From NCBI GenBank assembly GCA_963422645.2, contig CAXXVO010000008.1, positions 416,001 to 480,000 on the forward strand: DNA of 64,000 bases, written 5' to 3'. This DNA is from Alphaproteobacteria bacterium (GTDB lineage: Bacteria; Pseudomonadota; Alphaproteobacteria; UBA828). Positions 1 through 64,000 of the stretch are shown one piece after another (positions within the stretch are counted from its first letter, which is position 1; the number at the start of each line of letters is the position of its first letter). The notes below the pieces were generated by a model. It ran no database searches. It was not told the origin of the DNA and saw only the letters and a program-made list of their open reading frames with translations. The translations under genes and the position numbers were made by a program.

Positions 1-153
1 CAGCGCCTGCTCCGGCGTCTCGCCAGCCTCTACGGCGCCGCCGGGGAGCTTGAGCACATCGCGGCTTCCGACCTGCTCTGCAGCGATCAGCACCCGGCCG
101 CCGCGCAGCAGCACGCCGTAGACGCGCAAGTTCGCCGGGCCCTGCTGAGTCAC
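1..153 (-). CDS. NUDIX hydrolase (5' part; runs off the window edge)
   Basis: Manual translation from GTG at 153 gives MTQQGPANLRVYGVLLRGGRVLIAAEQVGSRDVLKLPGGAVEAGETPEQAL, which contains the start of a Nudix box (PGG-x4-GE-x4-AL). Confidence 0.8.
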   Translation of the reverse strand, partial: MTQQGPANLRVYGVLLRGGRVLIAAEQVGSRDVLKLPGGAVEAGETPEQAL

Positions 154-324
154 GGTTCATCCCTCATGGTCATGCGCTGCGCGACCCGCCCTTTCTGGCA
201 TCGTGCCAGCCGTTTCTACACGAAGCGGATGCGCGGGTCACAATGAAGGCTGCACGCCCGCGATGGGGCGAGAGACGCATGGCGCCACGCCGCCGGCCGG
301 GCTATAAGCCCACGCGGAGGCACA

Positions 325-1380
325 ATGGCAAGAAAACCCCTGAGCGGCTCGGCGGTCGGCATCATCGCCAACCCCGCCGCCGGCCGCGATATCAGGCGCC
401 TGGTCGCCCAGGCATCGGTGTTTCCGATTGCCGAGAAGCGCAACATGATCACGCGCATCTTCTCGGCGCTCGGCGCAGTCGGTGTGAGCACCTGCTACAT
501 GATTCCGGACGAGAGCGGCATCGCCGACCGGGTGAAGCGGGCGATCGGCGTTGGCCCGCCCCAAGGCCAGGTCTGGCCCGAGGTGGAGTTCCTCGACATG
601 CCGATCGAGGGAACGCCCGCCGACACGCTCGAAGCCACCGTGCGCATGGTCGAGCGTGGGGTGGGCGGCATCGTCGTGCTCGGCGGCGACGGCACCAATC
701 GGCTGGTCGCACAGGCCTGCGACGGCGTGCCGCTGACCTCGCTCTCCACCGGGACCAACAACGTCTTCCCGATGATGCGCGAAGCGACCATCGCTGGCCT
801 CGCGGCCGGAATGGTGGCAACCGGCGCGCTATCCAGGGAGGAGGCGGCGCGACGCAACAAGGTGCTGCGCGTGACGATCGGCGGCACGCCGCGGGACATC
901 GCGCTCGTCGATGTCTGCGTCTGCGGCGAGACCTGGACCGGGGCAAAGGCGCTCTGGCGGGCAGACGCGCTCGACCAGCTCTTCGTGACCTTCGCCGAGG
1001 CCGACGCCATCGGCCTCTCCTCCATCGCTGGTCTCGTGCGCCCGGTCTCGCGCGACGATCCGACCGGCGTGGCCGTCGATCTGGCCGCAGCGCCGGGCGC
1101 GGCACGGACAGTCTCGGCGCCGCTCGCGCCCGGGTTGATGGCCGAGATCGGGGTCGAGCGGGTGGCCGACATGGAGGCTGGTGTAGCGCATCCCATTCGG
1201 CTGGAGCGCGGTGTCGTGGCGCTCGACGGCGAGCGCGAAATCGCCTTCGGCCCCAATGACCGGGTGGCGGTGGTGCTGCAGCCCGACGGCCCCTTCACCG
1301 TCGAGATTGCCCGGGCGATGGCGCTGGCGGCTCAGAGTGGGTTGCTCGAACAGTCGGCAGCTGCGGACCCGTCCGCGTGA
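325..1380 (+). CDS. AcoX-like ATP-NAD kinase family protein
   Basis: N-terminal VGIIANPAAGRDIRRLVAQAS, plus GGDGT and STGTNNVFP motifs typical of the AcoX/NAD-kinase-like family. Confidence 0.8.
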   Translation: MARKPLSGSAVGIIANPAAGRDIRRLVAQASVFPIAEKRNMITRIFSALGAVGVSTCYMIPDESGIADRVKRAIGVGPPQGQVWPEVEFLDMPIEGTPADTLEATVRMVERGVGGIVVLGGDGTNRLVAQACDGVPLTSLSTGTNNVFPMMREATIAGLAAGMVATGALSREEAARRNKVLRVTIGGTPRDIALVDVCVCGETWTGAKALWRADALDQLFVTFAEADAIGLSSIAGLVRPVSRDDPTGVAVDLAAAPGAARTVSAPLAPGLMAEIGVERVADMEAGVAHPIRLERGVVALDGEREIAFGPNDRVAVVLQPDGPFTVEIARAMALAAQSGLLEQSAAADPSA

Positions 1381-1523
1381 CGACCCTTCGGCCGGCCCGA
1401 AAGCGTCGCCGCGTCGGCGTACGCGCTGGAACTATCGCGCAAGCACGTCTCCGCGCACACGAAGGGCTTGCCCAGCGGCCGGCTTCGGCTAACATGCGCG
1501 GCGACAACTGACGGGGAAGGGCC

Positions 1524-1802
1524 GTGGCTATCTTGGACGAGCATCGAACGCGTCGACTGCGCCAGCTCTGGCGCTCCGGCGAAGGGCCTTCGCTCTTGGC
1601 CGCGCTGATCTTCTGCGTCGTCACTGCCTACCTGATGGCGAGTGCGGACCTTCTTCCTGCGGAAGACGGATACGGCATGGCCGGGGTCCTCTTCATTTAC
1701 GTCACGATCTTCGTGTTGGTGGGCGGAATCTGCAAGATGCTGCTGAAGCCGGCGATGCGGTTGTGGGCCAAGACCCGCGCCGGGAGCGGCGACGCGGCCT
1801 GA
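1524..1802 (+). CDS. Small hypothetical membrane protein (2 TM)
   Basis: 92-aa ORF with two hydrophobic segments, a GA-rich RBS-like sequence before the GTG, and the same orientation as its neighbours. Confidence 0.6.
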   Translation: MAILDEHRTRRLRQLWRSGEGPSLLAALIFCVVTAYLMASADLLPAEDGYGMAGVLFIYVTIFVLVGGICKMLLKPAMRLWAKTRAGSGDAA

Positions 1803-1840
1803 GGCCCCTGGCGCCGCCTGCCGCCGCGCCCGTATCCCTT

Positions 1841-2836
1841 TTGTCCCTTCAGGACTCTGAGCCATCTGACGATCCGAGCGCCCTACGCCGCGCCCGCGCC
1901 CGTCGCTGGGCCGCGCGCCCGGCGGGCTTCTGGCTCGCGGTCGGGCTGCTCTTCCTCACTGGCGTCCTCTACGGGCTGAGCTATTCGCTCACCGGCGTCG
2001 GAGTCGCCAATGGCATTCCCTTCACCAGCTATGTCCTTCTCATGGGCATGCTCGGAGCCGCGGTCGCGCTGCTCCTCTCCCTCGGCCAGGGGCGCTTGCC
2101 GCCGCTCTCGTGGCGCCATGTGCGCTCGTACGCGATCGCGGGTGTCTCCGGCTACGGAATCCCCTTCCTCACCGTGGGCTACGTCAGCGGCGAGGGCGTG
2201 CCGGCCGGCATCGTCAGCATGCTCGTGGTGCTCTCACCCATCCTCACATACATGGGCGCTGTCGCCTTGCGGCTCGAGCCGATCTGGTGGCCCCGGCTGC
2301 TGGGCTTCGCCGCCGGCATCGTCGGGGTCGCCCTGCTGGTGGTGCCTGAGACCAGCCTGCCCTCGCGCGACCTGGTGCCGTGGATTCTGCTCGCCCTGCT
2401 GTTGCCGGTGGGCTACACGACCACCAGCCTCGCCACGGCGCTGCTGCGCCCGCCGGCGACCGACTCGCTCCACTTCGCGTTCGGCTTCTTCTTCTTCGGC
2501 TCGCTGCCGATCCTCGTGGCGGTGGCCGCGACCGATGGCTGGTGGTGGTTCGAGGGTCCGATGGACCCCGGCGACTGGTCCCTGATCACCAACGTATTCG
2601 TCCAGGGGCTGGGAATTTACCTCTTCGTCGAGCTGACCCGCTTCCTGGGGCCGGTCTTCTTCTCGACCGTGAACTTCATCGTCGCCTTGTCCGGGATCGG
2701 CTGGGGTATCCTCTTCTTCGGCGAGAGCCACAGCCACTGGGTCTGGCTCGCCCTGCTCTGCCTCATGCTGGGCGTCTTCTTCGTCGTCCTGCGTCGCCGC
2801 GAGCGGCCGACGCCGAGGAAAGCCGAGCCGGGCTAG
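1841..2836 (+). CDS. DMT/EamA family transporter
   Basis: About 10 hydrophobic helices in two EamA-like repeats. Start is uncertain: TTG 1841 chosen, but the ORF extends to 1763. Confidence 0.8.
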   Translation: MSLQDSEPSDDPSALRRARARRWAARPAGFWLAVGLLFLTGVLYGLSYSLTGVGVANGIPFTSYVLLMGMLGAAVALLLSLGQGRLPPLSWRHVRSYAIAGVSGYGIPFLTVGYVSGEGVPAGIVSMLVVLSPILTYMGAVALRLEPIWWPRLLGFAAGIVGVALLVVPETSLPSRDLVPWILLALLLPVGYTTTSLATALLRPPATDSLHFAFGFFFFGSLPILVAVAATDGWWWFEGPMDPGDWSLITNVFVQGLGIYLFVELTRFLGPVFFSTVNFIVALSGIGWGILFFGESHSHWVWLALLCLMLGVFFVVLRRRERPTPRKAEPG

Positions 2837-2898
2837 ACGCGCTCGAGCCCCCTGCCCGCTCCCGGGGCCGGTGGCGCTGCACTTGCTCCGGATTTGCC

Positions 2899-3774
2899 AT
2901 GTCGATCGCCCACATCGCGCTCGCTCTCGCCGTGACCGTCCTCTGGGGCTTCACCTTCGTGGTCATGCGAGAGCTGCTCGACGCCCTGCCGCCGCTCATG
3001 GTGGCCGGGCTCCGCGTCGCCACCGCGGCGCTGCCCGTCCTGATCCTCTTTCGCCCGCCGGCGATCCCCTGGTACTGGACCCTGGGAATCGGCCTGACCC
3101 AGGGCACGATCCAGATGTCGCTGCTGCTCTTCGGCATGGAATTCGGCATGCCGGCGGGCCTCAGCTCGCTCCTGCTCCAGTCCCAGGTCTTCTTCACCAC
3201 GATCTTCGCCTTCGCGATCCTGGGCGAGAGGCCGGGGCGCGCCCAGTATACGGGCATCGCCGTCTCCGGCGCGGGCATCGCGATCATCGGCCTCACGCTG
3301 CCGGGCGGGCCGACCCTCGCCGGCCTCGGCTTCGTCATCGTAGCCGCGCTGAGCTGGGCCTGTTCCAACATGATCATCAAGCTCGCCGGCACCGACGACC
3401 TGCTCCGCCTGATCGCCTGGGCGCACCTGATCGGCGTGCTGCCCCTGCTCGGGCTCTCCTATATCTTCGAGGGAGGCCCGGCGGCCTTCACCGCGCTCGC
3501 CGACATCACCTGGATCACCATCGGCGAGCTCTTCTTCCTCGGGCTGATCGCCACCTGCTTCGGCTTCATGCTGTGGAGCTACCTGCTGCGCCGCTATCCG
3601 GCCTATCTGGTGACGCCCTTCTCGCTGGTTATCCCCATCTCGGGCCTGATCAGCACCGCGCTGCTGCTGGACGAGAGCCTGGGCCCCCAACGGCTCGCAG
3701 GCGTGGGGCTGGTCTTCGTCGGCCTCGTCCTGGCAACGCTCCGCCTCCGCGCCGGCCGTGCCGTGCGTCTATAG
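2899..3774 (+). CDS. EamA family transporter (O-acetylserine/cysteine exporter-like)
   Basis: MSIAHIALALAVTVLWGFTFVV, GMPAGLSSLLLQSQVFFT and LLRRYPA..VTPFSL motifs typical of EamA/YdeD. Confidence 0.85.
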   Translation: MSIAHIALALAVTVLWGFTFVVMRELLDALPPLMVAGLRVATAALPVLILFRPPAIPWYWTLGIGLTQGTIQMSLLLFGMEFGMPAGLSSLLLQSQVFFTTIFAFAILGERPGRAQYTGIAVSGAGIAIIGLTLPGGPTLAGLGFVIVAALSWACSNMIIKLAGTDDLLRLIAWAHLIGVLPLLGLSYIFEGGPAAFTALADITWITIGELFFLGLIATCFGFMLWSYLLRRYPAYLVTPFSLVIPISGLISTALLLDESLGPQRLAGVGLVFVGLVLATLRLRAGRAVRL

Positions 3775-3822
3775 CGGGGAGGCTGGCAACCGAGGCAGCG
3801 CGCGGGTACTCTCCGTCCCGTC

Positions 3823-4687
3823 ATGCAGAAATCCAGCACGCTCCTCGCCCGCACCCTCCTCGCAACCGGCCTCGCGCTTGGCCTCGCCCTCGCCGCCGCC
3901 GGGCCTGCTCAGGCAGAGGTCGTCTGCGATCCCGAAGCAATAGAGGAGGGCCGCTGCGATCCCGCCGCTCCCGCCAAGACCATGGGCGACGGAGACGCCG
4001 CGTCGCTCGGCGATCTGCCGGTGGAGGCAATCCGGCAGATCATCCGCGACTATCTCCTCGAGCAGCCTGAGCTGCTGATCGAGGTCCAGCAGGCGCTGCA
4101 GGCCAAGCGGGATGCGGAGGCCGCCGCCTTGGCCGAGCAGGCCATTCAGAGCCATCGCGACGAGATCTATTCGGATCCGGAGGCACCGGTCGCCGGCAAT
4201 CCCGAGGGCGCCATCGTGCTGGTCGAATTCTTCGACTATCGCTGCGGCTACTGCCGGCGCGTCGGGCCCACGCTGGAGACCCTGCTCGCGGAGAACGACG
4301 ATCTGCGCATCGCCTTCAAGGAGTTCCCGATCCTGGGGCCGGGAATCCACGCTGGCCTCGCGCGCGGCACTCGCGTCGCGGGCGCAAGGCCTCTACGAGC
4401 CCTTCCACTGGGCGTTGATGGGTACCGACGGCCCCTTCGACCTCGACCATATTCTCGGGGTCGCGCGCTCGGTCGGCCTCGATGACGAGCGGCTCGCGCG
4501 CGACATGGAGGATCCGGCCATCGATACGCTGATCGACCGGAACGCCGTGCTCGCCAATATCCTGGGGATCCGGGGCACGCCGGCCTTCGTCGTCGGCGAC
4601 CGCATGATTCGCGGCGCCCTGCCCATCGCGCAGTTCCGCACCGCCATCGCGGACGCACGCCAGGCCCTGGCAAAGAGCACCCAATAA
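3823..4687 (+). CDS. DsbA/Com1-family thioredoxin-fold protein, frameshifted near 4341
   Basis: Signal peptide and EFFDYRCGYC (CxxC) in one frame; GIRGTPAF in the next frame. Removing one G from GGG at 4341-4343 restores FPILGPEST. Confidence 0.8.
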
Positions 4688-4798
4688 CCCGGAGTTCCCG
4701 CCGCCGTCGCGCGCGAACGCGCGACGCGGAGGCACCGGCCGGTCGCGCCGGCAGGCGCGCAGAATCGAAGGGTTAGCGGCTGCTGCGAGCGATAAAAT

Positions 4799-4835
4799 GT
4801 CAGAGCGTTTCCGTGTGAAGCGGAAACGCTCTGAC
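4799..4835. repeat. Perfect palindrome (REP-like or bidirectional terminator)
   Basis: GTCAGAGCGTTTCCG-tgtgaag-CGGAAACGCTCTGAC, a 15-bp stem between convergent genes. Confidence 0.6.
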
Positions 4836-4840
4836 CGAAT

Positions 4841-4867
4841 GAAAAGGGCGGGCCCGAAGGCCCGCCC
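4841..4867 (-). terminator. Rho-independent terminator of the amt operon
   Basis: Minus strand reads GGGCGGGCC-TTCG-GGCCCGCCC-TTTTC, downstream of the 4894 stop. Confidence 0.75.
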
Positions 4868-4893
4868 AGTATCGTAACGACGGTGGTGCGAGG

Positions 4894-5148
4894 TCAGTTC
4901 TGGATCTTGACCTCGTCCTCCGTCGCGATCGCGCCGGTCGCATGGTGCATGGCTCGCTCCATGCCGACCTCGCGGTAGAGCTTGACCGCTTCGCGGTACT
5001 CACTCTCCTCCTGGTGGATCTGGAAGATGTGCCAGCCCACCCAGAGGGCCACGAGGATACCGACCATCGCCGTTTCGGCGCCCACGCCAGGGTACATGGC
5101 GCCGATTTCGGCGGGATTGGTAAAGGAGTCCAAGCCGGTCGAAGCCAT
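4894..5148 (-). CDS. Small single-TM protein co-transcribed with amt
   Basis: 84 aa, GGAGG RBS, 9 nt after the amt stop, one hydrophobic helix (MVGILVALWVGWHIFQI). Confidence 0.75.
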   Translation of the reverse strand: MASTGLDSFTNPAEIGAMYPGVGAETAMVGILVALWVGWHIFQIHQEESEYREAVKLYREVGMERAMHHATGAIATEDEVKIQN

Positions 5149-5157
5149 CTGCGCCTC

Positions 5158-6564
5158 CTATTCCTTGGCGTAGGTGCGTTCGATCTTCTCGAACGCTGTC
5201 TCCTGGTGTGCATGGTAGGGATACGCATCGCCAAGCTGATGCGTATCCAGACCTGCCAGCTCGACCTCGCGCGGCACCCGCAGCATGTTGAAGTACTGCA
5301 GGACCCGGGCCAGGACGTAGCAGGGCAGGAAGCCCAGCACCCAGAACATGATGATCGCCCCCAGAATCTGGCCGATCGGATTGATCTGCGGCAAGCCTTC
5401 TGGAGTCGTGAACCAGGCGATCGAGGCCTCGCGGGCGGAGTAGTCGCCGAACATCGGCGCCGCGGCGGGGTAACCCCACAGCACGAAGCCACACACGATG
5501 ACGCCGAAGAACCCGGCGTAACCGTGCACGGCGACCGCGCCGACCGCGTCGTCGATCTTGAACCGCCGCTCGACCCAGCGGTGCATGTAGATCATGAACA
5601 CCACGCCTGCCCCGCCGATAAAGAGCGCCTGCAAGGGATGATAGAGATCGTTGCCTGCAGACGCCGCAATGATGCCGCCGAGGCCGCCCGAATAGGTCCA
5701 GAAGGGATCGCCCTTGGTGACGAGGTAAGCCGCCATCAGGCCGCCCGAGAAGGACATCAGGAAGTTGTAGACGATGGCGGACAACGTCGTCGGCATCCCG
5801 TAGATGTTGGTCGCCGAGAAGAAGGCCCCCGCCTCGCCGCCGATGTCGATGATCGGCACGTTGCAGGCCGCGTAGAAGCCCCAGAAGCCGGTAAAGATCA
5901 GGAAGAGCCCGACCGTGACCAGCCATGGATTGTGCGGCCTGATTTCGTTTACTTCCCCGTTCGGCCCGAACTTGCCGATGCGCGGCCCCAGCACGAAGAG
6001 GATCGCGAGTGCCGAGCCGCCGGCGATGGCGTGCACCACGCCGGATGCATAGGCATCGTGATAGCCGAGGATCTGAACCATCCAGCCGCCCGGGTGCCAG
6101 CCCCAGGCCGCGTCGAGGATCCAGGTGAAGGAGCCGATCAGGACCGCAAAGATGAGGAACGCGCTGGTCTTGATACGCTCGATCACCGCGCCCGAGACAA
6201 TCGAGGCGGTGGTCCATGAGAAGAGCAGGAACGCCGCCCAGAACACGCCAAGGATGCGGTCCTGCATGTGAGCGCCCATGAACTCGTTCCACGGCTCCGC
6301 GAACGACGCATCGGAGAATCCGCCGGATGCGAACGGAACATTGGGAAAAGCGAAATAGACGTACCACCCGAAGAAGAAGAACGTGACGGTGACCAACGGG
6401 ATCAGCATCGTGTTCTTCATCAAAGTGTGGAGAACATTCTTGCGCCGGGACGCCCCAACCTCGTAGGTGCAGAACCCGGCGTGAATGAGGAACATCATGA
6501 CCACCGTAATCCAGTAGTAGGATTCGGTGAAAATTGTTGTCAAGGCATCGACAGGATCACCCAT
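5158..6564 (-). CDS. Ammonium transporter (Amt) family protein, atypical subfamily
   Basis: About 11 TM helices; SIVSGAVIER, GPRIGKF and KIDDAVGAVAVHG motifs; both conserved His present. The usual DFAGG is replaced by HDAYASG. Confidence 0.85.
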   Translation of the reverse strand: MGDPVDALTTIFTESYYWITVVMMFLIHAGFCTYEVGASRRKNVLHTLMKNTMLIPLVTVTFFFFGWYVYFAFPNVPFASGGFSDASFAEPWNEFMGAHMQDRILGVFWAAFLLFSWTTASIVSGAVIERIKTSAFLIFAVLIGSFTWILDAAWGWHPGGWMVQILGYHDAYASGVVHAIAGGSALAILFVLGPRIGKFGPNGEVNEIRPHNPWLVTVGLFLIFTGFWGFYAACNVPIIDIGGEAGAFFSATNIYGMPTTLSAIVYNFLMSFSGGLMAAYLVTKGDPFWTYSGGLGGIIAASAGNDLYHPLQALFIGGAGVVFMIYMHRWVERRFKIDDAVGAVAVHGYAGFFGVIVCGFVLWGYPAAAPMFGDYSAREASIAWFTTPEGLPQINPIGQILGAIIMFWVLGFLPCYVLARVLQYFNMLRVPREVELAGLDTHQLGDAYPYHAHQETAFEKIERTYAKE

Positions 6565-6905
6565 AGCGCCCCTCATACCTTGTGGATGCCGCGCGCCGCC
6601 TTAGTGCGTTTCTCGGCGCTGCAGCCCGAGTCGCAGTCGTTTATCTTGAGCAGCCCGCGGTTACATGTCCAGCATCGTCCTGCCCCAATGCAGAGCCGAT
6701 GAAAAAAGCGCCCTATTTTCAAAAGGATAGAGAAACCCGCACGAATTGAGGCAGCAGGCGCCCCGGATCAAGCCGTTGACATACTCTTGAAACCGTCGAG
6801 TCGCAGAAACGACTCAGGACCCACTGCCAGGGACGTCAGCGGGCTCTTCACCTCACAGTGAAAGCGCCAATTCTCGCCCGAAGAAACACGGGCGCGCCGC
6901 ACCCT

Positions 6906-7763
6906 CTAGGGGGCGGCCGTCATCACGAAATCGTGGTCGAGGCGCAGGCCGTCGTCGGTCTTATCGTAGTGGACAATCAGGGAGTCCTTGACGCCGAACA
7001 CCGCATCGGACCCGAGATAGGGATCGTCGTCGGTGAAGAGCTGCGTCACCAGTGTCTCGTAACCTGCCGCCGACAGCATGAAATGGATGTGGGCGGGGCG
7101 CCAGTTGTGGCGGCCGGCGGCCTCCAGCATGGCGCCGACCGGGCCGTCACCGGGGACCGTGTAGCTCACCGGCTTGCGTGTGCGGAACGAGTAGCGTCCG
7201 TCGCCCTCTGTGGTGAGGCGGCCGCACAGGTTGAACGATATCCCCGACGAATCCTGCGCCGCGTACTCGGCGTTGGGCGCGGTCTGCCAGATATCGAGCA
7301 CCGCGCCCGCGATCGGCGCGCCGCCGAGGTCGGTCACCTTGCCGGAGACGAGCACCCCTTCGCCGTCGGTCTCTTCTTCCGCCAGGTCCGCGCCGCTTTC
7401 ATAGTCGGGAGCGCCCTCGCGATAGAAGGGCCCGAGCACGCTGCTCTCGGTGGCACCGCTGGGTTTGCGGTTGTTGATGGCGTCGACCAGCATGGTGGCG
7501 CCGAGCGTGTCCGACAAGAGGATGAACTCCTGCCGCTGATCGTCACACTTCTGGCCGGTTGCGGTGAGGAACTTGATCGCCGCCAGCCATTCTTCCTCAG
7601 TCGGCTCGATCTCACGGATGAAGCCGTGGAGATGGCGGGTGAGGCTGGTCATGATGTCCCGCATCCGCCCTTCGGCGCCCATTTCCAGACGCTCGATGGC
7701 CTCCTGCGTGATCTCGTCTTCGATACTTAGGGGCTGCGCTTCAGTGCGTGCGGTCTTCGACAT
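6906..7763 (-). CDS. Intradiol ring-cleavage dioxygenase (hydroxyquinol/catechol 1,2-dioxygenase type)
   Basis: RQEFILLSDTLG, TESSVLGPFY, RPAHIHF and DAVFGVKDSLI motifs. Confidence 0.9.
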   Translation of the reverse strand: MSKTARTEAQPLSIEDEITQEAIERLEMGAEGRMRDIMTSLTRHLHGFIREIEPTEEEWLAAIKFLTATGQKCDDQRQEFILLSDTLGATMLVDAINNRKPSGATESSVLGPFYREGAPDYESGADLAEEETDGEGVLVSGKVTDLGGAPIAGAVLDIWQTAPNAEYAAQDSSGISFNLCGRLTTEGDGRYSFRTRKPVSYTVPGDGPVGAMLEAAGRHNWRPAHIHFMLSAAGYETLVTQLFTDDDPYLGSDAVFGVKDSLIVHYDKTDDGLRLDHDFVMTAAP

Positions 7764-7864
7764 CGCGGGTCACTCCCTCGTCTGCGGCCCATGCAATGTG
7801 AGCCGTCGCTGCCGGCGACGGCCCCGTGCCGGAGACAGGAGTAACTGACGCGCTACCGAGCCGG

Positions 7865-8962
7865 CTAGTTGCCGACGCGGCGTCCCGAGACCGGATCGAA
7901 GAAGAGCAGGGTCTCGGTATCGAGATGCACCTCGACCCGGTCGCCGTCGTTGAACTCCTGCACGCCGGCCACGGTCAGCGCCAGGTTGATCCCTGCCAGA
8001 CCGATGCCGACCGTCGTGTGCATGCCGAGCGGCTCGAGATCGTTGACGACCCCGGTCCGGTGCGTTTCGGTCGCGGTCGAGGGCACGATCCGGACATGTT
8101 CGGGGCGAAGGCCGACCTCGACCTCGCTCAGATTTGCGGGCAGGCCGTGCTCCATGCGTGCCGGCAAGGGTAGTTCCATCGAGCCGATGGAGAGTCTGGC
8201 CGTGCCGTTCTCGCGCGCGAGCCGGCCGGGGACGATATTGATCTTGGGGTTGCCGACGAAGCGGGCCACGTCGCGATCGGCCGGCTCGTCATAGAGCTCC
8301 TGCGCCTTGGCGATCTGGCGAACCTCGCCTTCCAACAGGACGCAGACAGTATCCGCCAACGCCAGCGCTTCGGTGTAATCCGGCGTCGCGAAGATGAACG
8401 TACGCCCGAGCTCGCGCTGCAGGCGCTTCAACTCGGTCCTGAGCTCGATGCGGAGCATGAAGTCGAGGCTCGAGAGCGGCTCGTCCAGCAGATAGAAGCG
8501 CGGCTCACGCACCATGGCGCGGCCGAGGGCTACACGCTGGCGCTCGCCGCCGCTGAAGGTGGCCGGCAGACGGTCGAGGATGTGCCCGATCTTGAGCAGA
8601 CCCGCGATTTCGTCGACCCGCCTGGTAATCTCGGCCTTCGGCATCCTGGCGAGCTTGAGCGGCGACGCGACGTTCTCGTACCCCGTCTTGTTGGGATAGA
8701 GCGCGAGATTGTCGAAGATCATCGCGATATCGCGCCGGTTGGGCTGCAACTTGGTGAAATTCTGGCCCTCGACCCAGACCTCGCCCGACGTCGGCGCTTC
8801 GAGGCCGGCGACAATTCTCAGCGTGGTCGTCTTGCCGGCACCCGCAGGGCCCAGAAGAACGATCAGCGAGCCGCGCGAGACCTCCAGGCTCAGGTTTCTG
8901 AGTGCCTGAATCGAACCGAAGTTCTTGGAGATGGAGCGAAGCTCCAGGAGGGATTCGACCAT
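7865..8962 (-). CDS. CUT1-type ABC transporter ATP-binding protein (H-loop degenerate)
   Basis: Walker A GPAGAGKTT, signature FSGGE, Walker B LLDEP; FATPD in place of YVTHD; C-terminal TOBE-like region. Confidence 0.9.
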   Translation of the reverse strand: MVESLLELRSISKNFGSIQALRNLSLEVSRGSLIVLLGPAGAGKTTTLRIVAGLEAPTSGEVWVEGQNFTKLQPNRRDIAMIFDNLALYPNKTGYENVASPLKLARMPKAEITRRVDEIAGLLKIGHILDRLPATFSGGERQRVALGRAMVREPRFYLLDEPLSSLDFMLRIELRTELKRLQRELGRTFIFATPDYTEALALADTVCVLLEGEVRQIAKAQELYDEPADRDVARFVGNPKINIVPGRLARENGTARLSIGSMELPLPARMEHGLPANLSEVEVGLRPEHVRIVPSTATETHRTGVVNDLEPLGMHTTVGIGLAGINLALTVAGVQEFNDGDRVEVHLDTETLLFFDPVSGRRVGN

Positions 8963-8968
8963 GTTCTG

Positions 8969-10060
8969 CTACGCCTTGAGGCGGACGCCCGATACGGCGT
9001 CGAAGAGGGCCAGCAACTCGGCATCCGGCCGGATGGTGATCTCGCTACCTTCCTGGGCCTGCGTGCCGGTCTCAACGATCAGCTTCAGGTTGGTGTGGCC
9101 GACCCGTGCCGTCAGAACCGTCTCCGGCCCCTGCGGCTCGACTGCGATAACCGAGGCTGTGAAGGCTTCGGGGTCGCCCGCTTCCGCCACCAACATGGAC
9201 TCTGGCCGCATGCCGACGATCACGTCGGCGCCGTCGCTCAATCCCCCGGCGCTGGCGGGCGGCACGGGAATGATCGAGCCGTTCTGCGCCACGACCGGCC
9301 GGTTGCCGTCATGACCGAACTGCCCGCGCACAAAGTTCATCGGCGGGTTACCGAGAAAGCTGCCGACGAAGGTATTGTCGGGGTAGTGGTACACGTTGTG
9401 CGCCGTGTCGTCCTGCTTGAGCTGGCCGAAATCCATGACCGCGATGCGGTGTGCCAGTGAGAGCGCCTCGATCTGGTCATGGGTGACATAGATGATGGTC
9501 TGTCCGGTCTCGGCCTGGATGCGCCGGAGCTCGCGGCGCATCTGGTTGCGCATCTCGGCTTCCAGATTGCTGAGCGGCTCATCGAGCAGGAGGATTTCGG
9601 GGTTGGTCACGAGCGTCCGCCCGATTGCGACCCGTTGCAGCTCGCTCGCGCCGAGCTCCAGCGGCTTGATGTCGAGCTGATGCTCGAGATGGAGAAACGC
9701 GGAGACCTTCGCCACCTCGCGGTCGATGTCGGCCCGGTCCATGCCGCGCACGCGAAGCCCGTATTCCAGATTGCGCCTGACGTTCATGTGGGTGAAGACG
9801 GCGTAGTCCTGGAACACCAGGCCGACATTGCGCTGTCCAGGGGGGACCTGGAGCACGGACTGCCCGTCGATGAGGATGTCGCCCGAGGTGGGCTGCTCCA
9901 GACCGACGATCATGTTCAGCGTGGTCGATTTGCCGCAGCCTGAAGGCCCCAGCAGCGCCATGGTCTCGCCTTCCTCGCAGGCGAGGGACATGTCGTCGAC
10001 GGCGATGAGATCGCCGAACTCCTTGCGGAGATCCACCAGCTCCAGCTTGATGTTTGCCAT
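8969..10060 (-). CDS. CUT1-type ABC transporter ATP-binding protein (signature degenerate)
   Basis: GPSGCGKST, LLDEPLSNL and YVTHDQ present; signature reads LGASE. Confidence 0.9.
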   Translation of the reverse strand: MANIKLELVDLRKEFGDLIAVDDMSLACEEGETMALLGPSGCGKSTTLNMIVGLEQPTSGDILIDGQSVLQVPPGQRNVGLVFQDYAVFTHMNVRRNLEYGLRVRGMDRADIDREVAKVSAFLHLEHQLDIKPLELGASELQRVAIGRTLVTNPEILLLDEPLSNLEAEMRNQMRRELRRIQAETGQTIIYVTHDQIEALSLAHRIAVMDFGQLKQDDTAHNVYHYPDNTFVGSFLGNPPMNFVRGQFGHDGNRPVVAQNGSIIPVPPASAGGLSDGADVIVGMRPESMLVAEAGDPEAFTASVIAVEPQGPETVLTARVGHTNLKLIVETGTQAQEGSEITIRPDAELLALFDAVSGVRLKA

Positions 10061-10069
10061 CGTGCCGCG

Positions 10070-11017
10070 CTAACGCTTGATCGCGCCGAGGGTGAGGCCG
10101 CGCACCAGGTGCCGCTGGATGAAGAATCCGACGATCACCAGCGGTACGATGGAGACGCACGCGAGCGCCGCCTGAATGCCGTACTGCTGCCCCGACGTGG
10201 CGCTGAAGTACTTGGAGAGCTTGACCGGGATCGTCTCGACGTTGGTGTAGGTCAGCACCAGCGCGAAGAGGAACTCACTCCAGTTGAGGATGAAAATGAA
10301 GAGCCCGGTCGCGATCAACCCACCCTTGATGAGCGGCACAGTGACCTTGAGGTGCGCCTCCCATCGCGACATGCCATCCATCATCGCCGCTTCCTCGATC
10401 TCCTGAGGCAGCTCGTCGATGAAGCTCTTCAGCATCCAGGTGGAGAAGGGCACGGTGACCGCGGCATAGGCCAGGATCAGGCCCCAATAGGAGTCGGTCG
10501 CCTCGATTCCCGGCGCGCTGAACATCACGACGAAGGGGATGGCGATCGCAATGGGCGGGAACATTCGCCCCGATAATATGAAGAAGGGCGTGACGTTGCC
10601 GCCGAATCGGTATCGAGCGATGGCGACCGCAGCCATGAAGCCGACCACAATGGACAGTATGGTCGAGAGCACCGAAATGATGACCGAGCCCCGGATCGAC
10701 TGCCATGCCGATTTGGTCAGGAAGTCGGCGACCGCGCCGCTCACCGCGTTGGATTGGGTCGCGCGCTGAGAGGTGACCTCGCCCTCCTCGGTGTACTGGC
10801 CGAGACCTCCCCGCTGCTCGAGCAGGACGGACGGCCAGAGAATCACGAGATAGTTCGTGACGGTGCCGTTCTCCGACACCCACACCGGCGGCGTCGTGAC
10901 CCACTCGTTCGACGGCTTGAAGGAGGTGGACACCATCCAGAAGAGCGGGAACACCGCGAAGAGCAGCCCCAAGGCGAGCCCGATCGCGCTGCCGGGGCCG
11001 AATTTCCTCGCGCCCAT
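10070..11017 (-). CDS. Carbohydrate ABC transporter permease (MalG-like)
   Basis: EAA loop IEEAAMMDG and NWSEFLFAL motif. Confidence 0.9.
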   Translation of the reverse strand: MGARKFGPGSAIGLALGLLFAVFPLFWMVSTSFKPSNEWVTTPPVWVSENGTVTNYLVILWPSVLLEQRGGLGQYTEEGEVTSQRATQSNAVSGAVADFLTKSAWQSIRGSVIISVLSTILSIVVGFMAAVAIARYRFGGNVTPFFILSGRMFPPIAIAIPFVVMFSAPGIEATDSYWGLILAYAAVTVPFSTWMLKSFIDELPQEIEEAAMMDGMSRWEAHLKVTVPLIKGGLIATGLFIFILNWSEFLFALVLTYTNVETIPVKLSKYFSATSGQQYGIQAALACVSIVPLVIVGFFIQRHLVRGLTLGAIKR

Positions 11018-12004
11018 CTAACGCCTCTCCAGCAACTGATAGCGGATCGGCCGCAGCATCATGTTGATCATCACGACCGTGATCACCAGCACGATGAAGC
11101 CCGCCGACCCCGCGTATGCGAGGCGGAAGTCCTGGAAGCCGAGCTTATAGAGATAGAGGCTCATGGTCTCGGTCGCCGTGCCGGGACCGCCGCGCGTCAG
11201 GATGTAAATCTCGTCGAAGAGCTTGATGACCTCCATGCCGCGGATCACGAAGGCGATGATGATGACGCCCCGCATATTGGGCATGATGACGGTCCAGAAA
11301 ATCCGCCAGTTGCTGGCACCGAGCACGGTGGCAGCCCGCACAGGGTTCTCCGGCACCGCGTTGAGGCCCGAGAGCAGGATCAGGAAGAAGAGCGGCGACC
11401 AGTGCCAGACTTCGGTGATAACCACAGCAAAGAAGGCCAGCACGCCGTGGTTGAGCCACTGCATATCGGCCCCGGCGGTGGTGCCGCCGAGCCAGCCCAG
11501 CACCTGATTGACCGGCCCGGAGTACTGGAAGAGCATGAACCAGGTGTAGCCGACGACGACCGGCATGATCATCATCGGGGTCAGCAGCGCGGTGAACCAG
11601 ATGCGCTTGCCCCAGAAGGTCTTCAGGAAGATCGTCGCCAGCCCGAGCCCGATCAGGAATTCGAGGCAGAGGCTCAACACCGAGATGGCGAGCGTCCGGC
11701 CCAGCGCCTCCAGGAAGCGCGGCTCGTCCGTCACCAGATAATAGTAGTTGAGGCCGAGCTCGGTATCGCCGGAGAACACTGTCGACACGGCCTGCCAGAT
11801 GGAGGTCCCGTGAGTCGGCTGCCATTCGGTCAGCGCGACGAAGAACTCCAGGCCGAAGGGGAAAATCAGCATCATGATTAACAGAAGCTGAACCGGCGTG
11901 ATGAAGAGCGCGCCGATATAGCGCTTGTCGTTGGGGTCGAACAGGCGTGCCCGCGCCTTCAATGCACGCGCGGGCACGCCACCGTTCGCGGTCTTCGTAA
12001 CCAC
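11018..12004 (-). CDS. Carbohydrate ABC transporter permease (MalF-like)
   Basis: PMMIMPVVVG, EAA-like RAATVLGAS and LTRGGPGTATET motifs. Confidence 0.9.
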   Translation of the reverse strand: MVTKTANGGVPARALKARARLFDPNDKRYIGALFITPVQLLLIMMLIFPFGLEFFVALTEWQPTHGTSIWQAVSTVFSGDTELGLNYYYLVTDEPRFLEALGRTLAISVLSLCLEFLIGLGLATIFLKTFWGKRIWFTALLTPMMIMPVVVGYTWFMLFQYSGPVNQVLGWLGGTTAGADMQWLNHGVLAFFAVVITEVWHWSPLFFLILLSGLNAVPENPVRAATVLGASNWRIFWTVIMPNMRGVIIIAFVIRGMEVIKLFDEIYILTRGGPGTATETMSLYLYKLGFQDFRLAYAGSAGFIVLVITVVMINMMLRPIRYQLLERR

Positions 12005-12047
12005 GTTACCAGCAGTCCAGTCGTGTTGTTACGTCTTTAGGTCTGGA

Positions 12048-13661
12048 CTACAGAACCCACTTGTCGACGCCGACGAGCTTCTGCAGCGGCTCCGGATACA
12101 TTTTGGCCAGGCCGTGCCAGCCCTCCTTCTGCTCCGCCTTGCCCAGACGCCGCGTGATGCGGTTCTGCTCCTTGGCGGCGTCTTCCATGGCCTCTTCCGG
12201 CGACTTGTTGCCGTTGTAGGCCGCGGTCAGATTGACGTCGAGCGCGTTGAGGTACTCGGCCGCGCCGCGCAGCTGAATCTCCGGCACCGCATCCACGATC
12301 GCCTCGGCGTGGGTCGCCAGGAAATCGCCCGGATAGGAGGCGAAGAACTCCGCCGACGGGGCGAAGAAGTGGTTGTCGCGCCACGGGTCGAAATAGCCGC
12401 CCTCGTTCGGGATCGAGCGCATCGACATGGTCGGCCCCGTGATCCACTGCGAGAAGCAATAAGCGGCTTCCTGGATCGGCGAGTAGTTGCTCACCACGAA
12501 GTCCCAGGCGAAGGCATGGATGCACGAGCGAATGAGCTCGCCGTTGTGCATGGTGCCGGGCACCTTGGAGACGGCGGTCTGCGAAGGCTCGCCGTCCTCG
12601 CCCTTGCCGGCGATGACCGACTGCGAGCCCGCCGCGTCGTTGCTGTAGCGCCAGAGCGACGGCCAGCCGAACTCGCAGAAACCACGGCCCTGCGCGTAGT
12701 ACTGCGCGTAGTTCTCGGTGAAGCCGTAGGTGAACTGCTCGGCCGGCATGATGTCCTGCAGCGCGATCAGCTCCTTGAGCGTTTCGATGCCCTGCGGCGT
12801 GTCGGCCAGCGAGTTCATGTCCTCGTCGAAATAGAAGTGCCCCTTCGACTGAACCCGGGTCATCCAGTGGAACTTGTTCCAGAACGGCGAGCGATACTCG
12901 AGAGCGCCGTAGAAGTTGTTGTCCGGGTCGTGCATCGTGGCGCAGAGTTCGTCGTACTCGGTCCAGGTATGGACCATTTCCCTCTGCGACTTCGGCGCCA
13001 GGCCCTTCTCGGCGAGCTTGTCCTTGCGGTAGCTGAGGTGCCACCAGTCGCCGTCGCAATAGAGGCCGTAGGTCTTGCCCTTGTACTTCTGCCCGAAGTC
13101 GGACACCGGGAACTGAAGCTGGTTGGGCCCCGAGTAGACCTCGGGATCGTACTTGTCCATGTAGTCGTCGAGCGGCCGCGCCACACCGGATTCGGCGAGG
13201 TCAGCGAGGCTCAGCGGTGCAGGGATCATGATGTCGTAGCGGCCCGTCTTGGCCACCGCTTCCTGCATCGCCTTCTGGTGAGTCTCGGTCACCGGCACCT
13301 CGATCAGCTCGAGATCGAAGCCGGTGAGCCCCTTCCACTCCTCGACGAAGGGCGAGAGGTTACCGCCGGAGCCCGACGGATACATGATGCTGATGGTCTT
13401 CTTCTCGGCACTGTCGAAGAGCGCCTTCGCGCCGTTGATGGCACGCTCCTCAGGCGTGGCACCCTCGGCCGCCCAGGCCTGGCGCACGCTGAAGGGCGCC
13501 TGGTTCATCAACATCTTGATCGCGCCTGCACCGAGCCCGAGCCCGGCCATGCCCTTGATCAGGTCGCGCCGCGAGACCTTGTAGTTCTTCCGGTCCGCGT
13601 GCATCGACCAGAGCCGATACAGCTCCTTCGTAAACTGCTCTTTCTTGTCGGTATGCGACAT
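12048..13661 (-). CDS. ABC transporter substrate-binding protein with Tat signal
   Basis: SRRDLIK twin-arginine motif and AWA cleavage-like site; sugar-binding SBP features (TWTEYDEL); first gene of the ABC operon. ATG 13661 has a GGGAGGG RBS. Confidence 0.85.
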   Translation of the reverse strand: MSHTDKKEQFTKELYRLWSMHADRKNYKVSRRDLIKGMAGLGLGAGAIKMLMNQAPFSVRQAWAAEGATPEERAINGAKALFDSAEKKTISIMYPSGSGGNLSPFVEEWKGLTGFDLELIEVPVTETHQKAMQEAVAKTGRYDIMIPAPLSLADLAESGVARPLDDYMDKYDPEVYSGPNQLQFPVSDFGQKYKGKTYGLYCDGDWWHLSYRKDKLAEKGLAPKSQREMVHTWTEYDELCATMHDPDNNFYGALEYRSPFWNKFHWMTRVQSKGHFYFDEDMNSLADTPQGIETLKELIALQDIMPAEQFTYGFTENYAQYYAQGRGFCEFGWPSLWRYSNDAAGSQSVIAGKGEDGEPSQTAVSKVPGTMHNGELIRSCIHAFAWDFVVSNYSPIQEAAYCFSQWITGPTMSMRSIPNEGGYFDPWRDNHFFAPSAEFFASYPGDFLATHAEAIVDAVPEIQLRGAAEYLNALDVNLTAAYNGNKSPEEAMEDAAKEQNRITRRLGKAEQKEGWHGLAKMYPEPLQKLVGVDKWVL

Positions 13662-13870
13662 GCGCACCCTCCCTTCGGCACCGGGGGGAGATCTCCGGCC
13701 CGGTTGCCATCGTTTGTCCAAGGTTGAGCACCGCACGGGCGCGGCGCGTATCGACACTCCCTTTGCGCGGCGCACAATAACCATGGCGTGCCCGCCATGC
13801 AAATGGAATTAGAATGCTCCCACGCGCCCGTGCCGGCGCCCAGCATCACCCGTGGAGGCAGCACCAAGCC

Positions 13871-14443
13871 ATGCGCTGGATCAAGGAATACACCATCGAA
13901 AAGCCCGCGCTCTGCGACGAGCTGATCAAGGGTTTCAAGCGGACGCGCCGGCTCGGCCTCACTCGGCCGGGGACCAGCGCCAAGGGCGTCGACAAGGCCT
14001 GGAAGGATTCCGAGGACGCGAGCCTCACCTGCTTCCCCTACGAGGTCTACGCCAAGAGCGTGCGCGCCTATCGCGGTCACGTGATGACCTGCCTCGGCGA
14101 CTACCTGCGGGAGTTTCCGGTGCTGGGCGAGGCCTCCGACAAGCTCGGCTTCCTGGAGCCGCCGCAGATGCAGTACTACCAGCCGGGCGGCGCCTTCCAC
14201 GGCGCCCACTACGAGTCGAGCGGCCTCGACCTCGGCCACCGGGTGCTCGCCTTCCAGACCTTCCTCAACGACATCAAGGAGGGCGGCGGCACCTACTTCA
14301 CCTACCAGGATCACCTGGTCACGCCGGCGAGGGGCAAAACCCTGATCTGGCCGGCGGGCTTCACCCACACGCACAAGGGCGAGGTCGCGCCGCGCGAGGA
14401 GAAGTACATCATCACTGGCTGGATCAGCTTCATGGGCGTTTAG
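13871..14443 (+). CDS. 2OG-Fe(II) oxygenase
   Basis: QYYQPGGAF..HYE, FLNDIKEGGGTYF, IWPAGFTHTHKG and KYIITGW motifs. Confidence 0.85.
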   Translation: MRWIKEYTIEKPALCDELIKGFKRTRRLGLTRPGTSAKGVDKAWKDSEDASLTCFPYEVYAKSVRAYRGHVMTCLGDYLREFPVLGEASDKLGFLEPPQMQYYQPGGAFHGAHYESSGLDLGHRVLAFQTFLNDIKEGGGTYFTYQDHLVTPARGKTLIWPAGFTHTHKGEVAPREEKYIITGWISFMGV

Positions 14444-14621
14444 CCCGCATTTCTCACCGCGGGCGGTCGCGTCATGCGGCCCTACCTCATCCCTGTCCGC
14501 CCGCGCCGCCTTGGTGCGCCTGCTGCGCCCGGCCGACCTGGGATTCGCGCGCCGGGCCGCTATGATGCGCGGCCGGCCGCGCCGGGAGCGGCCCCAACCG
14601 CCAGTCAGGAGAGACGCCGCC

Positions 14622-15011
14622 ATGCCCAACGAGATGTACGAGAAAGGTTTGCAAATCCGGCGCGAGGTGCTGGGCTCGGAGTATGTGGACCGCGCCATCG
14701 GCAGCGCCGACGACTTCAACCAGGAATTCCAAGAGATTCTGACCGAGTACTGCTGGGGCGCGGTGTGGGGCCGGCCGGGGCTGAGCCGCAAGCAGCGCAG
14801 CCTCAACAACATTTGCATGCTCTCCGCACTCGGCCGCAATCATGAGCTGGAGCTGCATCTCAAGGGGGCGCTGACCAACGGAGTCACCGTCGACGAGATC
14901 AAGGAGACGCTGATCCAGGTCGCCGTCTATTGCGGCGCGCCGGCTGCGGTCGAAGGCTTCCGCATCGCGCGCCGCGTGGTCGACGAGCACCGCAAGACGG
15001 AGGCCGGCTGA
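14622..15011 (+). CDS. Carboxymuconolactone decarboxylase (CMD) family protein
   Basis: GLQIRREVLG, TEYCWGAVWGRPGL and QVAVYCGAPAA motifs; AGGAG RBS. Confidence 0.9.
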   Translation: MPNEMYEKGLQIRREVLGSEYVDRAIGSADDFNQEFQEILTEYCWGAVWGRPGLSRKQRSLNNICMLSALGRNHELELHLKGALTNGVTVDEIKETLIQVAVYCGAPAAVEGFRIARRVVDEHRKTEAG

Positions 15012-15871
15012 TGCCGACTTTGGGTTTCATCGGCCTCGGCAACATGGGCGGGCCCATGGCGTACAATCTGGCGGTCGCCGGCCACGAGGTGGTGTGCTTC
15101 GATGCGGCAGGTACCGAGGCGCTGGCACCGCCCGGCGCGCCCACGGCCGGCTCTGCAGCGGAGGTGGCGCAGAGGGCTCGCATCGTCTTCCTCTGCCTGC
15201 CCGACGGGGCGGTTGTGCTGCACGTGGCGCGCGAGATCGCCCAATGCCCCGACCGCGCGGCCGGGATCGTGGTGGACAGCACCACTGCCGGCATGCCGGA
15301 CGCCCGCGCGGCCCACGACGTGCTGGCCGAGGCCGGCATCCGCTACGCCGATGCGCCGGTGAGCGGCGGCACGAAGGGCTCGAAGGCCGGCACCCTCGCC
15401 ATGATGGTCGCGGCACCCGACGACCTCTTCGCCGAAATTGAGCCCTATATTCGCCCGATGGCGGCAAACGCCCGCCATGTCGGCACCGAGCCCGGCCAGG
15501 GCATGGCGATGAAGCTGCTCAACAACTTCCTCTCGGCGACCGCGATGGCGGCGACCAGCGAGGCGGTGGCCTTCGGCGTCTCCCAGGGTCTCGACATGAT
15601 GACGATCCTGGAGACGGTCAATCTCTCCACCGGGCGCAACACCGCGACCGAGGACAAGTTCCCCAACCGCATCGCGACCGGCGCGTACGACGCAGGCTTT
15701 GCCACCAAGCTGATGGCCAAGGACCTCCGGCTCTACGAGGCAAGCGTCGCGGCCGCCGCTGCACCGCGCCGGCTCGCCGGGCAGCTTCGGGAAATCTGGG
15801 ACGGTCTGGAAGCCGTCCGCCCTGACTCCGACTTCACCGAGATCTACCAGCACCTACGCGACGGTGGGTAA
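15011..15871 (+). CDS. NAD(P)-dependent oxidoreductase, 3-hydroxyisobutyrate dehydrogenase family
   Basis: GFIGLGNMGGPMA, DAPVSGG and KLLNN motifs; TGATG overlap with the CMD gene. Confidence 0.9.
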   Translation: MPTLGFIGLGNMGGPMAYNLAVAGHEVVCFDAAGTEALAPPGAPTAGSAAEVAQRARIVFLCLPDGAVVLHVAREIAQCPDRAAGIVVDSTTAGMPDARAAHDVLAEAGIRYADAPVSGGTKGSKAGTLAMMVAAPDDLFAEIEPYIRPMAANARHVGTEPGQGMAMKLLNNFLSATAMAATSEAVAFGVSQGLDMMTILETVNLSTGRNTATEDKFPNRIATGAYDAGFATKLMAKDLRLYEASVAAAAAPRRLAGQLREIWDGLEAVRPDSDFTEIYQHLRDGG

Positions 15872-15894
15872 GAGCGCGCGCGCCTATGGCGCCT

Positions 15895-16683
15895 CTATCG
15901 CGCAGTCGTGCCGCCGTCGATGGGGAGCAGCGTGCCGGTGACGAAGCCGGCGGCGTCGGAGGCCAAAAACATCACCGCGTGGGCGATATCGAGCGGCTGG
16001 CCCACCTTGCCGAGCGGGATGTGGTCCTTGAGCTTCTCGCGGATCTCCTCCGACGAGAGGTCGAGGTGCGCCCAGCCCAGGTCGGTCATGGGCGTGTCGA
16101 TATCGCCGGGGCAGACCGCGTTGACGCGAATGCCGTCGCGTGCGTGATCCATCGCCATGCACTTGGTCAACATGACGATGGCGCCCTTGGTCGCGCTGTA
16201 GGCGGGCAGCCGTTCGTAAGCGATCAGCCCGCATTCCGACGACATATTGATAATTGCGCCGCCATCGCCCTGCGCCTTCATCTGGCGCACGGCGGCCCGC
16301 GCCATATAGAAGCTGCCACTGACATTGATGCCGATCAGGTGGTCCCAGTCGTCGTCCGAGGTCTCGTCCACCGGCCCGTGCAGACAGATGCCGGCATTGT
16401 TGAAGAGCACGTCGAGCCGGCCGAAGCGGTCCACCGTCTCGTCCACCAGCCGGTTGCAGTAGGCGGAGTTCGCCACACCGCCGAGACTGAGGGCAGCGCT
16501 GCCGCCGCTGCTCACGATGGCGTCCAGCACCGCACCGCCGCGCGCCGCATCGCGCCCGTTGATCATGACGTTGGCGCCGTGGGCGGCGAAGGCCTCGGCA
16601 GTGCCTTCGCCGATGCCGGAGCTGGCACCGGTGACCAGCACCGTCTTCCCGGCGAATGCGTCGTTGGCGAAGACTGAGGTCAT
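15895..16683 (-). CDS. SDR family oxidoreductase
   Basis: TGASSGIG, NNAG, YSATK and VNAVCPG motifs. Confidence 0.9.
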   Translation of the reverse strand: MTSVFANDAFAGKTVLVTGASSGIGEGTAEAFAAHGANVMINGRDAARGGAVLDAIVSSGGSAALSLGGVANSAYCNRLVDETVDRFGRLDVLFNNAGICLHGPVDETSDDDWDHLIGINVSGSFYMARAAVRQMKAQGDGGAIINMSSECGLIAYERLPAYSATKGAIVMLTKCMAMDHARDGIRVNAVCPGDIDTPMTDLGWAHLDLSSEEIREKLKDHIPLGKVGQPLDIAHAVMFLASDAAGFVTGTLLPIDGGTTAR

Positions 16684-16724
16684 GGGAGCCTCCCTTTGGG
16701 CCGGTTGCGCCTTGCAACCTTGGT

Positions 16725-18170
16725 TTAGCTTGCGAGGACCGGCGGCCGCCGGTCCTTCCAGGGCTTCGCCGCCTCCAGCTGGCCAGCGAGGCGGAAGAGC
16801 GTGCTCTCGTCGCGTTCGCGGCCCACGAGCTGCACGCCGACCGGTAATCCGTCCGCCGTCATGTGCAGCGGCAGCGACATGCCGGGCAGGCCGCAAGCGT
16901 TGAAGGGCGCCGTAAACACGGCATCCGGACCCATCAGCTCGGTGTTGTAGCGGTCGATGTCGCCCATGGTCATCGGGTAATGGCCGTGGCGGCGGGCGGG
17001 ATGGCCGATCACCGGCATCAGGTGAACGTCGCAGTCCGCGAGGCTCGCGACCAGATCGCGGCTGATCTGGCGCAGCTCGTTCACGTCGCGGTAGTGCTGC
17101 GGGCCGTCGATGGTCTTGCCCCTCTGGATGATTGCCCAGATCAGCGGCGCGACATCGTCTTCGGTCGCGGGACGGCCGATGAGCGCCTCGGAATCCTCGA
17201 AGCCCGACGCGGTCTGGGCGGCGGTCATCTGCGTATACGCGGACCAGAAGGGTTCCCAGTCCAGGGCGAGCTCCCGTTCTTCCACTTGATGACCGAGGCT
17301 TTCGCAGAGCGCCGCGGCATCGCGCACGGCCTGCACCACCTCGGCGTGGATGGGGAGCCCGGCCGGCGACGCCGTGGTGACGCCGATACGGAGCGTGCCG
17401 GGGTCGCGCCCCACCTCGTCCAGGTAGGGCGTTGCCGGCATATCGGTGTAGTAGACGTCGCCGGTCACCCGCCCGCCGACCGCGTCCAGATAGGCGGCGG
17501 TCTCGCGCACCGTGTGGGTCACGGTGAGGAAGGAGGCCCCGCCGTACCAGTAGTCGGGGTAGGGATTGAGCGTCACCCGGCCGCGCGAGGGCTTGAGCCC
17601 GACCAGCCCGCAGTGGGAGGCCGGCACCCGCGTCGAGCCGGCGCCGTCGCTCGCATCGACGAAGGGCACCATGCGGGACGCCAGCGCCGCCGCCGCGCCG
17701 CCGCTGGAGCCGCCCGGCGTCCGCTCCAGGTTCCAGGGGTTGTTGGCGCGGCCGAAAAGCGCGGGCTCGGTCGCGAGGCACCAGCCGAACTCCGGCGCGT
17801 TGCTGCGGCCGAGCAGCACGAACCCCGCCTCCTTGATCCGCCGCGTGTAGGTCATGTCGGCGGGACAGACGAAGTCCTTGAAATAGGAGCAGCTGTTGAC
17901 CAGCGGGATGCCCTCCCAGAGCGTGCCGAGATCCTTGAGCAGGAAGGGCACCCCCTTGAAGGGGCCATCGGGCAGCGCCGGGTCTGCGGCGGCCTTCCGC
18001 CCATAGTCGAAGAGCGGGATGGAGACCGCGTTCAGCACAGGGTTCAGCGCCTTGATGCGGCGGATCGCCGCCTCGGCGAGCTCGCTGGGCGTGACCTCGC
18101 CCGCCTTCACCAGCCGGGCGATCTCGAGCGAATCCCTCTGGTCGAACAGGGCTCCGATATCGGCGCTCAT
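16725..18170 (-). CDS. Amidase signature family protein
   Basis: GPFKGVPFLLKD, GGSSGGAAA and SDGAGSTRVPA motifs. Confidence 0.9.
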   Translation of the reverse strand: MSADIGALFDQRDSLEIARLVKAGEVTPSELAEAAIRRIKALNPVLNAVSIPLFDYGRKAAADPALPDGPFKGVPFLLKDLGTLWEGIPLVNSCSYFKDFVCPADMTYTRRIKEAGFVLLGRSNAPEFGWCLATEPALFGRANNPWNLERTPGGSSGGAAAALASRMVPFVDASDGAGSTRVPASHCGLVGLKPSRGRVTLNPYPDYWYGGASFLTVTHTVRETAAYLDAVGGRVTGDVYYTDMPATPYLDEVGRDPGTLRIGVTTASPAGLPIHAEVVQAVRDAAALCESLGHQVEERELALDWEPFWSAYTQMTAAQTASGFEDSEALIGRPATEDDVAPLIWAIIQRGKTIDGPQHYRDVNELRQISRDLVASLADCDVHLMPVIGHPARRHGHYPMTMGDIDRYNTELMGPDAVFTAPFNACGLPGMSLPLHMTADGLPVGVQLVGRERDESTLFRLAGQLEAAKPWKDRRPPVLAS

Positions 18171-18246
18171 GGGGCCTCCCCGGCTGACTGTACTCCCCGC
18201 CGCCCGGGCGTGGCGCGGCCGGCGCGTTGCACATATCCCGTGGCTC

Positions 18247-18291
18247 CGGCCTCTGCAAACGAAAAGGAGCGGGCCCTTAGGACCGCCCCGA
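18247..18291. repeat. Direct repeat copy 1 (degenerate copy of the groEL terminator)
   Basis: CGGCCTCTGCAAACGAAAAGGAGCGGGCCCTTAGGACCGCCCCGA matches 21201-21246 with 2 mismatches and 1 indel. Confidence 0.85.
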
Positions 18292-18487
18292 TTCGAACGT
18301 CCAGCTCCCGACGCTGCCCGGTCATATACTGGACTGTTGTTCTTGGAGCAGCTCGAACAGGAGTCGAGTCATGGGAGACAAGAAGTCGTGCATATCGCCG
18401 TTCCATTCGGTTGTATCCGCGTGGCGAAGCGCTTGCACGTACCGGTCCCTGTTCTCGGGCCTGCGAAGAAGCTCGGGGAGAATGATC

Positions 18488-20375
18488 GTAACTGCCCAGG
18501 TCGTCTGATTTGTCATTTTGGGCCAGTGGATTGAGGCGTTTCTCGTTCGGAGTTGGTGGAAAGGGCTTGACGGGAATTTCGGGAAATGACTCAACAACGA
18601 CATGAGCAATCCCGAGTCGCCGCGCGGCCCTTCGACGGGAGCAGCGCCCGAAACGCCCGCGCAGAAGATCGCCCGCCTGGAGGAGGAGAACGCCCGGCTT
18701 CGGGAGGAAAATGCCTGGCTTCGGCAGCAGAACGCGCGGCTGGAAGAGCAAGTCGCGCGTCTCGTCGAGCGCATCGAGGAGTTGGAGCGCCGTCTCGGCC
18801 TCAACAGCGGCAACAGCGTCAAGCCGCCTTCGAGCGATGGGCTGAGGAAGCCGAATTCGAAGCGGCGAACCCGAAGCCTGCGCGGCAAATCGGGCCGCAA
18901 GCCCGGTGGCCAGCCCGGCCACAAGGGCAAGACGCTGCGCCGCGCCGATCACCCGGATCGGGTGAAGGATCACGTCCCGGCTTCCTGCAAGGGATGCGGT
19001 TCGCCGCTTTCGGACGCGGCCAGGGCGGGAACGCCCGTCGCCCGCCAGGTGTTCGATCTGCCCGAGCCGAGCCCCCTGGAGGTGACCGAGCACCGGGCGC
19101 ATGCCAAGTGCTGCGGGCATTGCGGGACGGTGACCCGGGCGGCGTTCCCCGACGGGGTGTCGGCGCCGGTGCAGTACGGCCCGCGCATTGCCGGGGTGGC
19201 GGTCTACCTTCAGCACGCTCACTTCCTGCCGGAGGATCGGCTGTCGCAGGTGATGGCCGAGCTCTTCGGCGCGCCGGTGACGGCTGCGACGTTGGCGACG
19301 ATGAGCGAGAGGGCGGCCGAGCGGCTGCGGGACGCGGCCTTGCACATACAGGACCTGGCGGCGGGCACGGCGCGGGTGAAACACATGGACGAGACCGGCT
19401 TGCGGATCGGCGGTCAGACGCAGTGGCTTCATGTGATCTGCACGCCGCTGCTGGCGGCGTACCGGGTCAGCGGCAAGCGCGGCGCCCTGCTCTCGGGTGT
19501 CTCCGGCATCGTCGTGCACGATCACTGGAAGCCGTACTTCGCGATGGAAGGGGTGGAGCACGGCCTGTGCAACGCCCATCACCTGCGGGAGTTGCAGGCG
19601 CTGGTGGACATCGAAGGGGAGGCTTGGGCCCGGCGGATGCAGCAGCTCCTGCGCCGAGCCAATCGCGCCGCCCGCATCGCGCTGGACAAGGATATCGCCG
19701 TTCCGGCGAGGCTTGTGGCGCTGATCGAGCGCCGATACGACGAGATCATCGCCGATGCGCTGGCCTTTCACGAGAGCCAACCACCGTTCTCGCCTGGCAA
19801 GAGGAAGAAGCGCCGGAAGCGAAGGATCGGTCACAATCTGGCCTTGAGGCTGCGCGACCACAAATGCGCGGTGCTCCGGTTCCTGATCGACCTCGAGGTC
19901 GGGTTCACGAACAACGAGGCCGAGCGCGACCTTCGGATGATGAAGCTGCGCCAGAAGATCTCCGGGGGCTTCCGGTCCGCGCAGGGGGCCGAGAACTTCG
20001 CCATCCTGCGCAGCGTCATCACCACCGCCAGAAAGCAGGGCTGGAATATCATCGAAGCCCTGACCAGCCCATCGGATCGGCTCATCGCCACCGTCAAGTG
20101 CGCGTAAGCTCACCTGGCACGGGTTCTCCAACAGCGGAGCCATTCTCATAAACGATCATGGTCGACGCCGTGCTGGACCACCCCATAGAATGAAAATCGG
20201 TGCCCGTCGCGCGGGCGGACTTCGGGCCACATCGGGGTAGCTTACCGGTCGCAGTCCGCAAGAGGGGCATCGTGAGCTGTGAAACCCGGCGACCACAGAG
20301 GAGCACACGGGCGTCGCGTGGGTAGCGTTGTGCCGAATCCCAGAGAATTTTCACAGCAAGAACCTGGGCAGTTAC
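18488..20375 (+). mobile_element. IS66-family element (single-ORF, ISBst12-like), copy 1, 1888 bp
   Basis: Ends GTAACTGCCCAGG / CCTGGGCAGTTAC; 8-bp TSD GAATGATC at 18480-18487 and 20376-20383. Confidence 0.95.
18602..20107 (+). CDS. tnpC: IS66 transposase TnpC
   Basis: Coiled coil, NSxNSxKPPSSD, zinc-finger cysteines, HMDETG, VHDH, CNAHHLREL and TNNEAERDLR motifs. Confidence 0.95.
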   Translation: MSNPESPRGPSTGAAPETPAQKIARLEEENARLREENAWLRQQNARLEEQVARLVERIEELERRLGLNSGNSVKPPSSDGLRKPNSKRRTRSLRGKSGRKPGGQPGHKGKTLRRADHPDRVKDHVPASCKGCGSPLSDAARAGTPVARQVFDLPEPSPLEVTEHRAHAKCCGHCGTVTRAAFPDGVSAPVQYGPRIAGVAVYLQHAHFLPEDRLSQVMAELFGAPVTAATLATMSERAAERLRDAALHIQDLAAGTARVKHMDETGLRIGGQTQWLHVICTPLLAAYRVSGKRGALLSGVSGIVVHDHWKPYFAMEGVEHGLCNAHHLRELQALVDIEGEAWARRMQQLLRRANRAARIALDKDIAVPARLVALIERRYDEIIADALAFHESQPPFSPGKRKKRRKRRIGHNLALRLRDHKCAVLRFLIDLEVGFTNNEAERDLRMMKLRQKISGGFRSAQGAENFAILRSVITTARKQGWNIIEALTSPSDRLIATVKCA

Positions 20376-20845
20376 GAATGATCGTCCCGGGGAGCCACCC
20401 ACCCAGCTTGACACACAGCACGAAATAGCAGGCCGCACGCGCCGTTCTGCCGTTGCCGTTGATAAACGGATGAATCCAGTTCAGCCGCCAGAGCACGTAA
20501 GCGGCCAAGGAGACCTCATCCCAATCGTTCCAGTACCGATTCACTTCGTTGACGAAATCGTCCATCAACGCATTGACGCGATAGTGATCGGGCGGATCGT
20601 GGTCGCCGACAGTCACGGCACAAGGTCGGTATTCCCCTGCATAGGGGTGCAAGCATGCGATCGCGTGGTAGTTGATCGCCTTGACGACGGTCTGCGACAA
20701 GAAAGGCTTTCCGACTGCCACTGCAGTCTCCACGACGGATTGGAGAAAATCGTAGTGCCGACCGCCGTTTGCAACTTCGAGAGCGCGGTATGCAGGGTGA
20801 TCTTCGTTTCCCCTGACTAACTCGGAAAGTATCATGGCTCTACGA

Positions 20846-21043
20846 TCACACGGCTCGTCTTTTTATAAGTTTTTTCACCTCCTCGCGCGTAATCGTGCTT
20901 TCCCTGCTCATCGTACCCATGATGAATGACACCCTCTGCTTGTGCCTTTCTTCCGGCGTCATCGACCGGCCCGCTGCGTCCCGCAACGCCTTCAAGACCT
21001 GTGGGTCCTTCCGGTGCATTGTCATGGTCGCAGATTTCGCCAT
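20846..21043 (-). CDS. Small protein upstream of fic (putative antitoxin)
   Basis: 65 aa (MAKSATMTMHRKDPQVLKALRDAAGRSMTPEERHKQRVSFIMGTMSRESTITREEVKK...), GGAGG RBS, stop 10 nt before the fic start. Confidence 0.6.
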   Translation of the reverse strand: MAKSATMTMHRKDPQVLKALRDAAGRSMTPEERHKQRVSFIMGTMSRESTITREEVKKLIKRRAV

Positions 21044-21200
21044 TTCCGTCCCTCCCCATCGTTGCTCAGCGCCGACAAACCGGCATGAGGTCGCACACAC
21101 AGAATGGGCACACTGGGTCTCCTTTGCAATACCGCAGCAGAATCTCGGCCGAGTAAACGATTGCAATTACGCCGCTTTTCGCGCGTTTCGGCACCAAGCG

Positions 21201-21246
21201 CGGCCACTGCAAACGAAAAGGGGCGGGCCCTTAGGACCCGCCCCGA
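21201..21246 (-). terminator. groEL rho-independent terminator (direct repeat copy 2)
   Basis: Minus strand reads GGGGCGGGTCC-TAA-GGGCCCGCCCC-TTTTCGTTT, just downstream of the groEL stop. Confidence 0.8.
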
Positions 21247-21268
21247 AACGAGAGCCTGGAAGGCTGGG

Positions 21269-22945
<1,677 letters not shown>

Positions 22946-23260
22946 CTACGCGGCCTTTTTCGACTTCTTGCCGGTCTCGACGATGGCCATGATGTCGGAC
23001 TCCTTCATGAAGAGGAGGTCGTCACCGTCGAGGGTTACTTCGTTGCCGGACCACTTGCCGAAGAGCACGCGGTCGCCAGGCTTCACGTCCAGCGGATGCA
23101 GCGTCCCGTCATCGCCTCGGGTTCCGGGGCCCACGGCCACAATCTCGCCTTCCTGCGGCTTCTCCTGAGCGGTATCGGGGATGATGATGCCGCCGGCGGT
23201 CTTGGCCTCCTCGCCAATCCGGCGCACCACGACCCTGTCATGCAACGGTCGAAAGCTCAT
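22946..23260 (-). CDS. groS: Co-chaperonin GroES
   Basis: [14 protein letters not shown] and [16 protein letters not shown]; lies directly upstream of groEL. Confidence 0.98.
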
Positions 23261-23303
23261 TGATTCCTCCACTTTCGTCTGTCCATTCTCTCGATAGCAG
23301 GTG

Positions 23304-23330
23304 TTAGCACTCGATAGAAACGAGTGCTAA
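23304..23330. promoter_or_regulatory. CIRCE operator (HrcA binding site)
   Basis: Perfect TTAGCACTC-N9-GAGTGCTAA upstream of groES. Confidence 0.97.
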
Positions 23331-23465
23331 CACCTCTGGCGCCTCAAATCAAGCGTCCGTTGCACCCGAAACGCGGTGTCGCGGTGGATTTCCGAGGTGT
23401 CCTCCGGCCTTGCATGCGCCGGCGGGCGGGCGGCAGGATGGCGCCGCAGCAGGGGATATGGAGTC

Positions 23466-24245
23466 ATGGATCTCGGTATCAAGGGGCGGCGGGCAATCGT
23501 TTGCGCGGCAAGCCGCGGCCTCGGCCGCGCCTCCGCGTTCTCACTGGCGCGAAACGGCGCCGATCTCGTCGTCAACGGGCGCGATGCGCAGGTGCTGGAG
23601 GAGACGGCGCAGGCGATCCGGGAGGAGACCGGCGTCGCCGTCGAGACCGTGGCCGGCGACATCAGCGACCCGGCGGTCCAGGCCGCGATGATCGAGGCCA
23701 GCCCCGAGCCCGATATTCTGGTCAACAACAACGGCGGCCCGCCCCGCCGCGATTTCCGGGAGATCGACCGCGACGCCTTCCTCCAGGGCGTGGTGATGAA
23801 CATGGCGACGCCTGTGGAGATGATCGGGCGCGTAGTGGACGGCATGGCCGAGCGCGGCTTCGGGCGCATCGTCAACATCACCTCGATCTCGGTGAAGATG
23901 CCGGTCCCTGGCCTCGACCTCTCCAGCGGCGCGCGCGCAGGGCTCACCGCCTTCGTCGCCGGCATCGCGTCCGGCGTCGCCCCCTGCAACGTGACGATCA
24001 ACAATCTCCTGCCCGGCTATTTCGATACCGCGCGGCTGCGCAGCAACATTGCGGCCGGCGCCAGGGCGACGGGAGCCGACCTCACCCAGTTCACGGAGCA
24101 GCAGATGGCTTTGGTTCCGGCCAAGCGCTTCGGCGACCCTGACGAGTTCGGCGAGGCCTGCGCCTTCCTCTGCAGCGCACAGGCCGGCTACATCACCGGC
24201 CAGAACCTGGTGATCGACGGCGGCCGCTACAGCAGCGTCTGGTAG
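23466..24245 (+). CDS. SDR family oxidoreductase
   Basis: MDLGIKGRRAIVCAASRGLG, ILVNNNGGP and LSSGARAGL motifs. Confidence 0.9.
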   Translation: MDLGIKGRRAIVCAASRGLGRASAFSLARNGADLVVNGRDAQVLEETAQAIREETGVAVETVAGDISDPAVQAAMIEASPEPDILVNNNGGPPRRDFREIDRDAFLQGVVMNMATPVEMIGRVVDGMAERGFGRIVNITSISVKMPVPGLDLSSGARAGLTAFVAGIASGVAPCNVTINNLLPGYFDTARLRSNIAAGARATGADLTQFTEQQMALVPAKRFGDPDEFGEACAFLCSAQAGYITGQNLVIDGGRYSSVW

Positions 24246-24259
24246 CGGGAGAAGCCCGA

Positions 24260-24525
24260 GCCCGCATTTCTCACCACGGTCACGGCCTGCGTCGCACCCA
24301 GGCGTTCGATCCGCCAGGAGCGGGCCGAAAAGCGTATCGGGGAATACGGTTGAGGCCCGCGACGCCGCGGGCGGGCGCCTGGGCGCGACCCGAAGGGCGG
24401 CGCTCTCCGGCCGACAGTGTGCGTCACGGCGCTTGCCCGATGTCCCCGCATCGCGCTGCGCGCCGTTCCTACCCTGTCGGCCGGAGAGCACCGCGCAGAC
24501 CATGACCGTGGTGAGAAATGCGGGC
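24260..24525. repeat. MITE-like intergenic element with 32-bp terminal inverted repeats
   Basis: GCCCGCATTTCTCACCACGGTCACGGCCTGCG at 24260 and its inverse (2 mismatches) ending at 24525. The same 16-mer occurs at 14443. Confidence 0.7.
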
Positions 24526-24529
24526 CAAC

Positions 24530-25751
24530 CTACGCTTTTACCTGAAGTTCGCGAGGCCAATTCGCGAGGGTTTCCGCGCCGCTCTCGGTGATGCGAATGC
24601 TCTCGGTGATCTCGAGGCCCCAGTCCTCGAACCAGAGCGCGGGCATGAAGTGAATGGTCATATTGGGCTCAAGCACGGTGCGGTCCCCCGGTCGCAGGCT
24701 GATGGTGCGCTCGCCCCAGTCCGGCGGATAGCTGAGCCCGATGGAGTAGCCGCAGCGGCTCTCCTTGGTCAGGCCGTGCCGCGCGAGCGAGGCCGTGAAC
24801 GCGCGGTGGATGTCTTCGCAGAGGTTCCCCGGCCTCGCGGCATCCAGCCCCGCCTCGATTGCTTCCAGCAGAGCGCCTTCCGCATTGCGCTCGCGCGCCG
24901 CCGGCTTTCCGAGAAACACCGTGCGGCAGAGCGGGCAGTGGTAGCGCCTGTAGACGCCCGCGATCTCGAAAAATGTCGCCTCGCCCGCGCGCATCGGCTT
25001 GTCGTCCCAGGTGAGATGCGCCGCAGACGCATCGATGCCGGTCGGCACCATCGGCACGATGGCCGGGTAGTCGCCCCCCCGCGCCTTCGACGCCGGTGAT
25101 CGCCGCGTGGAAGATCTCCGCCACCAGGTCGTTCTTGCGCATGCCGGGCTCGACCACTTCCAGGATGCGTGCGTGCATTTTTTCCACGATACGCGCCGCA
25201 TTCTTCATGAAGGCGATCTCGGCCTCCGACTTCACGATCCGTTGCCAGTTCACGAAGCCCGTCGCGTCGAGCAGCGTCGCATCGCCCAAGTGCGTCTCCA
25301 GCGAGCGGTAGGCGGCGGCGCTGAAGTAGTAGTTGTCCATCTCGACGCCGATCCGCGCGCCGCCCCAACCACGCCCCACGATGACCTCGCTCAGGTAGTC
25401 CATCGGGTGGCGCTCGGTGGACATCACGTAGTGGTCCCCGTAGGCCACGATATCGTCGTGCGCCATGAACACGGTGCGCTTCGCCCCGTTGGCATCCATG
25501 CCGCGCCCGAACCAGACCGGATCGCCTTCGAGCGAGAGCAGCACGCACTGGTGCACGTAGAAGGACCAGCCGTCATAGCCGGTCAGCCACGCCATGTTCG
25601 AGGGGTCGGAGACGACGAGCAGGTCGAGCCCTCTCTCGTCCATCGCCCGCCGGGTCTTCGCGATCCGGGCCGCGTACTCGTCGCGCGAGAAGGGGAGATC
25701 GACCGGCGGTGGCGCGCCGCTTTCACCGGCCGTGGGCGATGTGCTCTTCAA
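24530..25751 (-). CDS. doeA: Ectoine hydrolase (M24 family), frameshifted in the C7 run at 25074-25080
   Basis: PSNMAWLTGYDGWSFYVHQ, GVEMDNYYFS, GGDYPAIVP and GYSIGLSYPPDWGERT motifs split across two frames. Confidence 0.85.
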
Positions 25752-25779
25752 GGCTGAACCCTCCCAGGGTGTCGTGCGG

Positions 25780-27492
25780 TCATCCGATGAACCCGAGGCT
25801 CTCGAGCTTGACGAAGACCCGGTGGGCCGCGAGATCGGGTCGAATGACAGCGGTGTCGATTTCGATGTCGGGCTCTTCGGGTGGCTCGTAAGGGTCGTCG
25901 ATGCCGGTGAATCCTTCGATGAGTCCGGCCCTCGCCCTCGCATAGAGACCCTTTCGGTCACGCGCCTCGCAGGTCTCGAGCGGCGTCGAGACGTAGACCT
26001 CGACGAACCCCCCGACCGCTTCGATGGTCTCTCGCAGCTCGCGCCGGGTGGCCGCGTAGGGTGCGATGGGCGCGCAAATCGCGATACCGCCGTTTCGTGC
26101 GATCTCGGTCGCGACGAACCCGATGCGGCGCAGGTTGATCTCCCGGTGCTCGCGGGAGAAGCCGAGCTCGCTCGAGAGGTTCTTGCGCACGATGTCCCCG
26201 TCGAGGAGCGTGACCTGCCGCTCGCCGTTCTCGCGCAACATGGCGACGAGCGCATGCGCGAGCGTGGACTTGCCGGCGCCCGAAAGCCCGGTGAACAGGA
26301 CCACGAAGCCCTGCCGGTCGCGCGGCGGGTATGCGCGGCGCAGCTCGGCCGAGACCTCCGGGTCGGTGAACCAGTCCGGGATATCGAGCCCGAGCGCGAG
26401 GCGGCGGCGAAGCTCGGTCCCGCTCAGCCTGAGCACCCGGTCCTCGTTCGAGACCCGGTCGGCCTCAAGATACTTGGCCCGGTTCTCGACGTAGACCACC
26501 TCCTGAAGCGGCACCATGGCGATGTCGAGCTCGCTTTCGTGCTCGGCCATCAGCGCCTGCGCGTCGTAGGGGCCATAGAAGGGCCGGCCGTTGCGGCCCA
26601 CGTCCGGGGCCGCGTGGTCGGGTCCAACAACGAAGTGCGTGCACCCGTGGTTCTTGTTGATGATCGCGTGCCAGATCGCCTCGCGCGGGCCCGCCATGCG
26701 CAGAGCGAGATTGAGCAGGCTCAGCGTCGTGGTCTGGTCGGGAAACTGCGGGAGAACCCGCTCGTAGCAGCGGACCCGGGTGTAGTGGTCGACATCCCCC
26801 GGCGCGGTCTCGCCCACCACGGCATGGAGCAGAAGGTTCGCTTCGCAGGCGCGCGCGGCCTGCATCGAGAGCGCGACCTGGGCGCGGTGCAGCGGCTTGC
26901 GGGTCTGGAAGGCGACCACACGCCGCCACCCGAGCTTGCGGAAGCGCTCCCGCAGCTCAGCGGGAGAGTTTCGCAGCGCCCGGTGATCGTAGTGCAGGAT
27001 CGGCTCGAGCCCGAATACACGACCGCTCACGCAGACCGGATGCGTCCGATGAAGCAGGCGGGACACCCCGGGGTGAGCGTCATCGGCGGTGCCGTAGACG
27101 GCGCGCGCCTCCTCGTCCTTCTCGGGGCGCCATGTCTCGCCCACCTCCATGAGCGCGGCAAGCAGGCCTTCGCCGTCGCGGAGCGCGATCGTCTCCCCAA
27201 GCTCGAGACTCGCCGCGAAGTCCTCGCTCACGTCGAGCGTGACCGGGACCGGCCAGAGCACGCCCGAAGGGAGCCGCATGCCGCGAAGCACTCCCTCGTA
27301 TTCGAAGGGGCTCATGAATCCCTCGAGGGGAGAGAAGGCGCCGTTCAGCAACAACTCGACATCGCAGAGCTGGCGCGCGCTGAGGTCCCAGCTCTTCGCG
27401 TCCCTGGATCGGCGAAGCGCGTCGTCGCGCGCGGACCCGTCGAGGTATCCGCTCCTGAGCTTGCCGCCGTGCGGCGTCTTGAACGCGCCCAC
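25780..27492 (-). CDS. Sulfate adenylyltransferase/adenylyl-sulfate kinase fusion (sulfurylase motifs degenerate)
   Basis: PHGGKL, LLLNGAFSPLEGFM and MAGPREAIWHA in the N-terminal domain; kinase domain with GLSGAGKST, LLDGD and RDRKGLY. Confidence 0.9.
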   Translation of the reverse strand: MGAFKTPHGGKLRSGYLDGSARDDALRRSRDAKSWDLSARQLCDVELLLNGAFSPLEGFMSPFEYEGVLRGMRLPSGVLWPVPVTLDVSEDFAASLELGETIALRDGEGLLAALMEVGETWRPEKDEEARAVYGTADDAHPGVSRLLHRTHPVCVSGRVFGLEPILHYDHRALRNSPAELRERFRKLGWRRVVAFQTRKPLHRAQVALSMQAARACEANLLLHAVVGETAPGDVDHYTRVRCYERVLPQFPDQTTTLSLLNLALRMAGPREAIWHAIINKNHGCTHFVVGPDHAAPDVGRNGRPFYGPYDAQALMAEHESELDIAMVPLQEVVYVENRAKYLEADRVSNEDRVLRLSGTELRRRLALGLDIPDWFTDPEVSAELRRAYPPRDRQGFVVLFTGLSGAGKSTLAHALVAMLRENGERQVTLLDGDIVRKNLSSELGFSREHREINLRRIGFVATEIARNGGIAICAPIAPYAATRRELRETIEAVGGFVEVYVSTPLETCEARDRKGLYARARAGLIEGFTGIDDPYEPPEEPDIEIDTAVIRPDLAAHRVFVKLESLGFIG

Positions 27493-27654
27493 CCTCGTAT
27501 CCTGCCTCGGATCTTGCGGCACGTGCCGTCTGCGCCCCGGGACGCGGATTCTAGTGCGCACTGGTGTCTCGTAAAGTCGCGCCCGTCCTTCTTTATCCGT
27601 GCGGCCGCCTCGGACGCCAACCCGGCGGCGTTCGCCTTGACAGCGGGCGCTCGG

Positions 27655-30127
27655 CAATGGCATTCATTTGGCGCGAAGATTGTTCCGGGGTTTTTTGGTG
27701 GTGTCGTAACGAGTTGATTTCTTGTGTGGATTGTCGGTCTCGGCGTTTCCCGCACGAGGGGGATTGACCGGCGGCGTGTGCTTTGGCACACTGTGGCTGT
27801 CCCCCTGTCAGTGGAGCCGGCCCATGGACCCCCGCATCACCGCGCTGAAGTCGACGACCTTTTTCGGCAGACGTCTGACCCGCCGGCAGATTGCCGACAT
27901 CCAGGAGACGGTGGCGCTGTTTCCGGCGATCAGCCGCAACGAGCTCGGGCACACGATCTGCGAGCATTTGAACTGGCGCGCGCCGAGCGGGCGGAACCGT
28001 GTCGCGGTCTGCCTGCGGATGCTGGAGGAGTTGGAGCGGCTGGGCATCCTGACCCTGCCGGCGCGGGACGAGGCGCAGGTGCGGGGGCCGCAGGAGGCGA
28101 TGGCCCGGAGCGAGCGGACGGCGCCGGCCGCGGCGATCGCGGAGGACCTGGCCGCGCTGATGCCGCTGCGCCTGTCGATTGCGGCGGGCAAGGAGGAGGG
28201 CGGGCTGTGGAACGAGTTCGTCGCGCGCCACCACTATCTCGGGCTGCATCGTCTGGTCGGCGCGCATCTGCGCTATTTTCTCCTGGACCGCCACGGGCGG
28301 CCTCTGGGCTGCCTTCTGTTTGCCCGGGCGTCGCGCACGCTGCCCTGCCGCGACGAGTGGATCGGGTGGCCGGCGGAAGGCTTCCGCAAGCACCTCGATC
28401 TGGTCGTGGGTCACACGCGTTTCCTGATCTTTCCCTGGGTCCGGGTCGACAACCTGGCGTCGAAAGCGCTGTCGATGGCGCTGCGCCAGCTGCCCGGCGA
28501 CTGGGAGGCGCGCTTCGGAGCGCGCCCGGTTCTGGTGGAGACCTTCGTGGACCCCAGCCTCTTCGACGGCGCCTGCTACCGCGCGGCCAACTGGCGCTGT
28601 CTCGGCGAGACCGGGGGCGGCAAGGGCAAGACCCGCAAAAGCGTCTACGTCTACCCGCTGACGCCGGACTTCCGCTCGATCCTGCTCGAAGGCCCGCGGC
28701 CGGCGCGGCGCGGGAACAGGACACGGCCGGCAGCGCTGGCGCCGGACGATCCCTTCGTGGCGCTGTGGCAGGACCTGATCGGCGCACTGGCGGCGGTGGC
28801 CGCCGATCACGACCGGGTGTGGCAGAGCCGCCGGCGGGTCCTCGACACCCTTCTCGTCATGCTCTTCATCTTCCGGCTGGCGTTCTCGAACGGCCGCGCG
28901 GGCTACGCCACGACGCTGGCCGGGCTGTGGGAGCAGTGCCGGGTCCTGGGCGTCGCACTGCCGCAGCCGGCGCCGGTCTCGGCCTCGGCGATGTGCATGG
29001 CGCGGGCCAAGGTCGACGAGGCGGTGTTCAAGACGCTGCACGCCGAGATCCTCAAGCGCGCCGACGGCCCGGCCTGGAAGGGCCACCGCGTGTTCGCGGT
29101 CGACGGCTCCAAGCTCAACCTGCCGCGGCCGCTGCTCAAGGCCGGCTACCGCACGCCCTCCGAGGCGGCCCACTACCCGCAGGGCCTGCTGAGTTGCCTC
29201 TACCGGCTGCACGCGAACATCCCGGTGGACTTCGACCTGGTCGCGCACGGCGACGAAAGAAGGGCCGCCCTCGCCCACCTCAAGGCGCTCTCGGCCAACG
29301 ACATCGTGGTCTATGACCGCGGCTACTACTCTTGGGAGATGCTGCACGCCCATGTCGCCCGCGGCCTGCACCCCGTGTTCCGGATCAAGAAGAAGGCAGG
29401 CGCCGCCCTCGACGCCTTCATCGCCGACGGCCGCACGGACGCGCCGATCACCGTCGCTCCCGGAAAGGACACCCTGAGAAAGCTGCGCCGCAAGACGCCG
29501 CACGTCGACGCCACCCCGCTGCGCCTGCGACTGGTCCGCTACCGCACCGGCAGCACGGTCTTCATCCTCGCCACCACCCTCCTCGACCCCAAGGCCTGGA
29601 GCGTCGCGGAACTGGCCGAGCTCTATCACGCGCGCTGGGGAATCGAGGAACTCTACAAGACCTCGAAACAGGCCATGGCCGTCGAGGCCTTCCACAGCCA
29701 GACCGAGCGCGGCGTCCGCCAGGAGCTCTTCGCCCACTTCAACCTCATCGCCATGACCCGGCTCTTCACCAACCGCAGCAACGCAAGCCTCGACGCCGAG
29801 CGCCCTGCCGACGGCAAGCCGGCGATGAAAGCCAACTTCAGCAACGGCCTCGCCACCGTCGCGCGCAACCTCGAAGCGCTGCTGCTGCGCCATACGGCGA
29901 TGGTCGCCGAAACCCTCAGCCATGTCCTCTCCTGCATCAACCAGGCGCGTCAGCGCCCGCGCCCCGGCCGGTCCTGCGAACGCAGGTCGCGCAAACCCCG
30001 CGGCAAGTGGGCACGCGCAAAGCGGGCCGTCGCCTGAACACCTGAACGACAGAAACGCACGCAACCGACAGCGCAAGAACACGACTCCTTAAGTGAACAG
30101 TCGAAAACCGCTAAGTGAATGCCATTG
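27655..30127 (+). mobile_element. IS4-family element, 2473 bp
   Basis: TIRs CAATGGCATTCATTTGGCG and CAATGGCATTCACTTAGCG (reverse complement); 10-bp TSD GGGCGCTCGG at 27645-27654 and 30128-30137. Confidence 0.95.
27824..30037 (+). CDS. DUF4338 (DruA-like/Mom-like) domain fused to an IS4 DDE transposase
   Basis: N-half has SRNELGHTICEHLNW, RHHYLG and LVETFVDP...CYRAANW. C-half has AVDGS, VYDRGY and YHARWGIEELYK (YREK motif). Confidence 0.85.
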   Translation: MDPRITALKSTTFFGRRLTRRQIADIQETVALFPAISRNELGHTICEHLNWRAPSGRNRVAVCLRMLEELERLGILTLPARDEAQVRGPQEAMARSERTAPAAAIAEDLAALMPLRLSIAAGKEEGGLWNEFVARHHYLGLHRLVGAHLRYFLLDRHGRPLGCLLFARASRTLPCRDEWIGWPAEGFRKHLDLVVGHTRFLIFPWVRVDNLASKALSMALRQLPGDWEARFGARPVLVETFVDPSLFDGACYRAANWRCLGETGGGKGKTRKSVYVYPLTPDFRSILLEGPRPARRGNRTRPAALAPDDPFVALWQDLIGALAAVAADHDRVWQSRRRVLDTLLVMLFIFRLAFSNGRAGYATTLAGLWEQCRVLGVALPQPAPVSASAMCMARAKVDEAVFKTLHAEILKRADGPAWKGHRVFAVDGSKLNLPRPLLKAGYRTPSEAAHYPQGLLSCLYRLHANIPVDFDLVAHGDERRAALAHLKALSANDIVVYDRGYYSWEMLHAHVARGLHPVFRIKKKAGAALDAFIADGRTDAPITVAPGKDTLRKLRRKTPHVDATPLRLRLVRYRTGSTVFILATTLLDPKAWSVAELAELYHARWGIEELYKTSKQAMAVEAFHSQTERGVRQELFAHFNLIAMTRLFTNRSNASLDAERPADGKPAMKANFSNGLATVARNLEALLLRHTAMVAETLSHVLSCINQARQRPRPGRSCERRSRKPRGKWARAKRAVA

Positions 30128-30167
30128 GGGCGCTCGGGGGTGCGAGCGCCGCGACGGCAGGAGAGAT

Positions 30168-31072
30168 ATGCCGTCCCGATTGACTGACAGGGAGTCGCGA
30201 CGGAGGCAGGGGACACCAAGGGCTGTCGGACTCGGCGGAGTGCCGATCGGCAGTCAGACCCTCGCTGCATGCGAAAGCAAGGGTTTCGACCTCCCCCCCC
30301 GGGTCCGGATCGAAAAGGCCAAGGCGGAGGAAAGCCTGGCCTCCTTCGCACGCGAGAACCCCGGAGCCGACATTCCCGAGCCCGAATGGGTTCGCCGCGC
30401 GCCGCACATAGCGAAGGCGGAAGCCGCGCTCATGAAGGCGCAGGCCAAAATGAAGCAGGCGCAACTCTGGCTCGACCGAACGGAGATCTCCCTTCCTTAC
30501 GACGTCCGGGTAACGGCGTCGGATATCGATGTCGGCCAGTTCGTCGGTCCCGCCGATCTCGTCGGTCGAGCCTCGACCTTGGGCTCCGTGTATCGGACCG
30601 ACGCGCTCCAGGTCAGAGTGCCCATCGAAGAGGACAGCCTCGCCTATCTCGCGCCGGCCATCGGTCGTTCCGCCACAATTCGAACCGCGTCGGGAAGCTA
30701 CAACGCTGTAGTGGAGCGCACGTCTGCGATCGTCGGTCCCAAGTCTCGTCTCGCGGCAGTCTTCCTGAAATTCGCGGAGGATCACCCGGCGGAGACGCTG
30801 CCGCTCCCCGGCTCGTTCGTGGAGGTTTCGATCGCGGGGCCCGTGCACGACAACGTGTTCCTCCTTCGGAATCGGCGATGCAGGACCGGGGCAGCGTCTG
30901 GGTCGTCGAAGGCGGTGCGCTGAAGGCCGTGATGCCGCGCACACTGGGACACGCCGACGGCGGAGTGGTGGTGGAGGCGTTCGACGCGGGCGAGGGCATC
31001 GTCGTCGGCTCCTTGCCGGGAGCGCGAGAGGGATTGGCCGTCGAGGTCAGCGCCGCGCAGGCGTCGGAATAG
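30168..31072 (+). pseudogene. RND efflux membrane-fusion (adaptor) protein, N-terminally truncated and frameshifted near 30868
   Basis: AKAEAALMKAQA..LDRTEISLPYD and PGSFVEVSIAG; continues as (LP)ESAMQD.. in another frame. The normal N-terminal anchor and first biotinyl half-domain are not seen. Confidence 0.7.
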
Positions 31073-31084
31073 CGGAGCCGGGCC

Positions 31085-33856
31085 ATGAGCATGACCGACG
31101 CCGGCAGCACCAACGCCGGGCCCGCGGCGCAGCCGAGCCCGACCGGACTGAAGTCGGGGCTGATCGCCTACTTCGCCGGCAATCGCGTTGCCGCCAACCT
31201 GCTGATGGTTCTTCTGATCGTCGGTGGTGTGCTTTCGGGGCTCCAACTCATCGTCCAGTACTATCCGGATATCGAAGCGCGGCGGGCCGCCGTTTCGGTG
31301 CTCTATCCGGGCGCCTCGCCCCAGGAGGTCGAGGAGGACATCAACCGCCGCATCGAGGAGGCCGTCGTCGGGTTGCCGGGCGTCGAGCGCGTGGTATCGA
31401 CCGCGAGCCAGGGCATCGGCAAGGTCACGGCAGAGATGGCGACCTTCGCGGATGTCGACGCCGTCTTCAACGATATTCAGAGTGCGATCGACAGCATCGA
31501 GAACTTCCCGCCGGTCAGGGCGGAACAGCCGGACGTCGAACTTCTCAAGGTCTCCCACGAAGTCATGACGCTGGCGGTCGTGTCCTCCAGTCTGTCCGAG
31601 GACGGACTGCGCCTCGCGGCGGAAGGCCTGCGCGACAGGGTATTGGCGCTGCCCTCCGTCTCCCAGGTAGGGCTGAAAGGCACCCGGGACCGCGAGATCG
31701 CGATAGAGCTCAGCGAAGAGGAGCTGCGCCGCCACGGCCTTTCCATCGGCGAAGTGTCCAGAAAGGTGAGGCGAGCGTCCCTCAACCTCACCATGGGCGA
31801 GATACGGACGGACACCGGCAGCGTGATCCTGCAAACCGTCGCCAAGAGGAGCGTCGGCCAGGATTTCGAGGACATTCCGCTCATCACTCAGACCGACGGC
31901 ACGATCGTGAAGCTCGGCGAGGTCGCCACGATTCGCGACGGCTTTGTCGACGAGGACGTGGTCACCGAGGTTAACGGCCATCCGGCGGTGCTCGTTCGCG
32001 TCGATGCGACCGATCAGCAGTCCGTCGTCGAGATGGCCGAGGACATCAGGAATCTGCTCGCGGTCTACAGCCCGCCCGAAGGCGCGAGCGTCACTATCTG
32101 GAACGACAATGCCAGTCCCATATTCGACCGGCTGCTGGAGATCGTGAAGAACGGGGCGATCGGTACGATCCTGGTGTTCATCAGCCTCGTTCTCGTCTTC
32201 GAGCTCCGCATCGCGTTGTGGATGACCGTCGGCATCCCCCTGTCATTCGTGGGCTCGCTGCTCTTCTTCGATGCTGCGGACCTCACCCTCAATCTCGGCA
32301 CGATCTTCGGCTTCTTCCTCCTGGTGGGCATCGTCGTCGACGATTCCGTCGTGGTGGGAGAAAGCATCGCGTCGGAACGAGAAAAGGGGAAAGGTGCGCT
32401 CGATGCGGCGATATCGGGCGCGCGGGCCATGGTGGGCCCCCTCACCATCGGCGCCATTACGACGATTCTGGCCTTCCTGCCCTTCCTCTTCGTCACATCG
32501 CCCGCGTTCCAGATCGTGAACGTGTTCCCCTACGTCGCGATCTTCGTCCTGCTCGTCTCCCTCGTCGCGGCGTTCTTCATTCTCCCGGCGCATCTCTCGC
32601 ATGGGAGGCGCTGGAGCCTCTCGCCGCTGAGCGACGTGCAGAGCCAGGTCGGTGGATGGCTGGACGAGGTGCGCGACAGGGTCGTGGCGCCTGCGGCCTC
32701 ATGGGCCGTGCGCAACGTCGGGCTGTCGATCGTCGGTGGAATCCTGGTTCTGGTCGCCGCCCTCCTGCTCATCGGCTCCGATTCAGTACGGATCGTCCTC
32801 TTCGACCAGAACCTGAGCAGCAGCGACAGCGTGCAGGCGGACATCTATCTGCCGGTCGGCGCGCCCTTCGAGGAGACGCTGGCCGCAGCCGATCGCTTCG
32901 TCGAGGCAGCGCATACCATCGACGACCGGCTCGAGGAGACCTCCGTCGACGCAGTGAGCATGATCGTCGGCAACATCGAGACGGGCCGGAAGATCAAAGA
33001 GAAGCTGAACAGCAGCCATCTCGCCTCCGTGCGCCTGCATCTCAGCGATCAGGCCGATCGCAGCGCGAGCCCGGCCCAAGTCGAGCGCGCGTGGCGCGAG
33101 GCCGTCGGGCCATTGGTGAACCTGGACAAGGTCGAATTCCGCTCCAGGCGGGTCGATGTGAGGCCAAGCGTTTCCTATTCGCTCAAGCACGACGACATGG
33201 AGACGTTGAGAAGCGCCGCCGAGTTGAGGGCGGGGATGGCGACCGTGCCGGGGATCTACGGCATCCATGACGACCTGGCACTGGGGAAACGCCACTTCGA
33301 GATCGAGCTGACCCCGGCAGGGAAGGCCGCAGGGCTGACTCCGGCACTGATCGGAAAGCAGCTGCGCTCGAGCTTCCACGGCGCGGATGTCCAGCGCATC
33401 CAGCGGGGCCGCGAAGAAATCAACGTGGTGGTCAGGTACCCGGCCGAGCGGCGGAGCAGTCTGAGCGAGCTGGCCAGCGAACGTATCCATCGGCCGGGCG
33501 GCGGCGAAATCCCGCTCTCGCTGGTCGCGTCGATCACCGAGAAGCGCGAGCCGGCGACGCTGACGCGGATCGACGGCAAGCGGGCTGCGCGCGTCAACGC
33601 GCGGGCGGACACCGCGTTGATCACGCCCATTCAGGCGCGGCGGGAGGTTCGCGACCAAGTCGTTTCCAGCCTTCTGGCGAAGTATCCCGGTCTCGCCATC
33701 GAGGTCGAAGCCGGCGCTCGGGACGAGGGCGACATGCTCGAGACGCTGGCGCTTCCCCGCGAGCGTATCGACGACGTTGGTCGCGCCCATCAGCTCTTCC
33801 GCGTAGGCCCGGCGGGGGTCCTCGGCCGTGCCTGCGACGGTGGCATATTCGCCTGA
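31085..33856 (+). pseudogene. RND efflux permease (AcrB family), C-terminally truncated
   Basis: NRVAANLLM, PGASPQEVEE and GIVVDDSVVVGE motifs. Similarity stops near 33752, where the second TM bundle should begin. Confidence 0.8.
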
Positions 33857-34104
33857 GGGCAGCACCGGCTCGGTCAACTCGTAACGCCGCAATGCCCAGA
33901 ACTGTCAATCGGCTTTCAATACTGACCCCCGATCGGCGTGCAAAATTGACCCCCCTGAGTGGCACGGCGGAGGTTGTCCCGGTAGCCAATAGGGGGGACC
34001 CGCGCGGCTTCGTGTGGCGCCCTGCGCTACGCGGAGCGAAGCCGCGTGGGGGGTCCCTGTTGGCCCACCGGGGCAACCGGGCCGCAAGGGAGGCCGGCGG
34101 CGGG

Positions 34105-34833
34105 TCAGGAGCGGTTCTTGAAGCGCCAGCTCTCGTTGCCGGTCTCGATGATCTCGCAATGATGGGTGAGGCGATCGAGCAGCGCTGTGGTCATCTTGGG
34201 GTCGCCGAAGACGGATGGCCATTCGCCGAAGGCGAGGTTTGTGGTGATGACGATCGAGGTGCGCTCGTAGAGCCGGCTCATCAGATGGAAGAGCAGCTGC
34301 CCACCGGCCTGGGCGAAGGGCAGGTAGCCGAGCTCGTCGAGGATGACGAAGTCGCGGCGGACGAGCTGGTCTGCAGTGCGGCCCTGGCGTCCGGCGCGAA
34401 GCTCGGCCTCGAGGAGGTTGACCAGGTCGACGACGTTGTAGCACCGGCCGCGCGCGCCCTTGCGGATGCAGGACCGCGCGATGGCGACGGCGAGATGGGT
34501 CTTGCCGGTACCGGTGCCGCCGACCAGCACGATGTTGCGTTTGCCCTCGAGGAAGCCGCCGCCGGCGAGCTCCTGGATCAGGGGCTCGTTGACCGGCGAG
34601 GCGGCGAAGTCGAAGTCGGCCAGCTCCTTGACCGTCGGCAGCTTGGCGGAGGCCATCTGGTACTTGATCGAGCGGGCCCTCTTGTCGGCGATCTCGACCT
34701 GCAGCAGCGTACCGATGATCTGTTGCACCGGATGGCGGCGCTTGAGCCCGTCGGCAAGGATGTCGTCGTAAGCGGCGCGCATACCTGCGAGCTTCAGCTG
34801 GGTCATCATCTCCAGCACATCATGACGCTCCAT
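34105..34833 (-). CDS. istB: IS21 helper ATPase IstB
   Basis: [25 protein letters not shown] and LLDRLTHH motifs. Confidence 0.95.
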
Positions 34834-36334
34834 GACCGGCCTCCCTCAGGCTGTCGTAGCGCTGACAGTCGGCTACCGGCTTGTGGCGAAGCTGCAGGCC
34901 CTCGGGCGTCGGGATGATTGCCGGCGGTGCCGGCTGGCGCTGCCGGGCGAGGATGTTGAGCACCACGTCGGCGCTGCAGGCACCGCAGTCGAGCGTCTCG
35001 GCACAGGCCGCCTCAACCGCCTCCAGTCCGTCCTCCAGCACCGCCGCGAGCACCTTGACGAACTGCCGGTCGCCGTCGTCGTGGCCCGCGAGCCGGGTTC
35101 GCAGGCGGCCGAGCGCGTTGGGCAACTGCCAGTCCTTGAAGGGCGCGCCATTGCGTAGCGCGCCGGGCTTCCGCGTCAGGATCGGCACGTAATGCCACGG
35201 ATCGTAGACGAACCGGCCGCGCCCGAAGCTGCGGGGGTGCTCGGCAACGGTCTCGCCGTCCTGGCGGATGACGATCCGATCGGCATAGGCCCGCACGTCC
35301 ACCGGCCGGCCGACGGCGCGGGCCGCGACGCTGTACTGGTTGTTGTCGAAGCGCACCAGACAGGTCTTCGAGACCGACACCTCGCTGGCATGGAAGCCGT
35401 CGAAGGGGCCGCGATACGCCATCAGGAAGGGCTGCTCCTCCTCGAACACCTGCCACACCGTCTTGCCCGGGATTGTCGGATGCGGATGCTTCTTGGCGTC
35501 CTCGATGCACCGATCCATCAGCCACTCGTTGATCTCGGCGTAGGAGCGGCCCCGCGGGATGGGCACGAACAGGCGGCCGCGAAGGTCACCCACCTGCTTC
35601 TCGACCTGCCCCTTCTCCCAGCCAGCCCCTGGCGTGCACGCCACAGGCTCCACCAGATGGTGCGAGCACAGCTCCTGGAAGCGGCGGTTGTAGTCCCGCT
35701 TCTTGCCCACGAAGATCGTGCTCACCGCCGTCTTCATGTTGTCGTAGATGCCCCGCCGGCAGACCCCGCCGAAGAAGCGGAAGGCACGCTCGTGCGCCTC
35801 GAAGACCATCTCCTGGCTCTCGCGGGGAAAGATCTGGACCAGATACATCCGGCTGTGGCACAGCCGCATGTGCGCCGCCTTCACCCTGGTCGTCGCGCCC
35901 GACAGACGCGCGTACTCGTGGCTCCAGTCGAACTGGTAGGCCTCGCCGGGATCGAAGATCAGCGGCACATAGGCCTGCGCCGGCGACAACAGCCGCCACC
36001 GGCGCCGCCAGGCCCTGGCATAGCGGCGAACCGCGTCATAGCCGCCCTTGTAGCCCAGCGACACAAGGTCTTCATGAATCCGCAGAAGAGACAGCCGATC
36101 CTTGCGTGCCTTCTTCTCGTTGGCCTTCAGCTGGCGCTCAAGCTCCTCCACCCACAGCCCAAGCTTCGGCATCGGCTGGATCTTGCGCTCGTAGCTGTGC
36201 GAGGTCGCATCGCCCCGCACCACCTTGCGTATCGTGTTCTTGGAAACCCTCAAATCCCGGGCGAGCTTCTTGATCGGAACGCCCTTCACCAGATGATCCC
36301 GACGGATCTTCGCGATCGTTTCCACAACCAGCAT
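34820..36334 (-). CDS. istA: IS21 transposase IstA
   Basis: N-terminal [20 protein letters not shown] and WEKGQVE motifs. Confidence 0.95.
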
Positions 36335-36453
36335 CTCCCCCACCACCCCGTCCGTCCAAACGACGAGGTGTGTTCATGGACACAAATCCAAGGGGGTCAA
36401 TTTTGGACGCCGATCACCCCCAATAGGGGGTCACTTTTCCACGCTTAACAACA

Positions 36454-36518
36454 ACCAGGCCGCGGCCGCCGCCATAATCACCGTCCTCAACTCAGGATTG
36501 GGGTACCTGGGTAGTTAC
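36454..36518 (-). mobile_element. 65-bp remnant end of the methyltransferase-carrying IS66
   Basis: Identical to 54816-54880 and ends in GGGGTACCTGGGTAGTTAC. Confidence 0.85.
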
Positions 36519-36521
36519 ATT

Positions 36522-38409
36522 GTAACTGCCCAGGTTCTTGCTGTGAAAATTCTCTGGGATTCGGCACAACGCTACCCACGCGACGCCCGTGTGCTCCTCT
36601 GTGGTCGCCGGGTTTCACAGCTCACGATGCCCCTCTTGCGGACTGCGACCGGTAAGCTACCCCGATGTGGCCCGAAGTCCGCCCGCGCGACGGGCACCGA
36701 TTTTCATTCTATGGGGTGGTCCAGCACGGCGTCGACCATGATCGTTTATGAGAATGGCTCCGCTGTTGGAGAACCCGTGCCAGGTGAGCTTACGCGCACT
36801 TGACGGTGGCGATGAGCCGATCCGATGGGCTGGTCAGGGCTTCGATGATATTCCAGCCCTGCTTTCTGGCGGTGGTGATGACGCTGCGCAGGATGGCGAA
36901 GTTCTCGGCCCCCTGCGCGGACCGGAAGCCCCCGGAGATCTTCTGGCGCAGCTTCATCATCCGAAGGTCGCGCTCGGCCTCGTTGTTCGTGAACCCGACC
37001 TCGAGGTCGATCAGGAACCGGAGCACCGCGCATTTGTGGTCGCGCAGCCTCAAGGCCAGATTGTGACCGATCCTTCGCTTCCGGCGCTTCTTCCTCTTGC
37101 CAGGCGAGAACGGTGGTTGGCTCTCGTGAAAGGCCAGCGCATCGGCGATGATCTCGTCGTATCGGCGCTCGATCAGCGCCACAAGCCTCGCCGGAACGGC
37201 GATATCCTTGTCCAGCGCGATGCGGGCGGCGCGATTGGCTCGGCGCAGGAGCTGCTGCATCCGCCGGGCCCAAGCCTCCCCTTCGATGTCCACCAGCGCC
37301 TGCAACTCCCGCAGGTGATGGGCGTTGCACAGGCCGTGCTCCACCCCTTCCATCGCGAAGTACGGCTTCCAGTGATCGTGCACGACGATGCCGGAGACAC
37401 CCGAGAGCAGGGCGCCGCGCTTGCCGCTGACCCGGTACGCCGCCAGCAGCGGCGTGCAGATCACATGAAGCCACTGCGTCTGACCGCCGATCCGCAAGCC
37501 GGTCTCGTCCATGTGTTTCACCCGCGCCGTGCCCGCCGCCAGGTCCTGTATGTGCAAGGCCGCGTCCCGCAGCCGCTCGGCCGCCCTCTCGCTCATCGTC
37601 GCCAACGTCGCAGCCGTCACCGGCGCGCCGAAGAGCTCGGCCATCACCTGCGACAGCCGATCCTCCGGCAGGAAGTGAGCGTGCTGAAGGTAGACCGCCA
37701 CCCCGGCAATGCGCGGGCCGTACTGCACCGGCGCCGACACCCCGTCGGGGAACGCCGCCCGGGTCACCGTCCCGCAATGCCCGCAGCACTTGGCATGCGC
37801 CCGGTGCTCGGTCACCTCCAGGGGGCTCGGCTCGGGCAGATCGAACACCTGGCGGGCGACGGGCGTTCCCGCCCTGGCCGCGTCCGAAAGCGGCGAACCG
37901 CATCCCTTGCAGGAAGCCGGGACGTGATCCTTCACCCGATCCGGGTGATCGGCGCGGCGCAGCGTCTTGCCCTTGTGGCCGGGCTGGCCACCGGGCTTGC
38001 GGCCCGATTTGCCGCGCAGGCTTCGGGTTCGCCGCTTCGAATTCGGCTTCCTCAGCCCATCGCTCGAAGGCGGCTTGCCGCTGTTGCCGCTGTTGAGGCC
38101 GAGACGGCGCTCCAACTCCTCGATGCGCTCGACGAGACGCGCGACTTGCTCTTCCAGCCGCGCGTTCTGCTGCCGAAGCCAGGCATTTTCCTCCCGAAGC
38201 CGGGCGTTCTCCTCCTCCAGGCGGGCGATCTTCTGCGCGGGCGTTTCGGGCGCTGCTCCCGTCGAAGGGCCGCGCGGCGACTCGGGATTGCTCATGTCGT
38301 TGTTGAGTCATTTCCCGAAATTCCCGTCAAGCCCTTTCCACCAACTCCGAACGAGAAACGCCTCAATCCACTGGCCCAAAATGACAAATCAGACGACCTG
38401 GGCAGTTAC
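36522..38409 (-). mobile_element. IS66-family element copy 2 (inverted relative to copy 1), 1888 bp
   Basis: Same ends and length as copy 1. Flanks GTTACATT and TCTATATT do not match, so there is no TSD. Confidence 0.95.
36790..38295 (-). CDS. tnpC: IS66 transposase TnpC
   Basis: 501 aa; the only difference I saw from copy 1 is NSGNSGK versus NSGNSVK. Confidence 0.95.
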   Translation of the reverse strand: MSNPESPRGPSTGAAPETPAQKIARLEEENARLREENAWLRQQNARLEEQVARLVERIEELERRLGLNSGNSGKPPSSDGLRKPNSKRRTRSLRGKSGRKPGGQPGHKGKTLRRADHPDRVKDHVPASCKGCGSPLSDAARAGTPVARQVFDLPEPSPLEVTEHRAHAKCCGHCGTVTRAAFPDGVSAPVQYGPRIAGVAVYLQHAHFLPEDRLSQVMAELFGAPVTAATLATMSERAAERLRDAALHIQDLAAGTARVKHMDETGLRIGGQTQWLHVICTPLLAAYRVSGKRGALLSGVSGIVVHDHWKPYFAMEGVEHGLCNAHHLRELQALVDIEGEAWARRMQQLLRRANRAARIALDKDIAVPARLVALIERRYDEIIADALAFHESQPPFSPGKRKKRRKRRIGHNLALRLRDHKCAVLRFLIDLEVGFTNNEAERDLRMMKLRQKISGGFRSAQGAENFAILRSVITTARKQGWNIIEALTSPSDRLIATVKCA

Positions 38410-38593
38410 TCTATATTTATTTGGCATCTTTTGAGTGGCCCGACCAATTCGGATATGATTACGAGTGGTTAGACCAATAGACTCCATACAAGAAAATCAA
38501 TATAGCACCATATCATTTCAACTATGTTACGGCCTAACAAAAACGGGGATCAAATCACAATATTTCGTGGTAACGCCGATCGCCAGATAACCT

Positions 38594-41106
38594 CAGACTT
38601 CCTGACCTCGTGATGCTGGCTGTTCTGGGCAGCGTGCCGGGAACTCCTTGAATTCTGATACATTTCGGTTGTTTCAGGCGGTTTTTCGCTGGGTGTCGCG
38701 CCCGAGGTCTGATAGTATAATTTGATACCAATTGCACGGTCTCAACCATGCCCAGTACCCTCCCAATGTGCCCTCCAGAGGCGGTCTCGATCGGCAACAG
38801 CTGCTTCGCCGTCCTGATCTCGGACGACACCTTCACCTACTTTTCCAACCTCATTCCCTTTGACAGCCACGCCGCCGATGACCGCACGGCCATGCTCTTG
38901 CGGATCGGCCGCCTCGCGGCGATCAGCGCGGTCTCGCCGCAGGAACTGGCTGACGCTTTCGCTGTCTCGCGCGCGACGGTGCAGCGCGCACGACGGCGCT
39001 ACCTGGCCGAGGGCGAAGCGGGGTTCATGAAGCCCCGGCGCGGTCGCGGGCCGTCGGTGTTCACTCCGGAGTTGGCGGAGAAGGCGACGGCGTTGCTGGC
39101 ATCGGGCCTGAGCGGCTCTGCGGCGGCCCGGGTTCTCGGCGTGTCAGCGCCATCGGTCAACAAGTGGCGCCGTCAGGGACTGATCGGCAACACGGAGGCG
39201 GATGGGGAGCCCGGACGCTCAGCGCTGGCTGCGCCGCCTGACGCGGGTGCGGCTCCTGAAGGCCGTGTCGATGAAGAGAGTACCGGTGCCCCGGGGCCGG
39301 AGACGGCGCCGGGGCTGGAAGCGCAGCCGCAAACGGATCGCAGCGCGCGCGATCGGCGGGACCGGCAGGCGCCGATGGGGCGTGCGACTTGCGATGTTCC
39401 GGCTCGGGTTCTGGCCAGTTGTGGACAGGCGGGGCCGGTCGAACCGCAGTTCGCCGCCGCCGCCCGCGGTGTCCGCTTCGGCGGCGTGCTCGCCGCCCTG
39501 CCGGCCCTGCTGAAGGAAGGTCTTCTCTCCGAGACCGGTCTCCTGCCATTGCTGCCGAAGGGCTATTACGGCTTGCCTACGATCCTGCTCTTCCTGGCCT
39601 TCATGACCTTGGCGCGGGTGCGCAACCCCGAGAGCCTGCGCTACCAGGCGCCGGGCGAATGGGGCGCCATTCTCGGCCTCGATCGCTGCCCCGAGGTCAA
39701 GACGCTGCGCCGCAAGATCGCTCTCATCGCCGACGACGAGGCCGGCGTGCGGGCGTGGCAGCTCGCCCTTGCCAGGCGCTGGCAAGCGCCGACGAGCCGG
39801 AGCTCTGGGCGACGCTGGCCATCGACGGGCACGTCAAGGTCTACTCCGGCCGCAAGGGGCGCTTGCCCAAGCACTTCGTCTCGCGCGAGAAGCTGTGCCT
39901 GCCGGCGAGCGCCAGCTACTGGATCAACGCTCTGGGCGGCAAGCCGCTGCTCTGTCTGCACAAGCCGCTGGACCCGAAGATGGTCGCGGCCATCGAAGCC
40001 GACGTGGTGCCGGCGCTGCAGGAGCTTGGGATCGTTGGCGCCGGGGCGCCGGACCTGACCGCCGAGCATCCCGGCCAGCCGGCGCTCACCCTGGTCTTCG
40101 ACCGCGAGGGCTGGAGCCCGGATCTGTTCCGCCGGCTGGCGAGGCGCGGCGTCGCCTGCCTGACCTGGCACAAGAACTTCAGGGGCGAGGACTGGCCGGC
40201 CGAGGACTTCGGCGCGATGACCGTTCCCATTCACGGACCGGCGGCGGACGGCAGCGCCACCATGCGGCTGGCTGAGAAGCCGGTGACGTTGCCGAACGGC
40301 TTCAGGGTGCGCCAGATCCGCCGCCTGCTCGACAACGGCCGTCAGGTGCCGCTGATCACCACCGATCCGCACAAGCCGATGGCTGAGGTTGCGGGCGCCA
40401 TGTTCTCGCGCTGGTCGCAGGAGAACTTCTTCAAGTACATGCGTGACGAGTTCAATCTCGACGCCCTGCCGACCCACGAGCTCGAGCCTCTCGATCCCGC
40501 CGCCATGGTCGTCAACCCGCTGCGGCGGGCCTATGACAAGGCAATCCATCGCCTCGACCGCCAGCTTGGCCGCCTGCGCAACCGCATCGCCGACACGGCC
40601 CGGAAGAAGCAGCCGACGGCGGAACTCAGGAGGGAAGTCAGGGACCTCCAGGATGTCCGCGACATCGTCAGGGCCAGCCGCAGGGAGACGCCCAAGCACT
40701 GCCGGGCCGGCGACCTCGACGAAGCCGAGCAGCTCGATGCCTTGCCCGCGCGCGAGCGCCTCCTCCTCGACGTCATCCGGATGATCGCCTACCGCGCCGA
40801 AACCCGCATGATGCTTCCCGTCATGCAGGCGCAGGGCCACAAGCCCCATCCCCGGAAACTGCTTCAAGCGCTGCTCACCGCCGATGCCGACATCCTGCCG
40901 GATCCTGGCAATGGCCTCCTGCGGGTCCACATTCTTGGCCTCGCAAACGACGCCTGCGACCGTTGGATCGATGCGGTTCTGAGCGACCTGAACGCCACCG
41001 AAACGGTCTTCCCCGGCACCCGTCTGCGCATAGTCTACGACATCGACGGGGCCTCGGAATCCGCGCGGCTCGTGTCACCTAAAATCAGCAGAGGTCAGGA
41101 AGTCTG
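38594..41106 (+). mobile_element. Unclassified IS-like element copy 1, 2513 bp
   Basis: Perfect 16-bp TIR CAGACTTCCTGACCTC; 5-bp TSD AACCT at 38589-38593 and 41107-41111. Confidence 0.9.
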
Positions 41107-41107
41107 A
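38748..41107 (+). CDS. Large HTH + DDE putative transposase, frameshifted near 39787
   Basis: Two HTH-like segments, GLDRCPEVKTLRRK, AIDGH, LVFDREGWS and RWSQENFFKY. The stop codon is formed at the right TIR. Confidence 0.8.
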
Positions 41108-41289
41108 ACCTTAACTCTTTGAGACATTTGGACTGGCCTTTCGTACGACAGGCGCGTCGCTGGGCGCAATGGAGACGCGGCAAAGGGTCGATTACTATGG
41201 GGGGGGGGAGAGCGTGTGAACCTGGAGCGAACCGGTACCATGCGTTGAAGCGACTCGCGGATCGTCACCACACTCGCCGGCAGCCTGGC

Positions 41290-41547
41290 CCGGAACTCGA
41301 ATCGATGATCCTGATCCCCGGCGTGATCGACAACCTGACCAAGCACCTGGATCACCCCGAAGTGGTGGCCGAGCGCATCCGGCGCGCGGTCGAGGCGGCG
41401 GGGGATCGCAGTCGGGTGATCCCGGGCGTGGACTGCGGCTTCGCCCTCTTCACCGACGACGCGATGATGACCGAGAACATATGCTGGGCGACGTTTCGCA
41501 CGCTCCGCGCCGGCGCGAACTTGGCCAGCAGCCGGCTCTGGGGATAG
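41290..41547 (+). pseudogene. C-terminal fragment of a cobalamin-independent methionine synthase II-like protein
   Basis: ILIPGVID..HPEVVAERI..IPGVDCGF..GANLASSRLW matches that family's C-terminus; no N-terminal part is present. Confidence 0.65.
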
Positions 41548-41629
41548 CGGCCGGGCGCGTGGGCGCTCATCATTCGGATGCGCAATCTGAGGAAGTCGAC
41601 TTTCTCTCGCGACGGACAGGAGGATCGAC

Positions 41630-42127
41630 GTGAACGTCATTGTCTTCGGGGCGACTGGGAAAACAGGGCAACACGTGTGGCGGACGGCGCTGCAAGAAGG
41701 CCACGATACGGCAATCGTCGCGTTGGGCAGCAACGGCCTGCGCGACAAGACAACCCTCGCCACTGGGGCGAAGACCGTCGTGGACGGCATGATTTCCCAT
41801 GCCGTCGAGCGTCTTGTCGTCCTTTCCGCAGCAGGCGTGGGAGATAGCTGGGGTCAGGTCTCGTTGCTTGCCCGCGTGCTGTTCGGGACACTGCTTCGCA
41901 ACATTCATGCGGACCACACTGCACAGGAAGCGATCGTGAGAGCCAGCTCCCTCGACTGGACAATCGTGCGCGCCGCCATTCTCAGCGACGACCCCGCTAC
42001 GGGAAAGACCGCCGCTACCAACACGGGAAAGATCTCGCGCATCCGGCGCGCGGACCTCGCGGGCTTCCTAGTCAAGGAAGCGGGCGAGGGGGCCTTCAGC
42101 AGGCAAGCGATATCGGTCACGTCCTAG
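41630..42127 (+). pseudogene. NAD(P)H-binding (flavin reductase-like) protein with an internal in-frame deletion
   Basis: FGATGKTG Rossmann start joins directly at GHD to TAIVALG; 165 aa, shorter than usual; SLDWTIVR motif. Confidence 0.65.
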
Positions 42128-43085
42128 TCGCGCGCGACCCCGTGCCCACGCGAAGGGGTGGCAAGAGTGCGTCCTTCAGCGCGTCCTCGTGGCCGAGGCC
42201 CAGGATCCAGGCTTCCTCGGTCTCGATGAGCCGGCGCTCTTCGGCAGTGAGACAGGGAGCACCGGCGAAGAGGGGCGCGAGCCTTCCCTGCGCATCGAGC
42301 CGGGCGAAGGCTTCGACATTTACGCGCACCTGGGCGCTGTCGAGGATTTCGCTGTCGCGCCTGCGCGCGTGGACTTCCGCCCTGAGCAGCGAGGGATAGA
42401 CCTCGGCGATCACCGCTTGCGCGTCGGGCGTTTGCAAACCGGTCTCGAACGGCCAGATCGCCACGCGGCCCGCGATGCGCTGGTCGGCGACCAGGCGCTT
42501 GAGTGCAGGCAGGCCGAGCAATATCTGCGAGCCGACGGAGCCGGCATAGGCCAGTTGCCAGACGGTCTTGGCGCCGGTGGCGCGGATGTCGCAGATGCGA
42601 CGTTCCGGCGGATGCAAATTCTGCTCCGTGCGCTCGGATGCCTGCACCGGAATCGTCGGGTACAACCAAGACGACGGACGACCCCAGAATGGGCCGAGAC
42701 CCGGATAGGTGTCGTTGATCGCTGCCGCGACATCGTAGCGATTGTTGCCGTTGTCCGGTGCGTCACCGATTCGTGCGGCCAGCCAGCCCCAAAGGGCCAA
42801 GCCGGAAGCCTTGCCCCTTAGGTGCTCTGCGACACCCGCGGGATAACCGAAGGGAAAGTCGAAGCCCACCAGCACCCGACGGCCCGAGTCCAGCTCGCCG
42901 GCCACTAAGCCGGCAAGGCGATCGAGCGCCTCGTGGCGGGTGCGGACATACTCCGGTTCGTCCACCTTGTTTCTGCTCGCGATGCGGGCAACGGCCCACC
43001 AGATCGCGTCCTTGGCGGGCTTGGCGGGGCTCGGCTTCGACCGCGCCGACCAGTCGATGACGATGTGGGTTTGGAACAGAGGCAT
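42117..43085 (-). CDS. Conserved hypothetical protein with DUF429/RNase H-like motifs
   Basis: IVIDWSA, VGFDFPFGYP, GSVGSQ, IWPFET, AEVYPSL and EEAWILG motifs. Confidence 0.7.
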   Translation of the reverse strand: MPLFQTHIVIDWSARSKPSPAKPAKDAIWWAVARIASRNKVDEPEYVRTRHEALDRLAGLVAGELDSGRRVLVGFDFPFGYPAGVAEHLRGKASGLALWGWLAARIGDAPDNGNNRYDVAAAINDTYPGLGPFWGRPSSWLYPTIPVQASERTEQNLHPPERRICDIRATGAKTVWQLAYAGSVGSQILLGLPALKRLVADQRIAGRVAIWPFETGLQTPDAQAVIAEVYPSLLRAEVHARRRDSEILDSAQVRVNVEAFARLDAQGRLAPLFAGAPCLTAEERRLIETEEAWILGLGHEDALKDALLPPLRVGTGSRATRT

Positions 43086-43185
43086 TCCAGCTTTGCCCGC
43101 AATGGCTAAAAGGGCAGCGTGACAGCAGCATGGCGGTCCGTCACCCTTGGCCCCTGCTCCCGACCGAGATGCGCGAGACCAGCCC

Positions 43186-44724
43186 ATGCGCACAATCCGC
43201 CACCTGAGACACTTGGCAATTGCCCTTGTGACCCTCGTTTTGTTGAGTTCAGCAGCACTCCCCGCCCTGGCTGCGCCGCTTACGCTCACACTCGTCCACG
43301 TTAACGACTGGGACCAGATGGCGGGGGTCGGCGGCGCAGGCGGCGCTGCGAAGATCGCTACCGTGGTCGCCGAAGAACGTGCGCGGGCGGAGGCCGAGGG
43401 CGGCCTTGCGGTGGTTACCTTCGGTGGCGACATGATCTCGCCCTCCGTGCTCTCCGGAATCGACAAGGGCGCGCATATGATCGATCTCGCCAATGCCGTT
43501 GGCTTCGACGTGGCGGTCCTTGGCAACCACGAGTTCGATTTCGGCCCTGATGTGCTGGAGGAGCGGCTCGCGGAGTCGGAAACGGTCTGGCTCGCGGGCA
43601 ACGTAACGATCGCGGGCCGCGGCTTTCCCGGCACCACGGCCACGGCGGTGGTGGAGAGGGACGGCTACCGGATCGGCTTTCTCGGCCTGGTCACACCAGA
43701 GACCCCCGTGATTTCGAGTCCCGGCCCCGATGTCGCCTTCGCGCCCGCTGCGGAGGCAGGCGCCCGTCTTGCCGAAAATTCGAGGGCGGAGGGCGCCGAC
43801 ATCGTCATCGCGCTGACTCATCAGGGGCTCGGCGCGGACCTGGAGTTGCTGCGCAAAGTGCAGGGAATCGATGTCGTGCTCGGCGGCCACGATCATCTGT
43901 TGATCGCCCACCATGATGGCCGACACGCAGTGATGAAGGCGGGTTCCCAGGGCCGCCACGTCGGCGTGCTCACACTGAAGATCGACCGTGTAGAAGGCCA
44001 CGGCGGCGCAACCAAGGTCGTCTGGACACCGGACTTCCGCCTCCGCTCGACTGCGGCCACCGAAGGCGATGCCAAACTGGCCGCAAGGGTTCGTGACTAT
44101 CAGGCGCGCCTCGACGAGAGCCTGGACGTCGTGATCGGCGAGACCGCGGTGGAACTCAGCACCCGCGGCTTCCTGCGCGGATCGGCCGAGACCGCCTTTG
44201 GCAATCTGCTGGCCGACGCCATGCGTCTGGCGACGGGCGCCGACATTGCGCTCACCAACGGCGGCGGCATTCGCGGCGACACGGTCTATCCGCCTGGCTC
44301 CCGCCTCACCCGCAAGATGGTGCTGACGGAGCTTCCTTTCGGCAACAAGACCGTGGTGCTCCGCCTGACCGGCGCTCAGGTGCGGGAGGCCTTGGAGAAC
44401 GGGGTGAGCCGTGCCGAGAACCCCTCGGGCCGCTTCCCGCAGGTCTCGGGCCTCGCCTTCACTTTCGACGCGCGCAAGCCGCCGGGCGATCGCGTGACGA
44501 GCGTCACGGTGGCCGGCGCGCCGCTGGAGGAGGGCAAGACCTACACGCTTGCGACCAACAATTTCCTCGCGAAGGGCGGCGACGATTATCGCGTATTCAG
44601 GGGCGGCGAGGTGCTGGTCGACTCAGCGTCCGGCAGTCTGATGGCCGGCCAGCTCATCGACCACATCATTGCGGCTGGTGCGGTTTCTCCCGTGATCGAG
44701 GGTCGGATCACCCGCGTGGACTGA
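43186..44724 (+). CDS. Periplasmic 5'-nucleotidase/UDP-sugar hydrolase
   Basis: Signal peptide; HVND, GGD, GNHEFD, GGHDH, NGGGIR and FPQVSG motifs. Confidence 0.92.
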   Translation: MRTIRHLRHLAIALVTLVLLSSAALPALAAPLTLTLVHVNDWDQMAGVGGAGGAAKIATVVAEERARAEAEGGLAVVTFGGDMISPSVLSGIDKGAHMIDLANAVGFDVAVLGNHEFDFGPDVLEERLAESETVWLAGNVTIAGRGFPGTTATAVVERDGYRIGFLGLVTPETPVISSPGPDVAFAPAAEAGARLAENSRAEGADIVIALTHQGLGADLELLRKVQGIDVVLGGHDHLLIAHHDGRHAVMKAGSQGRHVGVLTLKIDRVEGHGGATKVVWTPDFRLRSTAATEGDAKLAARVRDYQARLDESLDVVIGETAVELSTRGFLRGSAETAFGNLLADAMRLATGADIALTNGGGIRGDTVYPPGSRLTRKMVLTELPFGNKTVVLRLTGAQVREALENGVSRAENPSGRFPQVSGLAFTFDARKPPGDRVTSVTVAGAPLEEGKTYTLATNNFLAKGGDDYRVFRGGEVLVDSASGSLMAGQLIDHIIAAGAVSPVIEGRITRVD

Positions 44725-44832
44725 GGCATATCGCACATTGCACGAGAGAATTGCGGACCGGCGGGTTTCGCACCACGGTCATGCCACCCCCAACACCCAG
44801 AACGGTATCCCTCCAATGAGGAGCAGGCGACG

Positions 44833-45783
44833 ATGACACTTCTGAAATTCATGCCCCGCTCAGTGCGCGTCCTGATCGCCGGCCTCGTCACAGCCCTGCT
44901 GCTGACGGCGACCGCGCCGGCAGACGCGCATGCCATTCGCGACGAGACCCCGCGCATCGCCGTGGTCTCCGCCTTCGCGCCGGAACTCGTGATCCTTCAG
45001 GGGGAGATGGGAGGCGCGACGACGCAATCGGTCAACGGTGTCGCCTTCACCACCGGCACCCTGGAGGGGCGTGATGTGGTGCTCTTCCTGAGCGGGATCA
45101 GCGTGGTCAACGCGGCCATGACGGTGCAGCTTGCGCTGGATCACTTCGCCATCGAGCGCATCGTGTTCTCGGGGATCGCCGGCGGCGTGGACCCCGACCT
45201 CAACATTGGCGATGTCGTGATCGCAGACCGCTGGGGGCAATACCTGGAGATGGCCTTCGCCCGCGAGGTGGAGGATGGCTGGATGACGATGCCCTTCTTT
45301 GAGTACCCCCACGGGAACTTCGGCATGATGTTCCCGCGTTCGGTCACTGTGCTCCGCCCCGGTGCCGAGGTGCCCGAAACCCGGTTCTGGTTCCCTGTAG
45401 ACGAAGCGCTGCTCGCCAGCGCCGGCAGCGCGGCGAACGATGTGACGCTCGCCCGCTGCACGGCGGAGGACAGGTGCCTCGAGGCGGCGCCCAAGATCCT
45501 TGTCGGCGGCTCAGGTGTCTCGGGCAGCGCCTTCATCGACAACGCGGCCTTCCGCACCTGGGCCTTCGAGACCTTCGGCGCGCGGGTGCTGGACATGGAG
45601 AGTGCTGCCGTCGCCCACGTGGCCTACGCCAACGACGTGCCCTTCCTTGCCGTCCGCAGCCTCGCGGATCTGGCCGGCGGGAGCGAAGGGGCGAACCAGA
45701 TGGAGGTTTTCTTGGGCCTCGCAGCGGGCAACGCAGCGACGGTGGTCAAGGCACTGCTCAGGGCGATGCCAGGCGAAAATTGA
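44833..45783 (+). CDS. Secreted MTA/SAH nucleosidase family protein
   Basis: Signal peptide; LSGISVVNAA, SGIAGG, LDMESAA and RSLADLAGG motifs. Confidence 0.88.
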   Translation: MTLLKFMPRSVRVLIAGLVTALLLTATAPADAHAIRDETPRIAVVSAFAPELVILQGEMGGATTQSVNGVAFTTGTLEGRDVVLFLSGISVVNAAMTVQLALDHFAIERIVFSGIAGGVDPDLNIGDVVIADRWGQYLEMAFAREVEDGWMTMPFFEYPHGNFGMMFPRSVTVLRPGAEVPETRFWFPVDEALLASAGSAANDVTLARCTAEDRCLEAAPKILVGGSGVSGSAFIDNAAFRTWAFETFGARVLDMESAAVAHVAYANDVPFLAVRSLADLAGGSEGANQMEVFLGLAAGNAATVVKALLRAMPGEN

Positions 45784-45816
45784 CCGCGCCGGTGCTTGCG
45801 CGGCCCCCTCGCCCGC

Positions 45817-46446
45817 TCAGGTAATGAAGGGGATGAGCACCATGACGCCGAGGGTGACGACGGCGAGCCCGATTGCCGCGACCGCGCCGTAGCGGTGCTC
45901 GAGGATGCGCTGGGCCCTGGGCCCCAGATACCAGAGTATCGCGGCCTCGACGTAGAAGCGCATGCCTCTGGCGACGAGCGACGCCAGGATGAAGGCGCCC
46001 ACGTTCAGGTGTGCGGCGCCGCTGGCGACGGCGACCAGCTTGTACGGCAAGGGCGTCAGCGCCCCGGCGGCGACGAACCAGGCGCCCCACCTGTCCCTGT
46101 ACTCGTAGAACGTCTCGAGGTCGCCGGCGTGGCCTGAGATGGCGAGCAAAGGCTCGCCCAGCCAGTCGTAGAGAAAGTAGCCGATCAGATAGCCGGTCAG
46201 GCCGCCGCCGACTGACGACACCGTGGCGATGCCGGCGAAGAGCCACGCCTTGGCGCGCTTGGCCAGCACCATGGGAATGAGCAGCAGGTCCGGCGGCACC
46301 GGCAGGAATAGGCTCTGCAAGTAGCAAAGGCCCGCCAGCACCCAGACGGCGCGGCGCGTGCCGGCACTCTGCATTGCCCAGTCGTAGAGCCGTCGGAGGA
46401 GATGGCGCTGCCTTCTCGCCGCCGGCGTAGCGCTGTCGTCGGTCAT
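45817..46446 (-). CDS. YqaA/DedA (VTT) family membrane protein
   Basis: FLPVPPDLLLIPM, SVGGG..GYLIG and TPLPYK motifs. Confidence 0.9.
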   Translation of the reverse strand: MTDDSATPAARRQRHLLRRLYDWAMQSAGTRRAVWVLAGLCYLQSLFLPVPPDLLLIPMVLAKRAKAWLFAGIATVSSVGGGLTGYLIGYFLYDWLGEPLLAISGHAGDLETFYEYRDRWGAWFVAAGALTPLPYKLVAVASGAAHLNVGAFILASLVARGMRFYVEAAILWYLGPRAQRILEHRYGAVAAIGLAVVTLGVMVLIPFIT

Positions 46447-46505
46447 GTCGGATACGTGTGAACGGCCCCGGAGCTGCGGCGCGCGCGGATGGAGGGAGCC
46501 GGAGT

Positions 46506-47816
46506 CTACCCCCTAAACAGCTTGCGGTCTTTGTACTTGTTCCACGCCACCGCGAGCGGCAGGAACCAGGGACGGCCGGTGTAGAACGGCTTGGTCGGGA
46601 AGGGCCGGCCGTCGAAGGGGCTCGTGGCCTCGGGGTCTTCCAGCACGCGGAGCGCGGTCTTGTGGCCGAGATAGGTGCCCATGGGCACACCGGAGCCGCA
46701 CCAGCCCATGGCGTACTCGACGCCGTCGTGACTCCCGGTGTGCGGCATCATGTCGAAGGTAAAGGCGGTCTTGCCGGTCCAGCAATGGCTGATCTTCACG
46801 CCTTCCAGAGAAGGGACGATTTGCACCATGGCATCGTGCAGGTAACGCGCCTTCTGCACTAGGTCGGCGGGCGGCTCGGCGCTAAGCCCGCCGAAGAGAA
46901 TCCGCATGCCGTCCTCGTTGGGCCGGATCCAGCAGGGTGAGTAGCGGTGCTCGACCATAGGCTTGCCGCCCGGCGCGATATGCTCGACTCGATCCTCCGG
47001 CAAGGGCTCGGTCGCGATCATGAAGGCGTCGACCGGCACCACGCGGCGCCGCAGCCATTGGGCGGCCTTGGGCGTATACCCGTTGGTCGCGACGATCACG
47101 TGGCCCGTCCGAACCGTTCCGCGCAGCGTCGACACGCGGAAGCCGCTGCCGGTGCGCTCGATGGCCTGCACCGGGCAGTGGCCGATGATGCGCGCGCCGT
47201 CTCGCGCGGCCCGCTCCAGCAGGCCCGCGTGGTAGAGGCCCGCATGGATCGTCCCGTTGCCGCGCAGGATCTGGCCGCCGTGGTAATGCCCTTTGCGGTA
47301 GGCCGGCGGTGCCATGTCGGGCTCGACCATCTCGGCATCGACCGGGACACCGTCCTCCCGCATCATGGCGAGATCGCGCGCGAGGCCGTCGAACACGCGC
47401 TTGGACGGTGCGGCGATGAAGCGCCCGGTGTTGCGGTAGAAGCAGGCGATCTGCTCGCGCTCGATCAGGGAGGCCGCGTAGTCGTGGGCTGCGATCGCCG
47501 CGCGGCAGATCTCTGCGGCCCGCTCGCGCCCGAGCTGCGGCACCATGTCGCCGTACTTGTGCCAGACCTGGCGACCGAGATAGCCGGCGTTCCGCGTGCT
47601 GGCGCCGTGGCCCGCGGCCTCCGCATCGAGGACCACCGGCTCGCGGCCCCGGCGCGCGAGGGTGAGCGCGGCGGATAGCCCCACATTGCCGGCGCCCACG
47701 ATCACCACCTCGGCCTCACCCGGCGGCGCCTCATCGGTAATGTCCGGCCGCGGCGCCAAGTCCCACCAATAGGGCGTGGCCTTGAAATCCGCCGAAAGCA
47801 CACCGCCACCCGCCAT
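46506..47816 (-). CDS. FAD-dependent oxidoreductase (PuuB/DadA-like)
   Basis: GAGNVGLS, GASTRNAG, VATNGY and GWCGSGV motifs. Confidence 0.9.
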   Translation of the reverse strand: MAGGGVLSADFKATPYWWDLAPRPDITDEAPPGEAEVVIVGAGNVGLSAALTLARRGREPVVLDAEAAGHGASTRNAGYLGRQVWHKYGDMVPQLGRERAAEICRAAIAAHDYAASLIEREQIACFYRNTGRFIAAPSKRVFDGLARDLAMMREDGVPVDAEMVEPDMAPPAYRKGHYHGGQILRGNGTIHAGLYHAGLLERAARDGARIIGHCPVQAIERTGSGFRVSTLRGTVRTGHVIVATNGYTPKAAQWLRRRVVPVDAFMIATEPLPEDRVEHIAPGGKPMVEHRYSPCWIRPNEDGMRILFGGLSAEPPADLVQKARYLHDAMVQIVPSLEGVKISHCWTGKTAFTFDMMPHTGSHDGVEYAMGWCGSGVPMGTYLGHKTALRVLEDPEATSPFDGRPFPTKPFYTGRPWFLPLAVAWNKYKDRKLFRG

Positions 47817-48189
47817 CGCACCCTCCGCGCTTGGGCGCGCTAAGGTACCGCGACCGAACCATCCAACACTATGCCGGTGTGATATCGGGAGCCAACATTT
47901 TGCCTGCTAAACGCGAAGTCTGGGACGATTTGGCGAGGACGCGGAGAACTTCGCCGGTTTACCCCGACAAGCTGCCCTTCAGAATCCTGCATTCCACTGT
48001 CCGAACTGCATGACCGCCGTTCCCTGGAAACCGTCACGACTAACGGTAGTCTCACATCGCCACTTCAGGAGTCCACTGAAAGAGTACCAGAAGGAATTAA
48101 TCGGTCCCCGTGACCTGCCTTCTGAGAATCTAGACTACGGCTAGTGAGAAAATTCTCGGTTATGCTATTGACGACCAACTAGCGAAGGA

Positions 48190-48208
48190 CCGGCCCCCTT
48201 GGGGCCGG
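48190..48208 (-). terminator. Hairpin downstream of the orphan gene
   Basis: CCGGCCCC-CTT-GGGGCCGG stem-loop about 80 nt after the 48286 stop. Confidence 0.45.
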
Positions 48209-48736
48209 CCAGACCTGCCGACAAGAGCTCGTCCCAAAGCACTCTCACCACGTAAGACCGCAACAGGTGGGGCAAACTTCTGATATCAACGAAGAATAAT
48301 AACCATTACAACCATCCCCACGATCATGCCGGCCATGAAGGCCTCCTGCACCATGGGCGGCATGTATTGCTGCACGTTAGTCTGCCATTGGTCGACATCA
48401 AAAGTTTCAGGATTATCCGAAAAGTACGATTTCGTGCCACTCACCAGTGCAGGGATATGTGGTGCCAAACGCGGGTCGACCGCAGCGAGTGCGATGCCGG
48501 CGAGAACCTCGTCCTCAGTCTTATTTTGCATAGCCTGTTTGTGTTCGTCGGTCAGAGGTGGGACCGTTCCCGCCGCTGCTATCGGCAGAAAGCCGCTTGC
48601 TGCCATCGTCGCAAACTCATAGGGCTGTGCGGGTGGTAGCGCCGGGAGAAGAGACGGGGGAAGTGGTTGGCTTTGATTTCCAAGTCCATGATACGGTGGG
48701 TACGATAGGTGCTGTAGCAATTGCAAAATTAGAAGA

Positions 48737-49787
48737 ACCGCTTATGCACATGGCTCCGGTTCGATCAACATGCTGTAGGTAAGGGGTTTTGCATTGGTGG
48801 CGATGCGGAAGAGCGAGCGGAAAGCAGCGTGGCGGGTTTTGCGGCGGTTGAAGCGAAAGGCGAACTCATCGAGATAGGCCTGCAGATGCTTGCGGCGCAG
48901 CCCGTGGTAGACGCCTCGCGCCCATCCTTTGAGGTTGGAGAAGACTTGGTGGATCCACGGCAGGACGAGGTGAGCGGCGGTCTTCCCGACGACATGGACA
49001 TTGTGGCGATCGGCGGGGACCGCAGCGTAGCCGGACCAGCCGTCGGTTTTCGCGATGGCGTCGGGATCGGCGGCGGTTTCGACGAAGTGTCCGAGGTCGG
49101 CGGCGCCGTAGGAGGAGATTTCGGCCAGCCGCAGGCGGCCCGGGATGGTTCCATCCCCCAGTTCGATGGCGCCGACGATGAGCATCTTGCCGTCGTGGCT
49201 GCGTCCTTGCCCTCCGGTGGGAGGATCGTCTTTGGTCCGGAATGGAAGGCTGGCCTCGTCGATTTCCACCAGGCCCGACAACGGGTTGCGCTCGGGGTCG
49301 ACCATGCTGGCGCGCAGCTTGTGGGCGAGCAGCCAAGCGCTGCGGTAAGAGCCGATACCGAGCTGTTTCTGGAGCTGCAGGGCAGAGATGCCGTTGGAGT
49401 GGGTCGCCATCAGGTAGGCGGCCCAGAACCAGACGGTGAGCGGCAGCTTGCTGGCGTGCAGGATCGTCCCGGCCGTCACCGAGGTCTGCCGGCGGCAGCC
49501 GGCGCACTCGAAGGTGTGTGCTTTTCTGCGCAGCGCCCATCCCTTTTCATGGCCGCACGCGGGACAGACGAAGCCGTCCGGCCAGCGCATTTCGATCAGC
49601 CAGGCGGCGCAGGCGTCATCGTCCGGGAACATGTGCTGGAAGGCGAGGAGGCTGTCGGCGACCTGTTTCATGTGGTGGCTCCGTCGGCAGGAACGTATAG
49701 GCAACATTCTACCCGTTCTCCCGCCCTAACCTCAACCTCAACATCTGGTGGCAAACTCTCGCGACCGGAGCCATGTGCATAAGCGGT
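48737..49787 (-). mobile_element. IS1595-family element, 1051 bp
   Basis: 24-bp perfect TIR ACCGCTTATGCACATGGCTCCGGT; 8-bp TSD TTAGAAGA at 48729-48736 and 49788-49795. Confidence 0.95.
48742..49707 (-). CDS. IS1595 transposase
   Basis: RWPDGFVCPAC zinc ribbon, VEIDE, TDGWSGY and YLDEFAFRFNRR motifs; start uncertain. Confidence 0.93.
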   Translation of the reverse strand: MLPIRSCRRSHHMKQVADSLLAFQHMFPDDDACAAWLIEMRWPDGFVCPACGHEKGWALRRKAHTFECAGCRRQTSVTAGTILHASKLPLTVWFWAAYLMATHSNGISALQLQKQLGIGSYRSAWLLAHKLRASMVDPERNPLSGLVEIDEASLPFRTKDDPPTGGQGRSHDGKMLIVGAIELGDGTIPGRLRLAEISSYGAADLGHFVETAADPDAIAKTDGWSGYAAVPADRHNVHVVGKTAAHLVLPWIHQVFSNLKGWARGVYHGLRRKHLQAYLDEFAFRFNRRKTRHAAFRSLFRIATNAKPLTYSMLIEPEPCA

Positions 49788-50035
49788 TTAGAAGATACAA
49801 AGTGTTGGGAATAAACATGGTAGGTCTCTCCTCATTCCGCATCAGAAGGTAGATCGTAACTGCCCAGGTACCCCCTCTCTCTTATGGAACAAGCCAGTTC
49901 CTTTTGCGTCAACGCCCCCACGCCGCGGGAGTGCCTACTCTCTTGAGCGCGAGAGGATGATGAACGCCGCGTCGCGAACAAGATGAGAGGACAGCGATAC
50001 TCAGGATGAGCCGGAGAAGTTCAGGAGCGCAGTAT

Positions 50036-52547
50036 CAGACTTCCTGACCTCGTGATGCTGGCTGTTCTGGGCAGCGTGCCGGGAACTCCTTGAATTCTGA
50101 TACATTTCGGTTGTTTCAGGCGGTTTTTCGCTGGGTGTCGCGCCCGAGGTCTGATAGTATAATTTGATACCAATTGCACGGTCTCAACCATGCCCAGTAC
50201 CCTCCCAATGTGCCCTCCAGAGGCGGTCTCGATCGGCAACAGCTGCTTCGCCGTCCTGATCTCGGACGACACCTTCACCTACTTTTCCAACCTCATTCCC
50301 TTTGACAGCCACGCCGCCGATGACCGCACGGCCATGCTCTTGCGGATCGGCCGCCTCGCGGCGATCAGCGCGGTCTCGCCGCAGGAACTGGCTGACGCTT
50401 TCGCTGTCTCGCGCGCGACGGTGCAGCGCGCACGACGGCGCTACCTGGCCGAGGGCGAAGCGGGGTTCATGAAGCCCCGGCGCGGTCGCGGGCCGTCGGT
50501 GTTCACTCCGGAGTTGGCGGAGAAGGCGACGGCGTTGCTGGCATCGGGCCTGAGCGGCTCTGCGGCGGCCCGGGTTCTCGGCGTGTCAGCGCCATCGGTC
50601 AACAAGTGGCGCCGTCAGGGACTGATCGGCAACACGGAGGCGGATGGGGAGCCCGGACGCTCAGCGCTGGCTGCGCCGCCTGACGCGGGTGCGGCTCCTG
50701 AAGGCCGTGTCGATGAAGAGAGTACCGGTGCCCCGGGGCCGGAGACGGCGCCGGGGCTGGAAGCGCAGCCGCAAACGGATCGCAGCGCGCGCGATCGGCG
50801 GGACCGGCAGGCGCCGATGGGGCGTGCGACTTGCGATGTTCCGGCTCGGGTTCTGGCCAGTTGTGGACAGGCGGGGCCGGTCGAACCGCAGTTCGCCGCC
50901 GCCGCCCGCGGTGTCCGCTTCGGCGGCGTGCTCGCCGCCCTGCCGGCCCTGCTGAAGGAAGGTCTTCTCTCCGAGACCGGTCTCCTGCCATTGCTGCCGA
51001 AGGGCTATTACGGCTTGCCTACGATCCTGCTCTTCCTGGCCTTCATGACCTTGGCGCGGGTGCGCAACCCCGAGAGCCTGCGCTACCAGGCGCCGGGCGA
51101 ATGGGGCGCCATTCTCGGCCTCGATCGCTGCCCCGAGGTCAAGACGCTGCGCCGCAAGATCGCTCTCATCGCCGACGACGAGGCCGGCGTGCGGGCGTGG
51201 CAGCTCGCCCTTGCCAGGCGCTGGCAAGGCCGACGAGCCGGAGCTCTGGGCGACGCTGGCCATCGACGGGCACGTCAAGGTCTACTCCGGCCGCAAGGGG
51301 CGCTTGCCCAAGCACTTCGTCTCGCGCGAGAAGCTGTGCCTGCCGGCGAGCGCCAGCTACTGGATCAACGCTCTGGGCGGCAAGCCGCTGCTCTGTCTGC
51401 ACAAGCCGCTGGACCCGAAGATGGTCGCGGCCATCGAAGCCGACGTGGTGCCGGCGCTGCAGGAGCTTGGGATCGTTGGCGCCGGGGCGCCGGACCTGAC
51501 CGCCGAGCATCCCGGCCAGCCGGCGCTCACCCTGGTCTTCGACCGCGAGGGCTGGAGCCCGGATCTGTTCCGCCGGCTGGCGAGGCGCGGCGTCGCCTGC
51601 CTGACCTGGCACAAGAACTTCAGGGGCGAGGACTGGCCGGCCGAGGACTTCGGCGCGATGACCGTTCCCATTCACGGACCGGCGGCGGACGGCAGCGCCA
51701 CCATGCGGCTGGCTGAGAAGCCGGTGACGTTGCCGAACGGCTTCAGGGTGCGCCAGATCCGCCGCCTGCTCGACAACGGCCGTCAGGTGCCGCTGATCAC
51801 CACCGATCCGCACAAGCCGATGGCTGAGGTTGCGGGCGCCATGTTCTCGCGCTGGTCGCAGGAGAACTTCTTCAAGTACATGCGTGACGAGTTCAATCTC
51901 GACGCCCTGCCGACCCACGAGCTCGAGCCTCTCGATCCCGCCGCCATGGTCGTCAACCCGCTGCGGCGGGCCTATGACAAGGCAATCCATCGCCTCGACC
52001 GCCAGCTTGGCCGCCTGCGCAACCGCATCGCCGACACGGCCCGGAAGAAGCAGCCGACGGCGGAACTCAGGAGGGAAGTCAGGGACCTCCAGGATGTCCG
52101 CGACATCGTCAGGGCCAGCCGCAGGGAGACGCCCAAGCACTGCCGGGCCGGCGACCTCGACGAAGCCGAGCAGCTCGATGCCTTGCCCGCGCGCGAGCGC
52201 CTCCTCCTCGACGTCATCCGGATGATCGCCTACCGCGCCGAAACCCGCATGATGATTCCCGTCATGCAGGCGCAGGGCCACAAGCCCCATCCCCGGAAAC
52301 TGCTTCAAGCGCTGCTCACCGCCGATGCCGACATCCTGCCGGATCCTGGCAATGGCCTCCTGCGGGTCCACATTCTTGGCCTCGCAAACGACGCCTGCGA
52401 CCGTTGGATCGATGCGGTTCTGAGCGACCTGAACGCCACCGAAACGGTCTTCCCCGGCACCCGTCTGCGCATAGTCTACGACATCGACGGGGCCTCGGAA
52501 TCCGCGCGGCTCGTGTCACCTAAAATCAGCAGAGGTCAGGAAGTCTG
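50036..52547 (+). mobile_element. Unclassified IS-like element copy 2, 2512 bp, nested in the IS66-MTase element
   Basis: Same TIRs as 38594-41106; 5-bp TSD AGTAT at 50031-50035 and 52548-52552. Confidence 0.9.
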
Positions 52548-52548
52548 A
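50190..52548 (+). CDS. Large HTH + DDE putative transposase, frameshifted near 51228
   Basis: Near-identical to 38748-41107. Confidence 0.8.
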
Positions 52549-54076
52549 GTATAGGGATCAGCTGCATCGGTTCCGGGTGCGCCAGGATTTGCAGGATGTT
52601 CCAGCCTTGCTTTCGAGCGGTGACGATGACGCTGCGCATTCCGGCGAAGTTGCAGGCGCCTTGCAGGGAGCGGAAGCCGCCTGAGATCTTCTCATGCACT
52701 TTGTTCATACGGATGTCACGCTCCGCCTCGTTATTCGTGAACGGCGTGCGCAGGTCGGTGAGGAAGCGCAGGCAGCCCTCCTTATGCTTTTGAAGGCGGC
52801 GCGCGAGGTTGTGGCCGATGCGGCGTTTCTTTCGCCCTCGCTTTGCGATCTGGAGCGGCGGTTGGGCCTCATGGAAGGCGATGGCTTCTTCGAGGATACG
52901 GTCCCATGCCCTTGAGATGCGGGCCACCAGGGAGGCGGGGACTTGACGGTCTTTCTCACGGGCGAAGCGGGCGGCCCTGCGCGCGCGCTGAAGCAGGCGG
53001 TGCATGCTCGCCGCCCATTCCTCCTTCTCGATGTCGATCAGGGCCTGGAGTTCGCGCAGGTGATGTGCGTTGCAGGCGCCGTGGCGGACGCCCTTGATGG
53101 TGAAGTAGGGGGCGAAGTCGTCGTGGACGAGGATGCCTTTCAGGTTCTTTTCGACATCGCCGCGTCCCTCGCCGATGCGCAGGACGGTGAGCAACGGGGT
53201 GCACAGCACATGGAGCCAGCGGGTACGGGCGGCGATACGCAGGCCGGTCTCGTCGAGGTGCTTGACCGGCGCCTGCGTGCGGATCAGATCGGCGACATGG
53301 TCGAGGAAGCCCTCGAAGCGCTGCGCTGTGCGCCGGCCCATGGCGGCGATCGTGGCAGTGGAGATGGACACCGCGAAGATGTCGCTCATGAGTTCGGCCA
53401 GACGCTTCTCGGGCACGAACTGGGCGTACAGCAGGTAACTCACCCAAGCGGTGATGCGAGGGCCGTACTGGACCGGGGCGGTGACGCCCGGCGGGAAGGC
53501 GGCTCGTGTCAGCGTGCCGCATGCGCCGCAGAGGCAGCGATGGGCGCGGTGTTCGGTGACCTCGAGAGGCTGCGGCTCGGGTACGTCGAAGACCTGCCGA
53601 CAGGCGGGCGCGCCTTGCCGGTCGGCGTCCGAGAGCTCGACGCCACAGCCGGAACAGGTGGAGGGGTGGTGATCGACGACACGGTCCGGGCTGTCGCTCC
53701 GCGCGAGGGTGGTTCCCTTGTGGCCGGGCTGGCCGCCACTGGGCCCGCCGGACTTTCCGCGCTGGCTTTGGGTGCGCCTCTGGGCTCCGCTTTTCTTCTT
53801 GAGCCCGTCGCTGGCGGGGGGCTTGCTGCTTGTGGTGCTGTTGAGGGCCGCGCTGCGCTCGAGTTCGGCGATGCGCTCGCGCAGGGCCGCGTTCTCCTGC
53901 TCGAGTGCGGCATTTTCCCGGGCGAGCGCGGTGGCTGATCGCAGCAGCCCCTGCCCCCATTCCCGGACGGCAACGACGACAGTGGTTGCGAGGGATGATG
54001 GCTCGAGAAGCTCCTTCAGGCAGCAGAAGGCCTCGTTACGGGCGGCGAGGTCTTCGTGCCAGTGCGACACCGTCAC
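52526..54076 (-). CDS. tnpC: IS66 transposase TnpC (last codons replaced by the nested IS)
   Basis: NSTTSSKPPASD, HLDETG, CNAHHLREL and TNNEAERDIR motifs. GTG start overlaps the MTase stop (GTGA). The original end ILRS* lies at 50021-50035. Confidence 0.9.
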   Translation of the reverse strand: MTVSHWHEDLAARNEAFCCLKELLEPSSLATTVVVAVREWGQGLLRSATALARENAALEQENAALRERIAELERSAALNSTTSSKPPASDGLKKKSGAQRRTQSQRGKSGGPSGGQPGHKGTTLARSDSPDRVVDHHPSTCSGCGVELSDADRQGAPACRQVFDVPEPQPLEVTEHRAHRCLCGACGTLTRAAFPPGVTAPVQYGPRITAWVSYLLYAQFVPEKRLAELMSDIFAVSISTATIAAMGRRTAQRFEGFLDHVADLIRTQAPVKHLDETGLRIAARTRWLHVLCTPLLTVLRIGEGRGDVEKNLKGILVHDDFAPYFTIKGVRHGACNAHHLRELQALIDIEKEEWAASMHRLLQRARRAARFAREKDRQVPASLVARISRAWDRILEEAIAFHEAQPPLQIAKRGRKKRRIGHNLARRLQKHKEGCLRFLTDLRTPFTNNEAERDIRMNKVHEKISGGFRSLQGACNFAGMRSVIVTARKQGWNILQILAHPEPMQLIPILRLPDLC

Positions 54077-54738
54077 GTGTCTTCGGCCTCGACGGCCATC
54101 ATGGCGGCGAGCACGGCGAGGCGTTCGCCCGGCGGCAAGGCCTGGTAGCGCCGGCCCCAGTTGGCTGCCTTGCGCTTGATGCGCTGGCGGTCGGTGAAGT
54201 TCCGGCCTGCGTGGCTGGCCCAATGCATCCGGTCGGGGGCGTAGTTGAACCAGACGACCTCGGTTCGCACCAGACCCTGGGTCGTGACCTGCAGCGCCAG
54301 CCGGCGCCATCCCGCCAGCACCTCGTCATAGAGCGCCGACGGATGGCCCGAGATCATGACCTGGCAGGGCAGAGCCTTGAGCAGCGCGAGAAGCGCGACG
54401 TGGCCGGCCTCCTCGTACTCGAAGCGGTAGCGCTGCGCCGAGCGGCGGGTCGCGTGCAGATAGGGCGGATCGCTGTAAACCAGCTCCGGGCCCAGGAACG
54501 GGAACGAGGCCAGGAAGTCATGGGCACAGCCGTGAACCAGATCGACCGGGTAGTCGCAGACGAAGGCCTCGAGCGCCTGCGCATCGCGGTCGATGCCGAT
54601 CGAACGCACGGCCGGCGGCTTGCGCTTCATCAGCGCCCCGCCCCCAAGGTGGCTTTCGATGTAGACGGAGTGCGGCGGCATCAGCGCAATCAGCGCTTGG
54701 CACAGACCTGCTGTCGCCTTCGAGCCGAAATACCCCAT
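54073..54738 (-). CDS. DNA adenine methyltransferase (D12/Dam-like, alpha motif order)
   Basis: YFGSK (motif X), IESHLGGG (motif I-like), IGID, YSDPPY (motif IV), MISG and RTEVVWFNY. Confidence 0.85.
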   Translation of the reverse strand: MGYFGSKATAGLCQALIALMPPHSVYIESHLGGGALMKRKPPAVRSIGIDRDAQALEAFVCDYPVDLVHGCAHDFLASFPFLGPELVYSDPPYLHATRRSAQRYRFEYEEAGHVALLALLKALPCQVMISGHPSALYDEVLAGWRRLALQVTTQGLVRTEVVWFNYAPDRMHWASHAGRNFTDRQRIKRKAANWGRRYQALPPGERLAVLAAMMAVEAEDT

Positions 54739-55200
54739 GGACCGCTCCCGTCACGCGAGAGAGCAGTCCATAGTCCCGCAACTCTATGAGGTCAAGAACC
54801 AATCGCGGTGGCAGAACCAGGCCGCGGCCGCCGCCATAATCACCGTCCTCAACTCAGGATTGGGGTACCTGGGTAGTTACGGTAGATCAGCATCAGCATT
54901 CCCGCATCCGACGACCACCGCATCGTACGGCGGGGCCATACTGACACCTTATTCGGGCGGCAATTCCGGACGCTTACACATGACTAGCAACCTCCATTCG
55001 AGGGCCGCCTCGTTAAGAGCCATCTCGTAGACGCCTGTTCTCAAAACGGTGCCTGTGACCAGGGCGCGACGATGGCCGGGACATCCTTCCCGCCCGCTTG
55101 ACAGCCCAACCGTGCAAGTGCCAGCGTCGCGCTGAGCCGGCCGATCGACAGGGAACAGCCGGTAAGCGGCCGGCACGGGCGAGGACGGAGGCTGGCAAAG

Positions 55201-55647
55201 ATGATAGTGCGCATCGGAATTTGCGGGGCACTGGCCGCCGCGCTAATCGTTGCCGGGTTGACGGGCAGCGCACTTGCCGACCCCAAGGGCGTCTGGCTCA
55301 GCGGTTCAGGCAAGTCGCATGTGAAGCTCGCTCCCTGTAGCGACGACGCCGACAAGCTGTGCGGCGAAATCGTGTGGCTCAGGAGTCCCAACTCCAAGGA
55401 CGGCAAGCCGAGGCGGGACGTCAAGAACGAGGACAAGTCGCTCCGCAAGCGGCCGATCATGGGCCTCCAGGTGCTCTGGGACCTGGAATACGAAGGCAAC
55501 GGCGAGTGGGAAGACGGCGAGATCTACAATCCCGAGGACGGCGAGACCTACGACGCCGAAATGGAAGAGGTGAACGCGAACACGCTCAAGGTGAGCGGCT
55601 GTGTGTGGTTCATCTGCAAGGAGCAGACCTGGAAGCGCATCGAGTAA
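55201..55647 (+). CDS. DUF2147-like secreted protein
   Basis: Signal peptide; LCGEIVWL, D.KN.D.SLR.RP.MGL, GEIYNPEDGETY and LKVSGCV..ICKEQTWKR motifs. Confidence 0.85.
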   Translation: MIVRIGICGALAAALIVAGLTGSALADPKGVWLSGSGKSHVKLAPCSDDADKLCGEIVWLRSPNSKDGKPRRDVKNEDKSLRKRPIMGLQVLWDLEYEGNGEWEDGEIYNPEDGETYDAEMEEVNANTLKVSGCVWFICKEQTWKRIE

Positions 55648-55906
55648 GCGGACGGCGACGCCGCCCGGTCATTCCCGCTCCTGTTGATTGTCCCACAGTG
55701 CATGGCCGTCGCGGGCACCGCCCGCGAATTGCCAATATCGAATAGACTTCGCTCCGATTTTTCTCTCATCACCTTGTGGCTGGAAGACGGCCGATGGGGC
55801 GCCGGTGAAGGCGAGCCGGTATCGTGGGAATGCCTGCCGCCGCCTGCCCGCCTGGATTGGCGCGTGATACCATGAGCTCGCAGCGTGCAACCGGTGTGGA
55901 TGCGTC

Positions 55907-56694
55907 ATGAATCAGCGTAGCGGATTGCTTGCCGGACGGCGGGCCCTCGTCACGGGTGCGGGGCCACCGGCATCGGGCAAGCCATTACGGAGGCCTTTGC
56001 GCGTGAGGGCGCGCGCGTCGTGGTCAGCGACATCAGCCTCGACGGGGCTCGGGATCTCGCCCAACGCCTCGGCGAGGGCGCACGCGCCTACAGGCTCGAC
56101 GTCACCGACGCGGCGGAAACTGCGACCGTCTTCCGCGCCGCCGCCGAGTGGATGGGCGGCTTCGATCTGCTCGCCGCCAACGCGGGCATTTCGACGATGA
56201 ACCCGGTGGTCGACCTCACCGAGGAGGAATGGGACTCCAACATGGCGGTGAACGCCAAGGGCGTGTTCCTGTCAAACCGGGAGGCGGTGCGCCACTTCCT
56301 CGCCGCCGGCGAGAAGGGCGTGATCGTCAACACGGCCTCGCTCGCCGGCAAGATCGGCGCGCCCTTGCTCGCGCACTACGCGGCCAGCAAGTTCGCCGTG
56401 GTCGGGTTCACGCAGTCGCTGGCGCGGGAGGTGGGCGAGCACGGCATTCGGGTCAACGCGGTCTGCCCCGGTTATGTGCGCACGTCCATGCAGCACCGCG
56501 AAGTCGTGTGGGAGGGCAAGCTGCGTGGCATGACGCCTGAGGCCGTCCGCGACGAGTACGTGGCCGCGACGCCTCTGGGCCGGCTCGAGGAACCCGATGA
56601 TGTGGCGGCGATTGTCGTCTTCCTGGCGAGCGACCTTTCCGGCTTTCTGACCGGCGAGGCGATCAACGCCAGCGGCGGCGTGTTGATGGATTAG
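55907..56694 (+). CDS. SDR family oxidoreductase (sugar/polyol dehydrogenase-like), frameshifted in the G run at 55960-55963
   Basis: ALVTGA in one frame, then ATGIG, ANAG, YAASKFAV and VNAVCPG in another. Confidence 0.8.
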
Positions 56695-56711
56695 CCCGGA
56701 ACGGAAATGTC

Positions 56712-57518
56712 ATGACCTGGTTGAAGGAGAGCATCGGCGCGGGCAAACCGGTCATCGCCATGGCCCACCTGCTGCCCCTGCCCGGCGCGCCGCTCTACGA
56801 TTCGCAGGGCGGAATGCAGGCCATCATCGAGCATGTCGCAAGGGATCTGGAAGCCCTGCAGGACGGCGGCGTCGACGCGGTCATGTTCGGCAACGAAGGC
56901 GACCGCCCCTACCTGCTGGAAGCCTCGCCGGAAAGCCTTGCGGCCATGGCGGCCGTGACCGCGGCGGTCAAAGGCAAACTGCGCGTGCCCTACGGCGTTA
57001 ACTATCTGTGGGACCCGGTTGCGACGGTGGCGCTTGCCGTCGCGACGGATGCCGTCTTCGCGCGCGAAATCTTCACCGGGGTCTACGATTCCGACATGGG
57101 CTTGTGGCAGCCCTCGGCTGCCCGGGCGCTGCGCATGCGCCACGACCTCGGCCGCGACGACCTCAAGCTCATGTTTAACATCAATGCCGAGTTCGCCGCA
57201 CCGGTGGGGGCCCGCTCCGTCGAAGCGCGCGCCGCCAGTACCGTCTTTTCGTCGCTGGCAGACGCCGTTCTCGTCTCGGGCCCGATGACCGGCCAAGCGG
57301 TGGACCAATCGAGCCTCGAGCGTGTTGCGAGCGCTGTCCCCGGCACGCCGGTCCTCGCCAACACCGGCTGCAACGTGGACAACATCGCCGATATTCTGAG
57401 GGTGGCCGACGGCTGCATCGTCGGCACACACTTCAAGGTCGACGGCGACACCTGGAACGCCGTGGACCGGGACCGCGTCGCACGCTTCATGGAGGTCGTC
57501 TCGAAGGTACGCGGGTGA
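56712..57518 (+). CDS. BtpA/SgcQ family protein
   Basis: IAMAHLLPLPGAP, MFGNEGDRPY, NTGC and VGTHFKVDG motifs. Confidence 0.9.
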   Translation: MTWLKESIGAGKPVIAMAHLLPLPGAPLYDSQGGMQAIIEHVARDLEALQDGGVDAVMFGNEGDRPYLLEASPESLAAMAAVTAAVKGKLRVPYGVNYLWDPVATVALAVATDAVFAREIFTGVYDSDMGLWQPSAARALRMRHDLGRDDLKLMFNINAEFAAPVGARSVEARAASTVFSSLADAVLVSGPMTGQAVDQSSLERVASAVPGTPVLANTGCNVDNIADILRVADGCIVGTHFKVDGDTWNAVDRDRVARFMEVVSKVRG

Positions 57519-59041
57519 TGAGCACTCTGCTCGGTCTCGATATCGGGACGACGTCGACAATCGGCATTCTGATCGATACCGAGGGCGGCATCCTCGCCAC
57601 CGCGTCGCGGCCCAGCGCACTCGTCTCACGCCACGCCAACTGGGCCGAAGAGGATACCGAGCTCTGGTGGGCCAATGTCTGCGCACTCGTGCCGGACCTG
57701 CTGCGGAGCACCGGGCTGGAGGCAGGCGAAATCGCGGCGGTCGGCGTGACCGGGATGGTCCCCACGGTGATCCTTCTGGATGACTCAGGGAGGCCGCTGC
57801 GCCCGTCGATCCAGCAGAACGATGCCCGCGCCGTCAATGAAATCGAGGAGCTGAAGCGGCGCATCGACGGCGACGACTGGTTCCGGCGCACCGGCGGTAG
57901 CATCAATCAGCAGGTCGTGGCGCCCAAGCTGCTCTGGCTTGCGCGTCATGAGCCAGAGTGTTTCGGCGAAGCCGGCACCGTGTTGGGGTCCTACGACTAC
58001 ATCACGTACCGGCTGACTGGAGACACCTCGATCGAGGGGAACTGGGCGCTGGAGGCGGGATTCTACAACCTCGCGCAAGGCGGCCTCGACGAGGACCTGG
58101 TTCGTTTGGGCGGCATATCGCCCGACCGGCTGCCGCCGCTCAAGGCGTCCGGCGAACCCGCAGGCGCGCTCACGCAGCGAGCAGCGGAGGAAACCGGCCT
58201 CCTTCCCGGCACGCCAGTGGTGACCGGCTGCGCCGATCATATCGCGTCGGCGTTCGTCGCCGGCGCCTGCGATCAGGGCGATCTGGTGGTCAAGTTCGGG
58301 GGTGCCGGGGACATCATGCTCACAAGCGAGCGGCCGGTGACCGACCCGCGCATGTTCATCGACTTTCACATCGTGCCGGGGCTCTATGTCTCCAATGGCT
58401 GCATGGCCGCGAGCGGCAGCGTGCTGAACTGGATCGTGGCGCAACTCGGGCAGGGAGAAGCCGAGGCCGCGCGAGCTGCGGGACAGACGCCGCACGCCTG
58501 GCTCGATGAACGGGCAAGCGATCTGCCGCCGGGCGCCGGCGGCCTGGTGCTGCTGCCCTACTTCCTCGGCGAGAAGACGCCCCTCCACGATCCCCGCGCG
58601 AAGGGCACGCTGGTCGGCCTCGGGCTCCACCACGAGCTGCGCCATGTCTGGCGCGCCGCCCTCGAATCTGTGGCGTTCGGATTCCGCCATCACATGGACG
58701 TGTTCGAGGAGATGGACTGCGGGGTGGGCCGCGTTCTGGCCTGCGACGGCGGCGCGGCGAGCGATCTCTGGATGCAGATTACCGCCAATGTCCTGGAAAG
58801 ACCGGTCGAGCGGCTGCTCGAGCATCCCGGCTCCAGCCTCGGCGCGGCCTTCGTCGCGGGCATGGGCACGGGCGTGCTCGACGACTGGTCGGCGATCGGC
58901 CGCTATGCCCGGTGCGATCGAATCTTCGAGCCGGACAGCAGCCGGACCGAAGCCTACGGCGACGCTTACGGCATCTATCGCGATCTCTACCGCCGGCTGG
59001 AGACCCTCTACCCCTCCCTCGCCGATCTGCCGGCGGCCTGA
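57518..59041 (+). CDS. FGGY-family carbohydrate kinase (xylulokinase-like)
   Basis: LGLDIGTTS, QNDAR, GCADH, LPYFLGEKTP and DGGAAS motifs. Confidence 0.9.
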   Translation: MSTLLGLDIGTTSTIGILIDTEGGILATASRPSALVSRHANWAEEDTELWWANVCALVPDLLRSTGLEAGEIAAVGVTGMVPTVILLDDSGRPLRPSIQQNDARAVNEIEELKRRIDGDDWFRRTGGSINQQVVAPKLLWLARHEPECFGEAGTVLGSYDYITYRLTGDTSIEGNWALEAGFYNLAQGGLDEDLVRLGGISPDRLPPLKASGEPAGALTQRAAEETGLLPGTPVVTGCADHIASAFVAGACDQGDLVVKFGGAGDIMLTSERPVTDPRMFIDFHIVPGLYVSNGCMAASGSVLNWIVAQLGQGEAEAARAAGQTPHAWLDERASDLPPGAGGLVLLPYFLGEKTPLHDPRAKGTLVGLGLHHELRHVWRAALESVAFGFRHHMDVFEEMDCGVGRVLACDGGAASDLWMQITANVLERPVERLLEHPGSSLGAAFVAGMGTGVLDDWSAIGRYARCDRIFEPDSSRTEAYGDAYGIYRDLYRRLETLYPSLADLPAA

Positions 59042-59049
59042 CCGGACTT

Positions 59050-60153
59050 TCAGCCGGCGGTCACGGCGCGTCCCGTGGCGGTGTCGAAGAAATGCAGGCG
59101 TTCCAGGTCGACATGGAGCTGGAGCTCGGACCCGGCCGGCGCCATGAAGTCGCGGTCGAGCCGGGCCGAGACTTCCTGGCCGCCCGGCAAGGCGGCGACC
59201 AGGATCACTTCCGGCCCCAGCGATTCTACCGCCACCACGGTGACCGTGATCGCGGCGCGCTGGGCGGCGGAGGGTTGGGCGTCGAGATCCTCGGGCCGGA
59301 TGCCGAGGGTGATTGCCTCCCCCGCGTGGCCGCGCAACGCTTCCCTGTGGGCAGCGAGCAATGGCAGGCTGATCGACGGAAGATCGACGGATTCCAGGCC
59401 CGTCGCGCCGCCGAAGCGGGCATCGAGCAGGTTCATCGGCGGACTGGCGAGAAAGCCTGCAACGAAGGTGTCGACCGGATGGCGGTAGACCTCCAGAGGA
59501 GGCCCGACCTGGACGATCCGGCCGTCGCGCATGATGCAGATCCTCTCGCCCATGGTCATCGCCTCGACCTGGTCATGCGTGACATGGACGATGGTCTTGC
59601 CCAGCATGCGGTGAAGCTTGATCAGCTCCGTGCGCATCGCTGCGCGCAGCTTGGCATCCAGGTTGGAGAGCGGCTCGTCGAAGAGGAACGCTACGGGGTC
59701 TCGGACCAGCGCGCGGCCCAGTGCGACTCTCTGTTGCTGCCCGCCGCTCAGCTGCCGCGGGCGGCGTTTCAGCAGGTCCCCGATGCCGAGCATGTCCGCC
59801 GTCGCCGCGATGCGGCGATCGATTTCCTCGCGCGGGAGCTTGCGCAGCTTGAGGCCGAAGGCGAGGTTGCCCGCGACGCTCATATGCGGATAAAGCGCGT
59901 AGTTCTGGAAGACGACCGCAAGGTCGCGCTCCGCCGGGTCGACATCGTTGACCGTGGCGCCGTCGATCCTGACCTCGCCTGAGGTGATCGTCTCCAGGCC
60001 GGCGATCATCCGCAGAGTCGTCGACTTTCCGCATCCCGACGGCCCCAGCAGAACCATGAACTCGCCGTCCCGGACGTCGAGATCGATGCTGTCGACGGCG
60101 GTGACTTCCTGTCCGTAAACCTTGGTGAGGTTCCGCAGCCCGATCTCGGCCAC
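59050..60153 (-). CDS. Sugar ABC transporter ATP-binding protein (MalK-like)
   Basis: GPSGCGKST, VFQNYALYPHM, LSGGQ, DEPLSNLD and VTHDQ motifs. Confidence 0.93.
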   Translation of the reverse strand: MAEIGLRNLTKVYGQEVTAVDSIDLDVRDGEFMVLLGPSGCGKSTTLRMIAGLETITSGEVRIDGATVNDVDPAERDLAVVFQNYALYPHMSVAGNLAFGLKLRKLPREEIDRRIAATADMLGIGDLLKRRPRQLSGGQQQRVALGRALVRDPVAFLFDEPLSNLDAKLRAAMRTELIKLHRMLGKTIVHVTHDQVEAMTMGERICIMRDGRIVQVGPPLEVYRHPVDTFVAGFLASPPMNLLDARFGGATGLESVDLPSISLPLLAAHREALRGHAGEAITLGIRPEDLDAQPSAAQRAAITVTVVAVESLGPEVILVAALPGGQEVSARLDRDFMAPAGSELQLHVDLERLHFFDTATGRAVTAG

Positions 60154-60165
60154 CTCGCATCCCTC

Positions 60166-61062
60166 CTACGTCAGCGAGCGCATGTAGCGGTACAAGAAGA
60201 TTGTCAGCAACACGACGATGATGAGCAGTCCCACCGCCATCGCCGAGGCGCGTCCGATGTCGAGGCCGAAAAAGGCGGCGCGATAGATGAAATAGCTGAT
60301 GAGATCGGTCGCGGTGCCGGGGCCGCCCTTGGTCATGATGAAGACGATGTCGAAGGTCTTGATTGCGAAGATCATGCGTAGAAGAAGTGCGACGGCGATG
60401 ACCGGCTGCATCAGCGGGAGCGTGATGAAGATGAAGCAGCGTAGCGGCGACGCTCCGTCCATGCGCGCGGCTTCGTAAGGCTCGCGCGGCAGGGCCGAGA
60501 GTCCGGCCAGAAGCAGGATCGCCATGAACGAGACCTGATGCCAAATGTCGGTCAGCACCACGGTCCAGAACGCGATCGTGGGATCGCCAAGCCAACTGAC
60601 CGGTCTGATGCCGACGAGGCCGATGGCGTAGTTGACGATGCCGAGCTCGGAATGGAGCAACATGCGCCATAACAGCCCGACCACCACGGGGTTGATGAGC
60701 AGCGGCGCCAGCAGGATCAGGTAGTAGATCGTCTTGAATCGGTTGGTGGCGTTGAGCGAGAGCGCCACGATGAAGCCGACAATGAATTCGATGACGACCG
60801 AGGCCAGGACGAACTTGACCGTGACCCAGAGCGAGCCCGGAAGGTACTCCTCCTCGGCCGCCTCCTGATAATTTTCCCCGCCGATGAAGGTGTCGTGATT
60901 GGGGGTGAGCAGGGTGTAGTCGTAAAAGCTCGTGAAGACGGTGAAGAAGAGCGGAAAGGTGACGACGACCACCAACACGGCGAGACCCGGCGCAGTGAGC
61001 AGATACCCAAAGCGCCGGTCCCGCTGTGTCAGCGTCAAAGTGCCACCCGTTGCAGGTGACAT
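60166..61062 (-). CDS. Sugar ABC transporter permease (MalF-like)
   Basis: YEAARMDGAS and TKGGPGTAT motifs. Confidence 0.92.
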   Translation of the reverse strand: MSPATGGTLTLTQRDRRFGYLLTAPGLAVLVVVVTFPLFFTVFTSFYDYTLLTPNHDTFIGGENYQEAAEEEYLPGSLWVTVKFVLASVVIEFIVGFIVALSLNATNRFKTIYYLILLAPLLINPVVVGLLWRMLLHSELGIVNYAIGLVGIRPVSWLGDPTIAFWTVVLTDIWHQVSFMAILLLAGLSALPREPYEAARMDGASPLRCFIFITLPLMQPVIAVALLLRMIFAIKTFDIVFIMTKGGPGTATDLISYFIYRAAFFGLDIGRASAMAVGLLIIVVLLTIFLYRYMRSLT

Positions 61063-61080
61063 GTGCGTGCGGAGGGTCCG

Positions 61081-62361
61081 CTATTCGGCGATCTTGCCGT
61101 CCTTGATGAGCAGCTCGCGAAGCTCCCTCTGGGCATCGGCCATGGCCTCGGGAATTGGCTTCTCACCGATCGCAGCCAGGTTCAGCTCGCGGCCGACTTC
61201 TTCCACGAACTCGGTGGTGTAGGTGAAGACCGGGAAGTCCTGCGTGCCGGCGAGGATTTCGCCGAGGATCGGGTAGTAGGGACGCGCCGCCACCACATCA
61301 GGATCCGTGAAGATCGGCGCCTGTGTGGGAGCGCCGCCGAGCAGCGCGCGCCGCTTGGCGATCTCAGCGGATTCGGCCCACTTGATGAAGGTCCATGCCG
61401 CTTCCACGTTCGGGCTCGAGTTGGGGATGGCCCAGCCCCAGCCGCCGTTCAGGCCGCCGCCCGGATTGGGCGCGATGCCGACCTTTCCGGCCACCGTCGA
61501 GGACTCGGGATCCTCGAAGCCGGCGTAGAGGATGTTGAAGGTGACGAAGCTGTAGGCCCTGCCCTGCGCCATGACATTGAACGCCTCGTCGAAGCAGTAG
61601 GCTTCCGAGCCCGCCGGGCTGTAGTTCACCACCGCGTCACGATAGTACTCCATGGCCCGAATGGCCTCGGGGCTGTCCAGCAGTGGATTCCAGTTCTCGT
61701 CGTGATAGCGGCCTCCCTGGGAATAGAGATAGTTCGCCCACTGCATCGAGATGCAGTCGCCGCGCTGGCCCTGGATGACGGTTCCGTAAAAGTCGCGCTG
61801 GCCGTCGCCGTCATTGTCGCGCGTGAAGAATTGGACCTGCTTCCAGTATTCGTCCCAGGTCTCGGGGACTCTCAGATCGATTCCGTATTCCTCCCTGAAG
61901 GCCGCCTGTTCCGTCGGATCGTCGATCAGGTCCTGGCGATAAATCACGGCCATCGAATAGTTGTAGAAGGGCAGCATGTAGAGGACGCCGTCGACGCGTC
62001 CGACCAGATCCATGAGCTTGGGCACGTACACGTCGACATCGACGCCGTCGCGGGCGGCGAGATCGTCGAGCGGCATCAGCCAGCCTGCCTTGGTGAATTC
62101 GCCGACCCAGTAGAAGTCGACCACGATCAGGTCGTAGCTGCCCTGGGGTGAGATGAGCTGCGGCACCAGCTTCGAGTGCATGTCGATGTAGCTGATGGCC
62201 TCGATCTCTACATCGATGCCCGATGCTTCCTCGAACTCCGGCAACAGCTCCTGGATGTAGCGGGTGTCCGGCACCGTTTCCATCAGGATGCGAATGGTTT
62301 CCGCCTTCGCCACGCTCGCAAAGAGCATGGTTGCGGCGGCAACTGCGATGAACAATCTCAT
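61081..62361 (-). CDS. Sugar ABC transporter substrate-binding protein
   Basis: Sec signal peptide (AKA cleavage); VPETWDEY and GGWGWAIP motifs. Confidence 0.9.
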   Translation of the reverse strand: MRLFIAVAAATMLFASVAKAETIRILMETVPDTRYIQELLPEFEEASGIDVEIEAISYIDMHSKLVPQLISPQGSYDLIVVDFYWVGEFTKAGWLMPLDDLAARDGVDVDVYVPKLMDLVGRVDGVLYMLPFYNYSMAVIYRQDLIDDPTEQAAFREEYGIDLRVPETWDEYWKQVQFFTRDNDGDGQRDFYGTVIQGQRGDCISMQWANYLYSQGGRYHDENWNPLLDSPEAIRAMEYYRDAVVNYSPAGSEAYCFDEAFNVMAQGRAYSFVTFNILYAGFEDPESSTVAGKVGIAPNPGGGLNGGWGWAIPNSSPNVEAAWTFIKWAESAEIAKRRALLGGAPTQAPIFTDPDVVAARPYYPILGEILAGTQDFPVFTYTTEFVEEVGRELNLAAIGEKPIPEAMADAQRELRELLIKDGKIAE

Positions 62362-62440
62362 GTCAGTCCTCCCTTGATGTGGAGCCGTGCTCCTCCGGTT
62401 GTTGCTCCGGGCCGGCGGCGCCGGAGCGCGGGGTGCCGCG

Positions 62441-63286
62441 TCACTTCAGTGCACCCAGTGAAAGTCCCTTGATCAGATATCGCCTCATGAAAGGCAACAG
62501 AACGAAAACCGGCAGAATCGCGCAGATCGTCGCCGCCGACAGCAAGGAGATGTCGACGCCGCGGTGAGTCTGGAAGGACGATAGCCCGACAGGAAGAGTG
62601 TTGGTCTGCGGGCCGCTGAGGATCAGCGCGAACAGGAACTCGTTCCAGCTCAGGATGAAGGAAAGAAGGCCCGCGGCCAGAATCCCGGGCGCCGCCACGG
62701 GCAGCGTGATGCGCAAAAAGGTCTGCAGGCGCGTGGCCCCGTCGACACGTGCCGCCTGCTCCAGCAGGGCGATGTTCCGGTCGAAGAACGCCACCAGCAA
62801 CCAGGCCAGGAAGGGCAGGCTGATGGTCAGGTGAGCGGCGATCAAGCCAGGCAGGCTGTTGAGCAGCGAGGCCTTGAGAAAGAGCGTGAAGAGCGGCAGG
62901 ACCAGAATGACCGGGGGCAGCATCTGGCTCGAAAGCACGACCAGGCGGAGCGTCATGCCGCCCGTGTTGTACCGGGCGAAGGCATAGGCGATTGCAGCGG
63001 CAAGCGGCAGGGCGATGACGGTCGCGCCGATGGCCACGGTCACACTGTTGATGAAATAGTTGAAGAAGGGGTAGCCGGTGAAGATCTCGACGAAGTTTCC
63101 GATGCTGGCCTGACCCCATTCGGGTGGAATCTTGTACGCCGTCGACTTGTCGGTGAGCGCCACGCGGAGCAGCCACAGCAGTGGCAGGAGTATGGCAAGG
63201 CTGAACGCGATGAGCACGGCATGCGGCAGGAGCTTGGCGACGACGCGCCTGATGCGCCGCGCCGCCGCGCGCTGACGAAGCGTCAA
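62441..63286 (-). CDS. Sugar ABC transporter permease (MalG-like)
   Basis: LEQAARVDGA and SWNEFLFAL motifs. Confidence 0.92.
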   Translation of the reverse strand: MTLRQRAAARRIRRVVAKLLPHAVLIAFSLAILLPLLWLLRVALTDKSTAYKIPPEWGQASIGNFVEIFTGYPFFNYFINSVTVAIGATVIALPLAAAIAYAFARYNTGGMTLRLVVLSSQMLPPVILVLPLFTLFLKASLLNSLPGLIAAHLTISLPFLAWLLVAFFDRNIALLEQAARVDGATRLQTFLRITLPVAAPGILAAGLLSFILSWNEFLFALILSGPQTNTLPVGLSSFQTHRGVDISLLSAATICAILPVFVLLPFMRRYLIKGLSLGALK

Positions 63287-63471
63287 CGGCCTCGCCCTTT
63301 CGCGGCCTCTGTGCCCGCGCTGCGCTGCGGTCCCTTCATCTTCTCACACGACTATGCCCTGGTCGCGGCCCGGTTTTGTTGCCAGCCGGGCAACCGCTCG
63401 TAAGGCTCGACAGTTAACCGGGATCGCCACGCCGAATCCAGGGGCAATCAGCAGCCCCTTAGGCAGGCCGC

Positions 63472-63951
63472 TCAGCCCGGCGCGGCGCTTTTGAGCCAGC
63501 GTGCGAGCGCCTTGTCGGGATCGGCGATTTCCTCCACCGAGCCGTACCAGCAATCCTCCCAGCCGACCTCGGGCAGGCCGGTGAACACCATCAGGTTGAG
63601 CGGATAGGCCTCGCTGTCGGTGCAGCGGCGGAAGTCGTCGCGAAAGAGGAACACCGCCTTCTCCCAGGCGATGGCCATGCCGAGTTCTACCATCACGCCT
63701 TCGTCCGGCGGGCAGCCGTTGACCACGGCGAAGATGCCGTCGGCATCGCGCACGTCGCGCAGGTCCGCCTGGCCTATCCGGTAGGCCCAGCCGGCGGTAG
63801 CCTTGTCGATCTGGTTGTTGCGGGCGAAGGGCTCCCACACCTCCGCGCCGAGCTCCTCCAGCGCCGCGACCAGCGCCTGGAGCGGCCCATCCTTCTGCTG
63901 GGCGGAGAAGCCGTAAGGGTTTGCCAGATAGAGCGTCTTGGCCGCAGGCAT
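63472..63951 (-). CDS. Nucleoside 2-deoxyribosyltransferase family protein
   Basis: LYLANPYGFS, D..DV..AD, PDEGVMVELGMA and NLM motifs. Confidence 0.85.
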   Translation of the reverse strand: MPAAKTLYLANPYGFSAQQKDGPLQALVAALEELGAEVWEPFARNNQIDKATAGWAYRIGQADLRDVRDADGIFAVVNGCPPDEGVMVELGMAIAWEKAVFLFRDDFRRCTDSEAYPLNLMVFTGLPEVGWEDCWYGSVEEIADPDKALARWLKSAAPG

Positions 63952-64000
63952 GGCGCGCCCTCCCCTCTCGTGCCCCGCGCTGCCGCTACGCCGCTGCTTG

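Follow-up and report, generated by a model that had tools for sequence, protein, structure and literature searches.

A recently active IS4-family insertion sequence whose transposase is fused to a DruA/DUF4338 GNAT domain resembling phage Mu Mom

The window analysed here, a stretch of 64,000 nucleotides from the genome of an Alphaproteobacteria bacterium, contains a 2473-bp IS4-family insertion sequence on its plus strand, from position 27655 to position 30127. The element is bounded by 19-nt terminal inverted repeats (TIRs; 27655-27673 and 30109-30127) in which 17 of 19 positions pair (89% complementary), and the 10-mer GGGCGCTCGG stands in identical copies at 27645-27654 and 30128-30137, forming a target-site duplication (TSD). 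One ORF lies between the TIRs, running from an ATG at 27824 to a stop at 30037 and encoding 737 aa. A TTG start at 27722, which would give a protein of 771 aa, is disfavoured; the 20 aligned homologues start with MDxRI. An earlier reading made from the sequence alone (hereafter the sequence-only reading) had described an intact element with TIRs, a 10-bp TSD and a single 737-aa ORF, and this was borne out by end, flank and ORF analysis. The features of the locus are the following.

27645..27654, no strand: left copy of the TSD, 10 bp, GGGCGCTCGG; such a 10-bp duplication accompanies 9 of 10 full-length copies
27655..30127, plus strand: whole IS4-family insertion sequence, 2473 bp, defined by its ends, its copies in the genome and contigs joining the flanks without the element
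27655..27673, plus strand: left TIR, 19 nt, 17 of 19 positions paired with the right TIR
27824..30037, plus strand: ORF of 737 aa, an accessory module fused to a transposase (ORF, Pfam, NCBIfam and homologue starts)
27824..28063, plus strand: residues 1-80, small helical N-terminal domain (models; all-pairs identity 0.63)
28157..28690, plus strand: residues 112-289, DruA/DUF4338 domain with a Mom-like GNAT fold, including H137, Y138, R199, S213, D243 and Y252 (Pfam, model and structure matches)
28535..28541, plus strand: insertion site in the E-T codons of ETFVD, empty in this copy and occupied in others
28736..29068, plus strand: residues 305-415, helical region before the DDE core (PF13006 Nterm_IS4 matches 6 of 20 homologues weakly)
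29075..29740, plus strand: residues 418-639, DDE catalytic core (Pfam, NCBIfam and invariant residues)
30109..30127, plus strand: right TIR, pairing with the left TIR
30128..30137, no strand: right copy of the TSD, the same 10-mer as on the left

The same genome holds ten full-length copies, 99.6-100% identical, together with many near-identical partial copies. All ten keep an open frame of 749-775 codons, and nine are flanked by a perfect 10-bp TSD, each a different one. Their targets are GC-rich with a symmetric preference, CCC and GGG often flanking the element. In other copies, the E-T codons of the ETFVD motif (28535-28541) are occupied by a 2818-bp large-serine-recombinase element. The empty site was found in contigs from public runs, which join position 27644 to position 30128, skip 2483 bases and leave one copy of the 10-mer. 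For flank-joining contigs we required 31 letters on the short side. The contig from run X7, a relative with a flank identity of ~92%, has 55 letters there; the contig from run X2, which carries the same organism label, has 30 and is a weak row because it falls below this rule. Empty-site rows from runs X7 and X9 come from relatives; run X6, in which the flanks are not covered, was left out. The IS4-family element has been recently active.

The transposase half of the protein is readily recognized. Residues 418-639 match Pfam DDE_Tnp_1 (PF01609; E 8.1e-21, 75.1 bits versus a cut-off of 23), and the NCBIfam model transpos_IS4_1 (NF033592) matches from residue 367 with 158 bits versus a cut-off of 115. 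The signature of IS4 transposases is a D, D, E triad with Y-(2)-R-(3)-E-(6)-K; here, D427, D498 and E608, together with Y601-R604-E608-K615, are invariant across 20 homologues. Residues 305-415 correspond to the N-terminal region that IS4 transposases normally have, which PF13006 (Nterm_IS4) matches weakly in 6/20 homologues. The full-length model is poor over the DDE half, with a mean pLDDT of 64 (20 sequences).

Ahead of this transposase, residues 88-272 match the Pfam family DruA (PF14236; E 1.3e-31, 110.3 bits versus a cut-off of 27), a score that upholds the DUF4338/DruA identity proposed by the sequence-only reading. The motifs it had pointed out are present as well, ARHHYLG at residues 134-140 and ETFVDP-SLFD-GACYRAANW at residues 239-257. 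DUF4338 is called a GNAT domain in one published paper (PMC10853773). In the literature on Druantia and DUF4338 we found no description of a biochemical role for DruA.

The fusion belongs to a large family. Among 1643 homologues, both Pfam domains occur in every one of the best 120, which answers the question of whether the fusion recurs, and when the DDE half alone served as query, 110 of the 120 top matches had both. The N-terminal domain has an all-pairs identity of 0.63, the GNAT domain one of 0.62 and the DDE core one of 0.60; by this measure, the extra module is as conserved as the DDE core. It consists of the N-terminal helical domain and the GNAT domain and is also encoded as a stand-alone protein of ~300 aa, with identities of 34-64% across fused and stand-alone forms. 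The fused family is visible in databases, and we found no printed description of it: the literature searched on DUF4338, DruA, Mom and IS4-family elements yielded no paper tying the DUF4338/DruA domain to a transposase.

Modelling of the N-terminal module gave a pLDDT of 92.5 and a GNAT fold for residues 112-289 (beta-alpha-beta-beta-beta-alpha-beta-alpha-beta topology). We compared this model with 48,161 PDB representatives; 214 of them reached a Z score of at least 8, and the 50 best, which were listed, are all GNAT-fold or GNAT-containing proteins. The top match is phage Mu Mom (8bv8_B; Z 14.8, rmsd 3.1 A, 158 residues aligned, 18% identity), followed by a structure at Z 12.9, so that the structure comparison suggested in the sequence-only reading returned a GNAT fold with Mom as its nearest solved relative. 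Phage Mom also appears at rank 4 in the BFVD viral library (E 1e-7). Because a GNAT, Mom-like fold is present and the fusion is found in all 120 listed homologues, the proposal stands as regards both fold and fusion. Hypermodification of DNA adenines by Mom with the use of a charged tRNA was demonstrated in 2026 (PMC13219725).

A GNAT fold by itself is uninformative on substrate, and according to those who characterised Mom, even its own substrates were not predictable from structure (PMC13219725). The domain could be an active GNAT that acts on something other than DNA, be it a protein (the transposase or a nucleoid protein), an aminoacyl-tRNA or a small substrate, and that tunes the transposase to the state of the cell. 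We consider this unlikely, if far from negligible. It would agree with the remaining 49 of the 50 listed neighbours, which are protein, small-molecule or RNA acyltransferases at Z 11-13, about 2 below Mom; with Foldseek, which placed Mom second (E 5.9e-5 versus 4.1e-5 for the first) and did not separate it from ordinary GNATs; and with two departures from Mom considered below, a missing DNA-binding insertion and a leucine in place of R151. It agrees less well with the constant joining of the module to a DNA-handling enzyme, with the status of Mom as the only recurring secondary family in sequence searches, and with the nature of the shared residues, which correspond to the active-site set of Mom and not to the classical acetyl-CoA loop. 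In GNATs, the acetyl-CoA pyrophosphate loop has the form Q/R-x-x-G-x-G/A after strand 4. By eye, this motif is absent from the module, where residues 204-216 read PWVRVDNLASKAL and contain no glycine; the corresponding stretch of Mu Mom, DDMPRNSESRAIS, is likewise without an obvious acetyl-CoA glycine loop.

At the level of sequence, Pfam Mom (PF25680) weakly matches 11 of 20 fused homologues (best E 2.7e-5) and 20 of 39 stand-alone homologues (best E 0.0021). No other secondary Pfam family recurs among the homologues. The Mom match of the module itself, at 11.6-14.2 bits, lies under the gathering cut-off of 27.1. When 39 DruA-like sequences were aligned by hhalign with 25 Mom sequences gathered in a homologous-protein search, the match covered 150 columns at E 0.0092 with a probability of only 4.4%; Mu Mom alone matched the two DruA-like alignments weakly (E 0.11 and 0.045). 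A locus search seeded with Mu Mom returned close relatives only, 85-100% identical. Sequence searches of the PDB with the N-terminal 319 aa or with the 39-sequence profile did not find Mom, although 8bv8 was included, and this genome has no canonical Mom gene detectable with PF25680 at E <= 1.

The activity of Mom requires H58, Y59, S124, D149 and Y159 (PMC13219725). The hhalign pairings, which come from a profile alignment and not a superposition, are H137/H58, Y138/Y59, W205/W113, S213/S124, D243/D149 and Y252/Y159. Across 59 fused and stand-alone sequences, H137, R199 and S213 never vary, Y252 is kept in 58, and D243 is kept in 44 and replaced by Glu in 11 others. R151 of Mom, which cannot be changed to alanine without loss of detectable activity (PMC13219725), aligns to Leu246 in this copy; most fused homologues (17/20) have K or R at this position. 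R111 and the HTH-like insertion (~175-209) are likewise essential in Mom; R111 falls in an alignment gap beside P204/W205, and the invariant R199 precedes this site by 4-6 residues in the same strand. Insertion 175-209 is aligned to a gap, and the structural alignment with 8bv8_B covers 158 of the 195 chain residues that it spans. The Mom-like GNAT assignment of the sequence-only reading is thus upheld in its fold, in its nearest solved relative (Mu Mom) and in most active-site residues, whereas the module scores below the Pfam Mom cut-off, has no HTH-like insertion and carries Leu at the R151 position.

These departures also bear on the idea that the domain is no longer catalytic and has become a structural part of the transposase, serving in DNA binding, multimerisation or target choice. 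Such a role would suit the leucine at a position where alanine inactivates Mom, as well as the fact that no counterpart of R111 can be assigned. It would also suit the GC-rich target preference with its frequent CCC/GGG flanks, since target recognition has to reside somewhere in the protein. A scaffold would not, however, be expected to preserve H137, R199 and S213 in 59/59 sequences and Y252 in 58/59, a pattern typical of an active site, nor to occur as a separate protein beside IS66 transposases. We regard loss of catalysis as distinctly improbable.

The small domain formed by residues 1-80 looks HTH-like by eye and is conserved in both fused and stand-alone forms. Searching a structure atlas with residues 1-85 gave no informative match (best score 0.84).

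The stand-alone form of the module also occurs with transposases. A 3532-bp IS66-family element in the same genome, with 134-nt TIRs and an 8-bp TSD, encodes inside its inverted repeats an IS66 transposase of 812 aa and, downstream of it, a DruA-like protein of 293 aa. A DruA-like gene lies directly downstream at 7 of the 9 loci that match this transposase, and in other genomes it abuts an IS66-type transposase in 3 of 28 short loci. The sequence-only reading had held that two insertion sequence families here carry candidate modifying enzymes, the second being an IS66 element with a methyltransferase (MTase). No MTase was found beside the IS66-family transposase at 52529-54310 (26 ORFs scanned, 49-58.5 kb), and the MTase family PF01555 has no match within the window; the idea of two families survives in altered form, in that IS66-family elements of this genome carry a stand-alone DruA-like gene. 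The IS66-MTase element may lie elsewhere.

Carriage by insertion sequences is relevant to whether the module is cargo for defence or counter-defence, an 'armoured IS' that would act against phage like DruA in Druantia or against restriction like Mom for Mu. The name of the Pfam family derives from DruA of Druantia, Mom is known for restriction evasion (PMC13219725), and PF14236 is patchy, as defence genes are, occurring in 24 of 401 genomes sampled across the phylum; patchiness is, however, equally expected of an insertion sequence. No PADLOC model matches the element even at E <= 1, the DruA model included, and its single ORF is accompanied by no DruB-E. An enzyme tethered to the ends of its own element would, moreover, protect little DNA. 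Since the module is fused to a transposase in 120/120 listed homologues and is also found inside an IS66 element, a role in transposition is favoured over defence, and we judge defence cargo very unlikely.

Together, the results give us high confidence in the following description: a recently active IS4 element whose transposase combines a helical domain (residues 1-80), a DruA/DUF4338 GNAT domain nearest to Mom (residues 112-289) and a complete IS4 DDE transposase (residues ~305-737), with the module also occurring on its own and in an IS66 element. The fuller interpretation, in which this three-part protein includes a DNA-modifying transferase serving the transposon, is more tentative, and we place it a little short of an even chance. 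Under this interpretation, the module would be a working transferase in the service of the transposon and not of the host. The group that it transfers would most likely be acyl or aminoacyl and be placed on a DNA base, as by Mom. Like Mom, the module lacks the classical acetyl-CoA loop, and on this ground we propose a charged tRNA as a possible donor. The DNA-binding role of the HTH-like insertion, which Mom has and the module lacks, could fall to the N-terminal domain. With enzyme and transposase in one polypeptide, any mark would be placed wherever the transposase is located: at the ends of the element, at the donor site or at the target. The insertion sequences IS10 and IS50, both of the IS4 family, depend on and read host Dam methylation. 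The most plausible use of a mark would be analogous to this, in the control of transposition or the marking of the element's own DNA; alternatively, the mark could protect DNA from restriction during transfer.

In most descriptions, insertion sequences carry no more than they need to move. Here, an enzyme-like module is apparently under purifying selection equal to that on the catalytic core in more than 1000 transposase clusters (domains were checked in the best 120 of 1643 homologues), and it travels with a second, unrelated transposase family. Were its activity Mom-like, DNA hypermodification by a transposon would be without precedent; it would resemble the Dam control of IS10 and IS50, with the difference that the element brings its own writer, and it would provide a testable biochemical lead for DruA in type I Druantia. 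A broader picture, which we think improbable on present evidence, would be of a large clade of DDE transposons equipped with a Mom-type enzyme that may depend on aminoacyl-tRNA, the enzyme being fused to the transposase in IS4 elements and encoded by a neighbouring gene in IS66 elements. This enzyme would write a bulky base mark at or around the element, an epigenetic signal for timing, target immunity or hiding from nucleases, and the same chemistry would explain DruA of type I Druantia. Should the module act on protein or be inactive, the element would still define a well-delimited, active and abundant IS4 subgroup that is undescribed in the insertion sequence literature searched.

Several known systems provide points of comparison. 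Mu Mom (PF25680; PDB 8BV8) is a GNAT that attaches glycine, taken from Gly-tRNA(Gly), to adenine N6 in dsDNA. It has in common with the module the GNAT fold and the motifs HY, S, (S/T)F(A/V)D and Y-x-A-(S/A)-N-(F/W); unlike Mom, the module has no HTH-like insertion and has an extra N-terminal part of ~110 residues, and it is part of a transposase whereas Mom is the product of a phage late gene. DruA of Druantia type I belongs to the same Pfam family (PF14236, formerly DUF4338), but the element lacks DruB-E and its domain is part of a transposase. In this genome, an IS66-family element carries the same module as a separate, unfused gene, 35% identical to the fused module, beside a transposase of another family. 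The IS4-family insertion sequences IS4, IS10, IS50 and IS231 resemble the element in their DDE_Tnp_1 core, Y-2-R-3-E-6-K signature, short TIRs, 10-bp TSD, single ORF and symmetric GC-rich target preference; they differ from it in that the transposase described here is ~300 residues longer, with an enzyme-like module, in an element of 2.47 kb. Finally, whereas IS10 and IS50 make use of the Dam methylase of their host, the element described here may carry a base-modifying domain of its own.

The element under study, an IS4-family insertion sequence (IS) of 2,473 bp, is flanked on both sides of 27655-30127 by the same 10 bases (GGGCGCTCGG). It contains a single long frame that runs from ATG 27824 to a stop at 30037 and encodes 737 aa. 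A mechanical ORF list offers an alternative start at TTG 27722 (771 aa); the ATG is preferred because 20 aligned homologues start at its MDxRI.

Features of the IS4 element (window coordinates, or residues of the 737-aa protein)
27655-27673: left inverted repeat, 19 nt, 17/19 positions complementary to the right repeat
30109-30127: right inverted repeat, 19 nt, partner of the left repeat
Residues 88-272: DruA domain (PF14236; Pfam, E 1.3e-31)
Residues 134-140: ARHHYLG motif, read from the sequence
Residues 239-257: ETFVDP-SLFD-GACYRAANW motif, read from the sequence
Residues 418-639: DDE_Tnp_1 domain (Pfam, E 8.1e-21)

The protein scores 158 bits against the NCBIfam IS4 equivalog (cut-off, 115), and its DDE triad and Y-2-R-3-E-6-K motif, the latter being the signature of IS4 transposases, are invariant in the 20 homologues (D427, D498, Y601, R604, E608 and K615). 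The sequence-only reading had described an intact IS4 element with inverted repeats, a 10-bp duplication and a 737-aa ORF, and had placed RHHYLG and ETFVDP-x4-GACYRAANW motifs upstream of an IS4 DDE core; the sequence bears out the first description, and both motifs were found, with Pfam and NCBIfam in agreement. The neighbours of the IS are a long minus-strand ORF (25780-27663) that by eye resembles a fused sulfate adenylyltransferase/APS kinase, and a plus-strand ORF pair (30093-33856) that resembles, also by eye, an RND efflux adaptor and pump; the adaptor-like ORF beside the IS has 276 aa and an N-terminus that looks short.

This element is a live insertion sequence. The source genome (5.9 Mb, 23 contigs) holds 10 full-length copies with 99.6-100% identity, besides numerous partial or interrupted copies (36 pieces in blastn). 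All 10 full copies have kept an open frame of 749-775 codons, and nine are surrounded by a perfect 10-bp duplication, no two alike. The empty site was also recovered: contigs from public sequencing runs link 27644 straight to 30128 with one copy of the 10-mer. The empty-site contig in run X7, from a relative whose flanks are ~8% different, has 55 letters on its shorter side; the join in run X2, labelled as the same organism, is weak (30 letters on the shorter side, one below the 31-letter threshold); and in run X9, from another relative, the flanks are linked with a few other letters between them. The IS is also present in run X6, under a different organism label (B), where contigs measuring 878, 492 and 1132 nt show 0-1 differences from it. 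Targets are GC-rich, often with CCC before and GGG after, and in the 12 copies with a 10-bp target-site duplication, that duplication mostly shows G at positions 1, 2 and 5 and C at 6, a symmetric preference reminiscent of the IS231 target.

Several further observations concern the copies. Comparison of runs X6 and X7 with window 27300-30500 also showed, in organism C, an IS copy that is ~98.7% identical. In two interrupted copies in the source genome (G000:C5:333654-338952 and G000:C6:279436-284734) the target duplications are exchanged: one copy has on its left the 10-mer that the other has on its right. Two copies of a serine-recombinase element, at C6:342645 and C8:597539, are flanked on the left by the IS4 element and on the right by an IS66-type DruA-like gene. 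The swapped duplications and hybrid flanks are signs of recombination between copies that has rearranged the genome.

The recombinase element measures 2,818 bp; its 733-aa product is a large serine recombinase with Resolvase, Recombinase and Zn_ribbon_recom domains.

Sites of the serine-recombinase element
G000:C10:178473-181290 (locus L091): an occupied site
Window 28535-28541: insertion point, empty in the window copy

At least five copies of the IS4 element carry the recombinase element at one position, within the E-T codons of ETFV(D/E), and diverged IS66-borne DruA-like genes carry it there too; its left flank reads ...GTGGAGA or ...ATCGAGA and its right flank GTGGAGACC in every case. Run X2 likewise shows serine-recombinase junctions at 28535/28541. 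This element resembles a site-specific parasite that targets the motif conserved in the DruA-like domain.

The N-terminal part of the transposase had been proposed to adopt a Mom-like GNAT fold, and structure prediction agrees. A model of residues 1-300, built with 39 stand-alone plus fused homologues (mean pLDDT 92.5, pTM 0.74), comprises a small helical domain (1-75) followed by GNAT topology (116-289). Among 48,161 PDB representatives the best match, aligned in full, was the crystal structure of phage Mu Mom (8bv8_B against model residues 112-289: Z 14.8, rmsd 3.1 Å, 158 residues aligned, 18% identity); ordinary GNAT acyltransferases rank below it at Z 12.9 and less, and a lower-quality full-length model gave the same ranking. 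Foldseek returned GNATs only, with Mom second and not set apart from the rest (E 5.9e-5 versus 4.1e-5 for the first). In the viral library BFVD, phage Mom ranks fourth (E 1e-7), and the matches also include several 'endonuclease-like' proteins of 500-700 aa. A transferase that acts on a protein or tRNA substrate is an alternative we regard as rather unlikely.

Profile searches give weak matches to Mom as well. Pfam Mom was the sole recurring secondary family, matching 11/20 fusions (best E 2.7e-5) and 20/39 stand-alone proteins (best 0.0021); any other family matched a few members at most. The window protein itself scores 11.6-14.2 bits, below the Mom cut-off of 27.1, and a profile-profile comparison of 39 DruA-like with 25 Mom homologues aligned 150 columns (E 0.0092), though the hhalign probability is as low as 4.4%. 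DUF4338 is termed a GNAT domain in a passing mention in PMC10853773.

This module was joined to an IS4 transposase long ago, and the fusion is widespread. Of 5.8 billion proteins searched (8000 candidates scored), 1643 matched, and the best 120 of these, with lengths of 680-886 aa and 51-64% identity to the query (its own cluster aside), all carry PF01609 and PF14236 together, so the fusion is present in homologous elements. Sources that name them use 'IS4 family transposase' or 'Druantia protein DruA/Transposase DDE domain'. With the DDE half as query, 110 of the 120 best matches have both domains; the other 10, interspersed with fusions at 54-64% identity, have PF01609 only (427-546 aa) and may be truncated calls or secondary losses. 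Among 20 fused homologues, all-pairs identity reaches 0.63 in residues 1-80, 0.62 in 115-290 and 0.60 in the DDE core, compared with 0.39 and 0.25 in the two linkers; constraint on the module thus equals that on the catalytic core. A search with residues 1-300 alone retrieved 7023 representative clusters with E ≤ 0.001, of which 565 reach E ≤ 1e-30; the clusters include many stand-alone proteins of ~290-315 aa spanning the entire module, and also fusions of ~725-796 aa.

Stand-alone DruA-like genes keep company with a second transposase family. The source genome has further DruA-like genes with 35-46% identity to the fused one, three of them intact (contigs C10, C13 and C16), and no diverged IS4 DDE partners.

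IS66-family element with a DruA-like gene
L058 1386-4917 (G000:C13:253005-256536): 3532 bp, with relatives at loci L059 and L060

This element has 134-nt inverted repeats (99% complementary) at its ends and an 8-bp duplication (CAGAATTC) around it. It encodes an 812-aa IS66-family transposase (PF03050, E 3.9e-58), directly followed by a 293-aa DruA-like gene (PF14236, E 2e-38) that extends by its final codons into the right repeat. The transposase has three identical copies and several diverged ones in the genome, and a DruA-like gene lies directly downstream at 7/9 matching loci. PF14236 occurs at E ≤ 1e-10 in 24/401 sampled genomes of the phylum, many hits being on 2-3 kb contigs; a DruA-like gene adjoins a following IS66-type transposase at 3/28 loci in other genomes, most loci being too short to judge.

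Transposase genes in the window, 49000-54325
49000-49725, minus: IS1595-type fragment
50190-51713 and 51049-52545, plus: Transposase_29 gene in two overlapping frames, possibly split by a frameshift
52529-54310, minus: IS66-family transposase (PF03050, E 6.5e-41)

A companion IS66-methyltransferase element had been invoked in an 'armoured IS' idea. No methyltransferase appeared among the 26 ORFs scanned at 49-58.5 kb around this IS66 transposase, and PF01555 had no match inside the window. The IS4 element matches no PADLOC model and has no second gene; the 'armoured' label is therefore without support at present, and defence or anti-restriction cargo is a very unlikely role. A role in transposon biology accounts more readily than host defence for the retention of the module by two unrelated DDE families, fused in one and neighbouring in the other.

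Starting from this mobile element, the fold, conservation and Mom kinship of its module, and the association with two transposase families, we infer, with a little less than even confidence, that the module works as a Mom-type transferase and modifies a base in DNA. The transposase tether and the module's own N-terminal domain would bring it to the element ends, donor site or target, where the mark would control or label transposition; as in Mom, a charged tRNA may serve as the donor. That adenine marks can govern transposition is clear from IS10 and IS50, also IS4-family elements, which are under the control of host Dam methylation. The sequence family is not new, being visible in databases under Pfam and NCBI labels. 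Word searches of a paper collection found no paper on a transposase with this domain, nor one linking DruA to Mom or giving DruA a biochemical role. What appears new is an IS4-family element with an added Mom-like, enzyme-like module, a variant within a known family.

The glycine-rich acetyl-CoA loop, a motif of GNATs, was seen by eye in neither the module nor Mom. Profile alignment pairs H137 with Mom H58, Y138 with Y59, W205 with W113, S213 with S124, D243 with D149 and Y252 with Y159, and the motif YRAANW with YQASNF. PMC13219725 (2026) shows that Mom moves glycine from Gly-tRNA(Gly) onto N6 of adenine in dsDNA, with an active site lined by H58, Y59, R111, S124, D149, R151 and Y159, among which R111, S124, D149 and R151 are essential or almost essential, and with an indispensable HTH-like insertion (residues 175-209); database numbering of Mom is 10 below that used there. 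H137, R199 and S213 are conserved in 59/59 aligned sequences, Y252 in 58 and D243 in 44, with Glu in 11 more. The match is incomplete: Mom R151 corresponds to Leu246 in this element, whereas 17/20 fused homologues have K or R there, and R111 falls in an alignment gap, for which the invariant R199, on the same strand, is an unproven candidate counterpart. A structural domain without catalysis seems improbable to us. The module lacks the HTH-like insertion of Mom but has a conserved N-terminal domain that Mom does not, and this domain may take over DNA binding in place of the insertion.

Follow-up and report, generated by a model that had tools for sequence, protein, structure and literature searches.

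How a gene resembling a DNA adenine methyltransferase comes to lie inside an insertion sequence (IS), directly ahead of its transposase gene, and what it might do there, are the questions raised by an IS66-family element in a 64,000-nucleotide stretch of alphaproteobacterial DNA (the window, to which the positions in Table 1 refer). The first-pass annotation of this DNA had described a 2.5-kb unit bounded by 19-bp terminal inverted repeats and an 8-bp target-site duplication, with two genes overlapping at GTGA. Both parts of this description are borne out. The inverted ends match at 18 of 19 bases, GGTAGATC is found on both sides, and the GTG start of tnpC (54076) overlaps the TGA stop of the upstream gene by 4 nt. 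Taking out a nested IS together with a 3-5 bp duplication leaves 2,508 bp, and uninterrupted copies elsewhere in the same genome are of precisely this length. Members of the IS66 family characteristically have terminal repeats that start with GTAA and duplicate 8 bp of their target. The ends of the element likewise begin with GTAA (GTAACTRCCCAGGTACCCC), and the window contains seven occurrences of a 14-bp end motif for which 0.00 would be expected.

Table 1. Features of the element and its surroundings, in window coordinates.
Feature	Position	Strand	Basis or remark
IS66-family element copy, split by nested IS	49856-54880		genes on minus strand
Target-site duplication GGTAGATC, left	49848-49855	n/a	identical 8-mer at 54881-54888
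Target-site duplication GGTAGATC, right	54881-54888	n/a	pairs with 49848-49855
IRR GTAACTGCCCAGGTACCCC, tnpC-distal inverted end	49856-49874	+	inverted-repeat pair and end-motif search
Last 179 bp of element: final tnpC codons and non-coding end	49856-50034	-	severed by nested IS
Nested unrelated IS, 17-bp perfect inverted ends TCAGACTTCCTGACCTC	50035-52548	+	inverted-repeat pair
tnpC, IS66-family DDE transposase	52526-54076	-	PF03050, NF033517; GTG start overlaps upstream stop
Upf31-like 'mini-Dam', 221 aa	54073-54738	-	HLGGGA and DPPY motifs, two-helix C-terminal tail
5'UTR hairpin (predicted), 3' arm with GGAG ribosome-binding motif	54742-54766	-	per-sequence folding
Putative promoter: TTGACC (54790-54795), 17-nt spacer, TATGGA (54767-54772)	54767-54795	-	conservation
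Palindrome CATAG-N10-CTATG, putative operator, inside promoter	54769-54788	-	conservation
IRL, cassette-side inverted end, GTAACTACCCAGGTACCCC read on minus strand	54862-54880	-	inverted-repeat pair and end-motif search
Solo 66-bp remnant, cassette-side end of another copy	36453-36518	+	3 bp from tnpC-only IS66 element

The downstream gene encodes a DDE transposase of the TnpC type (PF03050, E 6.5e-41, 141 bits for a cut-off of 23.1; NF033517, 289 bits for a cut-off of 180). Intact TnpC contains 512 residues and ends in ...ILRS; the nested IS has altered this to ...ILRLPDLC in the present copy. The severed 179-bp end piece matches at least 70 genomic copies at 99.4-100% identity. The nested IS is itself present as 67 full-length copies in the genome, and its PF21804-type transposase is split across two frames at this locus. 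No open reading frame for tnpA or tnpB is found inside the 2,508-bp element, and the only three matches to PF05717 (TnpB_IS66) in the genome all lie outside it. As tnpA and tnpB upstream of tnpC are a property of the canonical IS66 group only, the element is best placed in the tnpC-only, ISBst12-type subgroup of the family, to which a cassette has been added. It shares the DDE transposase, the GTAA ends and the 8-bp duplication with the family, and differs from the tnpC-only subgroup by an additional 0.72 kb containing a promoter, a putative operator and the upstream gene; a cassette-free sibling measures 1,888 bp.

The genome holds 36 uninterrupted full-length copies of the element with at least 99.7% identity, as well as dozens of broken ones. 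Perfect 8-bp duplications flank 22 of the 36, as they do the present copy, and all 22 differ in sequence, so the 221-residue gene must lie within the mobile unit. More widely, a tnpC homologue lies directly downstream of the first gene in 70 of 80 related loci, drawn from 28 assemblies and several phyla. The claim that the element includes this gene thus stands: it is inside the ends, upstream of and coupled to tnpC, and co-mobile with it. A second copy of the element end, reported at 36454-36518, is also real and begins one base earlier; this solo end (C9:452453-452518) is 100% identical to IS positions 2443-2508.

Upstream of the first gene TTGAC, TAG and CTAT are invariant across 27 distinct sequences. 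A promoter scan program returned no sites between 54000 and 54900, and the promoter is called from conservation alone; TATGGA, taken as its -10 box, is a poor match. Inside the promoter lies the palindrome CATAG-N10-CTATG, matched once in the window against 0.01 expected. All 59 of its occurrences in the genome carry the spacer of the IS itself, and 57 of these 59 fall within 120 nt of the start of a mini-Dam gene. Its role as an operator is putative and has conservation as its basis, the right half overlapping the -10 box and so being conserved anyway. The sister sequence on a conjugative Xanthomonas plasmid, the closest relative outside ISs, also has CATAG-N10-CTATG, a distant family member has TTGACATCATCGTC-N6-GACGATGATG, and upf31 (see below) has TTGACAGCATCG. 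A hairpin is predicted at the corresponding site of all 27 related leaders folded, with arm sequences that differ by clade, the folding z-scores of the individual leaders being modest (-0.2 to -3.4). RNAalifold, applied to the leader alignment, gave only the DNA palindrome because the hairpin arms of the two clades are offset in that alignment.

Promoter, palindrome, leader hairpin and gene together constitute a portable cassette of 0.72 kb, placed between the left end and tnpC. Nucleotide similarity to a group of IS701-type elements extends from IS position 86, at the -35 box, to position 809, at the stop codon, and none is seen beyond. These carriers have their own ends (CTCGACTTTGTACATTT), 5-bp CTNAG duplications in six of six copies and a transposase scoring 309-313 bits against NF049999 (cut-off 170). 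A second set of IS66 carriers, termed B, has the ends GTAACTACTCACCC and a TnpC that is only about 30% identical, compared with 68-70% for the first gene. Phylogenetic analysis unites the proteins encoded by ISs in a single clade (support 100/97) with a plasmid protein as its sister, and the IS701-linked proteins are nested within the IS66-A group. The cassette thus precedes transposases of two deeply diverged IS66 lineages and of the IS701 family. An IS630-type transposase that follows the gene in locus L068 was rejected as a fourth partner, since the sequence common to L068 and L071 is limited to 828 bp surrounding the gene and a later insertion is the likelier explanation.

The best-characterized relative of the cassette protein is Upf31 of the IncP-1beta plasmid pBP136, with which it shares 45% identity over residues 1-218 (BLASTP, E 8e-68). 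The similarity is full-length and includes the C-terminal two-helix domain. The two proteins are of similar size (221 and 224 residues) and both contain the HLGGG and DPPY motifs followed by a basic two-helix tail; in an AF2 model of mini-Dam (pLDDT 92.1) these helices span residues 181-199 and 203-220, and the globular part of Upf31 has been assigned to residues 1-174 with the tail after it (bioRxiv 10.1101/2024.02.05.579024). The promoter of upf31 and the putative promoter of mini-Dam, both of sigma-70 type, each contain a palindrome. Upf31 represses its own promoter, lowering its activity from 4.76 to 0.09 XylE units (Elg et al., bioRxiv 10.1101/2024.02.05.579024), and its C-terminal dimerisation domain is required (bioRxiv 10.1101/2024.02.05.579024). 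In methylase-free E. coli it gave neither GATC methylation nor a SMRT kinetic signal (bioRxiv 10.1101/2024.02.05.579024). In the journal version the authors allow for other substrates, for example RNA; homologues were sought there by BLASTN in plasmids only, and a text search of the article finds neither transposases nor insertion sequences mentioned (Mol Biol Evol 2025, PMC11997246). Upf31 differs from mini-Dam in being a plasmid backbone gene with no adjoining transposase.

The reading that best accommodates these data, to which we assign a probability slightly better than even (about 0.55), is that the mini-Dam cassette acts as a portable autorepressor that sets the dosage of transposase. 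The cassette promoter would drive a single operon, in which mini-Dam is followed by tnpC through the GTGA overlap. Homology to Upf31 and the position of the palindrome suggest that a mini-Dam dimer could bind CATAG-N10-CTATG between the -35 and -10 boxes and so repress its own promoter, and the leader hairpin may cover the ribosome-binding site. Such negative feedback would keep transposase output low, also in trans between copies. The invariant palindrome within a conserved promoter is consistent with autorepression through inverted repeats. A prediction of the mini-Dam homodimer scored 0.19 against a mark of 0.42, a value that says nothing on dimerisation either way. Because the half-site of Upf31 (CAGCATCG) differs from that of mini-Dam, and the element has no counterpart of KorB, through which Upf31 is proposed to act, the autorepressor reading has to carry function across a distance of 45% identity. 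As the element has reached at least 36 intact copies, any repression would also have to be leaky. Among the roles suggested by the first-pass annotation, regulation of the promoter comes closest, with binding probably a likelier mechanism than methylation.

An active enzyme is the main alternative to be weighed. Mini-Dam could, as the first-pass annotation had it, be an orphan N6-adenine DNA methyltransferase with a short recognition motif, serving to protect against restriction, to change the host methylome or to act on methylation-sensitive ends or promoter; we consider this unlikely. Its core is of the Dam type. Structural alignment to EcoDam with VIA-align gives a Z score of 17.6 (r.m.s.d. 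2.2 Å for 147 residues), and T4 Dam (Z 17.6, 151 residues aligned) and DpnM (Z 16.8) are matched similarly. No variation is seen among 54 diverse family members at G32, D90, P91 and P92, which belong to the SAM and DPPY motifs, or at H23, and almost none at Y93, E28 and K7. A family profile matches DpnM with E 2.3e-10, and type II methyltransferase models match clearly (PADLOC PDLC03244, E 5.6e-22; PHROG 56, E 2e-17). The gene is under purifying selection, with a dN/dS of 0.12-0.33 compared with 0.24-0.41 for TnpC, which speaks for the autorepressor reading as well. Residue 37 is methionine (M37) in the present copy and threonine (T37) in the intact copy used as reference (G000 C9:348571-351078). 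The plasmid relatives also fit with this alternative, as 134 of 196 PLSDB records are conjugative plasmids, on which orphan methylases are common, and so does the pairing of distant family members with a glycosylase-like gene. Invariant catalytic residues point to a functional enzyme, whereas a protein that only represses could do without them, and they count against the autorepressor reading, as do the glycosylase-like coupling and the type II model matches.

Against a conventional methyltransferase stands the shortened structure of mini-Dam. In Dam an insert of some 100 residues reads GATC. Neither profile nor structure alignment finds a counterpart of this insert between motif I and DPPY in mini-Dam: positions 2-64 of the family profile align to DpnM 16-76 and positions 81-159 to DpnM 183-266, leaving DpnM 77-182 to be matched by about 16 residues. 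In the structural alignments some 147-151 residues of mini-Dam are spread across Dam residues 8-270 or thereabouts (about 263 residues). The class cut-offs are not reached, PF02086 scoring 12.1 bits against 22 and TIGR00571 22.1 bits against 114.85, the latter over residues 85-150 only, and the homologue Upf31 was negative for both methylation signals described above. Relative to Dam, DpnM and T4 Dam, all D12-class enzymes, mini-Dam thus has the fold and motifs of the catalytic domain, lacks the insert, has an extra C-terminal tail and falls below the family cut-offs. The name 'DPPY-type MTase' given by the first-pass annotation is therefore only partly sustained: the Dam core and the intact SAM and DPPY motifs agree with it, whereas the missing insert and the sub-threshold Pfam and TIGRFAM scores do not. 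It is the one weak point of that observation, homology being its whole basis. GTAC, which the two types of terminal repeat have in common, was considered as a methylation target and dropped as a post hoc observation.

A variant that we hold to be more doubtful still joins the two activities: mini-Dam, having no recognition domain of its own, may be a narrowly aimed methyltransferase, positioned on the palindrome by its dimeric tail and methylating adenines only there. If true, this would explain why Upf31 gives no genome-wide methylation signal despite the catalytic residues retained by its family. It would also make the cassette a self-encoded, replication-coupled epigenetic switch for the transposase, similar to the control of IS10 by Dam but borne by the element, and a switch that has been passed as a cassette among plasmids, IS66 elements and IS701 elements.

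The first-pass annotation had placed the gene in the slot of tnpA and tnpB. Taken as functional equivalence, this proposal is not supported, and an obligatory role for mini-Dam in transposition, for instance as a factor that recruits TnpC to the ends or assists in assembly of the complex, is improbable. The position upstream of tnpC, the GTGA overlap, which is conserved in close IS66 relatives (in tblastn alignments TnpC residue 1 begins 4 nt before the end of the first gene), and the lack of tnpA and tnpB, in a genome with so few TnpB_IS66 matches, could be taken to favour such a cofactor. However, the 1,888-bp tnpC-only sibling has the same 14-bp termini and is the more numerous of the two, with about 79 matches over 1 kb in the same genome, so the cassette is not a substitute for TnpA/TnpB. 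The cassette also works with the TnpC lineage of about 30% identity and with transposases of the IS701 family, to which TnpC bears no relation, and in those elements the two genes do not overlap but are 30-67 nt apart. Furthermore, the palindrome is absent from the element ends. Equally little credence can be given to a plain passenger gene without a role in the biology of the element: ISs with such genes ('transporter ISs') are known (PMC3129680), and relatives of the gene exist apart from transposases on plasmids and chromosomes. Against it speak the position and orientation, which are fixed in three IS lineages with the transposase always next downstream, the cassette promoter as the only conserved promoter ahead of tnpC, the translational coupling to tnpC in the 2,508-bp element and a dN/dS no higher than the value for the transposase.

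Small upstream repressors encoded by ISs are familiar from IS1 (InsA) and IS911 (OrfA), and Dam controls IS10 and IS50. In these systems, as proposed here, transposase synthesis is limited by an element product or by methylation of a promoter, with an effect in trans that reaches further copies. Mini-Dam differs from InsA and OrfA in its unrelated fold and in a putative operator that is internal, outside the terminal repeat. It differs from IS10, where the methylase is that of the host, in being encoded by the element, and from all of these systems in that the regulator is a swappable cassette shared between IS families. The literature searched, as distinct from the catalogues ISfinder, TnPedia and REBASE, describes no element of either the IS66 or the IS701 family that carries a gene resembling a methylase or upf31. 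The autorepressor reading would imply that regulation of a transposase can travel as a swappable module among unrelated IS families and plasmids, and it is relevant to the control of IS copy number and to the occasional escape from that control, as in the present genome. Automated annotation labels thousands of such proteins 'DNA adenine methylase', and the sole member tested in the laboratory gave no DNA methylation, which calls for caution in methylome and restriction-modification surveys that count mini-Dam genes as orphan methylases. The presence of the family in highly active ISs with a conserved palindromic promoter offers a compact system in which to ask what a truncated Dam core does.

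The family as a whole comprises 3,706 relatives in a protein search at E 1e-3 or better, and 5,660 clusters at 50% identity in a search of representatives. A DNA search of PLSDB with locus L093, a query that included flanking sequence, matched only the flanking IS110 and, with the sensitivity used, did not find the element. Relatives of the mini-Dam gene occur without transposases both on plasmids and on chromosomes. Distant family members, looked for in a six-frame search of 400 genomes, are coupled to a gene resembling an Ogg-HhH glycosylase.

In the window, the IS66-family element is a 2,508-bp insertion sequence (IS) split by a nested IS. The inverted ends, the flanking duplication, the nested IS, the two overlapping minus-strand genes and the remnant end recorded in the first-pass annotation were all recovered at their coordinates. 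TnpC of this copy matches PF03050 (E 6.5e-41) and NF033517 (289 bits; cut-off 180). Because the nested IS was inserted two codons ahead of the tnpC stop, the window-copy TnpC differs in its final residues only. The neighbourhood is a pile-up of insertion sequences. The nested IS itself has 67 full-length copies genome-wide, eight of which are open throughout in one frame of about 795 codons; in the window copy and most others the frame is split into two that overlap, perhaps through frameshifts in those copies or through indel errors of long-read sequencing. Its transposase matches PF21804 but no NCBIfam transposase model.

Features of the element and its surroundings in the window
Feature	Position	Strand	Remarks
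IS1595-family transposase gene	48742-49707	minus	PF12762, PF12760; directly left of the element
Left inverted end, GTAACTGCCCAGGTACCCC	49856-49874		Pairs with 54862-54880, 18/19 positions identical
Flanking duplication, GGTAGATC			Present on both sides of the window copy
Nested IS	50035-52548		Perfect 17-bp inverted ends; transposase matches PF21804
Overlapping frames of nested IS	50190-51716 and 51211-52548
221-aa ORF	54073-54738	minus	TGA stop overlaps GTG of tnpC
Predicted leader hairpin	54742-54766		Ahead of the 221-aa ORF start codon; equivalent site in 26 related loci
Palindrome (candidate operator)	54769-54788		Sole window match, 0.01 expected
Remnant of element end	36453-36518
tnpC-only IS66-family element	18488-20375 and 36522-38409		Two copies

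In the window's own genome (5.9 Mb, 23 contigs) the 2,508-bp unit occurs 36 times uninterrupted, at an identity of at least 99.7%; its length is exactly that of the window copy once the nested element is removed. The first gene, which encodes the 221-aa protein, spans positions 143-808 of an intact copy, and tnpC (512 aa) spans 805-2343. Identical 8-bp flanks are present in 22 of the 36, all 22 flank sequences being distinct, and the genome has a further 69 partial pieces. The IS is very active and the extra gene is internal to it, as had been proposed from the window copy. The 8-bp flanks of the remaining 14 copies are unmatched, some having one flank in common with another copy (e.g. those at C11:31868 and C15:4150), which points to inter-copy recombination or duplicated composite blocks. 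Among 400 other genomes sampled evenly from the same phylum, only two contained the full-length protein; the other 11 with matches gave partial ones to ordinary Dam-like genes. The element is thus rare overall, though in some genomes it undergoes bursts of expansion.

The first gene had been labelled a DPPY-type methyltransferase, a description that holds for a Dam-like core with its motifs kept but not for a complete Dam enzyme. The protein falls below the curated Dam cut-offs (PF02086, 12.1 bits against 22; TIGR00571, 22.1 against 114.85), and a single-sequence search of PDB chains gave no matches. A profile of 54 relatives matches DpnM (E 2.3e-10) in two blocks, positions 2-64 aligning with DpnM 16-76 and 81-159 with 183-266. 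The AlphaFold model (pLDDT 92.1) aligns best with EcoDam (Z 17.6, rmsd 2.2 Å, 147 residues), T4 Dam (Z 17.6) and DpnM (Z 16.8), model residues 1-167 spanning about 263 residues of Dam. Together these matches indicate a Dam-like catalytic core in which the Dam insert of about 100 residues has no counterpart. In solved Dam enzymes this insert serves for DNA sequence recognition. Residues 170-221 fold as a pair of long helices outside every structural match. G5, H23, G32, D90, P91, P92 and H113 are invariant across the 54 relatives, K7, E28 and Y93 nearly so, and methyltransferase models of PADLOC and PHROG also match. The family is large: a protein search gave 3,706 relatives (E 1e-3 or better), and a search of representatives gave 5,660 clusters at 50% identity. 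One database protein in the profile, P0126, joins the beginning of the mini-Dam to the C-terminal portion of an IS66 TnpC; it probably reflects either a deletion within such an element or faulty assembly.

In PLSDB, tblastn matched 196 plasmid records, of which none reaches 60% identity and 134 are conjugative. They include IncP-1beta genes annotated upf31.0 and a pBP136 gene whose product is 45% identical over the entire length (E 8e-68) with HLGGG and DPPY kept. According to Elg et al. (bioRxiv 10.1101/2024.02.05.579024; PMC11997246), Dam-type GATC methylation by Upf31 was not seen, and a SMRT kinetic signal was absent in methylase-free E. coli. Upf31 represses its own promoter (4.76 to 0.09 XylE units), requires its C-terminal domain and has inverted CAGCATCG repeats as its probable binding sites; RNA, among other substrates, was considered possible (same source). 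Homologues were sought there by BLASTN in plasmids only, and the words 'transposase' and 'insertion sequence' do not occur in the text (PMC11997246).

TTGAC, TAG and CTAT are fully conserved across 27 distinct upstream regions. The combined consensus, TTGAC-N3-ATAG-N10-CTAT-G, places a palindrome between putative -35 and -10 boxes at 17-nt spacing. Genome-wide, all 59 matches to the palindrome are the IS's own sequence, 57 lying within 120 nt of the start of the gene. The sister gene on a Xanthomonas plasmid carries the identical palindrome; a distant chromosomal member and upf31 have different palindromes in the same location. Downstream of it, per-sequence folding gave a hairpin over the ribosome-binding motif in 27/27 leaders, with modest single-sequence z-scores, and its arms vary by lineage (GCGCUCUC/GGGAGCGC versus GAUCCAA/UUGGAUC). 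An automated promoter scan of the control region returned no sites; the -10 box of IS66 lineage A is weak.

Promoter, palindrome, leader hairpin and gene form a cassette that is found with several transposases. A TnpC homologue lies directly downstream in 70 of 80 related loci, many of which are non-independent copies within one genome, from 28 assemblies that include Alphaproteobacteria, Gammaproteobacteria, Tectimicrobiota, Chloroflexota, Binatota, Planctomycetota, Bacillota, Acidobacteriota and one CPR bacterium. IS66 lineage A has GTAACTRCCCAGGT ends, a 4-nt gene overlap and, where intact, TnpC 61-92% identical to that of the window element. Lineage B (2.25-2.30 kb; ends GTAACTACTCACCC) has a perfect 8-bp duplication in one of the three copies for which both flanks are available; TnpC identity to the window element falls to about 30%, while that of the first gene stays at 68-70%. 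In seven loci the gene precedes an IS701-family transposase (NF049999, 309-313 bits; cut-off 170). A 2.78-kb element with distinct ends of its own accounts for six of the seven, and all six copies have 5-bp CTNAG duplications. Nucleotide similarity between the window IS and this IS701-type element starts at the -35 box and stops at the stop codon, covering exactly positions 86-809. Three loci (L068, L071 and L082) retain an IS66-type left end and have lost TnpC. Maximum-likelihood phylogeny groups the IS-borne proteins in a single clade (support 100/97) with the Xanthomonas plasmid protein as sister, and the IS701-linked proteins nest within lineage A. When loci L013-L055 are each compared with the intact IS, dS is lower for the cassette gene (0.08-0.36) than for tnpC (0.27-0.59) in the same pairs, which hints that cassette exchange between elements is more recent than transposase gene divergence. 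Distant mini-Dam members (42-45% identity) at L094:1426-2948 and L095:716-2292 overlap by 4 nt a 257-aa Ogg-HhH (PF22175) glycosylase-like gene, with which they may form a methylase-glycosylase pair. L094, the one locus of the two whose upstream region was read, has a perfect 10-bp palindrome at its promoter, and in L095 a RadC gene lies nearby.

The best-supported account, to which we give a probability of roughly 0.55, is that the protein is an Upf31-like autorepressor. The cassette would arrive with its own promoter and putative operator, and the autorepressor would limit expression of the downstream transposase by negative feedback. That unrelated transposases have captured the cassette argues for a general role that does not depend on the transposase. 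Methyl transfer stays a live alternative in view of the undamaged catalytic motifs, the homology to type II methyltransferases and the distant Ogg-HhH-coupled members. A general DNA methylase is argued against by the negative Upf31 result and the missing recognition domain. Both lines of evidence would fit if methylation were narrowly aimed at the operator, an alternative that we consider improbable. Searches confined to the literature yielded no description of the cassette architecture. We rate the element as a variant of two known kinds, the IS66/IS701 element with an accessory cassette and the Upf31-type regulator.

The cassette gene is under purifying selection: its dN/dS is 0.12-0.33, and that of TnpC, measured in the same pairs of elements, is 0.24-0.41. 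The own genome has at least 150 IS66 transposase matches and three to canonical TnpB_IS66. Its elements include another cassette-bearing IS66 type (2,461 bp), whose mini-Dam is about 86% identical and whose gene is present in 24 full-length copies, and a 1,888-bp tnpC-only element with 8-bp duplications and the same 14-bp termini (GTAACTGCCCAGGT) as the cassette-bearing element. The latter has about 79 genome matches over 1 kb, and this TnpC clade thus spreads well without the cassette. Several cassette-bearing copies lie 50-360 bp from, or inside, tnpC-only copies; one of the 2,461-bp type (contig C8, 39646-42106, of the window's genome G000 but outside the window) lies within one end of a tnpC-only element and carries a putative operator variant, TATAG-N10-CCTAT.
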